DNA of 64,000 bases from Chloroflexota bacterium (GTDB lineage: Bacteria > Chloroflexota > Dehalococcoidia > JACPQK01). A program made the position numbers and the translations under genes. The stretch is taken from NCBI GenBank assembly GCA_016190505.1, contig JACPQM010000023.1, positions 2,877-66,876 of the forward strand, given 5' to 3'. Positions 1 to 64,000 of this stretch are shown here, piece after piece (the stretch's first letter is position 1; the number at the start of each line of letters is the position of its first letter). Below the pieces are notes generated by a model. That model was not told where the DNA came from. It worked only from the letters and a program-made list of their open reading frames with translations, and searched no databases.

Positions 1-2
1 AC

Positions 3-776
3 ACGGTCAGGGGCGTCATCGCCAGATACACGCGCGAGGCCGGGGTGCGCAACCTGGAGCGGGAGATCGGCACGGTCTGCCGTAAAGTCGCCCGCCGCCT
101 AGCGGAGGGGGAGAGTGGTCCTTACACCGTATCGCCCGACGACCTGGCCACCTACCTCGGGCCTACCAGGTTCCGGTCCGAGACCGCCGAGGCTAGCGAC
201 GAAGTCGGCGTGGCCACCGGCCTGGCCTGGACCCCGGTGGGCGGCGAGATCCTGCACGTGGAGGCGACCATCGTGCCAGGCAGGGGCAACCTCATCCTCA
301 CCGGTAAGCTGGGCGACGTCATGCAGGAGTCGGCCAAGGCAGCTCTGACCTATGCCCGCTCCCGGGCCGAGTCGCTGGGGGCTCCCAAGGACTTCTATGA
401 GAAGTACGATATCCACGTCCATCTGCCGGCCGGGGCCATTCCTAAGGACGGCCCGTCCGCGGGCATCACCATGACCACGGCCCTGGTCTCTGCCCTCACC
501 AAACGTCCGGTGAGACGCGAGGTGGGCATGACGGGCGAGGTCACCCTGCGGGGCAAGGTCTTGCCCATTGGCGGTCTCAAGGACAAGGTGCTGGCTGCCC
601 ACCGCGCCGGCCTCAAGCGCATCATCATGCCCAAAGATAACGAGAAGGACCTTCCTGAAATCCCCGAGCAGGTGCGCCGCGAGCTGCACTTCGTGCTGGT
701 GGACCACATGGACCAGGTGCTCCAGGAGGCGCTCAGAGACCACGTGGCCCCCGCGCAGGCGGAGGCCGCCAGCTAG
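3..776 (+). CDS. lon: Lon protease, C-terminal part (starts before window)
   Basis: Frame open from nt 3: [34 protein letters not shown] (catalytic Ser), GGLKDK (catalytic Lys). Confidence 0.97.
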
Positions 777-823
777 GCCCTCTCGCGCTGGGTCCCGCAA
801 ACCGTGGATTGGGAAATCTCTTT

Positions 824-1163
824 CGTCATTGCGAGCGAAGCGAAGTCCCGACAAGTCGGGAACGTCGGCACCGTCTGCAGGTTGCTTCGTCGTCCTTCCC
901 CGGAAGGACTCCTTTCAATGAACCGAGCCCCCATGTCAATAGGGGAGTCGGACAGGACGACGTATCAGAGTCGTGCCCCTGGCACCGGGCATGCCCCGTC
1001 ATTGCGAGCGCAGCGAAGTCCCGACACGTCGGGACCCATCGCGCCGTCAGTAGATTGCTTCGTCGTTACGCTCCTCGCAACGACGGAATGCGCACGCCGC
1101 GAGCCGGTTCATTGCTCTACATTGGGTCCCGACGGCTCGGGACCTGTAAGACTCGCAATGACG
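824..1163. repeat. Cluster of GTCATTGCGAG...CTCGCAATGAC-type REP-like palindromes
   Basis: Several gtcattgcgag / ttgcttcgtcg / ctcgcaa(t/c)gac units; 1105-1162 recurs almost identically at 21860-21918. Confidence 0.8.
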
Positions 1164-1177
1164 TCAAGTGCCGCCGA

Positions 1178-1207
1178 TTGACGCTTCGGGCGTATTCTTC
1201 CTATAAT
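1178..1207 (+). promoter_or_regulatory. Putative sigma70-type promoter
   Basis: TTGACG-N18-TATAAT upstream of SD GAAGGAG and ATG 1233. Confidence 0.6.
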
Positions 1208-1232
1208 GGGCCAGCCCCCTGAAGGAGTAGCT

Positions 1233-1583
1233 ATGAGCGCTTTGCAGCACAAAGTTGAAGCCCTGGCCCGGAGCCGGGGAGTAGACCTCTTCGGCGTGGC
1301 CGACATGACGCCGGCCCACCCCCTGATGGCCAGCCTGGGTGGCGACTACCTGACCCGTTTCCCCCGGGCCATCGCCCTGGGCAAGCGCCTGTCGAATACC
1401 GTCGTGGAGCAGCTTCCCAGGGCCAGGGGCGGGCGCCAGCACCTGTCTATCTTCTACACCTACCGTGCCCACAACGATATGGTCGTGCAGGCCCTCAAGG
1501 ACGTTGCCTTCCGGAAACAGAGGCCGCCGAGGTTGGCGCTTAGTGGACCAATGGGAAAGGAGCAGTACCAACAGCATGGCTGA
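1233..1583 (+). pseudogene. Truncated QueG-like/4Fe-4S protein (N-terminal fragment)
   Basis: GVDLFGVAD...FPRAIALG start typical of QueG-like Fe-S proteins, but no Cys clusters follow and the ORF runs into the next gene. Confidence 0.5.
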
Positions 1584-2403
1584 ACCCAAGTACACCCAGA
1601 TCCTGTGGAGTGTCCCCGAGCCGGGCATCGCCCTGATCACCCTCAACCGGCCAGACAGGCTCAACGCCTTCACGGCCACTATGATCACGGAGTGGGTGGA
1701 TGCCATTAACCGCGTCAAGACCGACCGGGCGCTCAGGGTGCTGGTAGTCACCGGCGCCGGTCGGGGTTTCTGCTCAGGAGCGGATGTCAGCGGCGAGCCA
1801 GGCACGGGCCTCCACTGGACTGACGAAAAGAAGGACGCCAAGCCCATAGACCGGCGCAACGTCCTCCGCGAGGGCGTCCAGAAGATACCGCGTGCTCTGG
1901 TGGACCTGGACAAGCCCTACATCGCCGCCATCAACGGGGTCTGCGTGGGCGGCGGCATGGAAATGGCCAACATGTGCGACATCCGCATCGCCTCCACCCA
2001 GGCCCGCTTCGGCGAGATCTTCATGAAACTGGGTTCGATACCTGGCGACGGTGGCTGCTATTTCCTGCCCCGCATCGTGGGCATCGCCAAAGCCATTGAG
2101 CTGATCTGCACCGGCGACATCATTGATGCCCAGGAGGCCCTCCGCATCAACTACGTGAGCAAAGTTGTCCCTCCTGACCAGCTTCTACCGGCCGCCATGG
2201 AGTTGGCCCGCAGGCTGGCCAAAGGGCCTCCGATAGCTGTGGGTATGGCCAAGAGGCTCATCTATCGGGCTTGGGACATGGAGATGAACACCGCTCTGGA
2301 GATGACCGAGCTTATGACGTACATGAACATGACCACCGAGGACCGTGAGGAAGCTAAACGAGCCAAGCGCGAGAAGCGGGAGCCCGTGTTCAAGGGCGAG
2401 TAG
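1576..2403 (+). CDS. Enoyl-CoA hydratase/isomerase family protein
   Basis: ITLNRPDRLNA, FCSGAD, KPYIAAING, GGGMEMANMCD crotonase motifs. Confidence 0.93.
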   Translation: MAEPKYTQILWSVPEPGIALITLNRPDRLNAFTATMITEWVDAINRVKTDRALRVLVVTGAGRGFCSGADVSGEPGTGLHWTDEKKDAKPIDRRNVLREGVQKIPRALVDLDKPYIAAINGVCVGGGMEMANMCDIRIASTQARFGEIFMKLGSIPGDGGCYFLPRIVGIAKAIELICTGDIIDAQEALRINYVSKVVPPDQLLPAAMELARRLAKGPPIAVGMAKRLIYRAWDMEMNTALEMTELMTYMNMTTEDREEAKRAKREKREPVFKGE

Positions 2404-2498
2404 GGGCCACCATCACCAACGAGTTCGGACTACTGCTATTTCCCAGACATATGCGTACCGGCCTCAGGCGGGATAGGCCACTAACCAAGGAGCTGACC

Positions 2499-3011
2499 GT
2501 GGAGTTGAAGACACTTATCCGGGACGTCCCTGACTTTCCCAAAAAGGGGATCATCTTCAAGGACATCTGCCCACTGCTTCAAAACCATACGGCCTTCAGC
2601 CAGGCCGTGGACCAGTTTGCGCGGCGATTCGAGGGCAGTGGGGTGGATGTGATAGTGGGTATCGAGTCCCGGGGGTTCATATTCGGGGCCGCCCTGGCCT
2701 ACAAGATGGGCGCGGCCTTCGTGCCGGTGCGCAAGGTGGGTAAGCTCCCCAGCGAGGTCATCCAGGAGAGCTATGCCCTGGAGTATGGCAATGGCACCGT
2801 GGAGATGCACCGCGACGCCATCGTCTCCGGCCAGAGGGTGCTGCTAGTGGACGACCTGCTGGCCACGGGGGGCACCATGTCCGCTGCGGTGAACCTGGTG
2901 AAGCGCCTGGGTGGCCACGTAGTGGGAGCCGCCTTCCTGGTAGAGCTGACCTTCCTCGATGGCCGCAAGGCCTTGCCGGGCCAGGATGTGGTATCCCTTA
3001 TCCAGTACTAG
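2499..3011 (+). CDS. apt: Adenine phosphoribosyltransferase
   Basis: IRDVPDFPKKGIIFKDI, GIESRGF, YALEYG, VDDLLATGGT; GTG start after AAGGAG. Confidence 0.97.
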   Translation: MELKTLIRDVPDFPKKGIIFKDICPLLQNHTAFSQAVDQFARRFEGSGVDVIVGIESRGFIFGAALAYKMGAAFVPVRKVGKLPSEVIQESYALEYGNGTVEMHRDAIVSGQRVLLVDDLLATGGTMSAAVNLVKRLGGHVVGAAFLVELTFLDGRKALPGQDVVSLIQY

Positions 3012-3022
3012 TCATACTCATA

Positions 3023-4105
3023 ATGGTGCCGATGTCTTCGACAAAGATCAGGCCCATCGAATGGCGTGAGGGCAGGGTCCGCCTGCTGGACCAAACTCGA
3101 CTGCCGGGCGAGGTAGTCTATCTGGACATCACTGACTACAGGGATATGGCCCAGGCCATCAAGACCCTTCAGGTAAGGGGGGCGCCCGCTCTGGGCGTCG
3201 CCGGGGCGTACGGCCTGGTGCTGGCCGCCCAGGCGATCACCGCCGGCGACTGCAGCGCGTTCCTGGCCTCGGTGAAGAAAGCAGCAGTGGAGCTTCGAGC
3301 CACTCGCCCCACGGCCGTGAACCTGGGCTGGGCACTGGACCGGCTTCTGCGGGTAGCCGACCAGGGCGCTCGTGAGGCCGTAGGGGCAATTCATGAATTG
3401 CCCCTACGCTTGTTGAACGAGGCCCACCGAATTGCCCAGGAGGATGAGGCGGGCAACCTGGCCATCGGCCGCCACGGGGCGGAGCTTGTCCCCCAGGGCG
3501 CCAGCGTGCTTACCCACTGTAACGCGGGTGCTCTGGCCACCTCAGCCTACGGTACGGCGCTGGGGGTAGTCCGGGCCGCCTGGGAGCAGGGCAGGATCAG
3601 GCGCGTGTTCAACACTGAGACCCGCCCTTTGCTCCAGGGTGCCCGGCTCACCGCCTGGGAGCTTCTCCAGGACGGTATCCAGACCACCCTCATAACCGAC
3701 TCTATGGCGGGCTACTTCATCCACCGCGGGGAAATAGACTGCGTGGTGGTGGGGGCCGATCGCATCGCCGCCAACGGTGACGTGGCCAATAAGATCGGCA
3801 CCTACACCATCGCCGTGTTGGCGGCGGAGCACGGTATCCCTTTCTATGTGGCGGCGCCAACCTCTACCATTGACCTGTCGGTGCCCAACGGGGAGGCAAT
3901 CCCCATCGAGGAGCGGCGCCCGGAGGAGGTAACGCATATTCAGGGCGTGGCCACCGCGCCGGCCGGGGTGTGGGTGGCCAACCCGGCGTTTGACATAACG
4001 CCACACCAGTACGTTACGGCGATAATCACGGAGAAAGGTGTAGTCCGTGAGCCTTACCAGGAGCGGCTCCGGCGGCTAGTTGGAGAAGTCCAGGCTGCAG
4101 GCTAG
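3023..4105 (+). CDS. mtnA: Methylthioribose-1-phosphate isomerase
   Basis: LLDQTRLP, VRGAPALG, TRPTAVNL, LTHCNAGALAT, ETRPLLQGARLT, GADRIAANGDVANKIGT. Confidence 0.97.
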   Translation: MVPMSSTKIRPIEWREGRVRLLDQTRLPGEVVYLDITDYRDMAQAIKTLQVRGAPALGVAGAYGLVLAAQAITAGDCSAFLASVKKAAVELRATRPTAVNLGWALDRLLRVADQGAREAVGAIHELPLRLLNEAHRIAQEDEAGNLAIGRHGAELVPQGASVLTHCNAGALATSAYGTALGVVRAAWEQGRIRRVFNTETRPLLQGARLTAWELLQDGIQTTLITDSMAGYFIHRGEIDCVVVGADRIAANGDVANKIGTYTIAVLAAEHGIPFYVAAPTSTIDLSVPNGEAIPIEERRPEEVTHIQGVATAPAGVWVANPAFDITPHQYVTAIITEKGVVREPYQERLRRLVGEVQAAG

Positions 4106-4138
4106 AATAAACGTGCATGTGTATGAGGAGGCGTTGAA

Positions 4139-4453
4139 ATGGCTAAGGTAGCTGCTCTGCGGCCAGGACCCGTGCGCGCGGCGGCACTTAACAGGGCCGG
4201 AGGCAAGGATGAGGCTGAGGTGGTACTCACGCGGGAGCAGGTCTTTGAGGCTGTGAGCCGGTTGCCTGTTGAGGACAAGGTGAAGCTGAAGGCGCTATTG
4301 GAGGCCGAGTTCAAGAAGATTGACCGGGAATTCGCTAAGGCCTTGAGGATCCTGGGGACAGAGTATCGGCACATACCAGCGGAGGAGGTGGAGAGGGATG
4401 TCAATGAGCTTGTCTCTGTGGTAAGGAGCGACCGTGCTGAGGGCCGTGATTGA
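4139..4453 (+). CDS. Putative antitoxin
   Basis: Small ORF with SD GAGGAGG overlapping a downstream PIN gene. Confidence 0.6.
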   Translation: MAKVAALRPGPVRAAALNRAGGKDEAEVVLTREQVFEAVSRLPVEDKVKLKALLEAEFKKIDREFAKALRILGTEYRHIPAEEVERDVNELVSVVRSDRAEGRD

Positions 4454-4862
4454 CACGAACGTTGTGGTCAGTGCCGCTATTTCAGCATCGGGGAGCCCAC
4501 GCAGGATTGTGAACAGTGCCTTGCGGGGGTTCTTCGTTGCGCTGACATCAGACCCTTTGCTCGCCGAGTTTGAGGATGTGGCTACGCGGGCGCATGGAAT
4601 CGGAAAGTACCCTGGATTGCTCAGACAAAGCTCAAGGATTAGTGTTTTCCTCAGCGTGTGGTCTGTCGGCGATCCCACCCGGCTGAATCAAACGATTGTG
4701 CGGGAACACCCAGCCGATGACCGCGTGCTGGAGTGTGCCGTTGCGGGGAAGGCAGATTACGTTGTTTCTGGGGACAGGCACTTACTGGCCCTAAGGGAGT
4801 TCCAGGGTATTCCTATCGTAACCCCGACCGAATTCCTCGGGGTACTGAAGCGAGCGAGGTGA
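4434..4862 (+). CDS. PIN-domain toxin (PIN_3 type)
   Basis: RAVIDTNVVVSA ... DDRVLECAVAGKADYVVSGDRHLL. Confidence 0.9.
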   Translation: MLRAVIDTNVVVSAAISASGSPRRIVNSALRGFFVALTSDPLLAEFEDVATRAHGIGKYPGLLRQSSRISVFLSVWSVGDPTRLNQTIVREHPADDRVLECAVAGKADYVVSGDRHLLALREFQGIPIVTPTEFLGVLKRAR

Positions 4863-4864
4863 AC

Positions 4865-5728
4865 ATGGCGCAAGCACGACTTGGCATTATCGGGGGCAGC
4901 GGCCTCTATGAGATGGAGGGGCTCACCGAAGTGCGCGAAGTTGACATAAACACGCCCTGGGGCAAGCCCAGCGACCTGATTGCGGTGGGCAAGCTGGGCG
5001 ACGTCGGCGTGGCCTTTCTGCCCCGGCACGGAAAGGGCCACCGCATACTGCCCACCGAGGTGCCCCAGGAAGCAAACATATATGCCCTGAAGTCGCTGGG
5101 CGTGGAGTTCATCGTATCGGTCAACGCGGTGGGCAGCCTCCAGGAGGAGATCCACCCCCGGGACCTGGTCATTCCCGACCAGGTCATAGACCGGACCAAG
5201 AGCCGGGCCAACACCTTCTTTGGCCGCGGCATCGTGGCCCATCTGGTATTCGCAGACCCCTTCTGCCCCGTGCTCAGCGACATCCTGTACCGGGCGTCGG
5301 TGGAAGCTGGCGCTACCGTCCACCTGGGCGGCACCTGCGTGTGCATGGAGGGACCGCTGTTCTCGACGCGGGCAGAGTCCCATCTCTATCGCTCGTGGGG
5401 GGCCAGCATCATCGGCATGACCGCCCTGCCCGAGGCCAAGCTGGCCCGAGAAGCTGAGATATGCTATGCCTCCCTGGCCTGCGCCACCGACTACGATTGC
5501 TGGCACCAGGCCCACGAGTCGGTAACCATCGAGATGGTCATCGCCAACCTCCAGGCGAACGTGGCCACGTCCAAACACGTCCTGCGCAGCGTGGCGGACA
5601 GCCTGCCCGACCACCGGGCCTGTGACTGTGCCACAGCGCTGCAAGATGCCATAATCACGGACCCCAAGCTCATACCGCCAGACGTCAAACAGAAGCTGTC
5701 CCTGCTCATTGGCAAGTATGTCAAATAG
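4865..5728 (+). CDS. mtnP: S-methyl-5'-thioadenosine phosphorylase
   Basis: GIIGGSGLY, FLPRHG, EGPLFSTRAES, GMTALPEAKLAREAEICY, TDYDCW. Confidence 0.97.
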   Translation: MAQARLGIIGGSGLYEMEGLTEVREVDINTPWGKPSDLIAVGKLGDVGVAFLPRHGKGHRILPTEVPQEANIYALKSLGVEFIVSVNAVGSLQEEIHPRDLVIPDQVIDRTKSRANTFFGRGIVAHLVFADPFCPVLSDILYRASVEAGATVHLGGTCVCMEGPLFSTRAESHLYRSWGASIIGMTALPEAKLAREAEICYASLACATDYDCWHQAHESVTIEMVIANLQANVATSKHVLRSVADSLPDHRACDCATALQDAIITDPKLIPPDVKQKLSLLIGKYVK

Positions 5729-5735
5729 AGGGTGC

Positions 5736-6788
5736 ATGGGGAAGCCCTTCGTGCCCCGGGGCCTGGCCACCGCCATCGGCAGCCTGCCCCACACTGACCC
5801 GGAAGCTGGTTGCGCGCTGATGAGGCGCCATCTCCCCGAGATACCGTTGTGGCCGCAGTTGCCCAGGCGCTCGCCACTGGAAAACATGTACGCCCAGTAC
5901 AGCCGCGCCTTCCCGGGGGTGCAAGTTGGCGATGACCGGGTGTGGGTGGACCGCGCTCTGGACCTGACAGAGGGCCTGGCCCGCATCCTGGCCGATTCGG
6001 AGGCGGGCCAGGTCAGCGGCTACGGCCTGACGCCGCAGTATGCCGCGGGGTTCGGAGCTTTCCTTGAGCGCGTCCAGGGAGGTCCGTTGGTAGCGGCAAA
6101 GGGACAGGTCACTGGCCCGGTGAGCTGGGGCCTGACGGTCACCGACGAGGCGAGGCGGCCCCTGCTCTACGACGAGACCCTGGCCCAGGCCATTGCCCAG
6201 ATGCTGCGCCTGCAGGCTGCCTGGCAGGAGGGTGCCCTCCGGGCGGTGTGTCTCCAGACCATCGTGTTCCTCGACGAGCCCTATCTAAGTGCCTTCGGGT
6301 CGGCCTTCGTGTCCCTGTCCCGGGAGCAGGCGGCGTCCCTGATTACCACCACGCTCGAAGGCATCTCTGGGCTGAGGGGTGTTCACTGCTGCGGCAATAC
6401 CGACTGGTCCCTGCTGCTGGAGACGCCCCTGGACATCCTCAATTTCGATGCCTACAGCTTCGCCGTGTCCCTCAGCCTCTATCCCGAGGCGCTGTCCGCG
6501 TTTCTGGAGAGGGGTGGCGTGATTGCCTGGGGCATTGTGCCTAACGAGGCCGGTGCCCTGGCCGGAGAAGATGTGGACAGCCTGCTGGCCCGCCTGGAGG
6601 AGGCCATGGGTCTGCTCGTTGCCAAAGGTCTGGACGTTCACCGGTTGCGGGCCCAGTGCCTGATTACGCCATCGTGCGGTCTGGCGGGACTGACTGAAGT
6701 GCAGGCTGGGCAGGCCCTGTCGCTGACCGCGGCCGTGTCCCGGGCCTTTCGGGCCAGGTACTGGCCCCAGACTCAACGGGGCCATTGA
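5736..6788 (+). CDS. Core (folate-independent, MesB-like) methionine synthase
   Basis: Single MetE-like barrel: TAIGSLPH, KGQVTGP, FLDEP, GVHCCGNTDW, TPSCG zinc motifs; lies in a SAM-cycle cluster. Confidence 0.8.
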   Translation: MGKPFVPRGLATAIGSLPHTDPEAGCALMRRHLPEIPLWPQLPRRSPLENMYAQYSRAFPGVQVGDDRVWVDRALDLTEGLARILADSEAGQVSGYGLTPQYAAGFGAFLERVQGGPLVAAKGQVTGPVSWGLTVTDEARRPLLYDETLAQAIAQMLRLQAAWQEGALRAVCLQTIVFLDEPYLSAFGSAFVSLSREQAASLITTTLEGISGLRGVHCCGNTDWSLLLETPLDILNFDAYSFAVSLSLYPEALSAFLERGGVIAWGIVPNEAGALAGEDVDSLLARLEEAMGLLVAKGLDVHRLRAQCLITPSCGLAGLTEVQAGQALSLTAAVSRAFRARYWPQTQRGH

Positions 6789-6840
6789 ACGACCTGTGGC
6801 ATAATAGGGGGACACTTGTGGTTGCGAAGAGGGAACGGTC

Positions 6841-7185
6841 ATGAAACGAGAGCCGGGAGAACCCTACTACCGGATTGATGCCGCTGAGGCGGAGCAGATG
6901 CTGGACAAAGACCAGGTTGTGTTGGTGGACGTGCGGGGCAAAGAGGACTACGGCAAGGGTCATATCCCCGGGGCTCGCTCCATAGAGCTGGAGCAAGTCT
7001 ACTCCCGGATCAAGGAGCTGAGCGGGGCACCGGCCCTTGTGTTTGTGTGCTACCGGGGGGTCACCAGCGCCCTGGCCTGCGAGGTGGCGGCCGCCGCCGG
7101 CCACCAGAAGGTGTACAACCTTGAGGGGGGCATGGAGAGTTGGGCATCCCGTCGCCTTCCCACCAAGCCGGGTCTCACGCCCTAG
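6841..7185 (+). CDS. Rhodanese-like protein
   Basis: LVDVR, GHIPGA, CYRGVTS loop, LEGGMESW. Confidence 0.9.
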   Translation: MKREPGEPYYRIDAAEAEQMLDKDQVVLVDVRGKEDYGKGHIPGARSIELEQVYSRIKELSGAPALVFVCYRGVTSALACEVAAAAGHQKVYNLEGGMESWASRRLPTKPGLTP

Positions 7186-7249
7186 GTCAGCAGGCCCCGT
7201 TGGCATTGTGACCCCCAATAGTCCTTGCTCTGAAAATGCGCCAAGGCGC

Positions 7250-7445
7250 TGCCCTAACCCCTGGCCCCTTCCCGCTTCGGGAAGGGGTCCCGACAGGTCG
7301 GGATTCCCGTGTCGGGGAGAGGCAGGGAGAGAGGGCCAAAGCGCCATTTTCATCCCCTGTGGTGCTTGTTTCAAGCATGGACGATTCTTGGCAAGTTGAC
7401 CCTCCGTTGTCCCCCTTGCCAAGGGGGACAACAGGGGGTGAGGGC
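7250..7445. repeat. REP-like GC-rich hairpins
   Basis: ccccttcccgcttcgggaagggg and tgtcccccttgccaagggggaca (the latter recurs near 17730). Confidence 0.6.
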
Positions 7446-7453
7446 CGACTGCC

Positions 7454-7969
7454 ATGGGGCGCGCTTGTCTCCTCACTGGGGTGCCGGGGGTGGGCAAGAC
7501 CAGCCTGCTTCGCGAGATTCTCGCGGAGTGCGGCCGCAGCGCCGGCGGGTTCTTTACGGTCGAGGTACGGCAGTCAGGGGAGCGCGTGGGCTTCGACGTC
7601 GTGACCCTCACCGGCGAGGTGGCCACGCTCGCCCGCGTGGGGTTGCGCTCGCCATATCGCGTGGGTAAATATGGCGTAGAGGTGGGCAGCCTGGAAAGAG
7701 TTGGCGTGCCGGCCCTGTCAATGGCGCTCGGTTCTTGTGATATAGTAGTCTGCGATGAGATCGGCAGGATGGAGTTGGAGTCCATTGCCTTTCGGGAGGC
7801 AATGAACGCGGCACTGACGAGCTCGAAGCTGGTCCTAGGTACGATAATGCTGGCCCCTCATCCTTGGGCGGACTGGGTGAAGGCCCAGCCTCAGGTCATG
7901 GTGGTCAACTTGCACCGGGGAAACCGGCAGCAGGTGAAGCAGTTTGTTCTGGAGTGGCTGGGACCATGA
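7454..7969 (+). CDS. Nucleoside triphosphatase (NTPase_1/THEP1 family)
   Basis: GVPGVGKTS Walker A, GGFFT, RVGKYGV, VCDEIGRME. Confidence 0.9.
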   Translation: MGRACLLTGVPGVGKTSLLREILAECGRSAGGFFTVEVRQSGERVGFDVVTLTGEVATLARVGLRSPYRVGKYGVEVGSLERVGVPALSMALGSCDIVVCDEIGRMELESIAFREAMNAALTSSKLVLGTIMLAPHPWADWVKAQPQVMVVNLHRGNRQQVKQFVLEWLGP

Positions 7970-8073
7970 ACAAGGCGAGGCGCATGGCGGTGCTCAAACA
8001 CCGCCGCAGGTACAAGAAGCTCGAAGAGAAGAGGCGCGCTCAGGCGTCTGCACCCGGGAGCGCGAAGAAGTAA
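7966..8073 (+). CDS. 35-aa very basic small protein
   Basis: ATG overlaps the upstream stop (ATGA); its stop directly abuts the next GTG; MNKARRMAVLKHRRRYKKLEEKRR. Confidence 0.6.
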   Translation: MNKARRMAVLKHRRRYKKLEEKRRAQASAPGSAKK

Positions 8074-9657
8074 GTGGTTGCGGTGGTCTCACTGGCCTCA
8101 GAGCTCTTGCGGCCCGAGGTCTATCCCACGCCGCCTGGGCCCATCGAGCTGGTACAGACTCACCTCTCGCTGGTCTTCGTGACCGAGCGCTATGCCTACA
8201 AGGTCAAGAAGCCAGTCAACTTTGGCTTCGTTGACTACACGACGGTCGAGCGACGGCGCTACTTCTGCCGGCGCGAAGTAGATCTGAACCGGCGCCTCTG
8301 CCCCGATATGTACCTGGGTGTGGCGGCCATCTATCAGGACCCCCACGGCCAGTTGCGGCTCACCGAGCCCGACGGGGAGCCGCCCGGGACCGTGGTGGAC
8401 TACGCGGTGGTGATGTGCCGCCTGCCCGCCCAGCGCATGATGGACGTGCTGCTGGCTGGGGGCAAAGTCACCGAGGGCATGGTGGCCCAAATCGCCTCCT
8501 GCCTGGCCCGGTTCCACGCTGAGGCCGAGACCAACGAGCAGATCGCTGTCTATGGTCACCCCGAGGCCATTGGCTTCAACTGGGAGGAGAACTTCCAGCA
8601 GACGAAGCGTTACTTCGGCAATACCGTCTTTCAGGAGCAGTTTGACGCTATCAGTGCCTACGCTGAGGGGTTCCTCGGGGGCAAGCGTGGGCTGTTTCTG
8701 GGGCGAATGGAGCGGGGGCGGGTGCGCGACGGCCACGGCGACCTCCATTCCGCCAACGTGTGCTTTGGCGACAACCTCTATATCTACGACTGCATCGAGT
8801 TCAACGAACGCTTTCGCTATTTGGACGTGGCCAGCGACGTCGCTTTCATGGCCATGGACCTGGACTTCTACGGGCGCCCTGACCTTTCCCGTGCCTTTGC
8901 TGAGCAGTACATTCGCGAGTCGGGCGACGACGAGGTTGCGGAGCTGTTGCCCTTCTACAAGTGCTACCGGGCCTACGTGCGGGGCAAGGTGGAGTCCTTC
9001 CCGCTCGAAGACCCGCTGGCGCTCCCGGAGGCGAGGGAACGTGCTTGCCAGCGGGCCGGGCGCTATTTCCGATTAGCGCACAGCTACACCCGGCGGCTCG
9101 AGCGGCCTACGGTGGTCATCACGGTAGGACTCATCGGCACAGGCAAGAGCACCCTGGCCCGAGCGCTGGCCCACCGGACCGGGATGGAGGTGGTCTCCTC
9201 AGACGAGGTCCGCAAGCGGCTCCAGGGCCTATCGGCTGATGAGCGCCGGCTGGAGCCTTTCCAGGGGGGCATATACAGTGCCGAGGTCTCCCGGCTGACC
9301 TACGACGAGATGTTCCGCCAGGCCGGAGAGGTCCTGGCCGCTGGGCGTTCAGTTCTCCTCGATGCGTCCTTCCGCCGGGCAGAGGAGCGTGCCCGCGCCG
9401 TGGAGGTGGCCCGTGCCGCTGGTGCCGACTTCTGGGCCATCGAGTGCGTGGCTTCTGAGGCGACCATCCGCGAGCGGCTGGAACGCCGGGCACGGGATTG
9501 GCCTGACGCCTCCGACGCCCGCTGGGAGCTGTTCCCACAGATCAAGGGCGAGCACGAGCCGGTCCGGGAGATTCCCTCGCGGTGCCATTTGGTGGTAGAC
9601 TGTTCCGGTCTTGTTGGTGATGCGTTGGACACCGTCGTGTCCGCCATCACCAATTGA
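8074..9657 (+). CDS. APH-like kinase / AAA_33 P-loop fusion
   Basis: THLS, YKVKKPV, DGHGDLH, DCIEFN; C-terminal GLIGTGKST and SDEVRK. Confidence 0.9.
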   Translation: MVAVVSLASELLRPEVYPTPPGPIELVQTHLSLVFVTERYAYKVKKPVNFGFVDYTTVERRRYFCRREVDLNRRLCPDMYLGVAAIYQDPHGQLRLTEPDGEPPGTVVDYAVVMCRLPAQRMMDVLLAGGKVTEGMVAQIASCLARFHAEAETNEQIAVYGHPEAIGFNWEENFQQTKRYFGNTVFQEQFDAISAYAEGFLGGKRGLFLGRMERGRVRDGHGDLHSANVCFGDNLYIYDCIEFNERFRYLDVASDVAFMAMDLDFYGRPDLSRAFAEQYIRESGDDEVAELLPFYKCYRAYVRGKVESFPLEDPLALPEARERACQRAGRYFRLAHSYTRRLERPTVVITVGLIGTGKSTLARALAHRTGMEVVSSDEVRKRLQGLSADERRLEPFQGGIYSAEVSRLTYDEMFRQAGEVLAAGRSVLLDASFRRAEERARAVEVARAAGADFWAIECVASEATIRERLERRARDWPDASDARWELFPQIKGEHEPVREIPSRCHLVVDCSGLVGDALDTVVSAITN

Positions 9658-9816
9658 CAAGCAGATGGAACAACGGGCCGCCACTCGCCCGATACTGGTG
9701 TGCCGTCTGGGCTGGTGGGCCTCTGTAGGTGGCCGTCCCCACTGGTGGCACACGGCGAGTTGATGCCCTGGTCGGGCGACAGCCGGTGGCCGTGTGGGTA
9801 GGAAGAGAGCATACGC

Positions 9817-11067
9817 ATGGCAGCAACCGCCGTTTGGCTGAACCGGACCTTCTCTTCGCTCAAGCTGCGGAACTATCGTCTGCTCTGGCTGGGCTCGGCC
9901 TCGGAGCACACCGGCGAGTGGATGGAGCGTACCGCCATTGGCTGGACGGTGCTTCAACTCACCGACTCCCCGTTCATGCTGGGACTGAACGAGGCCCTGC
10001 GTTTCATCGCGCTGATCGTTTTCCCCTTCGTAGGCGGGGCCGTGGCGGACCGGTGGAACCGCAAGAAGCTGCTAATCGCCACCCTCATCGGGATGGCCCT
10101 GCTCTCGGCGATCATTGTGGCGCTGATGTGGTCGGGCGTTCTGGTGAAGGCGAACCCCATCGCCGTCTATTACATCCTGATGTACTCATTGCTGAGCGGC
10201 GTAATGACCGCCTTCAATCACCCGGCGCGAGGCACGCTCCTGGCCAGCATTGTAGACAAGAGCAGCTATGCCAACGCTGTGTCACTGGACAGTATCTCTG
10301 TCATGGCCAGCCGCCTCGTGGGCATGCCCCTGGCTGTCGGCTGGACGTTAATAGCCAACAATGACGTCAGCGGCATCATAGGGATGCGATTCGTTGGCTG
10401 CATGCTGGCGGTAATGTGGCTGCTGTGGCTGAGGGCGCCGTCCACTCCCCCCCAGGCCCGGCGGGAAAGTATGACGGCAAACGTGAAAGAGGGGCTTCGC
10501 TACGTGGCCAAGGACGAGGCCGTACTGGGGGTTACCTTGCTGGCCTTCATTCCCAGCTTCTTTGTCACGGGCTATGTTAGCCAGCTCCCTGTCTTTGCCG
10601 AGAGCGTGCTGGACATCGGGCCGGCGGGCCTGTACTTGATGAACTTCACGGCTGGGCTTGGCTCCCTCATTGGCCTGCTCGGCCTGGCCTCGCTGGGAGA
10701 CTACAAGCACAAAGGCGTACACCTGTTTGTGTCCATCATCGGATCAGGTGTCTCCCTGGCCTTGTTCGCGGTGAGTGCCTGGGTGCCATTATCTTTTGCC
10801 ATGCTGTTCGTGAGTGGGGCCACCATTAGCATGTTCACTGCACTGCGCTCCACGGTAGTCCTGCTCATAGTTCCGGACCACCTGAGGGGTAGGGTGATCG
10901 CGCTGAGGGAGCTGGCGACAGGCACCCAGCCTGTGGGTAGCTTGCTGCTGGGGTCCATGTCGGAGGCGTGGGGAGCGCCTATGGGTCTTGGGATAATGTC
11001 CGGTCTGTGTGCCGTGACCAGCGCCGGGGCGATGGTACGGCTCAAGCGGGTGAGGGACCTGGAGTGA
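9817..11067 (+). CDS. MFS transporter
   Basis: About 12 hydrophobic segments; GGAVADRWNRKK motif A; PDHLRGRV. Confidence 0.92.
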   Translation: MAATAVWLNRTFSSLKLRNYRLLWLGSASEHTGEWMERTAIGWTVLQLTDSPFMLGLNEALRFIALIVFPFVGGAVADRWNRKKLLIATLIGMALLSAIIVALMWSGVLVKANPIAVYYILMYSLLSGVMTAFNHPARGTLLASIVDKSSYANAVSLDSISVMASRLVGMPLAVGWTLIANNDVSGIIGMRFVGCMLAVMWLLWLRAPSTPPQARRESMTANVKEGLRYVAKDEAVLGVTLLAFIPSFFVTGYVSQLPVFAESVLDIGPAGLYLMNFTAGLGSLIGLLGLASLGDYKHKGVHLFVSIIGSGVSLALFAVSAWVPLSFAMLFVSGATISMFTALRSTVVLLIVPDHLRGRVIALRELATGTQPVGSLLLGSMSEAWGAPMGLGIMSGLCAVTSAGAMVRLKRVRDLE

Positions 11068-11137
11068 GACAGCTCGGCGCCTCAGGCGAATTGGACAAAG
11101 TTGCCCCCTGTTGAGGGGCGTTGAAAGGGGTTATTAG

Positions 11138-12406
11138 ATGGTGTCCAGCGTTCAAGGCGATGTCAGGGACATGGGCTTGGCCGGGCAGGGGGACCAGCGC
11201 ATCGAGTGGGCCAGCCGGGAGATGCCTGTGCTGCGTCTCATCGGCGACCGCTTTGAGAAGGAAAAGCCTCTGCGCGGCCTGTCCTTGTCGGCCTGTCTCC
11301 ACATCACTACGGAGACGGCCAACCTCGTACTGGCGCTCCATCGGGGCGGCGCCCAGATCGCCCTTTGCGCAAGCAACCCCCTGTCCACTCAGGACGAGGT
11401 GGCGGCGGCCCTGGTGCGCCGGGGTATCCCCACCTTTGGCATCCGGGGCGAGGACCAGCCCACGTACTACAAGCATATCCACAGCGCCCTGGTCCAGGAG
11501 CCTCAAGTGACTTTGGACGACGGTGCTGACTTGGTGACCACTCTCCATCGCGAGCGACGTGACCTGCTGCCCAACGTCATCGGCGGCACGGAGGAGACTA
11601 CCACCGGCGTAATCCGGCTGCACAATCAGGCCAAAGACGGCCAGCTCCGCTATGCCATCATTGCGGTCAACGAGGCTGAGACCAAGCATCTGTTCGACAA
11701 TCGCTACGGCACCGGCCAGAGCACCATAGACGGCGTGACCCGGGCCACCAACATACTTTGGGCGGGCAAACAGGTAGTGGTGGCCGGCTATGGCTGGTGC
11801 GGGAGGGGTATCGCCCGGCGCGCCGCCGGCATGGGCGCTCAGGTCATCGTCACCGAGGTGGAGCCCATTCGCGCTCTCGAGGCGGTCATGGACGGCTACC
11901 GGGTCATGCCCATGGTGGAGGCGGCTCGGAGCGGCGACGTGTTCATCACTGCCACAGGAGACATCAACGCCATTGGGCGTGAACACTTGGAGGTCATGAA
12001 GGACGGGGCCATCCTGGCTAACAGCGGGCACTTCAACGTGGAGATAGACATCCCGGTCCTGGAGTCACTGTCACGCGGGCACCGCACCATGCGGCCCCAG
12101 GTGGAGGAGTACACGCTCCGGGATGGGCGCCGGCTGTACCTGCTGGCGGAGGGCCGCCTGATTAACCTGGCGGCGGCGGAAGGACATCCCGCGGCCGTCA
12201 TGGACATGTCCTTCGCTAACCAGGCGCTATGTGTGGAGTACCTGGCCAAGCAGCAGAAAGGGCGCCTGGACCCAGGGGTGTACCCGGTGCCTCGGGAGAT
12301 AGACCGGGAGGTGGGCCGGCTCAAGCTTGAGGCCATGGGCGTGGGCCTGGACACCTTGACCCCCGAGCAGCACGAGTACCTTACCGGCTGGGAGAAGGGG
12401 ACCTAG
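11138..12406 (+). CDS. ahcY: Adenosylhomocysteinase
   Basis: [48 protein letters not shown]. Confidence 0.98.
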
Positions 12407-12424
12407 GCCGGCACCCGCAAGGGC

Positions 12425-12823
12425 CTAGGGCGCGATACTGAAGGGTACCTCCTCGGCCATGGAGTGGAGTGCTATGATGGTCAGCAGCGCTGCGGCCAGG
12501 GCAATGTTCTTCATGAAGTGCGCCATCTGGTTGGCGGCCATCATCTGGTCGGCCAGTCCCCAGAACTTGTGCATGATGAAGGCCACCGGCACCAGGAAGG
12601 CGATGAGCACGGAGGCGCCCACGTCCATCCAGATGCCCAGCAGGAGGCTGGCGCCGCCGAACAGGAGCATGAGGCCCGTGAACGGTACAGCCAACTCGGG
12701 GGCAGGCGTCTCCATGCTCTTGGCGTAGGGGACGAGCATTTGGCGTTTGGTGAAATGGCCTACGCCATTGTACAGGAAATACAGTCCTAGGATGGTCCGC
12801 CCGATGAGGAACAGAATGTCCAT
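12425..12823 (-). CDS. DoxX family membrane protein
   Basis: MDILFLIGR...HKFW...HFMKN after SD GGAGG. Confidence 0.85.
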   Translation of the reverse strand: MDILFLIGRTILGLYFLYNGVGHFTKRQMLVPYAKSMETPAPELAVPFTGLMLLFGGASLLLGIWMDVGASVLIAFLVPVAFIMHKFWGLADQMMAANQMAHFMKNIALAAALLTIIALHSMAEEVPFSIAP

Positions 12824-12971
12824 TTTCTCCCTCCCACCGCTGAGAATAATGCTATAGTGACGCATGGTATGGCGTGGGCGCGCTCTAGTCAAGCCCCTGG
12901 CTTTAGCCAGGGGTGCCCTGTCTGAATCCAGGGTTTCAACAGCCGGTCTCATACCAGGAGGGGACGCAACA

Positions 12972-13793
12972 ATGGAAAACGTTGAACTGCCTGGCTGCCT
13001 GGCGGGCAGGGTGGCCGTTGTCACCGGGGCCAGCCGCGGCATCGGCAAGGCGCTGGCCATTGCCTTTGCCAAGGAGGGCGCCAGGGTGGTGGTGGCCGCC
13101 CGCAGCGAGACGGAAGGCTCTCTACCCGGGACCATTTACCAGACGGCGGAAGAGATCAAAAACGCCGGCGGTGTGGCCTTGCCGGTGCGCTGCGACCTGA
13201 TGAAGTCCGAGGATGTGGAGGCCCTGGGCCGGCGGGCCCTCGATGAGTTCGGCACCGTGGACATCCTGGTCAACAATGCCGGGACAGGTTCCTTCTCCTC
13301 GATCCTGAAGGTCTCCGTGGACCGCTGGGACAAGGTTTTCGCCACCAATATCCGCGGGGCGTTCCTGTGCAGCCGGGCGGTGCTGCCCACCATGATCAAG
13401 AACCGGCGAGGGAGCATAATCAACATAACGTCCATGGCGGCCCGCGTGGTAGATGCCTCCCACGGCCCGTATGCTGCCTCCAAGGCTGCCCTGGAGCGCT
13501 TCACCCTGTGTTTAGCGGAAGAGGTGCGGGGCTACAACATCGCCGTCAACGCGCTCGACCCGGGTCTCATCCTGGCCCCCGGAGTTGCGGAGGGGGTTAC
13601 GGGCCACGGGCGGGCGTGGACCCTGGTGGGCCGGAGGCCCCCCGAGACGGTGGCCCCGGCGGCTATCTTCATGGCCTATCAGGACGCTCATTTCACCGGC
13701 CGGGTGATGAAGGCCCAGGAGTTCTATGTGACCTGGCCCCATTACATCGAGGGCCGGGCCCAGTCTCTTGATAACCCAGCCCCGCCGGGCTAA
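12972..13793 (+). CDS. SDR family oxidoreductase
   Basis: [19 protein letters not shown]. Confidence 0.93.
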
Positions 13794-13834
13794 TATATCA
13801 GGCGATTGCCATATTTCATGACGAGGGGTGTATA

Positions 13835-15091
13835 ATGCTCAGTCGGTTTTCCTCTAGCTCCTATCTGGCGACCTCCGAGTCGGTGACCGAGGGCCATCCG
13901 GACAAGCTCTGCGACCAGATCTCCGATGCTATTCTCGACGCCATGCTGGCCCAGGACCCCATGTCCCGGGTGGCCTGCGAGACCACAGCCACCACCGGGC
14001 TGATCCTGGTCACTGGCGAGGTGACCACCGAGGGCTACGTAGACATCCCTCATATCATCCGCCATGCCGTCCAGGAAGCTGGCTATACCAGGGCTGAGTA
14101 TGGGTTTGACTACCAGACCTGCGGCGTGATGGTATCGCTCAAGGAGCAGTCCAAGGACATTGATGCTGGCGTGAGCCGCTCCCGGGAGGCACGCCAGAAA
14201 CAGGACTCCCCTTTCAACAATGATGACTATGACCGCATCGGGGCCGGAGACCAGGGACTGATGATTGGCTACGCGTGCACGGAGACGCCCGAGCTCATGC
14301 CCCTGCCCATAGTCCTGGCCCACAGGCTGTGCAAGGAGCTGGCCCACGCTCGCAAGGACCGGGTACTCCCCTACCTCCGGCCGGATGGGAAAGCCCAGGT
14401 GACGGTGGAGTACTCTTACGGTGTCCCGCAGCGGGTCACCTCGGTGGTGGTCGCCGCGCAGCACGATCCCGAGGTGAGCCACGACGTCATCGAGCGGGAC
14501 ATCATCGAGTACGTCGTCCCCGTGGGCGTCCCCCGGCAGTTGCTGGACAAGCACACCAAGTTCTACATCAATGCCACAGGCCGCTTCGTCATCGGCGGGC
14601 CTATGGGCGACGCCGGGCTCACTGGGCGCAAGATCCTGGTGGACTCCTACGGTGGCGCGGCCCGCCACGGTGGCGGCTGTTTCTCGGGGAAGGACCCTAC
14701 CAAGGTGGACCGCTCCGGGGCTTACGCAGCCCGCTACGTGGCCAAGAACGTGGTGGCCGCGGGCCTGGCCGACCGGGCCGAGATCGAGGTGGCGTACTCC
14801 ATCGGCGTGGCCCACCCGCTGGCCATCTCCGTGGAGACCTTCGGCACGGGGCGGGTGGACGACCAGGTCATTGTCAAGCTGATCAACAAGCATTTCGACC
14901 TCCGGCCGGCGGCCATCATTGACAACCTTCAGTTGCGCCGCCCCATTTTCAAAGCTACCGCCGCCTACGGCCACTTCGGCCGCGAGGACATAGACGCTCC
15001 CTGGGAGAGGACCGACAAGGCGGCTATACTTCGAGCCGAGGCCGGCATCCGGCTGCCGGAGGAAGGCACCGGGACCTCCACCGCCAGCTAG
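13835..15091 (+). CDS. metK: S-adenosylmethionine synthetase
   Basis: [34 protein letters not shown]. Confidence 0.98.
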
Positions 15092-15108
15092 TCGGCAAGG
15101 GTGGTCCG

Positions 15109-16185
15109 GTGAAAGCTGTTATTCTGGCTGGGGGCGAGGGCACCAGGCTCCGCCCCCTCACGCTCACGGTTCCCAAGGCATTGGTGCCGGTGGTGAACCA
15201 GCCCTTCCTGGAGCACGTCCTGACCTATTTGCGGCGCCACGGGGTGGACCAGGCCGTGCTCACAGTGAGCTATCTGGCGGACCGCCTGAAGGAGCACTTC
15301 GGCGCCGGTGGGAACCACGGCCTCTCCCTCGTCTATTCTGTGGAGGAGCAACCCCGGGGCACGGCCGGAGCGGTGAGAGCGGTAGCAGGCCTGCTGGACG
15401 GAGCTTTCCTGGTACTGAACGGAGACCTGTTCACCGACATAGACCTGACCGGCCTGGTGGCCTTTCACCGCCAGAAGGGTGCGGCGGCGACCATTGCTTT
15501 GATCAGGGTGGATGACCCGACGACCTTTGGCATGGTGGAGACCGATGGCCAGGGCCGGGTGCTACGCTTCGTGGAGAAACCGCGACGGGAGCAAGTCACC
15601 ACTCACTACGTGAACGGCGGTATTTACGTACTGGAACCTGAGGCCCTCGCCCTGGTGCCGGAGAGCATGCACTACATGTTCGAGAGCGGCCTGTTTCCCC
15701 GGCTACTGGCAGAGGGCTGGCCCGTCTACGGCTATGCTACCGAGCCTTTTTGGCACGACATAGGCACGCCGGAGCGCTATCTTCAGCTCCACGCCGAGCT
15801 CCTGGGGGGGCGCTGCCCGTCCATATGGCCCGGAGCGCCCTCTGATCCCACTCGCGGTTGTTATGCTGATCCAACGGCAGTTGTGGAGGGCCAGGTGCTT
15901 CTGGGGCTGGGTGCGGTGTTGGGCCCCGAGTCACGGGTGTTGGGCCCCGCGGTGCTGGGCGCGGGCTGTCGCCTGGAAAGGGGTGCCGTGGTGGATGGGG
16001 GTGTGCTCTGGTCGGGGGTCTCGGTGGGGGCGGGGGCACACCTGGAGCGCTGCCTGGTGGGCAGCGGCTGCCGGCTTGGGCCGGGGGTGGTCGCGGAGGC
16101 GGCGGTCATCGGCAATAACGTGGCTGTGCCGGAGGGCGGTCGCCTGGCCCGAGGGGCGAAACTGCCGGTAGTGGCTCAGACCTGA
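15109..16185 (+). CDS. NDP-sugar synthase (mannose-1-phosphate guanylyltransferase-like)
   Basis: LAGGEGTRLRPLT..PK, LNGD, FVEKP, WHDIGTP, C-terminal hexapeptide repeats. Confidence 0.88.
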   Translation: MKAVILAGGEGTRLRPLTLTVPKALVPVVNQPFLEHVLTYLRRHGVDQAVLTVSYLADRLKEHFGAGGNHGLSLVYSVEEQPRGTAGAVRAVAGLLDGAFLVLNGDLFTDIDLTGLVAFHRQKGAAATIALIRVDDPTTFGMVETDGQGRVLRFVEKPRREQVTTHYVNGGIYVLEPEALALVPESMHYMFESGLFPRLLAEGWPVYGYATEPFWHDIGTPERYLQLHAELLGGRCPSIWPGAPSDPTRGCYADPTAVVEGQVLLGLGAVLGPESRVLGPAVLGAGCRLERGAVVDGGVLWSGVSVGAGAHLERCLVGSGCRLGPGVVAEAAVIGNNVAVPEGGRLARGAKLPVVAQT

Positions 16186-16246
16186 GACTGGGCCGGTCCT
16201 GTCCGGCCATTGAGTGGCCCTACGGGCCTGGGAGAGGGGTTGGCCG

Positions 16247-17674
16247 ATGAGCAACGTGATCAAGTTCGGTACCGAAGGTTGGCGTGGCATCATCGCCGAG
16301 GACTTCACCTTCGATAACGTGCGAGCTTGCAGCGAGGGGCTGGCATGCTACATGGAGGAAGCGGGGCTGGCCAGCCGCGGGTTGGTGATTGGCTACGACA
16401 CGCGCTTCGCCTCCGAGCATTTCGCGGCGGCGGTGGCGGAGGTGGCCGCCGGGCATGGCATCAGGAGTTACCTCGGGGTCAAACCGCTGCCCACGCCCCT
16501 GCTAAGCTTCGCCGTCAAACGGTGGGGTGCCGGCGCCGCGGTCATTATTACTGCCAGTCACAATCCTGCCCCCTGGAACGGGTTCAAGATCAAGACGGGG
16601 GATGGCGTAAGCGCCTCACCGGAGATCATCGGTCGCATCGAGGGCCTTATCGAGCGTGTGCAGCACAGGGGCCGCGTTGCCCGCATGCCCCTGGATAGCG
16701 CGCGGGCAGACGGCCTGGTCAGCGACCTGGACCCGGAGCCGCAGTACTTCGAACAGGTCGGAAAACTGGTTGACCTGGCCGCGCTGCGGCGGGCCGGCCT
16801 CAAGGTGGTGGTGGACTCCATGTACGCCACTGCCTCGGGCTACCTGCGCCGTCTGTTGGAAGGCGGCAGCACCAGCGTTGTGGAAATACATGCCGAGCGC
16901 AACCCCATTTTCCCCGGCATGCGCAACCCCGAGCCGATTGACATTAACCTGGGCGAGCTCTGCCGCACGGTGGTTGAGGCCGGGGGCAGCGTGGGCGTGG
17001 CCACCGATGGCGACGCCGACCGGCTGGGCGTGGTGGACGAGAACGGCCGCTACGTGACCACGCTCCAGGTGTTACCGCTGCTCGCCCTATACCTGCTGGA
17101 GGTGCGCGGAGAGCGGGGGGCCATCGTGCGCTCCCATACCACTAGCAACATGCTGGCCCGCCTTGGTGAGCGCTTCGGGGTCCCGGTTTTCGAGACGCCC
17201 GTGGGGTTCAAGTACGTCGGCAACAGGATGCTGGAGGTAGATGCGCTCCTCGGCGGCGAGGAGAGCGGCGGCTACGCCTTCCGTGGCCATGTCCCCGAGC
17301 GGGACGGCATTCTCTCCGCGCTCTACTTCCTCGACCTCCTGGTCCGCCGCAGCCAGACCCCGTCGCAGTGTCTGGACTACCTTTACTCGTTGGTCGGTCC
17401 TCACCACTATCAGCGGTCGGACTTCACTTTTCCAGCGGAGCAGCGAGACCAGATATGGGAGCGGATGCAGGAGGCAGCCCCCGACCTCGTGGATGGAACG
17501 CCGGTGGCCCAGCGCCACGTGAACGACGGATACCGCTTCGTGCTGGCGGATGGCTCCTGGCTCATGGTCCGTTTCTCGGGCACGGAGCCTCTGGTCCGCA
17601 TCTACGCGGAAAGCTCGACGCCGGTGCGTGCCGCCCAACTGGTGGACGCAGGCAGGCGGCTGGCCGGGCTGTGA
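16247..17674 (+). CDS. Phosphoglucomutase/phosphomannomutase
   Basis: FGTEGWRG, TASHNP, DGDADR, GEESG, RFSGTEP. Confidence 0.95.
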   Translation: MSNVIKFGTEGWRGIIAEDFTFDNVRACSEGLACYMEEAGLASRGLVIGYDTRFASEHFAAAVAEVAAGHGIRSYLGVKPLPTPLLSFAVKRWGAGAAVIITASHNPAPWNGFKIKTGDGVSASPEIIGRIEGLIERVQHRGRVARMPLDSARADGLVSDLDPEPQYFEQVGKLVDLAALRRAGLKVVVDSMYATASGYLRRLLEGGSTSVVEIHAERNPIFPGMRNPEPIDINLGELCRTVVEAGGSVGVATDGDADRLGVVDENGRYVTTLQVLPLLALYLLEVRGERGAIVRSHTTSNMLARLGERFGVPVFETPVGFKYVGNRMLEVDALLGGEESGGYAFRGHVPERDGILSALYFLDLLVRRSQTPSQCLDYLYSLVGPHHYQRSDFTFPAEQRDQIWERMQEAAPDLVDGTPVAQRHVNDGYRFVLADGSWLMVRFSGTEPLVRIYAESSTPVRAAQLVDAGRRLAGL

Positions 17675-17692
17675 TGAGGGCGAACACGGCGT

Positions 17693-17791
17693 GTAGGGGC
17701 GAAGCATCTGGCAACAAGTAACCCCCCTACTGTCCCCCTTGGCAAGGGGGACCATAGGGGGTAAAGAACCGCCCGGATGCTTCGCCCCTAC
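17693..17791. repeat. REP doublet GTAGGGGCGAAGCATC...GATGCTTCGCCCCTAC with internal hairpin
   Basis: Perfect terminal inverted repeat with GTAG/CTAC ends. Confidence 0.75.
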
Positions 17792-17815
17792 TGTAAGAAC
17801 GTGGAGGGATGCGCG

Positions 17816-18880
17816 TTGGTTGACCTGGATGATCTCCCTGTCTATCCGAAGCTAGACCCCTCGGGCATGCGGGTGCACCTCAGGGGCATGGCTGCCCAAT
17901 GCGTCAGGGCGTGGGAGCGGGCCTTGGCTTTCCCTCTGCCCGCGGACTACGCTCTAGCCGATAAGGTGCTGGTGCTGGGCATGGGTGGCTCAGCCATCGG
18001 CGCCGACCTGGTGGCTGGGCTGGTGCGAGACCAGGCCCGGGGGCCGTTAATCACCCACCGGGGCTACGGCTTGCCGTCGTTCGTGGATGCTCGCACCCTG
18101 GTGGTCGCTTCCAGCTACTCGGGGGCTACCGAGGAGACGCTGTCGGGCTTCCAGGAGGCCCTGGACCGGCCCTGCCCCAAGCTGGCCCTGACCACCGGCG
18201 GCCCGCTGCTCAGCCTGGCCAGGGAGCGCGGTGTGCCCGTGTTCGAGATTGACTACCTCCGGTCGCCACCTCGAGCCGCGTTAGCCTACAGTCTCATGCC
18301 GCTGCTGGCCTTCCTCTACCGGATGGGCTTCATCCCTGACCCGGCATCGGCGGCCAACGAGATGGTGGCGTTGCTGGAGGGACTGGCTCCCGCCCTGGCC
18401 GAAGGCTCCCCGGCCGAGCGCAATCCCGCCAAACAACTGGCACAGCATATGGCCGGGCGGACGGTGGTGGCCTACGGCGCCGGTTTCCTTTCCGCGGCGG
18501 CCCGCCGGTTCAAGACCCAGGTCAACGAGAATGCCAAGGGCTGGGCGTTCTACGAGTCCCTCCCCGAGCTCAACCACAACGCTGTGGTGGGCTACTCCTA
18601 CCCCACCGACGCCGCGCGCCATGTGTGCGTGGTCATGTTCAACAGCCCGCTCTTGTCGGAGCCCGTGCGGCGTCGCTATGAGGTTACGGCAGAGCTGCTC
18701 AGCAAAGCTGGGCAGGAGCCGTACGTGCTCTCCGGCCAGGGTCAGCAGCCCCTGGCCCAGATGATGTCCCTGGTGCTCCTGGGGGACTACGCCAGCTACT
18801 ACCTGGCGTTGCTCAACGGCGTGGACCCCTACCCGGTCCCCGCTGTGGACTACCTGAAACGTCGCCTCGCCGAGCGCTAG
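17816..18880 (+). CDS. Bifunctional phosphoglucose/phosphomannose isomerase
   Basis: GMGGSAIG, SSYSGATEET, PRAA, NENAK, PELNHN; TTG start after GGAGGG. Confidence 0.93.
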   Translation: MVDLDDLPVYPKLDPSGMRVHLRGMAAQCVRAWERALAFPLPADYALADKVLVLGMGGSAIGADLVAGLVRDQARGPLITHRGYGLPSFVDARTLVVASSYSGATEETLSGFQEALDRPCPKLALTTGGPLLSLARERGVPVFEIDYLRSPPRAALAYSLMPLLAFLYRMGFIPDPASAANEMVALLEGLAPALAEGSPAERNPAKQLAQHMAGRTVVAYGAGFLSAAARRFKTQVNENAKGWAFYESLPELNHNAVVGYSYPTDAARHVCVVMFNSPLLSEPVRRRYEVTAELLSKAGQEPYVLSGQGQQPLAQMMSLVLLGDYASYYLALLNGVDPYPVPAVDYLKRRLAER

Positions 18881-18886
18881 GTGAGT

Positions 18887-18923
18887 TCCCTCTCCCTCTG
18901 GGAGAGGGCCAGGGTGAGGGTCC
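18887..18923. repeat. CCCTCTCCC...GGGAGAGGG-CCAGGGTGAGGG REP-like element
   Basis: Same family at 44553, 53640 and 54305. Confidence 0.7.
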
Positions 18924-18936
18924 CTTAGTCTGCCCC

Positions 18937-18964
18937 TTGCAAAACGTGGCGGCTGTGGTATCCT
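18937..18964 (+). promoter_or_regulatory. Putative promoter
   Basis: TTGCAA-N16-TATCCT with extended -10 TG. Confidence 0.4.
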
Positions 18965-19086
18965 AATTCCGTTCAGGTGAGGCGGCGCCGAATGGCCCTG
19001 ATTTCACTGTGTTATGGCTGTCACTGACTATTATCGGCTAATAGGGCTGGGCCATCGCGCCATAGTTCCGGTCAAGGAGGTGCCCC

Positions 19087-20334
19087 TTGGTGAAGATGGC
19101 CCCCAAGCTTACCTTCGGCCCGGCTACCGCCGACTGGCAGGAGCGCATTAACCCCGAGCGCATGCGCCAGCAACGGGTAGCCCGCGCCCAGAAGGTCCTG
19201 AAGAAGAACGGCATCCCTGCCATGCTGGAAGCGGGCTCCGCCAACATCCGCTATCTGACGGGCCTGCGGGGCTTTGACTATCCCATGTGCCGCTTTGTCC
19301 TTTTCTTCGCTGACCACGACCCCATCATGTTCGAGCATGACGGCTGGTATCACCAGATGCCCGACCAGTGTCCCTGGATCAAAGAGTGGCGCCCGGCCCG
19401 TTCGTGGCTCACCGGCGCCCCGGGCATGGACGCCTCCCAGGACGAGGCCAGGCAGTTCGCCGCCGACATCGCCCGCGAGCTCAAAGCAAAGGGCTTGCTC
19501 AACGAGAAGCTGGCGTTTGGCGGGTTCGACGGCCTGGCCCGCGAGGCCCTGGCGGCTGAGGGCGTCAAGAACATCGTGGACAGCCGGCCCACCATGCTCG
19601 AGGCCCGGAGGATCAAGAACCCGGACGAGATCAACTGCCTCAAGATGGTGGCCTCCATTGTGGACGGTGTCTGGTTCAAGGTCTGGGAGAACCTCCGGCC
19701 GGGCATCAAGGACAGCGACCTCACCGTGATCGCCTCGAGCACCGGGTACGAGTACGGCGCCGAGTTCGCCACCCCCGGCGGCTGGCGCACCGGCCCCAGC
19801 ACCTTCGACCGCGGCTTCCACGGCGGCAGCCGTATCCTCCAGTTCGGAGACCTGGTCTATGGCTCCCTTTGCGGCAGCACCTACCTCGGGTATGCAAGCT
19901 GCTCCTACCGGACCTTCATCGTGGGGCGCCAGCCCACCGACAGGGAGAAGGACTGGTACAAGCGGATGAAGGACCGCATAGACGCCTGCATCAGCGAGAT
20001 CAAGCCGGGCAAGACCACCGCCGACGCCGCCAAGCACTTCCCACCCGCCTCCACCTGGGGCTACAAGGAGGAGGTCGAGGTGCTGGCCAGCGAGATCGGC
20101 CACGGCATAGGTCTGGGCGGCGGTATGGGCTACGACCACCCCATCATCAACCGCCAGTGGTCTCTCAAGTTCCCCCAGGTGTTCGAGGAGGGCATGACCA
20201 TTGCTGTCGAGTGCCGGGAGGGGATACACCGTGAGGGCGGCGTCCGCCTGGAGGACATGATGGTGGTCACCAAGGACGGCGCCGAGATCTTTGACCACTT
20301 CCCCCGGGAGGAGATCACCGTAGCCCCACGGTAG
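19087..20334 (+). CDS. M24 (Xaa-Pro peptidase/creatinase fold) family hydrolase
   Basis: NIRYLTG, ARRIKNPDEI, GHGIG, GVRLEDMMVVT. Confidence 0.88.
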   Translation: MVKMAPKLTFGPATADWQERINPERMRQQRVARAQKVLKKNGIPAMLEAGSANIRYLTGLRGFDYPMCRFVLFFADHDPIMFEHDGWYHQMPDQCPWIKEWRPARSWLTGAPGMDASQDEARQFAADIARELKAKGLLNEKLAFGGFDGLAREALAAEGVKNIVDSRPTMLEARRIKNPDEINCLKMVASIVDGVWFKVWENLRPGIKDSDLTVIASSTGYEYGAEFATPGGWRTGPSTFDRGFHGGSRILQFGDLVYGSLCGSTYLGYASCSYRTFIVGRQPTDREKDWYKRMKDRIDACISEIKPGKTTADAAKHFPPASTWGYKEEVEVLASEIGHGIGLGGGMGYDHPIINRQWSLKFPQVFEEGMTIAVECREGIHREGGVRLEDMMVVTKDGAEIFDHFPREEITVAPR

Positions 20335-20346
20335 CTGAAGCCCCTT

Positions 20347-20501
20347 GTCATTCTGAGTCCCGACGCCTCGGGACTGCGGCTAAGGACGAACGAAGAATCC
20401 GTACCCTCGCGCTGATGGTGAGGCCGGGCTTGCACTTTGGCCTCCCCATCAGCCCTGGATTAGCCAATGCACTCCGTAGGGGCGACCGGCCGGTCGCCCT
20501 A
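20347..20501. repeat. REP-like elements (GTCATTCTGAG type and GTAGGGGCG type)
   Basis: gtcattctgagtcccgacgc...gaagaatccgta recurs at 42954; gtaggggcgaccggccggtcgccctac palindrome. Confidence 0.7.
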
Positions 20502-20528
20502 CAGCGTTTGCCCGCCCGGGAGGTACGA

Positions 20529-20570
20529 TTGAAGACAGCCCACGGCAAACAGGTCACTGATGCGGGATGA
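20529..20570 (+). pseudogene. Stranded copy of the 5' end of the cysteine hydrolase gene
   Basis: 20529-20554 matches 20978-21003 at 25/26 nt, preceded by SD GGAGGT; reads MKTAHGKQVTDAG*. Confidence 0.7.
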
Positions 20571-20594
20571 AAACAGGCTCGATAGGGGGGTATC

Positions 20595-20909
20595 ATGTCT
20601 TTCGTTATGCGAAGAGTCATGTACGGTAGACCAGGTACTGCCGACCAGATTGTTCAAGTCATGAAAGACAGCGAGCGATTTGTGCGCCGCTATGACGCCC
20701 ACGCAAGGATGCGTGTTCTTGTGGACCACATGAGCGGGCGTTCGGACAGAGTAGTCGGCGAGTTTGAGATGGACGACATTGCCGACTTCTATGCCTTTAT
20801 GGCGCAAGTCATGTCTAGGCCCGAAGCCGCCGCCGAATACAAAGCCCTGGAAGAAAGGGGCTTCCGGCTCATAGACTACACTGAAGCAGAGTGGTGGCGA
20901 GTGGTCTAG
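20595..20909 (+). CDS. Hypothetical protein (possible dimeric alpha-beta barrel)
   Basis: SD AGGGGG, 104 aa, visibly less GC-rich than its neighbours. Confidence 0.7.
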   Translation: MSFVMRRVMYGRPGTADQIVQVMKDSERFVRRYDAHARMRVLVDHMSGRSDRVVGEFEMDDIADFYAFMAQVMSRPEAAAEYKALEERGFRLIDYTEAEWWRVV

Positions 20910-20977
20910 TTTTCCGCCCCTACAGTATCAGCCCACCCTGAATTCATGCCAATATCCAAGGTGAGAGGGAAGTTCAG

Positions 20978-21643
20978 TTGAGGACAGCCCACGGCAAACA
21001 GGTAATGGACAGCCTGGAGGAGGTCGTCGCCCCAGGGCACACGGCCTTGCTCATGCTGGACATGATCAACGACTTCCTGTCCCCCGGTGGCAAGCTGTTC
21101 AACCCCAATGCGACCGACCTGGACCAGGTTCTGGCCATCATACCCCGCACCGCCCAGTTGCTGGAGGCCGCTCGCAAGGCGGGTGCCCTGCCAGTCTATG
21201 TACAGAACACCTTCCTGCCCAAAGGGGCCGACCTACCCGCAGGCTATCTGTATTTCCTGTTCAAGCGCGGTGTCACCCTGGGTGAGCCGCTGCCCACACT
21301 GGAAGGCACCTGGGGTGCCGAGACCATCCCGCAACTGAAGCCGCGGGAGGGCGAGCCCGTAATCACCAAGCGCAGCTACAGCGGCTTTCTGGACACCCGC
21401 CTGGACGCGGTCCTCAAGGCCCACGACGTCAAGACCATCGTTGTCACCGGCGCCTCCAGCTATGGGTGCATCGTGACCACGGCGCTGGAGGGCTTCTGCT
21501 ACGGCTACTATGTCGCCGTGCCCCGGGAGTGCACCGCGGGCACCATCCGGGACTGGCACCAGGCCGCCATGACCCTGATGTCGCCGCTGGTGGTGGACTA
21601 CGAGGACGTGCTCAAAGTGTGGCAGAAGTCTGCCGGTTATTGA
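20978..21643 (+). CDS. Isochorismatase-family cysteine hydrolase
   Basis: Asp-Lys-Cys triad: LDMINDF, ITKRSYSGF, GASSYGC. Confidence 0.93.
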   Translation: MRTAHGKQVMDSLEEVVAPGHTALLMLDMINDFLSPGGKLFNPNATDLDQVLAIIPRTAQLLEAARKAGALPVYVQNTFLPKGADLPAGYLYFLFKRGVTLGEPLPTLEGTWGAETIPQLKPREGEPVITKRSYSGFLDTRLDAVLKAHDVKTIVVTGASSYGCIVTTALEGFCYGYYVAVPRECTAGTIRDWHQAAMTLMSPLVVDYEDVLKVWQKSAGY

Positions 21644-21669
21644 AGGTGGCTCAACGTATGACCAGGGGG

Positions 21670-21918
21670 CGGGTTGCTTCGTCCCGGTGCGCCGGGACTT
21701 TCAATGAGCCGACCGTCCCGTCATTGCGAGCCGCAGCGAAGCAATCTCCAGCCAGTGTGCGCATCAGAAGGTTGCTTCGTCGTCCTTCGCCGGAAGGACT
21801 CCTCGCAATGACGGAATATGGCTTCGTCGCTCTGCTGCTTTCAACGAAACGCGCCATCTCGGTTCATTGCTCTACATTGGGTCCAGACGGGCCGGGACCT
21901 GTAAGACTCGCAACGACA
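21670..21918. repeat. REP-like cluster homologous to 824-1163
   Basis: Shared aggttgcttcgtcgtccttc..ggaaggactcct and cggttcattgctctacattgggtcc..gacctgtaagactcgcaa blocks. Confidence 0.8.
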
Positions 21919-21948
21919 GTTGGATATCATCGTGTAAAGGACAGAACA

Positions 21949-23349
21949 ATGTACGACATACTCATCACCGGTGGCACCGTAGTCTCGCCCCAGGCCAGCG
22001 AGACGTTGGACGTGGCCGTCCAGGGGGGCAAGGTCGTGGCCCTGGCCAAGCCCGGAACCTTGCCCGATGACGCCAAGCGCCAGGTGGACGCCAAGGGGCT
22101 GTACGTGCTGCCCGGAGTCATTGACCCGCACGTCCACAGCTTCTCCCAGTGGCTGGGCCAGAAAATGCCCGGCTTTGGCGTGGACAGCATGGCCGCCGCC
22201 TGCGGGGGCACCACCACCATCATTGACTTCACCTACCCCCACGAGGGAATGACCCTCCAGAAGGCCATAGACGACCGGCGCACCGAGTTCCAGGGGAATG
22301 CCTGTGTGGACTTCTCCCTGCACGCCCGCCCCCATCCCTCCTGGGACATGCTGAAAGAGGTGGACGGGGCCTTCGCCCAGGGCATGCCCAGCTTCAAGAT
22401 ACTGCTCCACGAGAGGGAGGGCGAGCCGCCCGAGGAGGCCCTGTGCTACGCCCTGATGCAGCAGGTGGCCCAACGGGGTGGGCTGGTGGGCATCCACGCC
22501 GAGAACGCCTCCATCTGCAAGCACTTCATCCAGAAGCTGGTGAGCGAGGGCAAGACCGGCACCGAGTGGTTCACCCACTCGCGGCCGGCCGTCGCCGAGG
22601 CGGAATCGGTGAACCGCATGATCTTCTTCGCCGAGCGCACGGGGTGTGCCATATACTTCTTCCACATCAGCGCGGCAGCCTCCCTTGAGCTGATAGCGGC
22701 GGCCCAGGCCCGGGGGCTTGCCGTCTACTGCGAGACCTGCCCCCACTACCTGGTGTTCAACGACGAGGTATACAGCCAGGCCGACGCCATCCAGTTCATC
22801 CGCTTCCCGCCCATCAAGAGCGCGGCGGACCAGGCAGCCCTGTGGCAGGGCGTCCAGAGTGGGAATATCAACTGTATCGGCACGGACCACGTGCCCGCCT
22901 ACCTGTGGTACAAGAAGCAGGCGTCGGAGGGCAAGCCCTTCACAGAGATGCCCGGCGGCATGGGGCAGATTGAGACCACGCTTCAGGTGATGTACACCGA
23001 GGCCGTGGCCAGCGGCAAGATAACGGTGAATCGGCTGGTGGAGATGCTGTGCGCCAACCCCTCCCGCATCTTCGGCCTGTATCCCCGCAAGGGGACCATC
23101 TCCGTGGGCAGCGACGCCGACATCGTGCTCTACGACCCCAAACCCCACCGCAAGCTGACGTCGTCCGACCTGCACATGGGCCTCGACTACACCGTGTTCG
23201 AGGGCCGCACCGTTGTGGGCGCCCCCACCATGACCATCGTTCGGGGCGAGGTGGCCGTGGAGCGCGGCAAGTACGTGGGCACCCCCGGCAAAGGCGAGTT
23301 CCTGAAGCGGGAAATAGGGAAGGAGGTGCTGGGGGGGAAGCTGCGGTAG
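21949..23349 (+). CDS. Dihydropyrimidinase/hydantoinase family cyclic amidohydrolase
   Basis: PGVIDPHVH, GGTTT, SFK, HAEN, ETCPHYL, GTDH, NP..IFGLYPRKG. Confidence 0.9.
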   Translation: MYDILITGGTVVSPQASETLDVAVQGGKVVALAKPGTLPDDAKRQVDAKGLYVLPGVIDPHVHSFSQWLGQKMPGFGVDSMAAACGGTTTIIDFTYPHEGMTLQKAIDDRRTEFQGNACVDFSLHARPHPSWDMLKEVDGAFAQGMPSFKILLHEREGEPPEEALCYALMQQVAQRGGLVGIHAENASICKHFIQKLVSEGKTGTEWFTHSRPAVAEAESVNRMIFFAERTGCAIYFFHISAAASLELIAAAQARGLAVYCETCPHYLVFNDEVYSQADAIQFIRFPPIKSAADQAALWQGVQSGNINCIGTDHVPAYLWYKKQASEGKPFTEMPGGMGQIETTLQVMYTEAVASGKITVNRLVEMLCANPSRIFGLYPRKGTISVGSDADIVLYDPKPHRKLTSSDLHMGLDYTVFEGRTVVGAPTMTIVRGEVAVERGKYVGTPGKGEFLKREIGKEVLGGKLR

Positions 23350-23536
23350 GTGGGCTTGGAGCAAGTGCCGTCATGTGTTGCATGGAGCACGGCTCTAGAA
23401 ACTGAAGCTGCCACGCAGCCGACCGCGACCCGTTGCCTCGGGGGTTCGATGTGCAGGTGTGGTCATTCGTTCCCACTTCGTGCGACAATATGGCTGGCGT
23501 TGTGATGGTTTGTTACATGCCGCAAAGGAGGTGCAG

Positions 23537-24454
23537 ATGAAGTATCGGTGGGTGTCCACCCTTGGCCGTTTTGAACACGCTGATGACCTCATCACCTTTC
23601 GTGGTGCTACGGTAGCTATCGCTGGCAGCGCAGGCCCTGCAATTGGCAACTACATATCCGACCAGCGGTTTTCCGGCGGCTCAATCAGCGCCCAAATTAC
23701 GTTCACGGAGGTCAGTCCACAGAGCGCGTGCGAATTTATCCTCTACTATGACCCTTCGACTCGTGGTTTCGTTACCGCGGGGCTTGGGGGTGGGGGCACC
23801 ATGTTCTCGATCCGCTATTTCTCCGGCTCGTGGGTGAATCATTTCATCACAGGAGACCGGGCAAACCTTCAACCCGGCAAGGCGTATGAGGTTCGCGTTC
23901 TGCTGCAGGGGTCACGCGTTACGCTGACCGTAGACGGCGTGGACGTCGCAGCGTCGCTTCTTCCGTTTCATCTGCCGTCGGGCCAGGTCGGCCTGTGGTG
24001 TCTTGATACGCACGACATCCGAATCCAAGATTTCACCGTCGCCGCCGTACCCTCGAAGGCGTTTGTCATTATGCAGTTTACGTCGCCGTACAATGAACTG
24101 TACCAAGATGTTGTGAAGCCTGTTTGCAGCGCGTTTCAACTGGAACCCATGCGAGCCGATGAAGCCGTTGGTCCCGGGATCATACTAGCGGACATCGTCA
24201 AGCAGATCAATGACTCCAGGGTCATCATCGCTGACGTCTCACCAGCCAACCCGAACGTATACTACGAACTGGGTTACGCCCACGCCCTAAACAAGCCGAC
24301 GATCCTGATCGCGGAGCATGAAACGAAGCTGCCGTTCGATGTATCGCCTTTCCGGGTCCTCTTGTACGAGAATACGATACGCGGGAAGATGCAGATCGAT
24401 GAGGGACTTCGCCGTCATCTGCAGGCTGTGCTATCGGCCTGGGGTGGCGTCTAG
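23537..24454 (+). CDS. Beta-sandwich (DUF1080/ConA-like) plus nucleoside 2-deoxyribosyltransferase/TIR-like domain protein
   Basis: C-terminal AFVIMQF...RADE...IIADVS..NPNVYYELGYAHALNKP..LPFDV; N-terminal all-beta region ending SGQVGLW; SD AAGGAGGT. Confidence 0.7.
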   Translation: MKYRWVSTLGRFEHADDLITFRGATVAIAGSAGPAIGNYISDQRFSGGSISAQITFTEVSPQSACEFILYYDPSTRGFVTAGLGGGGTMFSIRYFSGSWVNHFITGDRANLQPGKAYEVRVLLQGSRVTLTVDGVDVAASLLPFHLPSGQVGLWCLDTHDIRIQDFTVAAVPSKAFVIMQFTSPYNELYQDVVKPVCSAFQLEPMRADEAVGPGIILADIVKQINDSRVIIADVSPANPNVYYELGYAHALNKPTILIAEHETKLPFDVSPFRVLLYENTIRGKMQIDEGLRRHLQAVLSAWGGV

Positions 24455-24456
24455 TC

Positions 24457-24529
24457 GTACGGTGGGTGAAGTGAAAGGGGACCCACCGCAGAGGTAATGG
24501 GGGGCTTCGCTGCGCTACACCCACCCTAC
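24457..24529. repeat. REP doublet (TGGGTGAAGTGAAA..ACCCACC-spacer-CGCTGCGCTACACCCACCCTAC), copy 1
   Basis: Direct comparison with 25915 and 27280. Confidence 0.85.
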
Positions 24530-24563
24530 CGCTGGATGTTAGGTCGCAGAGGGCCTGATCGTA

Positions 24564-24806
24564 TTGGCAAAACCTGTGGTATTCACCCGCCATGCACGGC
24601 GCCGCATGGTTGACCCAGAGCGTGGTATTATCACGGAGGAAGAGGTGCTGTCCATCCTCGCAAATCCGACGGCAAGCTATGTCGGCATTGACGGCAAACA
24701 GAACGTGCTTGGGGAAGTGAACGGGAAACGAGTGCGTGTGTGCTTCGTAGAGGAAGCAGAGCGCCTGTTGGTCATTACCGTAATTAACCGGGGAGCAGGT
24801 AGATGA
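24564..24806 (+). CDS. DUF4258-like putative toxin
   Basis: FTRHARRRM..ERGI.EEEV..VITV; coupled to a DUF2283 gene. Confidence 0.75.
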   Translation: MAKPVVFTRHARRRMVDPERGIITEEEVLSILANPTASYVGIDGKQNVLGEVNGKRVRVCFVEEAERLLVITVINRGAGR

Positions 24807-25060
24807 GGATAGAGTACGACGGTGAAGCTGACGCGGCATACATTCGCCTGTCTGACACGCCCAGCAGCCGCACGGAAGAGGAATCAGACGTTTGTATCGT
24901 AGATCTCGATGCGCAGGGCAACCTGGTTGCCATTGAGTTGCTGTCCGTGTTCGGTTTTGCCGGCGCTTCGCTATATGCTCTCGTGCAGAAGGGACTACTC
25001 TCCAGCCAAGACGCGGAGCGGCTACTTAGCGCCCTACGTAAGGAACTTGTCGCTGCATAG
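24803..25060 (+). CDS. DUF2283 putative antitoxin
   Basis: MRIEYDGEADAAYIRL...DLDAQGNLVAIELL. Confidence 0.85.
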   Translation: MRIEYDGEADAAYIRLSDTPSSRTEEESDVCIVDLDAQGNLVAIELLSVFGFAGASLYALVQKGLLSSQDAERLLSALRKELVAA

Positions 25061-25091
25061 AACCGGGAGCCGCGATTTGGGAGTCAAAGCG

Positions 25092-25331
25092 ATGAGCAAA
25101 GGTGATAGGTATACAAGGCTTGTTGAGTGGTCCGAGGAGGACGGCTGCTTCATTGGGAGCTGTCCCGAGCTGTTCTATGGCGGTTGCCACGGCCCAGACG
25201 CCAAGAGCGTTTTCGCGGAGCTATGCGACATTATCGAAGAGACCATTCAACTCTATGAACAGGATGGCAAGCCCCTCCCCGCCCCCATGTCGGGCCGGGA
25301 GTTCGTCAACGCCATGCAGAGGATTGCGTAG
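25092..25331 (+). CDS. HicB-like antitoxin (orphan)
   Basis: VEWSEEDGCFIGSCPEL..CHG...GKPLP; no adjacent hicA. Confidence 0.8.
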   Translation: MSKGDRYTRLVEWSEEDGCFIGSCPELFYGGCHGPDAKSVFAELCDIIEETIQLYEQDGKPLPAPMSGREFVNAMQRIA

Positions 25332-25371
25332 TAGGGGCGAAGGTGGGTCTCGCTGCGCTACACCACCCTAC
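25331..25371. repeat. REP doublet right half, copy 2
   Basis: gtaggggcg..ggtgggtctcgctgcgctacaccaccctac matches the spacer and right arm of copy 3. Confidence 0.75.
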
Positions 25372-25486
25372 TTCTGCTGGCGCTAGTGGGCCAAATTGGG
25401 CAGGAACGGGCTATTGACAAGATAGCATGGAAGTGCTACATATACAACAGAATCACGATGGAAAGGTTCCCCATGAGGTTCCGTCC

Positions 25487-25837
25487 TTATGGGGAGCTTT
25501 CCTTTTTGTACTCCAACTTTCCTCTCAGGTTGTCTACGAATGCAATTCGGAGGCCGGCGGCCCTCCTCAAGAGATGGGAACACCCGCCCACGCTTGAAGC
25601 CAGAACTATTCCAACTTGCCCATTCTCTGAAGGTAGGTCACCAGGCAGGCAAAGTCACCGTCGCTGGTCACTATGATCGCCTTCTGATATGCATCGAAGT
25701 CAATCATCGCCTGCAAGACCAACTCGGCATCACAGTTGCCCTTTGGCTTACCTCACCACATACCACCCCATCGCTCGTGTGGCCAAGTTAAGGTTCTGGC
25801 CATCTATGAAGGCGTAGTTCTCTTGGGGCTTCTTCAT
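25487..25837 (-). pseudogene. NYN-domain (LabA/DUF88) gene, internally deleted and frameshifted
   Basis: Manual translation gives MKKPQENYAFIDGQNLNL..GW, then in other frames KGNCDAELVLQAMID..AIIVTSDGDF..L and SHLLRRAA..NLRGKLEY..*. Confidence 0.8.
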
Positions 25838-25914
25838 TTGTGTTGTAAAGGCGCACCCTATCGGCGCCTACGGTACTGCTCGGCCACCTTTTGAGTCAAG
25901 GTCTAGCAGCAGTC

Positions 25915-25987
25915 GTAGTCTGGGTGAAGTGAAACGGAACCCACCGTAGGGGCGGTGGTGGGTTTCGCTGCGCTGCACCCACCCTAC
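25915..25987. repeat. REP doublet, copy 3
   Basis: GTAG...CTAC-ended 73-bp imperfect palindrome. Confidence 0.85.
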
Positions 25988-26075
25988 TATCTATTCAGCC
26001 CGACATCATCGGGGGTAGCTTGGTGTAGAATAGGAGAGCGTATTACACTAGTCCGAACGATGAGGGGAGGCCGGC

Positions 26076-26279
26076 ATGGAAGTGGTAACAGTCTCACCCA
26101 AGTACCAGGTGGTGATTCCCCTGAGTGTGCGACGGCTGCTCGGGATACGGCCCGGCCAAAAGGTACAGGTGATCCCCTACGAGGGACGAGTCGAGCTTAT
26201 CCCCGTGAAGCCAGCCAAAGAGATGCGCGGCTTTCTCAAAGGCATTGATACGAGGTTGGAGAATCGGCATGGCGACTAA
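26076..26279 (+). CDS. AbrB/MazE/SpoVT family antitoxin
   Basis: VTVSPKYQVVIP..VR..LGIRPGQKV. Confidence 0.88.
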   Translation: MEVVTVSPKYQVVIPLSVRRLLGIRPGQKVQVIPYEGRVELIPVKPAKEMRGFLKGIDTRLENRHGD

Positions 26280-26595
26280 GACCCTGGACCAACACATTGA
26301 GATCACTGCCGGCGTAGCGGGAGGCAAACCTCGTATTTCTGGGCGCCGCATCACTGTGCAGAGCATTGTGATATGGCACGAGCGGATGGGCAAGAGTCCT
26401 GATGAAATCGCCGCGGAATACGACTTGACGCTGGCAGATGTCCATGCAGCCCTGGCCTACTACTTTGACCATCGGGCCGAGATTGACCAGTCCATCGAGG
26501 ACAGCCAGGCTTTCGTAAAGGCTTTGCGGCGGCGCACTCCATCAAGGCTCAGGCAAAAGCTTCACGAGCGGAAGCTGCGTGGGCCAGAAGATTAG
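26269..26595 (+). CDS. DUF433 antitoxin
   Basis: GGKPRISGRRITV..EIAAEYDLTLADVHAALAYY. Confidence 0.9.
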   Translation: MATKTLDQHIEITAGVAGGKPRISGRRITVQSIVIWHERMGKSPDEIAAEYDLTLADVHAALAYYFDHRAEIDQSIEDSQAFVKALRRRTPSRLRQKLHERKLRGPED

Positions 26596-26911
26596 GTTCT
26601 ATACCGACGAGCACGTTGCCAAGGCTGTGATCAGGGCGCTTCGCCAGCGTGGCGTGGACGTACTTACAGTGCAGGAAGCCGGCATGTCTGGCGCTTCTGA
26701 CAGGGAGCACCTGGAACTGGCTAGGAGGCAAGGACGGGTGGTCTTCACGCAAGACGACGACTTTCTGCGGTTACACGCAGCAGGCGCGGACAATGCCGGG
26801 ATCGTCTACGCGCCTCAGCAGGCTTCAATCGGTGACATTGTCTACGGACTGATGCTGGTCTACCAGGTGCTGGATGCGGGGGACATGGTAGGGCAGGTGG
26901 AGTATCTGTAA
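26579..26911 (+). CDS. DUF5615 PIN-like toxin
   Basis: FYTDEHV..LRQRGVDV..SDREHL..VFTQDDDF. Confidence 0.88.
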   Translation: MGQKIRFYTDEHVAKAVIRALRQRGVDVLTVQEAGMSGASDREHLELARRQGRVVFTQDDDFLRLHAAGADNAGIVYAPQQASIGDIVYGLMLVYQVLDAGDMVGQVEYL

Positions 26912-26921
26912 GTCTTAAGCG

Positions 26922-27173
26922 ATGAGCAAAGGTGATAGGTATACAAGGCTCGTTGAGTGGTCCGAGGAGGGCATCCCGCAGTTGCAAACAGTCAAATATG
27001 TCTACTGGGAAGAAAACGGGGCCTGGATTGGCTATCTCCAGGACTACCCCGATTATTGGACTCAAGGCGAGACCCTCGACGACCTGAAGGAGCATCTGCG
27101 AGACCTCTATCACGACCTGACGAGTGGTGAACTACCGGGCATTCGCAAGGTGGACGAACTAGCCGTCTCATGA
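26922..27173 (+). CDS. Chimeric HicB-like antitoxin
   Basis: First ~16 codons duplicate the 25092 gene; the rest is a different HicB type (YWEE..WIGYLQDYPDYWTQGETL). Confidence 0.75.
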   Translation: MSKGDRYTRLVEWSEEGIPQLQTVKYVYWEENGAWIGYLQDYPDYWTQGETLDDLKEHLRDLYHDLTSGELPGIRKVDELAVS

Positions 27174-27274
27174 GGCGGCTGGACCTGATCAAGACCATCG
27201 AGGGGTTCGGGTGCGTAAACACATCATCAAGATGCTGGGCAACCCACCAGATGGGCTCTGGCTCTGGCCTATAG
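27170..27274 (+). pseudogene. HicA toxin remnant with internal deletion
   Basis: MRRLDLIKTIEGFGCV joined out of frame to KHIIKML; the central catalytic-His region is absent. Confidence 0.7.
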
Positions 27275-27279
27275 ACTGG

Positions 27280-27351
27280 CAACGTGGGTGAAGTGAAACG
27301 GGACCCACCGCCAAGGTACAGGTGGGTTTCGCTGCGCTACACCCACCCTAC
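27280..27351. repeat. REP doublet, copy 4
   Basis: Same arms and orientation as copies 1 and 3. Confidence 0.85.
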
Positions 27352-27368
27352 TTCTGGTGAATGACTGT

Positions 27369-27740
27369 ATGACCAAGGGCATGAAAGACCCAGAGCGCGA
27401 GGACCGGATCACGGAGGAAATCATCGTTGACGCATACGGCCCAGAAGAGCAGGCCATGGGTTGGTACTACTATCTCGAAGACAAGCTGCAATTCCCGTTC
27501 CTTGCCAAATGTGTCGCCGAAAGAGCCGTCTCACCCCTACGCAAAGGGGATGAGGTTGAAGTCCTTAAAATGGCCCTTGAAGATGAATGCGCGCGTGAGA
27601 TGTTTGTGAGCATCCGATGGAAGAAACGCCGACTCGCAGTGCCTTTGTCGCAATTGAAACCCGTCGCCAAGACTGATGAGGTAACAAAGCAAGCCATCGA
27701 AGACTGGCACTACTGGGTCAGCCAAGGGTACGAGTTCTAG
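27369..27740 (+). CDS. CcbP-like 'calcium-binding protein' family
   Basis: REDRITEEIIVDAYGPEEQAMGWYYYLEDKLQFPF..AVPLSQL..DWHYW. Confidence 0.8.
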   Translation: MTKGMKDPEREDRITEEIIVDAYGPEEQAMGWYYYLEDKLQFPFLAKCVAERAVSPLRKGDEVEVLKMALEDECAREMFVSIRWKKRRLAVPLSQLKPVAKTDEVTKQAIEDWHYWVSQGYEF

Positions 27741-27771
27741 CCCCGACCTTCAGGGCGGGATGAGATGATAT

Positions 27772-28077
27772 ATGCCCAAGCACCTTTGGGTACTGGCCTG
27801 TTTGTGGGTAGCCTACGGGGCTGGAGTGGCCTCGCTGGCCACGGCGGCTGGCCTGTGGTACTACTCGTCGAACGCCAGCTCTCCCGTCGCGGTCGAACTC
27901 GTTGCCATAGCGGCGGTCGCGCTGCTGGGCGTCGTGGGCGGTGTTGCTCTGCTGGGGGGCCAGCGCTGGGCGCGCGCCCTGCTAGTGGCGGTGGCTGTCC
28001 CGAATCTTGCCGTTTTCCCGGTGGGTACGGCGCTGGGGGCCTATACGTTCTGGGCGTTTCTGAGGGTCAAGGCGTAG
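27772..28077 (+). CDS. Small membrane protein
   Basis: Hydrophobic segments; FPVGTALGAYTFW C-terminus. Confidence 0.6.
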   Translation: MPKHLWVLACLWVAYGAGVASLATAAGLWYYSSNASSPVAVELVAIAAVALLGVVGGVALLGGQRWARALLVAVAVPNLAVFPVGTALGAYTFWAFLRVKA

Positions 28078-28102
28078 GGGCATGGCGCGCCATGCCCCTA
28101 CG
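28073..28102. repeat. REP palindrome CGTAGGGGCATGGCGCGCCATGCCCCTACG
   Basis: Perfect palindrome; identical copies at 31188 and about 57299. Confidence 0.9.
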
Positions 28103-28219
28103 GGCTGTGCCCTCACCGCTTCGGCAAGCTCGGGGCAAGCTCTCGGCGTCTCCCAAAGGGAGAGGGAAATGCCCGAAGCCTGAAGTCCGGAGCCCGAGGC
28201 CCGTTTCCGGCGGGTAGGG

Positions 28220-28248
28220 TTGACCTTCGCTTCTCGCGCTGCTACAAT
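28220..28248 (+). promoter_or_regulatory. Putative promoter of the acs operon
   Basis: TTGACC-N17-TACAAT with extended -10 TG. Confidence 0.65.
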
Positions 28249-28306
28249 ACAAAATTGGTTCTGCCTTGATCATATCCAAGACACGTCTGGGCGCTTTCAG
28301 GGATAG

Positions 28307-28350
28307 GCCTCTGCCCATGTGGAGTCCTAAAGGGGGAGAGGCTTTTTTTT
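28307..28350 (+). terminator. Intrinsic terminator inside the 5' leader (candidate attenuator)
   Basis: GCCTCTGCCC / GGGGAGAGGC stem followed by T8, between the promoter and first start codon. Confidence 0.6.
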
Positions 28351-28371
28351 GCCCAGCGAAAGGGGTGAGCG

Positions 28372-28887
28372 TTGTCTAAGGCACCGGTGAAGTTCTTCCG
28401 CAACACTGAGCATGCCCAGAACGCCCTTAAAGAGCTGACGGCCCACGGATACAAGCCGGAAGAGATCGGCGTGCTCACACGGGACCGGCCTGGGGCCGAG
28501 GCCTTCGTGGCTGGCAAAGGCCCTGTGGTCCGTGATGTCATGGTCACCAATATCGGCCCAGTCCTGGCCACGGGACCGCTGGCCGAGGCGCTCAAGACCG
28601 TGAGCAACGGCGATGCGGGGGAGGTCCTGGCCAAGGTCGCCGAGCTGCCGGAAGGGCGCATCGGCTTCTACCAGTTCGGCCTGGCCACTGGCGGCGTGCT
28701 CATCAGCGTGCACGCCGAGGGCAAGCGGGCCGAAGAGGCCCGGACTCTGCTTCGCCAGCTCGAGACCGCTACCATTGGCACCACCGGACAGACCTGGGTC
28801 AACTGCCCCAGCTTCGTGGGTGGGAACCGCATGACGGAGACGAATCCCAGAGATGCCGAGATGACAGGAGACTTCCGCCGCTACTAA
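28372..28887 (+). CDS. Hypothetical protein, general-stress-protein (YflT)-like
   Basis: A..AL.EL..HGY..EEIGVL, GPVLATGPLA, GGVLISVH; first gene of the acs operon. Confidence 0.7.
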   Translation: MSKAPVKFFRNTEHAQNALKELTAHGYKPEEIGVLTRDRPGAEAFVAGKGPVVRDVMVTNIGPVLATGPLAEALKTVSNGDAGEVLAKVAELPEGRIGFYQFGLATGGVLISVHAEGKRAEEARTLLRQLETATIGTTGQTWVNCPSFVGGNRMTETNPRDAEMTGDFRRY

Positions 28888-28919
28888 GCGGGTCCGATAA
28901 TTTTGGGAGGTAGAGTGAA

Positions 28920-31145
28920 ATGTCCAGGTTTATAGCCACTTCCGCCATCCGGGGGGCGAACCAGATCGTCGCCCAGGCGGAGGGCATGTACCAGAAGGCC
29001 CTGAAGGAGCTGGGGCCAGAGACGCCCATCGCCTTTACCAACACGGCCTATTTCCTGCCAGTAATCTACGGCTTCACGGGGCACAAGGTGCAGAAGCTGG
29101 CTGACCTGGCTGTGCCATTGGACTACGCCCGCGGTCTTCTCTCCCCCGTCCCCAAGCAGAGCGTGTGGCTGCCCTACCTCGGCGAGGCCCTGGACTCGGG
29201 TGTGGCCACGCTGTTCGCTGAGGAGGCCATCGAGGGAATCCGCTTCGCCCGGGGCGAGCAGCCCGAGGTGAAGAACGGTTACACGTTCAACGGCCCCATT
29301 GACGACGTGCAGATGCGCGCCTGGGGTGTGGCGCTGGTGGACGGGCGTATGCCTGGCTTCGCCGCCATTGTGGGCGCCGCCAAGAGTAACGAGGTCGCTG
29401 TCAAGATATTCCGAGAGCTCCAGGCCCGGGGCTTGCTGGTCTTCCTGTGCAGCGACGTCAACGGGCGTACCATCACCGACCAGCTCCTGGAGTCCGGCGT
29501 CGAGTTGGGCTATGGGACATACAGCGTTCCCTTCGGCTCGGACACCATCTCGGCTGTCTATGCCCTGGGCTTCGCCACCCGGGCCGCTTTCTCCTTCGGC
29601 AACTTCAAGCCTGGGAACTACCGCGACATCCTGTTCTACAACAAGTTCCGCTGCTTCGCCTTTGGCTTGGCCCTGGGGCAGGTGGACGACCTGAAGTACG
29701 CCACCGCCGCCGGCGTCATCAACTACGGCTTCCCCATTATTGCCGACACTGTCATCCCCAACGTGCTGCCCACGGGCGTTACTGAGCACGAGCACGTGGT
29801 AAGCCTGCCCTTCGACGACATCCCGGGCAAGGACGACCTGGAGCGGGCGGAGCGTCTGGTCCAGCGCTGCGTCGAGATCCGGGGCATCCGCATCAAGATC
29901 AAGGCGGTGGAGATCCCGGTGGCCTATGGCGCCGCCTTCGAGGGCGAGATCGTGCGGCGCAACCAGATCCATGCTGAGTTCGGCGGCAAGGGCGGCACCT
30001 GCTTCGAGCTGCTCACCACCCGCAAGGCAGACCAGGTGGAAGATGGCAAGGTCACCGTGGTGGGCCCGGACATTGACAGCATCACGCCGGGCGCCAACAT
30101 CCCGCTGGGCATACTGGTCGAGGTGGCCGGCGCCAAGATGGACAAAGACTTCGAGCCTGTCATCGAGCGCCAGTTCCACCACTTCGTGAACATGGCCGAA
30201 GGCCTCCAGCACATCGGACAGCGGGACATCGCCTGGATTCGGGTGTCCAAGACCGCCTTCGAGAAGGGCTTCCGCCTCCAGCACTTCGGTAAGATCCTCC
30301 ACGCCAAGGTCCACGAGGACTTCGGCGCCCTGGTGGACAAGGTCCAGGTGACCATCTTCGCCGACCCGGCACAGGTCAAGGCCCGCCGCGAGGCGGCCCA
30401 GGTGGTATACCGCGAGCGCAACCAGCGGCTCATGGGCCTCAAGGACGAGGCCGTGGACGTGTTCTATAGCTGCTCCCTGTGCCAGTCCTTTGCCCCTACC
30501 CACATCTGCGCCATCCCGCCCGAGAGGTCGGGCCTGTGCGGCGCCTATAGCTGGCTGGACTGCAAGGCAGCCTACCAGATCAACCCGCGCGGCCCCAACC
30601 AGCCCATCGCCAAGGGGCAGGTCATTGACCAGGCGAAGGGCGAGTTCGAGGGCATCAACGAGTTCGTGTTCAACAATACCCAGCGCAGTGTGCAGAGGGT
30701 CACCCTCTACTCCGTGATGGACGCCCCCATGACCTCCTGCGGCTGCTTCGAGTGCATCATGGTGGTCATCCCCGAGGCCAACGGCTTCATGGTGGTCTCC
30801 CGGGAAGACCCCAGCATGACCCCCTGCGGCATGACCTTCTCCACCCTGGCCGGCACGGCCGGCGGCGGCTTGCAGAACCCGGGCGTGATGGGCCACGGCA
30901 AGATGTTCGTGATCAGTGAGAAGTTCCTCAAGGCCGACGGTGGCCTGAAGCGGGTAGTGTGGATGTCCTCCAACCTCAAGGAGGAGCTGGGTGAGCAGCT
31001 CAAGGACGCAGCCGCCCGGGAAGGCGAGCCTGACCTGCTCGACAAGATCGCCGACGAGAAGGTGGCCACCTCCGTCGAGGACCTGCTGCCTTTCCTCCAG
31101 GAGAGGGGGCATCCCGCTCTCACTATGGACTCCCTCCTGGGCTAG
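28920..31145 (+). CDS. acsB: Acetyl-CoA synthase
   Basis: NTAYFLP; A-cluster ligands FYSCSLCQSFAPTHIC, GLCGA, PMTSCGCFEC. Confidence 0.97.
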   Translation: MSRFIATSAIRGANQIVAQAEGMYQKALKELGPETPIAFTNTAYFLPVIYGFTGHKVQKLADLAVPLDYARGLLSPVPKQSVWLPYLGEALDSGVATLFAEEAIEGIRFARGEQPEVKNGYTFNGPIDDVQMRAWGVALVDGRMPGFAAIVGAAKSNEVAVKIFRELQARGLLVFLCSDVNGRTITDQLLESGVELGYGTYSVPFGSDTISAVYALGFATRAAFSFGNFKPGNYRDILFYNKFRCFAFGLALGQVDDLKYATAAGVINYGFPIIADTVIPNVLPTGVTEHEHVVSLPFDDIPGKDDLERAERLVQRCVEIRGIRIKIKAVEIPVAYGAAFEGEIVRRNQIHAEFGGKGGTCFELLTTRKADQVEDGKVTVVGPDIDSITPGANIPLGILVEVAGAKMDKDFEPVIERQFHHFVNMAEGLQHIGQRDIAWIRVSKTAFEKGFRLQHFGKILHAKVHEDFGALVDKVQVTIFADPAQVKARREAAQVVYRERNQRLMGLKDEAVDVFYSCSLCQSFAPTHICAIPPERSGLCGAYSWLDCKAAYQINPRGPNQPIAKGQVIDQAKGEFEGINEFVFNNTQRSVQRVTLYSVMDAPMTSCGCFECIMVVIPEANGFMVVSREDPSMTPCGMTFSTLAGTAGGGLQNPGVMGHGKMFVISEKFLKADGGLKRVVWMSSNLKEELGEQLKDAAAREGEPDLLDKIADEKVATSVEDLLPFLQERGHPALTMDSLLG

Positions 31146-31187
31146 GCCAGGGCCTCCAGAGGGGTGGGTTGTATATGGGAAGGCAAC

Positions 31188-31217
31188 CGTAGGGGCATGG
31201 CGCGCCATGCCCCTACG
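31188..31217. repeat. REP palindrome
   Basis: Identical to 28073-28102. Confidence 0.9.
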
Positions 31218-31283
31218 AAATGACCACCCCCTGGCTGGGACGTGTCCTGAGTTGCAGGGACGGTCCCTTCATAAGGAGAACAC

Positions 31284-32246
31284 ATGCCGAAAGTCGAAGC
31301 GCCCGTAGAGAAATGGCGGGGCCGGGTCCAAGAGGTCCGGCTGGGCGGTGACGGACGCAAACAGGTGACAGTGGGGGGCGAGAGCACCCTGCCCTTTCTC
31401 CATTTCGACGGCGAGATCCCCCACCGCCCGGTGATCGCCGCGGAGGTGCTGGACATGCCCCCTGCGGATTGGGCCGAGAATGTGGTGTCCGCCTGGGGGG
31501 ATGCCCTCAAGTCCCCGGCGGCCTGGGCCAAGAAGGCGGCCCAGCTCGGCGCCGACCTCATTTTCCTGCGCCTGGCCAGCGCCCACCCCGAGCAGGGCAA
31601 TACCTCCGGTGCCCAGGCGGCCAAGACCGTGTCCCAGGTCATGGAGGCCACCGACCTGCCCCTGATCGTGGTGGGCCCGGATGTGGCCGAGAAGGACAAC
31701 GAGGTTATCGTGGCGGTGGCCGAGGCGGCCCGGGGCCAGCGCCTGGCCCTGGGTACGGTCACCGACAAGAACTATCGCACTATCGTGGCTACAGCCATGG
31801 CCGGCGGCCACGCAGTAGTTGCCCAGGCGCCCATGGACATGAACCTTTCCAAGCAGCTCAACATCCTGTGCTGCGACGTGGGGCTGCCCAAGGACTCGCT
31901 AGTCATGGACCCGACTACAGGCGCTCTGGGCTATGGCATGGAGTACGCCCTGTCGGTCTTCGAGCGATTGCGGCTGGCCGCCCTCCAGGGCGATGCCATG
32001 ACGGCCATGCCTATCCTGTGCCACGCCGGGTACGAGTCCTGGAGACAGAAGGAGGCCAAGGCGGTGGAGGGCGTGCCTGTGTCCTGGGGCGACCAGAAGG
32101 TGCGGTCCCTGCTCTGGGAGCAGATGACGGCCCTGACCCTGCTTCAGAGCGGGGCGGAGATTATGGTGCTGCGACACCCCCGCTCCATGGATGTTGTCCG
32201 CGGCGTGATTGACCGACTCATGGCCCGCCAGGGGCCAGTTAGCTAG
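31284..32246 (+). CDS. acsD: Corrinoid Fe-S protein small subunit
   Basis: VGGESTLPFLHFDG, EKDNEV, DMNLSKQLN, MDPTTGALGYGMEY, ERLRLAAL. Confidence 0.95.
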   Translation: MPKVEAPVEKWRGRVQEVRLGGDGRKQVTVGGESTLPFLHFDGEIPHRPVIAAEVLDMPPADWAENVVSAWGDALKSPAAWAKKAAQLGADLIFLRLASAHPEQGNTSGAQAAKTVSQVMEATDLPLIVVGPDVAEKDNEVIVAVAEAARGQRLALGTVTDKNYRTIVATAMAGGHAVVAQAPMDMNLSKQLNILCCDVGLPKDSLVMDPTTGALGYGMEYALSVFERLRLAALQGDAMTAMPILCHAGYESWRQKEAKAVEGVPVSWGDQKVRSLLWEQMTALTLLQSGAEIMVLRHPRSMDVVRGVIDRLMARQGPVS

Positions 32247-32257
32247 GGAGGGTGGCC

Positions 32258-33613
32258 ATGGCGCTCACCGCCATCGAGATCTACAAATACCTGCCCAAGA
32301 CCAACTGTAAGGACTGCGGTTTCCCCACCTGCCTGGCCTTCGCCATGAAGCTGGCGCAAAAGGGGGCCGAGCTGTCGGCCTGCAAGCACGTTTCCGAGGA
32401 GGCCAAGAGCGCCTTAGAGGCCGCCTCCCGACCTCCCATCCGTCTGGTCACTATCGGCAAGGATGGGCGCAAGGTAGAGGTGGGCAACGAGGTGGCGATG
32501 TTCCGCCACGAGAAGACCTTCTACCACCAGCCCGGGCTGCTGCTGCGGGTCAAGGACTCCGCAGCCCCTGATAAGGTGGCCCAGGAGATGGCTGCCGTGG
32601 CCAGCTACAAGGTGGAGCGCGTGGGGATGCAGTTGAGTTGGAATGGCCTGGCGATCCAGAACGATGGCGGCGACAAGGCCGCCTTCCTGGCGGCGGTGAA
32701 GCTGGCGCAGGCCCACCCCGAGCTGGCCCTGGTGCTCATGTCCGATGACCCCGACACCATGGCCGCGGCACTTGGCGACCCCGCCGTGGCTGGACGCCTG
32801 CCTCTGATATACGCGGCCACCGAGGCCAACTGGCAGAAGATGGCGGCACTGGCCAAGCAACACAAGTGCCCTCTGGCCGTGCGCGCCGGTGGCCTGGATG
32901 CCCTGGCCACGCTCACCGAGCAGGTGGCCGCGGCTGGCATCGAGGACATAGTGGTGGACCCGGGCGCCCGCGACTTCGGCGATTCGCTGAATGCGCTGAC
33001 CCAGATCCGACGCCTCGCCCTCAAGAAGAGCTTCCGACCCCTGGGCTACCCGGTGATCACCTTCCCGGGTGAGAAGGCCAGCTCCCAGGAGGAGGAGGTG
33101 CTGCTGGCCACGCAGCACATCGCCAGGTACGCCGGTGTCATCGTGCTGGACCATTTCTCACCGGCAATGGCATATCCCCTGCTCACCGAGCGTCTCAACA
33201 TCTACACTGACCCGCAGAAGCCGCTCCAGATGCAGGCGGGGGTCTATCCCTTTGGCAAGCCGGACCCGGCTAGCCCGCTGCTGGTAACGACTAACTTCTC
33301 CCTCACCTACTTCTCGGTGTCCTCCGAGATCGAGTCCAGTGGCTTCCCCACCTGGCTTATGGTGGTGGACACCGAGGGCCAGTCGGTGCTCACCTCGTGG
33401 GCCTCGGGCAAGTTCGACGCTGAGAAGATCTCCAAGGCGGCCAAGAACTTTAAGGTGGAGGAGAAGATCGGCCATCGGAGCCTGGTCATCCCCGGTGCGG
33501 TGGCTGTCCTCAGGGGCGAGCTCGAGGGGGAGTTCCCCGAGTGGAAGATCATGGTGGGGCCACGGGAAGCGGTGGGCATCGGGCCTTTCCTCAAGCAGAA
33601 CTGGGCCAGGTAG
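32258..33613 (+). CDS. acsC: Corrinoid Fe-S protein large subunit
   Basis: LPKTNCKDCGFPTCLAFA, FRHEKTF, NIYTDPQKP, TTNFSLTY, VGPREA. Confidence 0.97.
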   Translation: MALTAIEIYKYLPKTNCKDCGFPTCLAFAMKLAQKGAELSACKHVSEEAKSALEAASRPPIRLVTIGKDGRKVEVGNEVAMFRHEKTFYHQPGLLLRVKDSAAPDKVAQEMAAVASYKVERVGMQLSWNGLAIQNDGGDKAAFLAAVKLAQAHPELALVLMSDDPDTMAAALGDPAVAGRLPLIYAATEANWQKMAALAKQHKCPLAVRAGGLDALATLTEQVAAAGIEDIVVDPGARDFGDSLNALTQIRRLALKKSFRPLGYPVITFPGEKASSQEEEVLLATQHIARYAGVIVLDHFSPAMAYPLLTERLNIYTDPQKPLQMQAGVYPFGKPDPASPLLVTTNFSLTYFSVSSEIESSGFPTWLMVVDTEGQSVLTSWASGKFDAEKISKAAKNFKVEEKIGHRSLVIPGAVAVLRGELEGEFPEWKIMVGPREAVGIGPFLKQNWAR

Positions 33614-33654
33614 CCCAGCCTCCACTGCCCCGACATGAAGACCTGTCAGAATGC

Positions 33655-33725
33655 TGTAGGCCGTCCCGACCTGTCGGGACAACCCGACCGACGCGTGTCT
33701 GGGCAGGTTAGGAAACCTGCCCTAC
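33655..33725. repeat. REP-like GTAG...CTAC element
   Basis: gtcccgacctgtcgggac and gggcaggttaggaaacctgccctac hairpins. Confidence 0.55.
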
Positions 33726-33742
33726 CAAGGCTGGACTAGGCC

Positions 33743-35656
33743 ATGAAGACCTGCCGGGTCTCTTTCCAGCCCGGGGGAGCTGTGGTCTCGGTGTCGGAAG
33801 GGACGCTGCTCCTGGACGCCGCAGCCAGGGCCGGTATCCTTCTGGACATGCCCTGCGGCGGGCAGGGCCGCTGTGGCCGCTGCCGGGTCAAGGTGGAGTC
33901 GGGCGAGGTCACCGGCCGGGAGAACATTCACCTTAGCCAGGAGGACATGGCTCAGGGCTGGGTGCTCTCCTGCACTGCCCGCGTGGTTGGCGACCTGGCG
34001 ATTACCGTGCCGCCCAAGGTGGAGCGGGACCGGGCCATCGTGGAGCTGCCCTCGGCCCGGGCCGCAGCCCAGATCGCCCTGCACTGGCCGCGCTATCCCG
34101 CCCTGCGTCGCGCCTATCTCGAGCTAACGCCGCCCAGCCTGGAGGACAACGCTCCAGACCTGGAGCGGTTGCGCCGGGGCCTGCGCCAGGAGGCCAACCT
34201 CGAAGGGCTGGAGCTCGACGTGTACCAGATGCGGGAGCTGGGCGCCACTCTGCGGCAGGACAACTGGCGGGTAAGCGCTACCCTCGATGCCAGCGGCCCG
34301 GGCAATCGCTTGGTGGACCTGCGCCCGGGCCGGATCAAAGGGCCCCTCCTCGGTCTGGCCGTGGACATCGGCACCACCAACGTGGTGGCCTATCTGGTCA
34401 ACCTGGACAATGGCCGGCTGCTGGGCAAAGCATCCCGCATGAACCGGCAGGTGTCTTGCGGCGAGGATGTGATCTCCCGCATCGTTTTCTCCCAGCGCGA
34501 GGGCGGCGTGGACACCCTCCAGAACCTGGCGGTGGACACCATAAACGTGCTGGTCAAGGAGCTTGCCCAGGCCCACGGGGCTTCCCCGGAGGACATCGGG
34601 GACATGGTGATGGCGGGCAACACCACCATGGCCCATCTTTTCCTGGGCATCCCGCCGCGCTACATCCGGGAGGAGCCCTACGTGCCTACGGCTACACACT
34701 TCCCGGTGTGCACCGCCCGGGATCTGGGGCTGGCCATTCATCCGAGGGCATCGGTGTACTGCGTGCCCAGCGTGGCCGCCTACGTGGGCGGCGACATTAC
34801 GGCGGGGGTGCTGGCGTCCAAGCTGTACGAATCTGATACGCTCAGTCTGTTCCTGGACGTGGGCACTAACGGGGAGATCGTTCTGGGCAACAAGGACTTC
34901 ATGATGACCGATGCCTGCAGCGCCGGTCCGGCGCTGGAGGGTGCCGGCATGCGCTGCGGCATGCGGGCCATGCCGGGGGCCATCGAGGACGTGCGTATCT
35001 CCTCGCTCACCCTGGAGCCGACCATCAAAGTGATCGGTGACGTGCCTGCCCAGGGCATTTGTGGCTCTGGCCTGATCTCGGCGGTGGCTGAGATGCTGGT
35101 TACCGGCGTGATTAGCAAGGGGGGCAAGATAGACCTGGACTATGTGCTCAGCCGCCAGCCGGAGCGGCCCCGCGCCAGGCCCGGCGAGTCCGGCCCGGAA
35201 TACGTTCTGGTCTGGGCCGGCGAGGCCGGCGGAGGCACGGACATCACACTCTCCGAGGTGGACCTGGAGAACCTTGTCCGGGTGAAGGCCGCCATCTACG
35301 CGGGCATTATGGTCATGGCTGAGAAGTCGGGGATACCCCTGGACACAGTGGAGCGGGTGCTGATCGGCGGCGCCTTCGGCCAGCATATCAACGTGGAGCA
35401 GGCCATCCAGATCGGTCTGCTTCCGGACCTGCCCTGGGACAAGTTCCACTTCCTGGGCAACACGTCCGCCTGGGGGGCCTATAACATCCTTCTCTCCAAG
35501 CACGCTCGGAGCAAAGTGGAGGAGTTGGTGGCGGGCATGACCTACGTCGAGTTGATCGCTGACAACTCCTTCATGAACGAGTTCACCGCTTCCCTCTTCT
35601 TGCCCCACACCGACGCGGACCGCTTCCCTTCGGTGGCGCACCTGCTGTCCCGCTGA
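33743..35656 (+). CDS. acsV: Reductive activator of CoFeSP (RACo, ASKHA family)
   Basis: N-terminal 2Fe-2S CGGQGRCGRC; DIGTT, GEDVISRI, DVGTNGE, AGPALEG, GICGSG. Confidence 0.9.
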   Translation: MKTCRVSFQPGGAVVSVSEGTLLLDAAARAGILLDMPCGGQGRCGRCRVKVESGEVTGRENIHLSQEDMAQGWVLSCTARVVGDLAITVPPKVERDRAIVELPSARAAAQIALHWPRYPALRRAYLELTPPSLEDNAPDLERLRRGLRQEANLEGLELDVYQMRELGATLRQDNWRVSATLDASGPGNRLVDLRPGRIKGPLLGLAVDIGTTNVVAYLVNLDNGRLLGKASRMNRQVSCGEDVISRIVFSQREGGVDTLQNLAVDTINVLVKELAQAHGASPEDIGDMVMAGNTTMAHLFLGIPPRYIREEPYVPTATHFPVCTARDLGLAIHPRASVYCVPSVAAYVGGDITAGVLASKLYESDTLSLFLDVGTNGEIVLGNKDFMMTDACSAGPALEGAGMRCGMRAMPGAIEDVRISSLTLEPTIKVIGDVPAQGICGSGLISAVAEMLVTGVISKGGKIDLDYVLSRQPERPRARPGESGPEYVLVWAGEAGGGTDITLSEVDLENLVRVKAAIYAGIMVMAEKSGIPLDTVERVLIGGAFGQHINVEQAIQIGLLPDLPWDKFHFLGNTSAWGAYNILLSKHARSKVEELVAGMTYVELIADNSFMNEFTASLFLPHTDADRFPSVAHLLSR

Positions 35657-35657
35657 C

Positions 35658-37106
35658 ATGGAAACGCACCCTCTGGAGTTCCTGTTCCACCCCCGGTCTG
35701 TGGCTATAGCCGGCATTTCACCGGACCTGCGGAGCCAGGGTCGCGAGTATCTGCTTAACCTTCAGCAGTTCGAGTTTCCTGGGGACATATACCTGGTCAA
35801 TCCCAACTACGCCGAGGTGGAGGGTATCCCCTGCTACCCGGCTTTGCGGGACATACCTGGTCCTGTGGACTATGTGGTCTCGTGCGTGCCGGCTACAGCC
35901 TTGCTTCCCCTGGTGGATGATGCCATTGCCAAGCGGGTGCGGGCCATCCAGATGTACACTGCCCGCATGGCCGAGAGCGGCCTCTCCGAGGGCCAGGCGC
36001 TGGAGGCGGAGGTGGGCCGCCGGGCGAAACAGGCGGGTGTACGTCTCATCGGCCCCAACTGCATGGGCATCTACTACCCTCGCGGGGGCCTCTCTTTTCG
36101 CCTGGGGTATCCCCGCGAGCCGGGTGTGGTGGGCGTGCTGTCCCAGAGCGGGGGGAACTCTGCTTACCTGGAGTATCTGGGTGTAGGCCGCGGCCTGCGG
36201 TTCAGCAAGATCATCAGCTACGGCAACGGGGTGGACCTCAACGAGGCCGATCTCATGGACTACTTCGCTGACGACCCGGAGACCCGGGTCATCGGCGCGT
36301 ACATCGAAGGAGCCAGGGAGGGCTGGCGCTTCTTCCAGGCCCTGTCCCGGGCCGCTGCCGCCAAGCCGGTGGCCATCTTCAAGGGTGGCGCTACTGCTAC
36401 CGGCCAGCGGGCAATCTCCACGCACACGGCCTCCCTGGCGGGTCAGGACCGGGTGTGGGATGCCCTGTGCCGCCAGGCCGGGGCGGTGCGCGTGGGCAAC
36501 ATGGAGGAGCTGTCCGACCTGCTACTCGCTTTCTCGCTGCTGCCGCCGCCCTCGGGCAACCGGCTGGCGGTGCTGGGCGGTGGCGGCGGCTACAGCGTCT
36601 ACACAGCGGATACAGCCGAGCGGGCAGGTCTGGTGCTGCCTCCCCTGCCTCAGGGCATCAAGCTGCGGCTCAAGGAGATGCTGCCCCAGGTGTGGAGCCT
36701 GGTCTCCAACCCGGTGGACCACTCGGTAGTCCCTGACCCGCTGCAATACCTGGAGGTCGCCCGTCTGGTGGCCGGGCATCCGGGCACAGACCTGGCGCTG
36801 TTCAACCTTGACCCGGCGTGGTACCTGGATACGCCCGGAGGAGTAACTCGCGTGCTGGGTGTAGTGGACGGTCTGCTCAACATAGCCAAGGAGTGCGGCA
36901 AGCCAGCGGCAGTGATGCTAGCCTACTCCGACTCGCTGGAACCGTGGAGGTGGGAGACTGCCGCCGAGGTCCAGCGGCGCTGTGTGGCTGGGGGTCTCCC
37001 TGTTTTCCTTAGCATAGACCGGGCGATCAGAGCCCTGAGCTACTTCGCAGGCTATTACCGCTCCGCAGTGCGGAGGCAGGAACGAAAAGAGGGGGTGGAC
37101 CTATGA
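35658..37106 (+). CDS. Acyl-CoA synthetase (ADP-forming) alpha subunit
   Basis: FHPRSVA, IGPNCMG, SQSGG, SYGN, HTASLAG phospho-His; no ATP-grasp domain. Confidence 0.85.
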   Translation: METHPLEFLFHPRSVAIAGISPDLRSQGREYLLNLQQFEFPGDIYLVNPNYAEVEGIPCYPALRDIPGPVDYVVSCVPATALLPLVDDAIAKRVRAIQMYTARMAESGLSEGQALEAEVGRRAKQAGVRLIGPNCMGIYYPRGGLSFRLGYPREPGVVGVLSQSGGNSAYLEYLGVGRGLRFSKIISYGNGVDLNEADLMDYFADDPETRVIGAYIEGAREGWRFFQALSRAAAAKPVAIFKGGATATGQRAISTHTASLAGQDRVWDALCRQAGAVRVGNMEELSDLLLAFSLLPPPSGNRLAVLGGGGGYSVYTADTAERAGLVLPPLPQGIKLRLKEMLPQVWSLVSNPVDHSVVPDPLQYLEVARLVAGHPGTDLALFNLDPAWYLDTPGGVTRVLGVVDGLLNIAKECGKPAAVMLAYSDSLEPWRWETAAEVQRRCVAGGLPVFLSIDRAIRALSYFAGYYRSAVRRQERKEGVDL

Positions 37107-38023
37107 TCGTGATTGGCGAGTGCATTCATGTCATCGCCGGGACCGTGAAGAAGGCTATCGAGACCAGGGACAAGGCGCCCATTCAGGGCCTGGCCAAGGC
37201 CCAGGTGGACAAGGGCGCTCACTACCTGGAGCTCAACATCGGGCCCCAGCGTCGCGCCGGGCCCGAGGTCATGCGCTGGATGGTGGATACGGTGCGCGAG
37301 GTCACGGACTCGCCACTATCCTTGGACACCAGCAACGTGGCGGCCATGGAGGCCGGGCTTGGGCTGTGTCAGGGCAAGGCCCTGGTCAACAGCACCGACG
37401 CCACCGAGGAGCGGCTGCACAACTTCATGCCTCTATCGGCGAAGTACAAAACACCTATCATCGCCCTGACCATGGGCAAGGGGGGCATACCGGCCAACGC
37501 CGACGCCCGTCTGGAGCTGGCCTCCAACGTGATCTTCCCCTCCGCTGCCGAGTGGGGCGTGCCCGTGGAGGACCTGTTTCTGGACCCACTGGTGCTAACC
37601 GTGACCTGCAACCAGGACCACTGCCAGGAGAGCATCAAGGCCATCCGCTATTTCAAGATGATGAACGAGCCTGCCCCCAGGACCACGTGCGGCCTGTCCA
37701 ACATCTCCAACGGTGCGCCCGCTGAGGTCAGGCCCCTGCTCAACAAGGTGTTCCTGGTGATGATGATGGGCGGTGGCCTGGACTCGGCCATTATGGACCC
37801 GCTGGACGCTGACCTCATGGAGACTATCCGGGTCATCGAGTCCCGGGACGACTCCACGCCCGAGGGTGAGCTTCTCATCCGGCTCTACGACACGTACGTG
37901 GCGGCGGAGCAGTTCGATACCATTGACGTGGACGTCAGCCTACCCGGTCTACGGGACATCGCCAAGACCATAGATATCCTCCAGAACACCACCGTCTACG
38001 CCCATTCGTACCTGCGGGTGTAG
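37103..38023 (+). CDS. acsE: Methyl-THF:CoFeSP methyltransferase
   Basis: Pterin-binding barrel: IGE.I, LSLDT, LVNS, FLDPL, GLSNIS, SAIMDP; acs context. Confidence 0.85.
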   Translation: MIVIGECIHVIAGTVKKAIETRDKAPIQGLAKAQVDKGAHYLELNIGPQRRAGPEVMRWMVDTVREVTDSPLSLDTSNVAAMEAGLGLCQGKALVNSTDATEERLHNFMPLSAKYKTPIIALTMGKGGIPANADARLELASNVIFPSAAEWGVPVEDLFLDPLVLTVTCNQDHCQESIKAIRYFKMMNEPAPRTTCGLSNISNGAPAEVRPLLNKVFLVMMMGGGLDSAIMDPLDADLMETIRVIESRDDSTPEGELLIRLYDTYVAAEQFDTIDVDVSLPGLRDIAKTIDILQNTTVYAHSYLRV

Positions 38024-38027
38024 TATT

Positions 38028-38056
38028 ATCCCTTCCCCCCTTGCGGGGGAAGGGAT
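38028..38056. terminator. Hairpin between convergent genes
   Basis: ATCCCTTCCCCC-cttgc-GGGGGAAGGGAT; may be REP-derived. Confidence 0.5.
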
Positions 38057-38060
38057 TAGT

Positions 38061-38714
38061 TTAGGGGTGCTCGTGGGACACGCCTTCCGGCTCGGGCACC
38101 CCGTCAGGGTCGTGGCCTTCCAGGGCTCTCACGTGGCGGGGAAGGACGTGCTGTTGATACACGCGCTCTAGCTGGTCCAGCAGGCGCTCCGGGTCGGCAT
38201 CGTAGCATATAACGGCGCCCGTTTTCTTCTCGACCATGCCAATAATCTGTTTCAGGTGCTGGGTGATGCCCCCGGTTCCTTCCAGGACCCCTATTACCTT
38301 GCCCTCGTCATAGGCGATGGCGAACTCGCCCAGCGTCCCGGAGCGGCCGCCAGCGAAGACTACCACGTCACAGCTCCTGATGTTCTCGATCTCCCGCCCC
38401 ATCAGCCCGCTTCCCGTGTAGATGATGGCGTCATAGCCCCGGGTGGGCGAGTGGTACTTCCTCACGTGCTCCTCCAGGTTGAGGGCGGGCGACACGCCCA
38501 CCACGGTGCCGCCTCCCGCTTTGGCCCCCTTCACGGCCTCCTGGGGCAGCCCGGGACAGGCCCCGGTCACCAGCACGTAGCCCCGTTTGGCCACGGCGAC
38601 GCCCAGCCGGCGCACCGGCTCGCACACCGTCTCCGGCAGGTAGCCACCCGCCGAACCCATTACCCCAACGGTCATCCGCGGGAATACTGAATCCTGATGC
38701 GGCTTATCGCCCAT
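38061..38714 (-). CDS. LOG/SLOG family protein
   Basis: GVMGS, VTGACPG, GVSP, RSCD..GGRSGTLGE. Confidence 0.85.
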   Translation of the reverse strand: MGDKPHQDSVFPRMTVGVMGSAGGYLPETVCEPVRRLGVAVAKRGYVLVTGACPGLPQEAVKGAKAGGGTVVGVSPALNLEEHVRKYHSPTRGYDAIIYTGSGLMGREIENIRSCDVVVFAGGRSGTLGEFAIAYDEGKVIGVLEGTGGITQHLKQIIGMVEKKTGAVICYDADPERLLDQLERVYQQHVLPRHVRALEGHDPDGVPEPEGVSHEHP

Positions 38715-38726
38715 GGGGCACTCCCT

Positions 38727-40595
38727 TCAATGTCGCCCGAACTCGCGCTCGAGCTGCGCCTGGCTCAGGTGAAGCATGATGGGCCGGCCATGGGGACAGG
38801 TGCGTGGGGACTCGCAGGCCTCCAGTTCGCGCAGCAGGCCCCGCATCTCCTGGTCGCCCAGGGACTGACCGGCTTTGACCGCGCCATGGCAGGCCAGGGA
38901 TATGGCGATGGCGTCGGCCCAATCGCCAGGGGAACCTGCCTTGAGGGTGTCCAGGAGGTCTGGGAGCACCCGGGCGACGTCTTTGCCCGCCAGGACAGCG
39001 GGCACCGACCGCACCAGGTACGTTCGGTCGCCGAAGTGCTCGATGTCGAAGCCATAGGCGGCCAGGGCCGCCCGCTGCTCTTCGAGTCCCGAATCTCGGG
39101 AATGGGGCGATAGCTCCACAGTGGCTGGCTGGAGCATGCCCTGGACCTGGGGCTGCCGGCGCTTCTGCTGTGACCGGAGCTGCTCGTAGAGCACGCGCTC
39201 GTGGGCGGCGTGCTGGTCCACCAGGTACACTCCGTCCGGCCCTTCGGCCACGATGTAGGTGCTGGCAATCTGGCCCATGACCCGGAGCACAGGCAGCCGG
39301 GCCGTGACTGCGGGTGCCGGCGAGGCCGCAGCCGGGGGGCCGCTAGCGGCGCCTGGTGGGGCTGGAACGGGCGCCTGTGGCGAGCGCCAGTATTGGGGGG
39401 CCAGGGCGTCGGGCAACATGCCCTGAGTGGGCTGGGCATGCAGTGCCAGCGGCGGAGGCGGCGCCCAGGGCCTGCCTTGGCCGGGGTCCAGTCCTGATCG
39501 GTCGGCTCGGTCCCATCCGTCGGGTCCGTCCGATCGGTGGTGAGGGGGGGACTCAAACGGCGGCGGCACCCGCAGGCTGGGCACCGGCGCATGGCGATTG
39601 AGGGTGGCCGCCACCGCCTCTTTGACCGCAACGAACACGGCCGACTCCAGGCGGAAGCGCACCTCGCGCTTGGCGGGGTGGACGTTAACGTCCACCTCTG
39701 CTGGTGGGAGGGCCAGGTGCAGGATGGCGATGGGGTGGCGCCCCACCATCAGGTGTGTCCGGTAGGCCTCGGCGACGGCCGCGCGCAGGCTGCCGCTGTG
39801 CACCCAGCGCCGGTTGACGAAGGTGCTGATGTGCGCGGGGCTGGCCCGGCTCAGTGAGGGCGGGCTGACCAGCCCCCACAGCCGGGGCCGGGCCGTGGGC
39901 ACCTCGCCCTCCTGCGTTACACTGTCTACTTCGAGCAAGGCGCCCGCAACCTCCGCCGAATAGACCGCGGCGGCCACCTCGCGGAGCTGTCCACTGCCCG
40001 GCGAACGGAACGCCTCGCGGCCATCGAGCAGCAGGACGAAGGCCACCTCGGGGAAGGCCAGGGCGTACTGGTGGACCAGGCTAGAGATGTGGCCGCCCTC
40101 GGTGGCCGCCGAGCGCAGGAACTTGAGCCGGGCGGGCAAATGGTGGAAAAGCTGGCGCACCGTCACCGTGGTGCCCACGGGGCAGGCAGCCTTGCCTTTC
40201 TGGATCGTGGCCCCACCCTGGATCTGCACCTGGTAGCCGGCCATCTCGTTGGCGGTGCGGGTCACCAGCCGGACCTCGGCCACGGCGGCGATGGAAGGCA
40301 GCGCCTCGCCCCGGAAGCCCAGGGTGACGATGGCCTCCAGGTCCCTGTCAGACGAAAGCTTGCTGGTGGCATGGCGGTGGAAGGCCAGCTCAACCTCGTG
40401 GGAGGGGATGCCGCCGCCGTCGTCGGTGATGCGGATAAGCTGGAGGCCACCGCCCCGTGCCTCGATGGTGATGTGATGGGTGCCGGCATCCAGGGAGTTC
40501 TCCAGCAGCTCCTTGACCACCGAGGCTGGGCGCTCCACCACCTCGCCGGCGGCGATCTTGGCGGCCACCTCAGGCGTCAGCACCTGTATAGGCAT
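38727..40595 (-). CDS. mutL: DNA mismatch repair protein MutL
   Basis: IAAGEVVERPASVVKEL, GFRGEAL, DVNVHP, DQHAAHER, CPHGRP. Confidence 0.98.
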   Translation of the reverse strand: MPIQVLTPEVAAKIAAGEVVERPASVVKELLENSLDAGTHHITIEARGGGLQLIRITDDGGGIPSHEVELAFHRHATSKLSSDRDLEAIVTLGFRGEALPSIAAVAEVRLVTRTANEMAGYQVQIQGGATIQKGKAACPVGTTVTVRQLFHHLPARLKFLRSAATEGGHISSLVHQYALAFPEVAFVLLLDGREAFRSPGSGQLREVAAAVYSAEVAGALLEVDSVTQEGEVPTARPRLWGLVSPPSLSRASPAHISTFVNRRWVHSGSLRAAVAEAYRTHLMVGRHPIAILHLALPPAEVDVNVHPAKREVRFRLESAVFVAVKEAVAATLNRHAPVPSLRVPPPFESPPHHRSDGPDGWDRADRSGLDPGQGRPWAPPPPLALHAQPTQGMLPDALAPQYWRSPQAPVPAPPGAASGPPAAASPAPAVTARLPVLRVMGQIASTYIVAEGPDGVYLVDQHAAHERVLYEQLRSQQKRRQPQVQGMLQPATVELSPHSRDSGLEEQRAALAAYGFDIEHFGDRTYLVRSVPAVLAGKDVARVLPDLLDTLKAGSPGDWADAIAISLACHGAVKAGQSLGDQEMRGLLRELEACESPRTCPHGRPIMLHLSQAQLEREFGRH

Positions 40596-40627
40596 GCCTT
40601 CAGTTTACGCGACAGGGGGTATCTCCG

Positions 40628-41093
40628 GTAGGGGCAAGGCGCGCCATGCCCCTACGTTTGCCTGCCCACATGCGCCTTACCTCAGAGGGAATGGGTTCAG
40701 CCTGCAAACCGGGACCCACACCGGGGGCCGTAGGGGCAAGGCGTTGCCTTGCCCCACGTTTGTTCGACCCCACACGGCTTATCCTTGAAAAATGGGTCCA
40801 GGTTACAAACCCAATGCGCGTGATAGGCCGGTTGGCGGTGCACAGCGCGGGGGCAAGGCGCGCCATGCCCCTACGTTTGCCTGCCCATATCGCCTTACCC
40901 CAGAGGGAATGGGTTCAGCCTGCAAACCGGGACCCACACCGGGGGCCGTAGGGGCAAGGCGTTGCCTTGCCCCACGTTTGTTCGACCCCACACGGCTTAT
41001 CCTTGAAAAATGGGTCCAGGTTACAGACCCGAAGCCGCGTGATAGGCCGGTTGGCGGTGCACAGCGCGGGGGCATGGCGCGCCATGCCCCTAC
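40628..41093. repeat. Tandem duplication of an ~219-bp REP-containing unit (BIME-like)
   Basis: Unit restarts at about 40631, 40850 and 41069; two REP palindromes per unit. Confidence 0.9.
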
Positions 41094-41138
41094 CCATATA
41101 CAGCTTATCGTTGAAGAATCAGGCCAGTGGGTGGTGCA

Positions 41139-41582
41139 TTACCGGCGGCAGGGGATGGCCTCCAGGCGGGCGATGTAGTCCGGCGGCAGGCCGCGGGCGC
41201 GGGCGCCCCGCAGGATGCGCTCCATATAGTCCTTGCTGGGCAGGAACTTGCCTGTCCTGTGGGCGAAATAGACGACCGCCTGGTACTTGGTCCCGTCCTG
41301 GGCCACCACCTCGACCTCGCCCCGGCGGTAGGCGTAGGGCACGCCCTCCCACTTGTCCAATGCCGACAGGCCGGCCTCGTCCACCTCGTACAGGGCGCCC
41401 CAGACGGCGTCCTCCGGCGCCTCGACCATGTCGGCGGAGCCGCCCCTGCGCTGGGTGGAGTAGCGAGTGAAGGCCAAAGTGTAACCCTGGGCGGCGGCGG
41501 GGCGCAAGAACTTCGCCCCGGGACACCGCCGCCGCATCTGCACCGGGTCCATGTTAGAGGCGTAGGCAAAGTAGAGGGGCAT
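41139..41582 (-). CDS. Gamma-glutamylcyclotransferase family protein
   Basis: YFAYASNM, VWGALY, LDKWEG..Y, PS..Y. Confidence 0.88.
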   Translation of the reverse strand: MPLYFAYASNMDPVQMRRRCPGAKFLRPAAAQGYTLAFTRYSTQRRGGSADMVEAPEDAVWGALYEVDEAGLSALDKWEGVPYAYRRGEVEVVAQDGTKYQAVVYFAHRTGKFLPSKDYMERILRGARARGLPPDYIARLEAIPCRR

Positions 41583-41614
41583 ATCACCTCGATCCGCAGA
41601 TTCCACTGGGGTAC

Positions 41615-41745
41615 GGATTGCTTCGCTGCGCTCGCAATGACCTACTATGTGTCGTTGCGAGGCCCCACAGGGCCGAAGCAACCCGTACCCCTGGCCGTGA
41701 GTGGAGAGAACGGGTTGCTTCGCCCGCCTCGGGCTGGCTCGCAAA
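41615..41745. repeat. GTCATTGCGAG-type REP-like cluster
   Basis: gattgcttcgctgcgctcgcaatgac and related units. Confidence 0.7.
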
Positions 41746-41798
41746 GACAAAACACTCCTCATCAACCTTCAATAACAACCGTTGGATGTCATTCTGGT

Positions 41799-41876
41799 TG
41801 CCTGGAGCTCATACAGCTTGGTGAGGGCTTCCAGCGGGGTCATGGCGTCTACCTCCAGGTGGGCCAATTCCTCTAC
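41799..41876 (-). pseudogene. mutS 3'-end remnant (copy C)
   Basis: Translates VEELAHLEVDAMTPLEALTKLYELQA versus LEELSRLELDALTPLEALTKLYELQA in intact MutS. Confidence 0.9.
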
Positions 41877-41889
41877 ATTTGACAGGAGT

Positions 41890-42579
41890 CTACTGTGCTG
41901 GGAAGAGGCCAAGCTCTACAGCCAGGTCGTAGACCGTCACCGATAAGCCGGATACATTGGCGCCTATGCGATAGGCTGTATCGTCAAAGCTCCGGGCGCT
42001 GAATACCCATCGCAGTTTTTGCCAGGTCAAAGACTCGTCGAGAGATTGCGGCCCCGGGTAGCCAGTCTTGACCACATGGACCGCTGGAGCGCCCCGGAAG
42101 GTGGCATTGGCCGTACCCAAGGCGTCTTTCGCATCCTGCTCCGAGCCGTATCGCTCAATGGACAGCGACCTGGAATGGCCAGCCGCAGTCATAATGTTGG
42201 CAGAAACACCGTTGGCGACGCATCTCAAGTCACGTTGTAGGAACAGTGTGTCGGCTAGCTCCGGCATAGCACGCAACACGATCCTGCTCTCAACCTCGAA
42301 GCTGGGGCAGGGCTGTAGAGGAGTGGCAGCCGGCGTGGAAGTGGGCGTAGGCTTAGGAGTAGGCGTAGGGGTCGGCTTGGGTGTAGGCGTTGGTGTGGGC
42401 ACAGGCGTGGGAGTAGGTGGGGGTACTGGCGTAGCAGCAGGTAGCGACGTGGGACTTGGCGGTGGGACTGGCGTATCAGTGGGCACGCCCGTCGGGGTAG
42501 CTGGGGGCTGACAAGCCCCGAGCACAGCCGCTAGTCCGAGCAACGTACACACCAGGATGCCATTGTGGTTCTTGAGCAT
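41890..42579 (-). CDS. Putative lipoprotein with Pro/Thr-rich linker
   Basis: Signal peptide with LGAC lipobox, then (PT)n repeats. Confidence 0.8.
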   Translation of the reverse strand: MLKNHNGILVCTLLGLAAVLGACQPPATPTGVPTDTPVPPPSPTSLPAATPVPPPTPTPVPTPTPTPKPTPTPTPKPTPTSTPAATPLQPCPSFEVESRIVLRAMPELADTLFLQRDLRCVANGVSANIMTAAGHSRSLSIERYGSEQDAKDALGTANATFRGAPAVHVVKTGYPGPQSLDESLTWQKLRWVFSARSFDDTAYRIGANVSGLSVTVYDLAVELGLFPAQ

Positions 42580-42580
42580 C

Positions 42581-42649
42581 TTAGCCCCCTTTCGCCCTCG
42601 CCTGTAGCTCGTACAGCTTGGTGAGGGCCTCCAGCGGGGTCATGGCGTC
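42581..42649 (-). pseudogene. mutS 3'-end remnant (copy B)
   Basis: 42590-42649 matches 43107-43166 at 56/60 nt; reads DAMTPLEALTKLYELQARAKGG*. Confidence 0.92.
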
Positions 42650-42885
42650 GGAGTGGAGGTGGGACAGCTACGCCGCCGCTCGTACTCCTCACAGGTCACC
42701 GTGCCCTCTGTGTCGGCCAGGGCCTTTGTGCCCTCTTGGACGTCCTCGGCGTCTTCCAGCACTTCCAGGGCGGCATCTCGGATGACCCTGGCCATGGACG
42801 TGTGTCGCTCGTAGGCCAGGCGGCGCAGGCGTTCGTGTTGATCTGCGGTCAGGAAGGTGGTGGCGCGCCTGAAGTTTGTGGCCAT
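42640..42885 (-). CDS. RHH/CopG-like putative antitoxin (orphan, runs into mutS remnant)
   Basis: RRATTFLT..HERLRRLA..LEDAED; homologous to 46685-46885. Confidence 0.65.
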   Translation of the reverse strand: MATNFRRATTFLTADQHERLRRLAYERHTSMARVIRDAALEVLEDAEDVQEGTKALADTEGTVTCEEYERRRSCPTSTPTP

Positions 42886-42953
42886 TACATCTCACCTTGG
42901 TCGCAGGATAGCATATATATGTTACCATGCCTCGGAGGGGACGCTTTCCTCCT

Positions 42954-43057
42954 GTCATTCTGAGTCCCGACGCATCGGGACGAAGAATCCGTAGCCCTTG
43001 GTTCTGCAAAACGCCGAGATACGGATTCTTCGGTCGCTGCGCTCCCTCAGAATGACA
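42954..43057. repeat. GTCATTCTGAG...CTCAGAATGAC REP doublet
   Basis: Terminal inverted repeat; left arm shared with 20347. Confidence 0.8.
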
Positions 43058-43097
43058 TGGAATATCGCCTTTTCTGCTCAATAGGCACAAGGTGCGC

Positions 43098-45818
43098 CTA
43101 GGGCTGTTTCGCCCTCGCCTGTAGCTCATAGAGCTTGGTGAGGGCTTCCAGCGGGGTCAGGGCGTCCAGCTCCAGGCGGGAGAGCTCTTCCAGCAGCTCG
43201 TGGTGGGGAGGGAACAGTGGCAACTGGGGCGGGCGCTCGCGGCGACGGGTCCGACTAGGGCCGGACTGGTCGCGGCTGGCCTCTAGCTCGGAGAGGATCT
43301 CCTCGGCCCGCTGGACCACGGGCCGGGGCAGGCCGGCCAGCCGAGCAACGTGGATGCCGTAGGACCTGTCGGCGCCGCCTGGTATCACCTGGCGCAGGAA
43401 CACCACCTGGCCCCCCTCGTCGCTCACCGCCATCTGCAGGTTCCGCACCCGCGGCAGGTAGCGGGCCAGCTCGGTAAGCTCGTGGTAGTGGGTGGCGAAC
43501 ACCGTGCGCGCCCCCAGGCGGGGGTGGTTGTGGATGAACTCGGCCACGGCGCGGGCAATGGAGATGCCATCGTAGGTGGAGGTGCCCCGGCCAATCTCGT
43601 CCAGCACCAGCAGCGAGCGCGGGGTGGCCTGGTTCAGGATGGCGGCGGTCTCCATCATCTCCACCAGGAACGTGGAGCGGCCCAGGGCGAGGTCGTCGCG
43701 GGCGCCCACCCGGGTGAAGATGCGGTCCACCAGGCCGATGCTGGCCGCACGGGCGGGGACGAAGCTGCCTACCTGGGCCATGAGCACCATGAGGGCCACC
43801 TGGCGCAGGTAGGTGCTCTTGCCCGACATGTTGGGCCCGGTGAGCACCAGGAGCTGCGCATCCCGGCAGGCGAGGTGGACGTCGTTGGGGACGAAGGGGT
43901 CGCTGGTGCTCCGTTCCACCACGGGGTGGCGCCCGACCTCGATGGTCAGGGTGTCGCCCTCGTTCAGCTCGGGGCGGATGTAGCCGTAGCGGGCCGCTGC
44001 CTCAGCCAGGGCGGAGAGCACGTCGAGTTGGGCGATGGCCGACGCCGTGGCCAGCAGCTCGGCGCCAGCCGCCCCGACCTGGGCGCACACCTGGCGGAAC
44101 AGGCTGGCCTCCAGGTCGCTCATGCGCTCCTGGGCGGTGAGCACCAGGGACTCGTACTCCTTCAGCTCGGGGGTGTAGAAGCGCTCCGCCCCCACCAGCG
44201 TCTGTTTGCGGATGTAGTGGGCGGGCACGCGCTCCAAATGGGCGTTGGTCACCTCGATGTAGTAGCCGAAGACCTTGTTGTAGCCCACCTTGAGGGAGCG
44301 GATGCCGGTGCGCTCCCGCTCCACGCTCTCCAGGTTGGCCAGGTAGTCGCGGGCGCCCCGGGAGGACGAGCGTAGCTCGTCCAACTCCGGGGAGAAGCCC
44401 TCCCGGATCAGGCCGCCCTCGGTGGCTGTCGGTGGAGGGTCGTCCACGATGGCCTTCTCCACAAGCTCGGCTAGCTCGGTGTGAGGTCGCAGGAGCGCTA
44501 GCAGGGGGGCCAGAGGCTGTCCCGGACCTGCTGCCGGGGCTGCAGTGTGGACCTCACCCTCACCCTGCCCTCTCCCATCGAGGGAGAGGGGAACCCCTCT
44601 CTCCCCTGGAGGGAGAGAGTTGGAGAGAGGGGGAGGTTCGCTGCCCAACACGCGTTCTGTCCCCACCCCACGCGCTGCATCCGCCGGGGCCAGTGCCTCG
44701 CGCAGGCGGGGGATGGCCTCCAGGGTGCGCCGCAGCGCGAGCAGCTCTCGGGGCGATACCATCCCGACTTGTCGGGACCGGATTCGGTTGACCAGCCGCT
44801 CCAGGTCGGCCAGCGGGCCCAGGATGGAGGCGGCCTGTGCCCGCTCCAGGGAGTGGGCATGGAGCCAGGCCACGGCGTCCAGCCGGGCATTGAGCTGGGC
44901 CAGGTCCAGCAGAGGTTGCCCGAGCCAACGCTTGAGCAACCGTCCGCCCATTGCGGTGCGGGTGAGGTCCAGGACGTGCAGTAGCGAGTGTCCCGACTTG
45001 TCGGGACCTTCGGGGAAGACGTCCAGGTTGTGCCGGGTCTGGGCGTCCAGCAGCATGTACTGCCCCGTGGAGTAGGTGGCCAGCCCGGTGAGCTGGCTGA
45101 GGGCGCCCTTCTGGGTCTCTTCCAGGTAGTGGAGGATGGCCCCCGCCGCGCAGACCGCCAGGGGCAATCCCTGGCAGCCGAAGCTGTCCAGGGAAGCGAC
45201 CTGGAATTGCCGCAGCAGCCGCTCCTGGGCGGCATCTGGCTCGAAGGCCGGCGCGGGAAGGGGGGTGACGATGGCTGAGGTCTGGGGCGGCTCCCCTCCG
45301 AAAGGTGTGAGCACCTCGGCGGGGTGCAGCCGATCCAGCTCGGCGGCAAGTTGGGCTACTGGCAACTGCGTGGCGGCGAACTCGCCGGTGGTGATGTCGG
45401 CGTAGGCAACGCCAGCCTGTTCGCCCTCAACCACCACGGCGCAGAGGTAGTTGTTGGACTTCTGCTCCAGCATGGCAGGCTCGACCACGGTGCCCGGCGT
45501 GACCACGCGCACCACGTCGCGCTCCACCAGTCCCCTGCCCGGCTCGGTAAGCTGCTCGCAGAGGGCCACCTTGTAGCCCCTGGCGATGAGCTTGGCCAGG
45601 TAGGAGTCCAGGGCGTGGTAGGGGATCCCCGCCATGGGCACCCTTTGTCCTTTGCCCATCTCGCGGCCGGTGAGGGTGATCTCCAGCTCGCGGGCGGCGA
45701 TGCGGGCGTCCTCCTCGAAGGTCTCGTAGAAGTCGCCCAGCCGGAAAAAGAGGATAGCGTTGGGGTGCTGCTGCTTGACGCGCAGGTACTGGCGGCGGAG
45801 GGGGGTGACGTCGGACAT
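43098..45818 (-). CDS. mutS: DNA mismatch repair protein MutS
   Basis: FFRLGDFYE, GRHPVVE, TGPNMSGKST, DEIGRGTST, ATHYHEL, SYGIHVA. Confidence 0.98.
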   Translation of the reverse strand: MSDVTPLRRQYLRVKQQHPNAILFFRLGDFYETFEEDARIAARELEITLTGREMGKGQRVPMAGIPYHALDSYLAKLIARGYKVALCEQLTEPGRGLVERDVVRVVTPGTVVEPAMLEQKSNNYLCAVVVEGEQAGVAYADITTGEFAATQLPVAQLAAELDRLHPAEVLTPFGGEPPQTSAIVTPLPAPAFEPDAAQERLLRQFQVASLDSFGCQGLPLAVCAAGAILHYLEETQKGALSQLTGLATYSTGQYMLLDAQTRHNLDVFPEGPDKSGHSLLHVLDLTRTAMGGRLLKRWLGQPLLDLAQLNARLDAVAWLHAHSLERAQAASILGPLADLERLVNRIRSRQVGMVSPRELLALRRTLEAIPRLREALAPADAARGVGTERVLGSEPPPLSNSLPPGERGVPLSLDGRGQGEGEVHTAAPAAGPGQPLAPLLALLRPHTELAELVEKAIVDDPPPTATEGGLIREGFSPELDELRSSSRGARDYLANLESVERERTGIRSLKVGYNKVFGYYIEVTNAHLERVPAHYIRKQTLVGAERFYTPELKEYESLVLTAQERMSDLEASLFRQVCAQVGAAGAELLATASAIAQLDVLSALAEAAARYGYIRPELNEGDTLTIEVGRHPVVERSTSDPFVPNDVHLACRDAQLLVLTGPNMSGKSTYLRQVALMVLMAQVGSFVPARAASIGLVDRIFTRVGARDDLALGRSTFLVEMMETAAILNQATPRSLLVLDEIGRGTSTYDGISIARAVAEFIHNHPRLGARTVFATHYHELTELARYLPRVRNLQMAVSDEGGQVVFLRQVIPGGADRSYGIHVARLAGLPRPVVQRAEEILSELEASRDQSGPSRTRRRERPPQLPLFPPHHELLEELSRLELDALTPLEALTKLYELQARAKQP
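44553..44636. repeat. REP-like element lying in frame within mutS
   Basis: ccctcaccctgccctctcccatcgagggagagggg, same family as intergenic 53640 and 54305. Confidence 0.8.
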
Positions 45819-45866
45819 GGGCGGCTTGTGCCTATTCTAGCCCGAGGGGGTCGATGGTGGAAAGGG

Positions 45867-46121
45867 TTAGCGGTAGACCTCACGGCGGTGGCCGACGGCG
45901 GAGACGATGACTAGGCCATTCGCGTCATCCACCGTGTAGAGTAGCCGGTAGTCGCCGAGGCGAAGCCGATACTCCTGTCGCCCCCTCAGCTTCCTGGCAC
46001 CTGAAGGGCGCGGGTTGATTTCCAAGGATAGTATTAGGCGACTAACTCGGGCGTGGGTGGTCGCAGGAAGTCTGTTCATTTCCTTTTGGGCGTCTCGAAG
46101 GATATGGAGAGTATAGGTCAC
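45867..46121 (-). CDS. RelE/ParE family toxin
   Basis: NPRPSGARKLRG..YRLRLGDYRLLY..VGHRREVY. Confidence 0.92.
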   Translation of the reverse strand: MTYTLHILRDAQKEMNRLPATTHARVSRLILSLEINPRPSGARKLRGRQEYRLRLGDYRLLYTVDDANGLVIVSAVGHRREVYR

Positions 46122-46330
46122 CGCCGACTCTGGGCTCTATACTCGTCCAAGTATTCCCGAAATGGCCGGGAAGGCTGGCCCCGCCGCTGCCGGATGAGGG
46201 CAATGTCCAGGATGTCCTCTCGCAGCTTCGGATCATCCAAGAGCCGGGAGATGACGGCGTCCCGCTCCGCTTTAGGCAGGGCTTGCAGCGCCATAAGGAA
46301 CACTTCCGCCTTGGATTCGATGGTGGTCAT
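46118..46330 (-). CDS. Antitoxin partner of the RelE toxin
   Basis: Coupled upstream ORF; LREDILD..PSRPF. Confidence 0.7.
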   Translation of the reverse strand: MTTIESKAEVFLMALQALPKAERDAVISRLLDDPKLREDILDIALIRQRRGQPSRPFREYLDEYRAQSRR

Positions 46331-46352
46331 CAATGCTCCCTCCTTGCCTTCA

Positions 46353-46553
46353 CTACGTCCGCGCTAGGGCCCACTTCTTTTCCAGGCGCGCCTTGACCGG
46401 TTCCCAGGGCTCAGAAGGCTCGTCTCGTCTTTCGGCAATGGTGGCCAAGTCCTCCAAGTCCTCAAGCAGCGCCTGGTACTCACGAAGGGGCAGTAGGACA
46501 GCGGTCCGCCGACCCTTCTGAGTGACGACAAAACGTTTGCGTTCAACAGCCAT
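46353..46553 (-). CDS. Putative antitoxin (orphan)
   Basis: FVV..KGRRTAVLLP..EYQALLEDLEDL..RRDEP..PWE.VK. Confidence 0.75.
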   Translation of the reverse strand: MAVERKRFVVTQKGRRTAVLLPLREYQALLEDLEDLATIAERRDEPSEPWEPVKARLEKKWALART

Positions 46554-46684
46554 AACACGGTCTCCTGTTGAGCCATTGTAGCAGGGACAGGTAGTAGAAA
46601 CTACGGCCTACGTTGCTTGGCTAAGCGCGACGAGTGGGCGGGTCGACAGCATACATATGTTAGTATGGAAAGAGGTGAAGCATT

Positions 46685-46885
46685 ATGGCCACTAATCTGA
46701 AGCGGACCACAGTCTTTCTGACCCCAGAGCTACACGAGCGGCTGCGCCGCCTGGCCTTTGAGAACCGGACGTCAATAGCTGCCCTGATGCGGGAGGCCAC
46801 CCTGGAGTTCCTGGAAGAGGCCGAGGACATCCACCTGGGGGCCAAGGCACAGGCCGAGGAAGAGTACGTCGAGGTCTACCAGTAG
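46685..46885 (+). CDS. RHH/CopG-like putative antitoxin (orphan)
   Basis: MATNLKRTTVFLTPELHERLRRLAFE; SD GAGGTG. Confidence 0.65.
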   Translation: MATNLKRTTVFLTPELHERLRRLAFENRTSIAALMREATLEFLEEAEDIHLGAKAQAEEEYVEVYQ

Positions 46886-46930
46886 CTCAGTAGGGCTATT
46901 ATCCCAGAGGCACCGCTGTCGGTCGGCGGC

Positions 46931-47383
46931 TCACCTGGCCAGGGGTTCCAGGTCGAAGTCCGGGGCAAACGGATTGATGAACCGGACGCCTTCCAACAGC
47001 CGGCCATGCTGAAAGTCCTCGCTCAGGACAGTGGGGACCCGATTCAGCTTGGCGGTGGCCCATATCAGGCCATCCCAGTAGCTCATCTGATAGCGGCCAC
47101 TGGCTTGCGCCGCTTCTCCGACTGTCCAGCCCGATATGCCATACACAACCCATGACCGCAGGAAACGGGCTACGCTCTGTTCGGCCTGTGCCGGCGACAA
47201 GGGCGAAGCGATACGGCACGTGGCTACATGATAGAACTCGCCCAGTACCTGGGTGCTAAGCGCACCGTTGCCAGCCGAGCGGATGCGCTCTAGTACATCC
47301 CGCGCCCGCTGCCGCTTCCTGTGGTCGGCAGTGTCGTAGCGATAGACCAGCACATTAGTGTCGACGAGATAGGCGATCGTCAT
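46931..47383 (-). CDS. PIN-domain (VapC-like) toxin
   Basis: LVDTNVLVY, STQVLGEF, SYWDGLI, LSEDFQHG, INPF. Confidence 0.9.
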   Translation of the reverse strand: MTIAYLVDTNVLVYRYDTADHRKRQRARDVLERIRSAGNGALSTQVLGEFYHVATCRIASPLSPAQAEQSVARFLRSWVVYGISGWTVGEAAQASGRYQMSYWDGLIWATAKLNRVPTVLSEDFQHGRLLEGVRFINPFAPDFDLEPLAR

Positions 47384-47630
47384 AGAGCTCGTCTCGGGTC
47401 CACGTGCGCTGGCCACCCGAGCTGGGCAGCTTGTCCCGCTCTCGCATGAAGGCCAATTCTTCCTCCCAGGCTTGGTGGTCGAGAATAGGTGTTTCGCCGC
47501 GGGCCAGGGCCAGGTCTACTCCCTGGCGGATGAGCTCTGCCTCGGACACCCCTCGCTCCTTGGCCAGCGCCTTGAGCCGCTTCTGTTGCTCTACCTCGAT
47601 ATACACTTGTTTTCTTACCATGCGCGCCAT
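47355..47630 (-). CDS. CopG-like antitoxin
   Basis: MVRKQVYI..LK.LAKERGVSEAELIR..WTRDELY. Confidence 0.85.
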   Translation of the reverse strand: MARMVRKQVYIEVEQQKRLKALAKERGVSEAELIRQGVDLALARGETPILDHQAWEEELAFMRERDKLPSSGGQRTWTRDELYDDRLSRRH

Positions 47631-47760
47631 AGCTTGCTCCCGCGGCGCTCGCAGCCTTGCCGCCGGCATGTCACGGTGACACACACACAACGTGAGGGCA
47701 AGGCAACGCCAGGGCAAGGCAACGCCTTGCCCCTACAGGATATAGGGCGTCGTGTTCTCT

Positions 47761-49233
47761 CTATCCTGCGCCTTTGCCCTGTCTGGCCAGCCAGATGGTG
47801 GGTTGGGCCAGGCGCCACTGGTCGCACTTGAGGCAGCGGTTGGCCTCCTCCAGGGCCTGGGCCTCGGTGTAGCCAGTCTCCACCTCGTCGAAGCTGGCAC
47901 GCCGGCGCGACAGGGGGATGGAGGGCATAGGCACCCGCAGGCCCTCGGGGACGTTCTGGACGTCCTCGGCGGCGACTTTGTACTCGGGGGCCAGCGCCTC
48001 CTCAATGTTGCCGCTGCCGCCCAGCTCGATATCCATGGAGATGGCGGCCTGCCTCCCGTGGGCGATGGCCTCCACGAACGAGGCCGGTCCCAGGACGGCG
48101 TCGCCGCCGGAGAACACTCCCTGGCGGCTGACGGCCATGGTGGCCGGGTCGGCCTCGATGGTCCCCCGGCGGGTCAGGTTGACCCCCAGCTTGGGGGTGA
48201 CACGGGGCCGCTGGCCGATGGCTGCCAGCAGGCTGTCCATCTCGGTCCAGTACTCGGAGCCTACGATAGTAACAGGCCGGGGACGGCCGGTGGCGTCAGG
48301 CTCGCCCAGCTTCATACGGATGGCCTGGACCTTCAACCGCCCGTCGGCGGCGGCTATGCGGACGGGCGCGGCCAGGAACTCCAGCTTGACGCCCTCCAGA
48401 TCAGCGGCATCCACGTCAAAGTCGTGGGCCGGCATCTCGGCGCGGGTGCGCCGGTAGAGGATGGTCACGTCCCGGGCGCCCAGGCGCAGGGAGGCGCGGG
48501 CGCCGTCCACAGCCACGCAGCCGCCACCGACTACAATGACCCTGGCGCCCACCTGGACGCGCTCCCCGAGGTTCACCTTGCGCAGGAAGCTCACTGCATC
48601 GCTCACTCCGGGCAGGTCCTCACCCTCTACCATCAGGCCGCTGCCCTCCTGGGCGCCCAGGCCCAGGAACACGGCCTGGTAGTCCTGGCGGAGCAAATCC
48701 TCCACCGAGTCCACGGCCGTGTTCAGGCGGATGTCCACTCCTACCTCACCGAGCTGGGCCATCTCTTTGTCCAGGATGGTCCGGGGCAACCGGTAGAGGG
48801 GCATCCCCGTGCGCATGGTGCCGCCCAGGAAGGGAGTGGCCTCGAACAGGGTGACCGAGTGGCCCAGCTTGGCCAGGTAGTAGGCGCAGGCGAAGCCAGC
48901 GGGGCCGGAGCCGGCCACCGCTGCCTTTTTGCCGGTGGGGGGCAGGCGGTAGGCCCTGGCCCGCCATGAGCCATCGTCAAACTGGGCGCAGAAGCGCTTG
49001 AGGGCGTTGATGGCGATGGGCTGCTCCACCCGGCCCCGGCGGCATACGGTCTCGCAAGGGTGGTAGCATACGTGGCCGCAGATGTCGGGCAGGGGCATGC
49101 GCTCGCGCACCGCGGCCAGCGCCGCCGGGTAGTTGCGCTGGGTGATGAAACCGATGTACTTGGGGATGTCCAGGCCGGCGGGGCAGCCGCGGACGCAGGG
49201 GGCAACAAGACGGCGCACCGGTAGTGTAGTCAT
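47761..49233 (-). CDS. GltD/SfrB-like Fe-S flavoprotein, paralogue 2
   Basis: PC..CP, CG.VC..PCE..C, GSGPAG, GGG.VA.D, YRRT, GGD, RCLKC. Confidence 0.9.
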   Translation of the reverse strand: MTTLPVRRLVAPCVRGCPAGLDIPKYIGFITQRNYPAALAAVRERMPLPDICGHVCYHPCETVCRRGRVEQPIAINALKRFCAQFDDGSWRARAYRLPPTGKKAAVAGSGPAGFACAYYLAKLGHSVTLFEATPFLGGTMRTGMPLYRLPRTILDKEMAQLGEVGVDIRLNTAVDSVEDLLRQDYQAVFLGLGAQEGSGLMVEGEDLPGVSDAVSFLRKVNLGERVQVGARVIVVGGGCVAVDGARASLRLGARDVTILYRRTRAEMPAHDFDVDAADLEGVKLEFLAAPVRIAAADGRLKVQAIRMKLGEPDATGRPRPVTIVGSEYWTEMDSLLAAIGQRPRVTPKLGVNLTRRGTIEADPATMAVSRQGVFSGGDAVLGPASFVEAIAHGRQAAISMDIELGGSGNIEEALAPEYKVAAEDVQNVPEGLRVPMPSIPLSRRRASFDEVETGYTEAQALEEANRCLKCDQWRLAQPTIWLARQGKGAG

Positions 49234-49315
49234 GTCAACATCTTACCCCTCTTTCCCGCCCTTGGCTGCCCCGATGGTGGCCGGACCTATGGCAGGGCTA
49301 CCGCCAACTTCTCAG

Positions 49316-50788
49316 TCAGTCTGCCCCTTTACCTTTCCTGGCCAGCCAGAGCTTGGGCTGGGCCTGCTTCCATTGATCGCACTTGAGGCAGCGATGGGCC
49401 TCTTCGATAGCCTGCGCCTCGGAGTAGCCCAACTCCACAAGACCGAAGCTGCTGCACCGCTCGCCTCGGGTGATCTCCGCCACGTGCACGCGGGGACTGT
49501 CAGGCACCTCTGTTACGTCCTGGGGGCGGACGGCGTACTCCGGCGACAGGGCCTCCTCTATGTTGCCGTGGCCTCCAAGGTAAGCGTCCATGGAGGCTGC
49601 CGCCTTGCGGCCCTGGGCGACGGCCTCCGCGAACGAGGCGGGGCCCAGGACGACGTCGCCGCCGGAGAACACCCCGTCCCGGCTGGTAGCCAGAGTCTCG
49701 GCGTTGGCTTCCACGGTGCCCCATCGGGTGACGGTTATGCCTATCTGGCTGGGGACCTGGCAACGCTGGCCGATGGCTGCTAGCAGGGTGTCTACCTCCG
49801 TCCAGAACTCGGACCCCTCGAGGGGGACGGGGCGGGGGCGACCGGAGGCGTCGGGCTCGCCGAGCTGCATTCTGATGGACTGCACTTGGAGATGCCCGTC
49901 TGCCTGGCGCACCAGGACGGGGGCGGCCAGGAACTCGATGGTTATCCCTTCGCACTCGGTTGCCGCAATCTCAGCGACATCAGCCGGCATCTCGGCCCGG
50001 GTGCGCCGGTATAGCATAGTGACGTCTGTAGCCCCCAGACGCAGGGCTGTCCTGGCCGCATCCACCGCGACATTGCCCCCGCCCACTACCATCACCTTGG
50101 GGCCAACGGGAAGCTTCTCGCCCAGGTTGGCCTTGCCCAGGAAGGAGACGGCATCACTGACCCCCGCCAGTTCCTCCCCCTCGATGCTGAGCGAGCTGCC
50201 ATCCTGGGCTCCCAGCCCCAGAAAGACGGCCTGGTAGCCCTGGCCAAACAGCTCGTCTACAGATTCCACCGGGCTATTGAGCTTCAGGGTGACCCCCAGT
50301 TCCTCAAGCTGGGCTAGCTCCTTGTCCAGGATGGCCCTGGGCAACCGGAACCGGGGTATGCCCGTGCGCAACATGCCCCCGAGGAAGGGGTGGGCCTCAA
50401 AGATAGTCACGCAGTGGCCCAGCTTGGCCAGGTAGTAGGCGCAGGCGAAGCCCGCGGGACCGGAGCCTACCACGGCGGCTCTCATGCCGGCGAGGGGGCG
50501 CCGCGTCTCCCTTGCTCTCCAGGCCAGATCGTCCTGGTAGGCCACGAAGCGCTTCAGCTCCCGGATGGCAACGGGCTGGTCCACGCGGCCCCGGCGGCAC
50601 TCGTTCTCGCAGAGATGGAAGCAAATGTGCCCGCAGACGCCCGGAAGGGGCATACGCTCCCGGACCGTTGCTATGGCCGCCGAGTAGTTACCTTGAGCTA
50701 TGAATCCAACGTACTTGGGTATGTCTATGCCTAGTGGACATGCCCGCACACACGGGGCCACCAGGCGACGCACCGCCGCTGTGGTCAT
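49316..50788 (-). CDS. GltD/SfrB-like Fe-S flavoprotein, paralogue 1
   Basis: Same motifs; GGGNVAVDAAR..YRRT NADPH-type site. Confidence 0.9.
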   Translation of the reverse strand: MTTAAVRRLVAPCVRACPLGIDIPKYVGFIAQGNYSAAIATVRERMPLPGVCGHICFHLCENECRRGRVDQPVAIRELKRFVAYQDDLAWRARETRRPLAGMRAAVVGSGPAGFACAYYLAKLGHCVTIFEAHPFLGGMLRTGIPRFRLPRAILDKELAQLEELGVTLKLNSPVESVDELFGQGYQAVFLGLGAQDGSSLSIEGEELAGVSDAVSFLGKANLGEKLPVGPKVMVVGGGNVAVDAARTALRLGATDVTMLYRRTRAEMPADVAEIAATECEGITIEFLAAPVLVRQADGHLQVQSIRMQLGEPDASGRPRPVPLEGSEFWTEVDTLLAAIGQRCQVPSQIGITVTRWGTVEANAETLATSRDGVFSGGDVVLGPASFAEAVAQGRKAAASMDAYLGGHGNIEEALSPEYAVRPQDVTEVPDSPRVHVAEITRGERCSSFGLVELGYSEAQAIEEAHRCLKCDQWKQAQPKLWLARKGKGAD

Positions 50789-50826
50789 AGCGCCTCCCAG
50801 TCACAGTCATTCAAACTCAACGCTTA

Positions 50827-53589
50827 CTACTGTATCTTCTCCACCCGGACGGCGCAGCCCTTGTACTCGGGCAGCTTGGTGCTGGGGTCCAGGGCGGGAT
50901 TGGTCAGGATGTTGGCCCGCGGGTCCGGGTAGTGGAACAGCATCCAGGTGAGCCCGGGCGGGCAGTCAAGCGAGATACGTGCCGGCGCGTTGACCTCGCC
51001 CCGGCGGCTGACCACGCGGACCAACTCGCCATCGGATATGCCCATGGCGCCGGCATCGTCGGGGTTTATCTCGATGTGCCCGTTGCCCTTTATGGCCGCA
51101 AACCCAGGCGACTTGTCCATCAGGTTATCAGTGTCGAAGTGCCAGTAGGAGCGCCCCGTAGTCAGGGTCAGGGGGAAGTCGCTGGTGGGCGGCTCCTGGC
51201 AGTGGCGCTCGGCCAGCGGCGTGAACAGGCCCTTGCCCCTGGCAACGCCCTCGGCGTGAAGGGACCGCGTGCCAGGATGGTCGGCGGTGGGGCAAGGCCA
51301 CTGGATGCCAGCCACGCCCGCCTTGTCCAGCCGCTCATAAGAGATGCCGGCCCAGTCTGGGGTAAGGCGCGCGATCTCGTCCATGACCTGCGAGGGGTGG
51401 GTGTAGCCGAAGCCCTGGGCGCCCATGCGCTGGGCGAGCTGGCTGATGGTCCACCAGTCTGCCTTTGACTCACCCTTGGGCTCGAAGCACTGGCGTACCC
51501 GCTGCACCCGGCGCTCGGTATTGGTGAAGGTGCCGTCCTTCTCGGCGAAGGAGCAAGCCGGGAGCACCACATCGGCGAGCTGGGCTTCCTCGGTAAGGAA
51601 AAGGTCCTGGACCACCAGGAAGTCCAGCCTCTTGAGGGCGGCGCTCACCCTGGTGGCGTCGGGGTGGGTCTGGGCCACCCGTTCGCCCATGATGAGCATG
51701 GCCCTGACCTTACTCTGCTCCACAGCATGGGGCAAGACCTCGGTGGAGGTCAGGCCACGGCCAGCGGGAAGGGAGCAGGCCCAGGTCTTTTCGAACTTGT
51801 CGCGGACTGCCGTGTTGTCCAGGTGCTGGCCGCCGGTCAGACTGCTTGGGATAGCGCCCATGTCCGTGGCGCCCTGGAGGTTGTTGTGGCCCCACAGGGG
51901 GCTCACCCCCGAACCGGGCATGCCCAGGTTGCCGGTCAGTAATGCCAGGTCGGCCAGGGCCAGCACGTTCTCCGTGCCGTGCTCGTGCTGGGTTATGCCC
52001 GTGGCCCAGGTGATCACCGCTGGCTTCGACGCGGCGAAGGTGCGGGCGGCCTGCGCTATTCTGTCGGCGGGGACGCCGGTTGTCCTGGACACCGTTTCCA
52101 GGTCGAAGGCCTGGAGGGAGTTCTTGAATTCCTCGTAGTTCTCGCAGCGTTCCTCGATAAACTTCCTGTCCTCCAGGCCCTCGTCCACAATCAGTTTCAT
52201 CATGGCGCCGACGAGGGCGATGTCGGTGCCTGGGCGTACCTGGAGGAACAAGGTGGCATCCTTGCAGATGTCAATCCAGCGGGGGTTGATGACGATGAGC
52301 TTGGCCCCTTTGTTCCGGGCGCGGGTGTAGCTGAGCTCCAGGACTGAGTGGTTGGCCGTGGTGTTGGTGCCTACGGCCAGGATGCATTTGGCCTGGGCGA
52401 TGTCGTCCATGGAGTTGGACATGGCGCCTATGCCGAGCGCTGTGGTCAGGCCGGCCACGGTGGTGGCGTGGCACAGCCTGGCGCAGTGGTCCACGTTGTT
52501 GGTCTGCATCACCGCCCGGGCGAACTTCATGGCCACGTAGTTGTCCTCGTTGGTGGCCTTGGCCGAGGTGAGCATGGCGAAGGAATCGCCCTTGTGCTCG
52601 GCCAGCTTGCTGGCGACAAGGTTGAGGGCCTCGTCCCAGGAGGCCGGCTCCAGCTTGCCGTCCCGCCTAATCAGGGGGGTGGTCAGGCGCTGGGGGCTCT
52701 GGGCGAAATCCAGGGAGAACCTGCCCCGGACGCAGGCCTGGCCCCGGTTAGCGGGCGCGTCCCGGTTGGGGGTGCAACGGACGATCTTGTCGTTCTTGAT
52801 GGCTAGGTCGAGGACGCAGCCCACGCCGCAATAGGGGCAGGTAGTGGTCACTGTCCGCTCGGTGAAGCCGTCCCAGCGCCCGGAGCGCTCCAGCAGCGCG
52901 GCGCAGGGGCAGGCGTCCACGCAGGCGCCGCAGAAGATGCACCGGGAGTTTACGAGCGGGACGTTGTACAGGGTGCCGGGCACGGTAGGGTTGCCCCGGC
53001 TGGTCATGGAGATGGCCTGCACGTTGCGGACCTCGTCGCACATGCGAACGCAGCGGGCGCACACGATGCAGTAGTTGTACTCCCGGTCGTAGTACGGATC
53101 CTGCTGGTTGACCGGGTAGCCCTTGGGGTAGAAGGGCAGCTCCGAGCCATGCAGGTTTACATAATGCGAGACCTCTTGAAGCTCGCAGCGCTTGTTCTTG
53201 GGGCACAGCACGCAACGCGGGGTGACGCCGGCACTCCGCAGGCAGACCATGGTGGGGTCGCAGTGGTATAGTCGCCAGCAGGTGAGACAGACGTTGGGGT
53301 GCTCGGTGATCAGCAAGGCCAGGATCTGGCGGCGGAGCTGCTGGACCTCGGGGGTCTCGGTGCGCACGATCATGCCCTCGGATACGGGGGTGGTGCACGA
53401 GGCGGGGAAGCCGGGCATCTTCTCGATCTGCACCAGGCAGATGCGGCAGGCGCCGAAGGGCTTCATGTCGCGATGCCAGCACAGCGTGGGGATGTAGATG
53501 CCGTTGGCCCGGGCAGCCTCTAGCACGGTCATCCCGCGCTGGGCGACCACTGGCTTTTCGTTGATGGTAAGGTTTATGCCGTCGGCCAT
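50827..53589 (-). CDS. Formate dehydrogenase alpha-like molybdopterin oxidoreductase
   Basis: N-terminal 2Fe-2S/4Fe-4S domains, TCPYCGVGC, DHCARLCH, EKDGTFTNTERRVQ, LTTGR, PEYK; catalytic Arg replaced. Confidence 0.85.
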   Translation of the reverse strand: MADGINLTINEKPVVAQRGMTVLEAARANGIYIPTLCWHRDMKPFGACRICLVQIEKMPGFPASCTTPVSEGMIVRTETPEVQQLRRQILALLITEHPNVCLTCWRLYHCDPTMVCLRSAGVTPRCVLCPKNKRCELQEVSHYVNLHGSELPFYPKGYPVNQQDPYYDREYNYCIVCARCVRMCDEVRNVQAISMTSRGNPTVPGTLYNVPLVNSRCIFCGACVDACPCAALLERSGRWDGFTERTVTTTCPYCGVGCVLDLAIKNDKIVRCTPNRDAPANRGQACVRGRFSLDFAQSPQRLTTPLIRRDGKLEPASWDEALNLVASKLAEHKGDSFAMLTSAKATNEDNYVAMKFARAVMQTNNVDHCARLCHATTVAGLTTALGIGAMSNSMDDIAQAKCILAVGTNTTANHSVLELSYTRARNKGAKLIVINPRWIDICKDATLFLQVRPGTDIALVGAMMKLIVDEGLEDRKFIEERCENYEEFKNSLQAFDLETVSRTTGVPADRIAQAARTFAASKPAVITWATGITQHEHGTENVLALADLALLTGNLGMPGSGVSPLWGHNNLQGATDMGAIPSSLTGGQHLDNTAVRDKFEKTWACSLPAGRGLTSTEVLPHAVEQSKVRAMLIMGERVAQTHPDATRVSAALKRLDFLVVQDLFLTEEAQLADVVLPACSFAEKDGTFTNTERRVQRVRQCFEPKGESKADWWTISQLAQRMGAQGFGYTHPSQVMDEIARLTPDWAGISYERLDKAGVAGIQWPCPTADHPGTRSLHAEGVARGKGLFTPLAERHCQEPPTSDFPLTLTTGRSYWHFDTDNLMDKSPGFAAIKGNGHIEINPDDAGAMGISDGELVRVVSRRGEVNAPARISLDCPPGLTWMLFHYPDPRANILTNPALDPSTKLPEYKGCAVRVEKIQ

Positions 53590-53639
53590 AGGCGGGCCTC
53601 CTCCGCTGTCGTGCTCTGAGACTGGGGGTGATGTGGGGT

Positions 53640-53745
53640 CCCCCTCTCCCTCGACGGGAGAGGACTAAGGTGAGGGTGAGGCATGCCCATGAACACGTTC
53701 AGCCTCCCCCTCACTCTCGCTCTCTCCCGCTAGGGGAGAGAGGGG
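53640..53745. repeat. REP-like doublet (CCCTCTCCCTCGACGGGAGAGG family)
   Basis: Near-duplicate of 54305-54410. Confidence 0.8.
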
Positions 53746-54379
53746 ATGCAATCATCGTCTGGTATTCGTCAATCATCTCTTGGATGTACAAAGACATGTA
53801 GCCAGCGTTACGCGCCTGGAACGCGGGGTCCTTCCAATCATCGCTGGTCACCCGGCCCCGGCATGAGGGCGCACCGCAGTGGCACTCGACGTCGAGGCCG
53901 ATGGTGTCCGTGGTGGCGTAGTCGAAGGTCAGCTCCTCACCTGGCGCGATGTCCCGGCGGGCCAACACAATGATCTGGCCTTTCACGCCGCAAGAGGGCT
54001 CGCAGGAGTGGTTCATGTAGTCCACAGGCTCCATCTCTGCGGCCGTCCTTGGCCCGACAAAGAGGTCATGCCAGACCTGGACCGGGTGCTCCCGCACTTC
54101 CGGGGGCAGTTGCTGCATGTCTTCCCTGGTGATAAGGTGGCCGCCCCAGACGGCGACCAGCTCGCCACTGGCGATTGCCTGTACGGCTATGATGCCTTTG
54201 CCGGAGATATGGCTAGGGCCTACGGCAACCTTGCGTGTCAGGTAGGAAGCAAAAAGGTTGACGTTCGGGATGTCATTGCCCCTGACAGGAGGGGTGCGGA
54301 GACTCCCCCTCTCCCTCGACGGGAGAGGATTAAGGTGAGGGTGAGGTCCGCCGGTGACCACGTCCAACCTCCCCCTCAC
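53711..54379 (-). CDS. SET-domain protein with post-SET Cys motif (start uncertain)
   Basis: GKG..A...I..GE, YMNHSCEP, DIAPGEELTFDY, CHCGAPSCRG; both ORF ends overlap REP elements. Confidence 0.85.
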   Translation of the reverse strand: MRGRLDVVTGGPHPHLNPLPSRERGSLRTPPVRGNDIPNVNLFASYLTRKVAVGPSHISGKGIIAVQAIASGELVAVWGGHLITREDMQQLPPEVREHPVQVWHDLFVGPRTAAEMEPVDYMNHSCEPSCGVKGQIIVLARRDIAPGEELTFDYATTDTIGLDVECHCGAPSCRGRVTSDDWKDPAFQARNAGYMSLYIQEMIDEYQTMIASPLSPSGRERE

Positions 54380-54410
54380 TCTCGCTCTCTCCCGCCAGGG
54401 GAGAGAGGAG
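54305..54410. repeat. REP-like doublet
   Basis: Direct repeat of 53640-53745 flanking the SET gene. Confidence 0.8.
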
Positions 54411-54501
54411 ATACTTCCTCCCGCTGTCGAAGCTGTTTCAAGTATGAAAGATGTTGAGGCAGTGCGGTCCTCCCCGCCGGGGCGGGCACGGAGTCCCGCC
54501 C

Positions 54502-54798
54502 CTACACAAGATAATCACCCATTCTTCCTGTGTGCAGCTTTATCTCGTTTCGTTTGAGCACTTTCTCTATCGCAGCGGGAATGTCCATCAACGAGCCAAA
54601 GTGTGCTCCGCGCCCTTGCGACGGAATTCCATGCGATGCATGCTTCGTGATATATACGATGCCGTTTGTCCAGGCGTGTTTGGGTAGGATATCCCCTTTC
54701 GCGCTGGCGCCAGACATCCCACCAGTGAAAAAGCGAATCCTGACCTCGATCGTTCTTTCATTAGCGGCGGCTTTGATGATTCTGCTTGTCCCAGGCAT
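54502..54798 (-). CDS. Hypothetical protein
   Basis: SD AAGGAGG, 98 aa, visibly lower GC. Confidence 0.65.
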   Translation of the reverse strand: MPGTSRIIKAAANERTIEVRIRFFTGGMSGASAKGDILPKHAWTNGIVYITKHASHGIPSQGRGAHFGSLMDIPAAIEKVLKRNEIKLHTGRMGDYLV

Positions 54799-54813
54799 CG
54801 GGGCCTCCTTGCG

Positions 54814-56490
54814 CTATTCTTTGCCCATGTCGCACTGGCCGGTGGGGCAGCGCTTGTCCTTGACGTGGGCCTCGTATTCTTCCTTGAAGTAGCGCAGGCT
54901 GGCCCGCAAGGGGGTACCGGCGAGCTGGCCCAGTCCGCATAGAGAGCCGGAGGTCATGGTCTGTGCCAGCTCCAGGATGCGGTCCAGGTGCTCAGGCCGG
55001 CCCTGGCCGTGGACAATGGCGTCGTAGATCTCCAGTACCCGCTTGGTGCCCACCCGGCATGGTATGCACTTGCCACAGGACTCCTTCTGGTTGAAGGCGG
55101 TGAGCAGACGGGTGAACTGCACGATGCACTGGTCCTGGTCCAGCACCACATTCCCCCCGGAGCCAAGCATGGCCCCGGTCCCCGCCAGGGAGTCGAAGTC
55201 CAACACCATATCCAGGGCGGAAGGTGGCAGGAACCCGCCCAGCGGGCCACCAAGCTGCATGGCCTTGAGGGCCTTGCCGTTGGGGATACCTCCGCCCACC
55301 ACTTCGATAGCCTGGCGCAGGGTGATGCCCATGGGCACCTCGCTGAGGCCGGGCCGGACGATGTTACCCGAGAGGCACAGCAGGATGGTCCCCTTGCTCT
55401 TCTCGGTGCCGTAGCTGGCGTACCACTGGGCGCCCCGGGCCATGATGATGGGCGCGAAGGCATAGCTCTTGACGTTGTTCACGTTGGTGGGCTTGCCGAA
55501 GATGCCCACCTGGGCCGGGAACGGCGGGCGGGCGCGAGGGAATCCACGCTTGCCCTCCACTGACTCCATGAGGGCGGTCTCCTCGCCGCACTCGTAGGCC
55601 TCACCCGTCTCTTTGATCTCGATGTCGTAAGAAAAACTGCTGCCCAGGATGTTCTGGCCCAGCAGGTTGTTGGCGTACATCTGCTCCAGGGCGCGACGCA
55701 GCCGGGCCACCGACAGCGCGGACTCTGTGCGCACGTGGATAAAGCCCTTGACGGCTCCAGTGGCGTAGCCGCAAATGGTCACGCCCTCGAGCACCAGATG
55801 GGGGTTGCTCTCCATGAGACGGCGGTCGTTATAGGCGCCGGGGTCGCCCTCTTCCGCGTTGCAGGCAACGTATTTCACCGGGCCGGGTGCGGTGGCCAGG
55901 AACTCCCACTTGCGGCCCACGGGAAAAGCGGCGCCACCCCGGCCCCGCAGTCCGGAGTTCTTTACTTCGTCCAGTACTTGCTGTGGAGTCATGCCCAGCG
56001 CGCGACCGAGTCCCGTGTAGCCTCCGTTGGCGATGTAGTGGTCTATGTCCCACGGGTCTATAGAGCCGCAGTCCTGGGTGGCGATCCGGGTCTGGAGGCG
56101 CAGCCCCGGGTCCTCCAGCAGGTTAGGCAGGCCCCAGCCGTTGGAGTCGCCCCAGGTGCCCAGGGCCATGTCCCGGGGACGGTCGCTGGTCAGGGCGTCC
56201 TCAACGACGGCGGGTACTCTGGTCGGCGTCACCGACCCATATACTATTGGCGGCTTGCCCGGCCTGATAACGCGGACCAGGACCTCGGAGGAGCACAATC
56301 CCAGACAGCCCACGGGCATAACCGTGGCCGAGAGGTGGCGCCGCTCGATCTCCTGGCGGAAGGCGGAGAGCACCCCCTGGGAGCCCTGGGCACGGCCGCA
56401 ATCGGCATCCCCCACCAGGATACGGGGCGCCTGTTCCAGGGCCTCCCACTTGGCTTTGGCTGTCTCCTGGAGAGCGCGCAGGTCTGCCAT
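54814..56490 (-). CDS. NuoF/HydB-like FMN subunit
   Basis: SGLRGRGGAAFP, EGDPG, CGEETAL, NNV, ESCGKCIPCR, LCGLG; thioredoxin-like N-terminus. Confidence 0.92.
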   Translation of the reverse strand: MADLRALQETAKAKWEALEQAPRILVGDADCGRAQGSQGVLSAFRQEIERRHLSATVMPVGCLGLCSSEVLVRVIRPGKPPIVYGSVTPTRVPAVVEDALTSDRPRDMALGTWGDSNGWGLPNLLEDPGLRLQTRIATQDCGSIDPWDIDHYIANGGYTGLGRALGMTPQQVLDEVKNSGLRGRGGAAFPVGRKWEFLATAPGPVKYVACNAEEGDPGAYNDRRLMESNPHLVLEGVTICGYATGAVKGFIHVRTESALSVARLRRALEQMYANNLLGQNILGSSFSYDIEIKETGEAYECGEETALMESVEGKRGFPRARPPFPAQVGIFGKPTNVNNVKSYAFAPIIMARGAQWYASYGTEKSKGTILLCLSGNIVRPGLSEVPMGITLRQAIEVVGGGIPNGKALKAMQLGGPLGGFLPPSALDMVLDFDSLAGTGAMLGSGGNVVLDQDQCIVQFTRLLTAFNQKESCGKCIPCRVGTKRVLEIYDAIVHGQGRPEHLDRILELAQTMTSGSLCGLGQLAGTPLRASLRYFKEEYEAHVKDKRCPTGQCDMGKE

Positions 56491-56494
56491 TGGT

Positions 56495-57040
56495 CTATCC
56501 CTCGCTTCGACCGCCCCGATGCATCGGGGCGGTCTCCGGGCGTCCCCGGGCCAGGGCCTGGTCTACCTGTTCTGGAGCTACCAGGCCCACCGGCTCCGTA
56601 TCCACCGCCAGGGCCGGCGCATTGGCGCAGGTCCCCAGGCAGGAGACGGTCTCCAGGAAGTACTGGCCGTCGGGCGTGGTGCCCCCCACTGGCACGCCCA
56701 GGTGCCCTTCCACAGCCCTCAGCAGGCGCAGCGCCCCGCGGACGTGGCAGGCGGGGCCCGTGCACACACGGACGGCGTGCTGCCCGTGAGGCTTGGCCCG
56801 GAGGTCGCCGTAGAAGCTGACCACCCCGTAGACGAAGTTGGGGGACACGCCCAGCAACCGGGACACCTCGCGGGCGGCGGCTTCGGGCACGTAACCCAAG
56901 CGCTCCTGTATCCGCTGCAGAGCGGGAATGACCTGGTCGCGCTGTCCGGCGAAGGGTTTCAGGACCTCCCTTATCTGCGCCTCCAGGCCAGTCTCGGGCA
57001 CATCTTTGGCGGTAATGGGCTCAAGACCTCGGGGGGACAT
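56495..57040 (-). CDS. NuoE/HydC-like 2Fe-2S subunit
   Basis: LQRIQERLGYVP, VCTGPACHVRG, CLGTCANAP. Confidence 0.92.
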   Translation of the reverse strand: MSPRGLEPITAKDVPETGLEAQIREVLKPFAGQRDQVIPALQRIQERLGYVPEAAAREVSRLLGVSPNFVYGVVSFYGDLRAKPHGQHAVRVCTGPACHVRGALRLLRAVEGHLGVPVGGTTPDGQYFLETVSCLGTCANAPALAVDTEPVGLVAPEQVDQALARGRPETAPMHRGGRSEG

Positions 57041-57162
57041 AGCTCCTCCTCGTTGTGGCCCCGACACGTTGGGGCATAGGGGCAACGCGCTATCCCTGGC
57101 ATTCGTAGGGAAATATATCACACACCAAGGGGCGCTTCAAGGCGGGCTACGGGCTACGGGTG

Positions 57163-57328
57163 GTAGGGCGCACGCCATGCGCCCCTACGGGCTGCGGGCT
57201 GCACATGGGCCAGGTGGGTACGAAGGGCGTAGGGGCGCCCTGATCCATCGGGGCGCCCCTACGGCTGCATGGCCAGCCCCGATCGGGGCTGCCGCAAGCG
57301 TAGGGGCATGGCGCGCCATGCCCCTACG
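57163..57328. repeat. Three GTAGGG...CCCTAC REP palindromes
   Basis: Units at about 57163, 57229 and 57300. Confidence 0.85.
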
Positions 57329-57374
57329 GCTCTACATCTCCCCGAAGCCTGAAGCCCGGAGCCCGGAGCCCGAA

Positions 57375-58676
57375 TCATACCAGCGAGGCCACCTGGCGGG
57401 CGAGGCCCACGCTCTGGTTGAGCCCGCGGTCCTCGGGGTAGATCTGGGTGGTGTTGGCCAGGAAAAGGCCCGGAATAGGGGTTCGGAGGTCAGGGACCAG
57501 CCTGGAGTAGTGCGTGGTGATTATGGGCTGGCCGGAGGGGTCATTGAACAGGTAGGTGGCCTCGACCCAGTCCGGGCGGAAGCCAGGGTTGAGCCGGGAC
57601 AGGTGGGGCAGGTACGCCTCCAGCAGTTCCTCGCGGCTGGCCTGGGCCAGAGGCTCTGTGGGGGCCAGGTAGTTGGAGAGATATAATACGTGCCTGCCGC
57701 CGTAGTGCTCCGGTCCCACGAAGTTGGTGTGCTCGATGGCGGCCACAAAAGGAACAGTAGCGTCGGAGATGTTTAGCCAGTAGATAGGCGTGAGGCGCTG
57801 CCGCAGCAGGAGCACCAGGCACACCGCGGCCTGATACCGGCCCTGGCTTAGCTTCAGGGCGTAGTCACCAGACAGCTCGGGCGCGATTCGCAGCGCCACG
57901 AAGGAGGGGACCGTGGCGATGACGGCGTCGAAGTCCAGGTGGCGCTCGCCCAGGCGCCCGGCCACCTCGACGCCAGTGGCGCGGCCGCCGGCCACGGTCA
58001 CACGTCGCACCTCCTGGCCGGTGTGCACCTCGCCTCCTGCCTGGCGGATGCGCTGGGCCAGGGCATCGGCGACCTGGGCGAAGCCGCCCATCATGTAGCC
58101 CAGGCTCTCTCGCTGGCCCAGGCCCTTGCGGGAGGCGAAGCGCAGGTGGATCTTGCCCCAGAACCAGGGCATGCCAATCTCGTCGGCGCTGGCCCCGAAC
58201 TTGCCGCGGAGCAGCGGGCCCCATACCACGTCGAAGTTGCGCCGGCCCGCATTGCGGATGATCCACTCCCGGGCGGTGACCCCCTCCCAGCGGCGCCAGT
58301 CCTTGGCCCGCCGCAGGTACATGCCCAGCAGCCCCAGGCGCACCCGGTCGGTCAGGCCGATGGGCGAGAAGCGGAGCAAATCGCCGGGGGTCACGAATTT
58401 GTATATCTTGCCCCCGTGGAAGAAGCCTACTTTGGAGTCCAGCCACACCAGGCGCGGCCCCAGCCCTAGCTCCTGGACCAGGGCAATGAACTGGGTATCT
58501 GATGTGAAGATATGGTGGTAGAAGCGCTCCAGGGGCTCGCCCGGGGTGTTGAAGGTGCTCATCTGCCCGCCCAGCTCGCCCCCGCGCTCGAGCACGGTGA
58601 CCTGGTGGCCGCGTTGGGCCAGGGTGTAGGCCGCGCACAGTCCGGTCAGCCCTCCGCCCACAATGCCCACCCTCAA
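57375..58676 (-). CDS. FAD-dependent oxidoreductase (HemY/amine-oxidase-like)
   Basis: GIVGGGLTGL, LERFYHH, YWLNI, IYPEDRG. Confidence 0.88.
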   Translation of the reverse strand: MRVGIVGGGLTGLCAAYTLAQRGHQVTVLERGGELGGQMSTFNTPGEPLERFYHHIFTSDTQFIALVQELGLGPRLVWLDSKVGFFHGGKIYKFVTPGDLLRFSPIGLTDRVRLGLLGMYLRRAKDWRRWEGVTAREWIIRNAGRRNFDVVWGPLLRGKFGASADEIGMPWFWGKIHLRFASRKGLGQRESLGYMMGGFAQVADALAQRIRQAGGEVHTGQEVRRVTVAGGRATGVEVAGRLGERHLDFDAVIATVPSFVALRIAPELSGDYALKLSQGRYQAAVCLVLLLRQRLTPIYWLNISDATVPFVAAIEHTNFVGPEHYGGRHVLYLSNYLAPTEPLAQASREELLEAYLPHLSRLNPGFRPDWVEATYLFNDPSGQPIITTHYSRLVPDLRTPIPGLFLANTTQIYPEDRGLNQSVGLARQVASLV

Positions 58677-59689
58677 TGGCGTTCACCCCCCGATGGATTG
58701 GCCAGTGCCTCGCCCGCCGGGCGGCGCAAGGCCTCGCTCAGGGACAGATTGCGCCACCACAGGAATGCCAGCCCCAGCAGGGTCACCGGCACCAGCAGGG
58801 CCGCGTGCAGGGCGATGCTGAAGGCGGTGGCTGCCTCGGGGTCTGTCCCGAAGATCTGCAGGCTCTTGGCGGCGAAGAACTCGAAAGGCCCGATGCCTCC
58901 GGAGGACGAGGGCAGGCTGATGGCCAGGTTGGCCGCCGCGGTGGCCATCATGTAGGGCGCCACTCCGAGGCCCAGGCTGAAGGAGCGGGCCAGGACGTAG
59001 GCCATGAGGGACTCGCATACCCAGATGGTGAGCGATACTGCCATCACCTTCAGCGCTTGCCCAGGCTGGCGCAGGGACTCCAGGCCGCCCAGGAAGCGCG
59101 TGGCCAGGCCCGCAAAGCGGCCGTGGAACCGGGCGGGCAGCCTTTTCTCGAAAGCTGAGACCAGCCTCTCCAGAGTGTGTGGCTTGGCCAGGGCCAGCAG
59201 CACAACTACCAGCGCTCCCCCGAAGAGCAGCGCCATTACGCCCTCGATGCTGCGCACCCAGGGTGCGGGCGGTGACACTGCGGCCAGCACCACGAGGAAT
59301 AGCAGCAGGCTCAGGCCGTCGAAAATGCGCTCGGCGGCGATGGTGCCCAATGCCCCTGCCTTGCTTACCCGCTCCTGCTCGCCCAGGAAGTAGGCCCGCA
59401 CGAGCTCTCCCAGGCGCAGGGGCAGGATGTTGTTGGCCATGTAGCCGATGGTCAGCACTGGAAACAGGCGCCCCGAGGCGACGTGGCGCATGGGTGCCAG
59501 CAGTAGGCGCCAGCGCACAGCCCGCAGGTAGAAGCCGACGAAGTAGACGGCCAGCGCGGGGAACAGATAGGCATAGTTAGCCTGGACCAGGGCTCGCAAC
59601 ATCTTGCCCAGGTCCAGCCGGTAGAGCAAAAGGCCAAGGAAGACCAGGCTGACGGCCAGCCCCAGCCACAATCGTCTGCGATTCAGCAA
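58673..59689 (-). CDS. Lysylphosphatidylglycerol-synthase TM (flippase-like) protein
   Basis: RAVRWRLLL, GYMANNILPLRLGE..R, ERIFD, PSS.GGIG.FE. Confidence 0.9.
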   Translation of the reverse strand: MLNRRRLWLGLAVSLVFLGLLLYRLDLGKMLRALVQANYAYLFPALAVYFVGFYLRAVRWRLLLAPMRHVASGRLFPVLTIGYMANNILPLRLGELVRAYFLGEQERVSKAGALGTIAAERIFDGLSLLLFLVVLAAVSPPAPWVRSIEGVMALLFGGALVVVLLALAKPHTLERLVSAFEKRLPARFHGRFAGLATRFLGGLESLRQPGQALKVMAVSLTIWVCESLMAYVLARSFSLGLGVAPYMMATAAANLAISLPSSSGGIGPFEFFAAKSLQIFGTDPEAATAFSIALHAALLVPVTLLGLAFLWWRNLSLSEALRRPAGEALANPSGGERH

Positions 59690-59706
59690 CCTATAATCTC
59701 TGGGGC

Positions 59707-59770
59707 ATTATAGCTGGCCGTTCGGCCCGAGGCAAGAAAGTTGCCGCGTAGCGAAGGCCAATGCTATAAT
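59707..59770. promoter_or_regulatory. Divergent promoter pair
   Basis: Minus strand TTGCCT-N17-TATAAT (59735-59707); plus strand TTGCCG-N18-TATAAT (59741-59770). Confidence 0.55.
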
Positions 59771-59793
59771 GGCCTCGTTCCGCTATCTACGCT

Positions 59794-60567
59794 ATGGGTC
59801 AACAAGGCGAGCTCAAGAAGATAGACCTGCATGTGCACACCCCTGGTTCGGGCTGCTACGAGGACCACGTGGTGCCCGAGCTGAACCTGCGCACTTCTCC
59901 CGAAGACCTGGTGTCCGCCGCCCGCGTGGCGGGCCTCGATGCCATCGCCATCACCGACCACAATACGGTCAAGGGCGTGGCCGGCATACAGGCCACGGCG
60001 CGAGGCAATGGTCTGGTGGTGTGGCCGGGAGTAGAGGTGACCACCAGAGGGGGCCATCTGCTCGCTATCTTCGATACGGACATGCCCCTGGCCGACCTGA
60101 GCGCCTGGTTGCGCACCCTGGGGTTCAAGCCAGAGGAGGAGGGCGACGGCTACTACCAGACCGAGCTCTGGCTGGACGAGGTCGCCGCCCGGGTGGCTGA
60201 GATGGGGGGGCTGGCCATCGCTGCCCACGTGGACCGGCGCCCCAGGGGCTTCGCCGCCTCGGAGGAGGCGCTTTCGGTGAAGGTCCGCATCCACAACTCG
60301 CCCCATCTCAGTGCCCTGGAGATCACGACTCCCATGGACAAGGCGGTGTGGAACCAGGGGAAGGTCCCCAACTACCCGAAGAAGTACGCTTGCATCCAGG
60401 GCTCCGACGCCCACGGCCGCGCGGAGGTCGGGCGGCGCCCGGTCTACGTCCGCACCCAGCGCCTCACCCTGGAGGACCTTCGGGAGGTCCTGGCCGACTA
60501 CGAGGCCCGCCTTCGCTTCCCCCAGGAAATGGACTCTGGTGCCCCGGACCCTCGCGGGGGCAAATAG
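59794..60567 (+). CDS. PHP-domain protein
   Basis: DLHVHT, ITDHN, GVE..T..GH, AH, GSDAH. Confidence 0.9.
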   Translation: MGQQGELKKIDLHVHTPGSGCYEDHVVPELNLRTSPEDLVSAARVAGLDAIAITDHNTVKGVAGIQATARGNGLVVWPGVEVTTRGGHLLAIFDTDMPLADLSAWLRTLGFKPEEEGDGYYQTELWLDEVAARVAEMGGLAIAAHVDRRPRGFAASEEALSVKVRIHNSPHLSALEITTPMDKAVWNQGKVPNYPKKYACIQGSDAHGRAEVGRRPVYVRTQRLTLEDLREVLADYEARLRFPQEMDSGAPDPRGGK

Positions 60568-60634
60568 GCGCATGGTGCGCCACGCCTCTACACCTCCAGT
60601 TTCCCGCGCTCCGGGGTAACCACGGGGCCTGCCC

Positions 60635-60883
60635 CTACAGGCTCTGCACCGTTACGCTCAGCCCCTGAAGCAGCAAGATTGCTATGAAGGGTGTGATATC
60701 TATCATGCCCAGGCGAGGGATAACCCGGCGTAGCGGGGCCAGGATGGGCTCGGTGATCTGGTGCATGATGACCACCAGGGGATTGTCCGGGCTGATGGGG
60801 AACCAGGACAGAATGGCCCGCCCGAAGATGGCTATGGTGAGGACCTGGGCAAACAGGTTGATGAAGCTGAAGATGAATTCCAA
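60635..60883 (-). CDS. yggT: YggT family membrane protein
   Basis: RAILSWF..ITEPILAPLRRVIP..IDITP; TTG start after GAAGGGG. Confidence 0.9.
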   Translation of the reverse strand: MEFIFSFINLFAQVLTIAIFGRAILSWFPISPDNPLVVIMHQITEPILAPLRRVIPRLGMIDITPFIAILLLQGLSVTVQSL

Positions 60884-60954
60884 CGGCTCTACCCCTTCGT
60901 TGTCTCTTGTGGTGTGAGTACTGCGATAACATGGCTGCCTCTTTGCTTCTGTTC

Positions 60955-61000
60955 TTGGTTCCAGGTTGCCAGAGGTAAGGCTGGCATCAACCACGAACAC
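60955..61000 (-). pseudogene. PIN toxin N-terminal remnant
   Basis: (M)FVVDAS begins right after the Phd stop, then similarity is lost. Confidence 0.5.
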
Positions 61001-61001
61001 C

Positions 61002-61268
61002 CTAGAGTTCCCGCCGCTGTTCCTTCACCGCATCTGCGGCGGACATGCTCTTGGGCTGCCAGTGCTTCCCTATCTCCTCAGCCAGTTCGTCGGCCTCAGC
61101 CAACAGGGCCTCCACGTCGTATGTGGCTCTGTCCGCGTCCGGCACGGGCACCAGACGGGCAACCACCCGTCCACGGTGTGTGATGGCTATGGTCTCCTTG
61201 TTATCCCCCACCCGTCGCAGCACCTCGCTGGTACGCTGTTTCAGTTCCCGAACGCCCACTTCAACCAC
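61002..61268 (-). CDS. Phd/YefM family antitoxin
   Basis: VGVRELK..SEVLRRV..ITHRGRVVARLVP. Confidence 0.9.
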   Translation of the reverse strand: MVEVGVRELKQRTSEVLRRVGDNKETIAITHRGRVVARLVPVPDADRATYDVEALLAEADELAEEIGKHWQPKSMSAADAVKEQRREL

Positions 61269-61315
61269 CGTTGCCTCCCTCCGAAGCAGGCTGTTGTGTC
61301 TACATTATACAGGGC

Positions 61316-62128
61316 CTAGTGGCTATGGTCACCACTCAGCTCCTGAGCCTTCTCGTAGGCGGCCAGCACGGCGTTGGTCACCAGCGCCCGCAGGGCACCG
61401 GCCTCCAACTGGAGCAAACCCTCGGCGGTGGTCCCCCCGGGTGAGGTCACCATGTTGCGGAGCTCGGCGGGGTGACGGCCACTGGCCTGGGCCAGGCGCG
61501 CCGATCCCAGCACTGTCTGTACCGCCATGGTGGATGCCATATCCCGGGGCAGCCCGATGTGCACGCCGGCGTCTATCAGGCTCTCGATGAACAGGAACAC
61601 GTAGCCTGGTCCGCTGGCGCTGAGGGCCGTGGCCATGTCAATGTACTGCTCGTCGGGAACGTAGATCTCCTGGCCCAGCGCCTTAAGGATGGCCTTGACT
61701 GCGTCCCGGTGCTCCGGGGATACGTCGGCGGTCGCCGTCCATACGCTCATGCCCTCCCCGATCTGGGCGGGCGTGTTGGGCATTACCCGGACCACGCTCC
61801 GGTGTTTCAGCCCCTGGGTCAGCGTGCTGACCCGCGCCCCAGCCACGATGGACACAACCGCCTGCTGTGGCCTCAAGTGTCCCGACATCTCGGCCAGGAC
61901 CTCGGGCAGCGTCTGGGGCTTGACCGCCAGCACCACAAGGTCGGCGCTGGCTATCGCTGCCAAGTTGCTGGCGGTGACCGACACCCCGTATTTGTCGTGT
62001 ACAGCCTTTTGACGGACTGTGCTGACGTCGCTGACCGTAATGTCTGCTGGGCGGGCCACGTTGTTCTTCAGGATGCCGGCGGTCATGGCCTCGCCCATGG
62101 CCCCGCCGCCAATAAAAGCGATGTTCAT
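61316..62128 (-). CDS. proC: Pyrroline-5-carboxylate reductase
   Basis: FIGGGAMG, LAVKPQ, RVMPNTP, VTSPGGTT. Confidence 0.97.
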   Translation of the reverse strand: MNIAFIGGGAMGEAMTAGILKNNVARPADITVSDVSTVRQKAVHDKYGVSVTASNLAAIASADLVVLAVKPQTLPEVLAEMSGHLRPQQAVVSIVAGARVSTLTQGLKHRSVVRVMPNTPAQIGEGMSVWTATADVSPEHRDAVKAILKALGQEIYVPDEQYIDMATALSASGPGYVFLFIESLIDAGVHIGLPRDMASTMAVQTVLGSARLAQASGRHPAELRNMVTSPGGTTAEGLLQLEAGALRALVTNAVLAAYEKAQELSGDHSH

Positions 62129-62160
62129 GGTCGTGTGCTCCTGTGCTCCTGTGCCTCAGA

Positions 62161-62592
62161 CTAGGAGGTCTTAGTAACTTCGTTGGACAGTCTAGAGCAG
62201 TCCGAGTAAGTGCTCCAGGCCGCGGCCACGGCGAATTGAGCCAGCTTCTGGTCAATGATCTCGCCAGGAGGCACTGCCAACTCCACATCGCCGTACGTTG
62301 CGTAGCTGCGGGCAGCGCTGAGGAGCCGAGAATACAACTCAACCTGTGGCACTTTCCTCTTGAACCATTCTGGCAAGCCCACAACTTTTCTCAAATCTGG
62401 AGCTGGGTGGTGAGTGTACTGAAAGGTGACACCGTAACGCAACAAGACGGACTTGATAGAGAACTCAACTGACCTTTGGCTGAACTCCAACGCGCGATAA
62501 TGCTCAAGATTCCGAAGGAATGCCTCGGCTTCGTCGCTTAGCTTCGACGCCTCCCGTAGGAAGTTCTCAGCCGAGGTCTGAGGCGTACTCAT
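62161..62592 (-). CDS. HEPN-domain protein
   Basis: Q.SVE..IK.VL....TH..R...YG pattern of HEPN/MNT-type HEPN. Confidence 0.7.
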   Translation of the reverse strand: MSTPQTSAENFLREASKLSDEAEAFLRNLEHYRALEFSQRSVEFSIKSVLLRYGVTFQYTHHPAPDLRKVVGLPEWFKRKVPQVELYSRLLSAARSYATYGDVELAVPPGEIIDQKLAQFAVAAAWSTYSDCSRLSNEVTKTS

Positions 62593-62836
62593 GCTTGGCC
62601 TGCCAGGCTTCCCACAAGAGGTCCATCACGTCCCGGGGATCTCTCCTCGCGTTGAGTACTTCCTCCTCGGTAACGCGAATCCTCCTTACCTTCCTCCCTT
62701 TCCGCAAAGCCAAATCAAAGTAACCGTCACGGGCACTCCCGTCGGCTTCGACCCGGATGCCGGGGTCTATTCTCTTGGCCAGGCCCTCTATTAGTTGACG
62801 GGCATCCTCGATTTCCACATTCCAAGAGGTCAACAT
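62567..62836 (-). CDS. Hypothetical protein coupled to the HEPN gene
   Basis: SD GGAGGT; overlaps the HEPN start; weak GSAR..D motif. Confidence 0.6.
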   Translation of the reverse strand: MLTSWNVEIEDARQLIEGLAKRIDPGIRVEADGSARDGYFDLALRKGRKVRRIRVTEEEVLNARRDPRDVMDLLWEAWQAKHEYASDLG

Positions 62837-62860
62837 GACAGCACCTCCCCTGCCAGTATA

Positions 62861-63529
62861 TCAGCCGGTGGGGCGGACACCAAATATGGCCCGGCCGATG
62901 CGCACCGTGGTGGAACCCTCCTCCACCGCCACCTCGAAGTCGTCGGTCATGCCCATGGATAGCTCCGTCAGGCCCAGGGACTGAGCCAGTTCGCGCAGCC
63001 GGCGGAATACCGGGCGCACCTCGTTGGGGTCTGATACCAGGGGGGCGACGGTCATCAGCCCTCGCACCTGTATGTTGGGCAGCCGGGCGATGGCTTCGAC
63101 CAGGGCGGGGACTGCCTCCGGCGATACGCCGAACTTGCTGGCCTCGCCGGCCACGTTGACTTCCAGCAGAACGGGTACATCTCTCTCGGCGTGTCGGCTG
63201 AGGGCCTGGGCCAGCTTCAGGGAGTCCAGGCTCTGGATGACATCGAAAAGTTGGAGGGCGCTCTTTGCCTTGTTGGTCTGTAGGTGGCCCACCAGGTGCC
63301 AGGTGACGCCTGTTAGCGAAGCAAGGTCCGGTCGCTTGGCCTGGGCCTCCTGCACCCGGTTTTCGCCGATATGGCGCAGCCCGGCGCGATGGGCCTCAGC
63401 AATGACTTCCGGAGGGAAGGTCTTGGACACGCCAACGATGGTGACAGACGCGGGGACGTGGCCGGCGCGCTGGGCGGCCTGGGCCACGCGCTGCTTCACC
63501 AGAGCCAGGTTTTCAGCGATGGTGGGCAC
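62861..63529 (-). CDS. yggS: PLP homeostasis protein YggS/PlpBP
   Basis: VSKT, GENRVQE, WHLVGHLQTNK, LSMGMTDDF, VRIGRAIFG. Confidence 0.96.
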   Translation of the reverse strand: MPTIAENLALVKQRVAQAAQRAGHVPASVTIVGVSKTFPPEVIAEAHRAGLRHIGENRVQEAQAKRPDLASLTGVTWHLVGHLQTNKAKSALQLFDVIQSLDSLKLAQALSRHAERDVPVLLEVNVAGEASKFGVSPEAVPALVEAIARLPNIQVRGLMTVAPLVSDPNEVRPVFRRLRELAQSLGLTELSMGMTDDFEVAVEEGSTTVRIGRAIFGVRPTG

Positions 63530-63575
63530 TGCTTCTCCTCGTGGTGCTGCTCCGGCTGCGACGATAATAGCAGAT

Positions 63576-63968
63576 TCAGCGCACCAGGTGCACTTCTACA
63601 CCGATGTCCAATCGGCCCCAGGCGCGGTCGGTGGTAGCCACCGGCAATCCCAGGCGGCGGCCCAGGGCCAGGCATGCCCGGTCACCTAGCGACAGGCCCA
63701 ACCTCCGCGTGCTGGACCAGAGGGCGGCGCAAGCTTCAGCGTCCTCGACAGTGAACTGGGCGATTGTCAGACCCCAGGCCTCAAACTCCTCCCGGAGCCC
63801 CTCCATTCGTGTGCCACGGGCAAGTCCACGTTGCCAGACCTCCGCCCAGTTCACCGTGGATATGGCCGCCCGCCGCAAATGCTGCTCCACCCATTGAGCG
63901 CCAGGCTCCTGTTGGATGACAGCGAGGAGAGCGGAAGCGTCCAGGACTAGCTGGAGGGCTTCCGCCAT
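63576..63968 (-). CDS. VapC PIN toxin
   Basis: VLDASALLA, STVNWAE, LSLGDRACLA, TTDRAW. Confidence 0.92.
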   Translation of the reverse strand: MAEALQLVLDASALLAVIQQEPGAQWVEQHLRRAAISTVNWAEVWQRGLARGTRMEGLREEFEAWGLTIAQFTVEDAEACAALWSSTRRLGLSLGDRACLALGRRLGLPVATTDRAWGRLDIGVEVHLVR

Positions 63969-64000
63969 TCCTCTTCTTCACGTCGTGCTTCGGCGCGTCT
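63947..64000 (-). CDS. 3' end of cognate antitoxin (partial)
   Basis: ..RRAEARREEEEWRKPSS* overlapping the vapC start. Confidence 0.5.
   Translation of the reverse strand, partial: RRAEARREEEEWRKPSS

Follow-up and report, generated by a model that had tools for sequence, protein, structure and literature searches.

The entry of integrase-free genes that leave a long duplication behind has been a standing question since the R-M and rhs cases, for which mechanisms were proposed but not shown in nature. The report on long target duplication by R-M genes (Furuta, Abe, Kobayashi 2010, PMC2853133) describes small inserts (<20 kb) with selfish (addiction-type) cargo and no mobility gene, flanked by a unique direct repeat of >30 bp and variable length, for which relatives with an empty site exist; most of the cases reported there come from naturally competent species. 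In the accounts of rhs (Jackson et al. 2009, PMC2935791) and of T6SS arrays (Kirchberger et al. 2017, PMC5361080), the resident gene end is pushed downstream by an incoming one, the newest unit stands beside the intact gene and no integrase takes part. There the new end is a non-homologous toxin tip, selected for variety and accompanied by an immunity gene, and a circle with a single crossover or an event like homology-facilitated illegitimate recombination (HFIR) is proposed; for rhs tips the circular intermediate is put forward in that paper as a proposal, not as a demonstration. An E. coli HFIR assay (PMC3240628) is described as yielding partial duplications of the homologous gene end in 56/60 clones. 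They measured 109–950 bp in the 14 that were sequenced, were ascribed to a single crossover of the recircularised donor, and were about ten times commoner than true HFIR. Within the same class as the genome studied here, Dehalococcoides is reported to carry tandem stacks of islands behind the conserved gene ssrA (McMurdie et al. 2011, PMC3146451), with repeats of the gene 3′ end; some islands lack integration genes, and the system is described with one target, a fixed 20-bp repeat and crossover, and a DsiB serine integrase module. Foreign DNA at the mutS–mutL junction itself is described for SpyCI of Streptococcus pyogenes, a phage-like island whose excision and reintegration, at the start of mutL, switch mismatch repair (PMC3430984, PMC4129442).

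We analysed a window of 64,000 nucleotides from a groundwater Dehalococcoidia genome, where sequence comparison finds the mutS 3′ end in triplicate within the mutS–mutL interval. The genes and tails of this interval described below lie on the minus strand. Intact mutS (906 aa, 43098..45818; Pfam MutS I–V, NCBIfam mutS1 over cut-off) closes with the live tail, copy A (43098..43190, in-register block 43107–43186), which is likely the newest end. Displaced tail B (42581..42669, block 42590–42669) keeps its own stop, in the same register as that of live mutS. Displaced tail C (41799..41873, block 41790–41869) is likely the oldest and has lost its last codons and stop. The initial annotation had listed three mutS ends in this order and a stop of its own for tail B, and our comparison confirmed both. 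The repeat is 75–89 nt long and occurs in the genome in these three copies only.

The three ends align in register and agree at 47/51 nt of their core, with mostly silent differences. Live and B differ there by three synonymous changes and one nonsynonymous change, as do live and C, whereas B and C, both dead, differ by four synonymous changes and no nonsynonymous one. The four differences in 60 nt claimed earlier for live versus B (from the D-A codons onward; three synonymous, one L/M) were reproduced exactly, but these 60 nt are the best-matching part of the tails: the preceding 27 nt are much more diverged from live mutS, at 13 positions in B and 10 in C, many of them nonsynonymous. Tails were compared by best identities and not by a tree, since 51 nt are too short for one. 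Against 47/51 among themselves, the cores reach at best 43–44/51 to any of 142 other loci, which points to close donors. Own-tail copies on the opposite strand were found at 0/68 related mutS loci and at 0/2,072 genes of this genome; hence, the mutS tail copies are not chance matches.

Two cassettes separate the ends. Between live mutS and tail B lie a REP-like palindromic repeat (42953..43057; inverted repeat I17, 49 blastn matches in the genome, ends taken from loose contig ends, no Rfam match) and an orphan antitoxin-like ORF of 81 aa (42640..42885) with a weak DUF6290 match below cut-off and 34 other homologues. The ORF reads through into tail B, and its stop overlaps the ATG of the tail (42643). 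The proposal that the antitoxin was cut and fused into tail B thus stands as to the fusion; the cut is small, only the last few codons being lost (17 aligned homologues extend 2–10 residues beyond R72). A ParE/RelE-like gene lies directly behind the antitoxin homologue at 40/46 homologue loci, so it is the toxin partner that is missing here. Between B and C lies a predicted lipoprotein (229 aa, 41890..42579) with a lipobox-like Cys24, a Pro/Thr-rich linker and an orphan C-terminal domain. Its GC3 of 0.63 compares with a genome 5th percentile of 0.68; it has no Pfam or NCBIfam match, and a homologue search returned only itself, with only unnamed look-alikes otherwise. Its ATG (42579) comes 2 nt after the stop of tail B, behind a G-rich run, so that the tail closes at the place expected for the lipoprotein's ribosome site. 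Beyond tail C, 10 nt (41787..41796, minus strand) repeat part of the outer arm of the REP downstream of live mutS; the match is short enough to be due to chance and is possibly the remnant of a deleted REP. It is followed by a second REP-like family (41608..41748; inverted repeats I16 and I23, 65 blastn matches in the genome), a gamma-glutamylcyclotransferase-like gene (41139..41582; Pfam AIG2_2 / GGACT, host-like GC3 of 0.93), a tandem array of a third REP-like family (40627..41094; repeats D1, D4 and D6, 213 blastn matches) and mutL (622 aa, 38727..40595; Pfam MutL_C, DNA_mis_repair). Searches of the region returned no Rfam match and no promoter- or terminator-like sites, and none of the matches listed was an RNA dataset carrying the locus.

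Such a stack in a short-read MAG could in principle be an assembly artefact or strain chimera: REPs break the unitigs, no single record covers the whole stretch, and a search for long reads over the stack found none. However, Logan unitigs without differences tile the region in overlapping steps (41614–41835, 41806–42982, 42968–43049, 43046–43339 and 43090–43400), those from run X1 having a depth of 64–70, the same as the flanks. A single 1,177-nt unitig, present in two runs, contains C, the lipoprotein, B and the antitoxin; in runs X5–X6 only the REPs are present, and all matching runs come from one study, possibly the source sample. The same architecture also occurs in other genomes, including the single-contig G387. 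We consider an artefact extremely improbable.

The arrangement is not specific to mutS. At about thirty loci of the genome, a small cassette has a working gene end on one side and a leftover copy of that end on the other; a scar type known from other bacteria recurs genome-wide, and the mutS stack is one instance of it. With one rule applied to all classes, an isolated tail copy lies downstream of 22/2,072 genes and upstream of 1 (binomial test, P-value 6e–6). For start (head) copies the same automatic rule gives 8 genes upstream versus 5 downstream, a less clear polarity than that of the tails. Only insertions near a start or stop spare the gene, so these are the ones seen. Inserts measure 0.4–8.7 kb, and copies elsewhere in the genome 27–189 nt, with one of 320; they are 75–100% identical to the live end and mostly shorter than the E. 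coli HFIR-assay duplications. TA-type cargo is present at 16/29 other scar loci and an EcoRV-like R-M pair at 1/29, and 18/80 TA-like clusters of the genome lie in a scar. No member of integrase, transposase or recombinase families was found among 72 cargo ORFs and two at mutS; the lack of an integrase noted earlier for the mutS interval is thus confirmed and holds at 29 other loci. Each scar likely marks a point at which foreign DNA came in through a gene end, no integrase being involved.

One candidate mechanism of the initial annotation was a trans-acting recombinase that uses an att site in mutS; on this reading, integrase-less elements would accrete in the style of CIMEs or ssrA islands. 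B and C start no more than about 5 nt apart, in relatives many of the mutS tails start 50–70 nt before the stop, the genome has 7 tyrosine recombinase matches, and tandem islands without integration modules are described in Dehalococcoides (PMC3146451). Nevertheless, we found this reading unsupported and hold it very unlikely, since about 30 unrelated target genes of one genome carry the same scar, mutS tails range across loci from about 20 to 205 nt with no fixed crossover point, and the joints of 23 tail copies have no motif or conserved base in common (best column 14/23, in a 64% GC genome). Moreover, inspection by eye showed no relation between the sequences that flank independent mutS tails, the cargo is cut within a gene, and no linked integrase was found, either in the cargo or, in a genome-wide search covering tyrosine recombinases, among the 7 matches, none of which is on the contig of the window. 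Two further candidates were rejected. Insertion driven by REPs would enrich repeats at scar genes; a repeat lies within 200 nt of the stop at 6/21 scar genes versus 405/2,072 genes, which is no enrichment, and a REP-type repeat lies inside the cargo for 8/23 copies. A cassette-encoded mechanism is at odds with the antitoxin homologues elsewhere, at which no gene-end scar was recognised (0/29 scorable of 46 loci); straddling repeats at 9 of these loci were REP-like, tRNA-like or intragenic by eye, and none of the 46 loci is beside mutS.

Pooled dN/dS between live end and copy is 0.28 (bootstrap 0.20–0.37, 32 copies; differences by codon position 65/66/157), after 3/24 tail genes (a paralogue, a chance match within an ORF and a REP) and 5/13 head genes (paralogues, shadow ORF) had been dropped by eye. 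This is below the value of 1 for pure decay and below 0.5, the value for a duplicate of which one copy then decays (P-value 6e–5). The copies thus behave like alleles, and the earlier proposal that the tails are formerly functional mutS ends is supported. Identity stops at or before stop +2 in 19/23 tail copies and runs >10 nt past the stop in only 2/23, as is expected for alleles with different neighbours. Some live/dead pairs (mutS B, g809, g1127) share the register of the stop but differ in their last codons. The dN/dS, the endings, the differing last codons and the silent-only core differences between dead B and dead C all speak against true long target duplication, in which an unrelated cassette would come to be flanked by copies of the resident's own end made by repair or template switching; divergence would then come from decay of the dead copy and later allele exchange at the live one, and 0.5 is the prediction without such exchange. 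Such copying would explain the first arrival of a cassette beside a new gene and is described for R-M genes (PMC2853133), of which one scar here holds an EcoRV-like pair; the young copies g647, g2320 and g2890 are 97–100% identical and end at the stop. On balance, we regard it as unlikely to account for the scars. The near-identical young copies fit copying of the resident sequence as well as they fit donation of an allele, and a low dN/dS could also result if the live gene exchanged alleles later on.

For this genome, no relatives were found below class rank, and the best metagenome mutS genes are 62–68% identical. Before and after states were found among related mutS loci, some of which form two nested series (L053, L092, L106; and L048, L054). 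In the first, the live end of L053 recurs in L092 as the dead tail together with a relE start, and the live end of L092 recurs in L106 as the dead tail with a further 97 nt. In the second, L054 has a dead tail equal to the live end found in L048/L103. In L032, the dead tail continues through its stop into a gene that, in L036/L037, stands behind live mutS; these two loci are in the single-copy (empty-site) state. The live end of L032 runs on into the start of the cargo, with no clean new stop. The resident end, stop and downstream gene are all retained in these pairs, and erosion of dead tails is visible (L070 versus L089, L103 versus L073). Displacement of the resident end with the newest cargo beside mutS, as proposed initially, is thus seen in relatives, and from their nested series we infer the stacking order at this locus.

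The retained residents bear on HFIR, another mechanism suggested at the outset. Classical HFIR gives deletion and not duplication, its products as described deleting on average 1 kb of resident DNA (PMC3240628), so only a variant of it would fit. In one such variant, without a circle, a linear donor strand pairs over mutS, and the cargo, at its free end, becomes linked to the displaced resident strand within the gene end. This variant would give the same polarity, allele-like divergence and cut cargo, and is proposed for T6SS immunity arrays (PMC5361080); its geometry, a homologous anchor at one end and an illegitimate joint at the other, is compatible with the scars. It predicts a live end from the donor and a purely resident dead tail, and dead tails in relatives do match live ends of the before state through the stop. 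However, the mutS bodies of L032 and L037, a pair not close enough for a good test, are 84–98% identical throughout without a step. We consider this variant a doubtful alternative.

We suggest, and rate the chances as about even, that the two leftover mutS ends were stranded by two additions of DNA bearing the mutS end of a close relative, through host recombination. A fragment of gene end plus neighbouring cassette would enter, probably by natural transformation, and its trimmed ends would join into a small circle; alternatively, the circle might arise in the donor, looping out from between a live tail and a dead one. A single crossover within the gene end would integrate the circle and leave the gene whole, with a new end and the cargo behind it. 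The earlier end would be pushed behind the cargo along with its stop and downstream DNA, and would then erode through point changes and deletions. At mutS, the lipoprotein would have come first, stranding C, and the REP and antitoxin second, stranding B, with the toxin lost. ComEC and DprA, encoded in the genome, have little proof value for the uptake route because each is over cut-off in 10/14 control genomes. Scar copies are near or below the homology that RecA needs at 80–90% identity, so that erosion of once longer copies must be assumed. Among the contigs of six runs, no tail-to-tail joint that would mark a circle or an excised form was listed, and Ku for end joining was not found in this genome, which is 85% complete.

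A broader reading is, in our judgement, rather improbable. Small circles of a housekeeping gene end and a TA cassette would form an integrase-free, self-renewing mobile unit in Dehalococcoidia; they would loop out between tails, be taken up by competent neighbours, re-enter via the same end and be retained by addiction; and they would be a main route of TA accretion, with the mutS–mutL junction a favoured entry because mismatch-repair mutants accept diverged DNA and would be rescued by the incoming mutS. In the same genomes of one family, own-tail copies were found at mutS in 1/25 (the family's centre genome, picked because it had a copy), uvrA in 1/27, clpB in 0/26 and radA in 0/25. At mutS the counts are 0/25 class-wide and 7/68 in metagenomes, several of these related; 7/68 versus 1/78 for other genes gives a P-value of 0.025 between samples that differ. 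Per set, 3–12 loci were skipped for short flanks or a partial match.

We file the scars with the long target duplication / C-terminal displacement type and not as an R-M case. As in the inserts described by Furuta et al. (PMC2853133), they are small, lack mobility genes, carry selfish cargo and have a unique direct repeat of variable length beyond 30 bp, and among related mutS loci an empty-site state occurs; in contrast to those inserts, the cargo is mostly TA-type, with R-M at one locus, each repeat has its limit at a host gene's start or stop, the copies differ mainly at silent sites, and there are about 30 loci in this one genome, with stacks of two. Order and displacement are as reported for rhs and T6SS, yet the new end here is an equivalent housekeeping allele, a homologous mutS, and the cargo is unrelated. 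One-ended homology leading to partial gene-end duplication is shared with the HFIR assay as described (PMC3240628), which used laboratory conjugation, an engineered plasmid and identical homology, whereas the events here are natural and the ends diverged. The single target, fixed 20-bp repeat and crossover, and integrase module reported for ssrA islands are all lacking, and, unlike SpyCI as described, the cassettes are small and mutS is intact. As a system, the mutS stack is not new, and its scar type is already known; new are the scar density, the TA cargo and the nested series. About 30 scars at both gene ends, their silent-site bias and the nested states make up a natural series for testing models, on which circle, flap-join and resident-copy models predict differently. 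From this series, host recombination also emerges as a possible entry route for the many TA genes that lie among the housekeeping genes of these groundwater bacteria.

We also considered peptides from tails B and C as regulators of MutS and rejected the idea: a Met at that place is common in live relatives, and other scars have no such pattern. Tails B and C each carry an ATG, that of C with a good ribosome site.

On the minus strand of the window, intact mutS (43098–45818) is followed by a REP, an antitoxin-like ORF (42640–42885), mutS tail B (42581–42669), a predicted lipoprotein gene (41890–42579), tail C (41799–41873), a further REP, a gamma-glutamylcyclotransferase-like gene, a REP array and mutL. 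The initial annotation had described this triplication of the mutS 3' end, and it is real, with the copies in the same order. Most of the stretch is present in four groundwater runs, all of one study, which may include the source sample. Difference-free unitigs tile the locus at an even 64–70x in sequencing run X1, without any single record across the whole stretch, and C, the lipoprotein gene, B and the antitoxin share one 1,177-nt unitig. A strain-chimeric assembly, named in the annotation as a refutation, is thus unlikely at the mutS stack, and we consider an assembly artefact hardly credible.

Within a 51-nt core, every pair of live tail, B and C differs at four sites (three silent and one L/M for live/B and live/C; four silent for B/C). 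Our recount also gave four differences, three of them silent, over the 60 nt of B and the live tail compared originally; this is the best part, because similarity drops sharply just ahead of the core, where 13 (B) and 10 (C) of 27 nt differ from the live gene. Three states unite B and C against the live gene: H/R, M/L and one silent site. The antitoxin is indeed cut into B, by the last few codons only, and its toxin was lost too: a ParE/RelE-like partner lies right behind 40 of 46 antitoxin homologues and is gone here. A homology search with the lipoprotein found no homologue, and its GC3 is low. Both dead tails carry an ATG at the same codon (positions 42581–42643 for B and 41769–41843 for C, minus strand). 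The ATG of B overlaps the antitoxin stop and the stop of B abuts the lipoprotein start, so that translation could be coupled via a 20-aa peptide; the ATG of C has a good ribosome site in front of it.

Copies of the gene's own tail lie within 1.4 kb of mutS at 7 of 68 scored metagenome loci, with three weaker or more distant cases (L054, L070, L106). A search of 401 genomes of the class (341 with a match, including the unpublished G243), poorly sensitive to short tails, gave extra matches in eight other genomes, behind mutS in three of them, namely G096, with tails of 58 and 191 nt, G387, with one of 192 nt, and G372, with one of 59 nt. The dead tail of L032 runs past its stop into the gene directly behind live mutS in L036/L037. 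The live end of L053 corresponds to the first dead tail of L092 plus a relE start, that of L092 to the first dead tail of L106 plus 97 nt, and that of L048/L103 to the first dead tail of L054. In these before/after pairs, therefore, the resident end is the displaced part and the newest cargo adjoins mutS, as originally proposed; by extension from these other lineages, the window locus would be stacked likewise. Among the genomes compared, the window's genome (G000) had no relative closer than class rank, and the names of its homologues suggest Dehalococcoidia (Chloroflexota). Tail erosion is visible (L070 versus L089, L103 versus L073). At two loci (L034:5258–6937 and L038:6853–8532) a 44–57 nt copy of the mutL start lies ∼200 nt upstream of mutL, so some relatives took in DNA at this junction from the mutS and the mutL side alike.

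Such scars, small cargo between a working gene end and a leftover copy, are not confined to mutS. In G000 (3.23 Mb, 100 contigs, 64% GC, 85% complete) we scanned 2,072 genes of at least 450 nt (own gene caller) for isolated short copies within 10 kb around each. In this raw scan, tail copies lay downstream on the same strand for 24 genes, upstream for 3 and on the opposite strand for none; copies of gene starts (heads) lay upstream for 13 and downstream for 11. A uniform automatic rule over all classes gave 22 versus 1 (down versus up) for tails and 8 versus 5 (up versus down) for heads. Curation by eye kept 23 tail copies, from 21 genes, and 9 head copies, from 8 genes, with one longer tail of 320 nt added later. 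Tail hosts include clpB, a YifB/comM-type ATPase, argJ, radA, atpA, nuoN (two tails), uvrA and fdhA; head hosts include thrS, serS, purD, lepA and trmO (two heads). The double stacks at nuoN (G000:C59:40713–44312, L132) and trmO (G000:C36:6315–8026, L111) both hold toxin-antitoxin (TA) cargo. The YifB/comM-type gene (G000:C31:28104–30488, L123 and beyond) has a 59-nt tail copy and, 2.6 kb downstream, an older broken copy beginning 542 nt before the gene's end.

The same pipeline found 14 tail-down and 11 head-up cases among 1,993 G000 genes, versus 2 and 1 among 1,125 genes from six other genomes of the class, sampled as 80 spaced 20-kb pieces (uncurated, genomes not independent; Fisher P-value 0.065 for tails, 0.005 for both). 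G000 is probably richer in scars, over a background above zero. The counts do not establish mutS as a hotspot. Tail scars elsewhere in the class include 24 nt at uvrA (L277, G236) and 136 nt at a gene we take to be msrB-like (L167, G340). REPs are not enriched at scars. The inner borders of the 23 tail copies, 27–195 nt away from the stop, have no motif in common, and integrase, transposase and recombinase families are absent from the matches listed for 72 cargo ORFs at 29 loci besides mutS. An att site specific to mutS, suggested initially, is not supported, since ∼30 unrelated genes are scarred with no shared border motif; a recombinase acting in trans on an att site is highly improbable.

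Leftover gene ends resemble alleles. Their differences from the live end, summed over 32 copies, fall 65/66/157 on the codon positions, and dN/dS is 0.28 (bootstrap over copies 0.20–0.37). This rejects pure decay (dN/dS 1). Duplication of the resident's own end with decay of one copy (0.5 expected) is also rejected (P-value 6e–5) unless the live end was exchanged later, but the copies at g647, g2320 and g2890 are 97–100% identical and end at the stop, as copying of the resident end would give; overall, we consider such duplication unlikely. Live alleles usually have a dN/dS well below 0.28, so the value fits decay on top of allelic divergence. Of 23 tails, 19 lose the likeness by stop +2 at the latest, and 2 keep it for >10 nt beyond the stop.

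TA-type matches, some below cut-off, occur at 16 of the 29 loci besides mutS: ParE, YoeB, Phd, MazEF, HicB, PIN, HepT/nucleotidyltransferase and DUF433, DUF2283 and DUF4258, the DUFs presumably being TA families. With scar-cargo genes as seeds, homology expansion reached 106 small TA-like genes, which form 80 clusters; 18 of these clusters lie within a scar. Such a gene lies within 1 kb of 11 of 21 scar tail genes versus 63 of 2,051 others, a contrast inflated by the origin of the seeds. Addiction may be what keeps TA cargo from being lost between direct repeats. At L347:3867–4531 and L353:3919–4579, the window's type of antitoxin-toxin pair sits between 25–30 nt copies resembling a tRNA end, which looks like a tRNA version of the scar.

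An idea from the enterobacterial literature is that incoming alleles rescue mutS mutants. G000 encodes ComEC and DprA; Ku was sought in this 85% complete genome and not found. As the best explanation, held with middling confidence, donor DNA with a gene end and cargo would be taken up, a circle would form from this fragment, and a single crossover would insert it; selection would account for scars appearing at gene ends only. Circle plus one crossover is also proposed for rhs tips (PMC2935791). Classical homology-facilitated illegitimate recombination, the annotation's other candidate, does not fit the duplication here: its true form gives deletions, whereas 56 of 60 clones in the E. coli assay were partial duplications of this sort (PMC3240628). 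A variant with a linear flap-join is a minor possibility.

Insertion with long target duplication (PMC2853133) shares with the scars the length of the repeats, the size of the insert and the absence of mobility genes; its restriction-modification cargo sets it apart from most scars here. One scar is a direct match: at G000:C34:95682–99788 (L125), a 175-nt tail duplication encloses an EcoRV-like restriction enzyme and a D12 methyltransferase. C-terminal displacement (PMC2935791; PMC5361080) is alike in order and unlike in tip type, and the scars lack the defining features of ssrA-type islands (PMC3146451). Searches in the main texts of open papers turned up no publication on TA cassettes accompanied by duplicated gene ends in Chloroflexota. 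What is added here is the density of scars within a single genome, the occurrence of both polarities, the cargo of TA genes and the nested series; with these, the open mechanism becomes testable.

Around the window's stack, a REP-like repeat (44545–44640, minus strand; 54 blastn matches in the genome) lies in-frame in mutS domain III, giving a low-complexity insert in the protein. Upstream of mutS, a TA gene cluster (45867–47717) comprises a ParE pair, a Phd-like orphan, another member of the RHH family to which the stack's antitoxin belongs (46685–46885, plus strand; 58% identical, with no toxin seen) and a PIN/RHH pair. Two tandem paralogues of ∼490 aa follow at 47761–50788 (minus strand), flavin/Fe-S oxidoreductase-like as judged from sequence.
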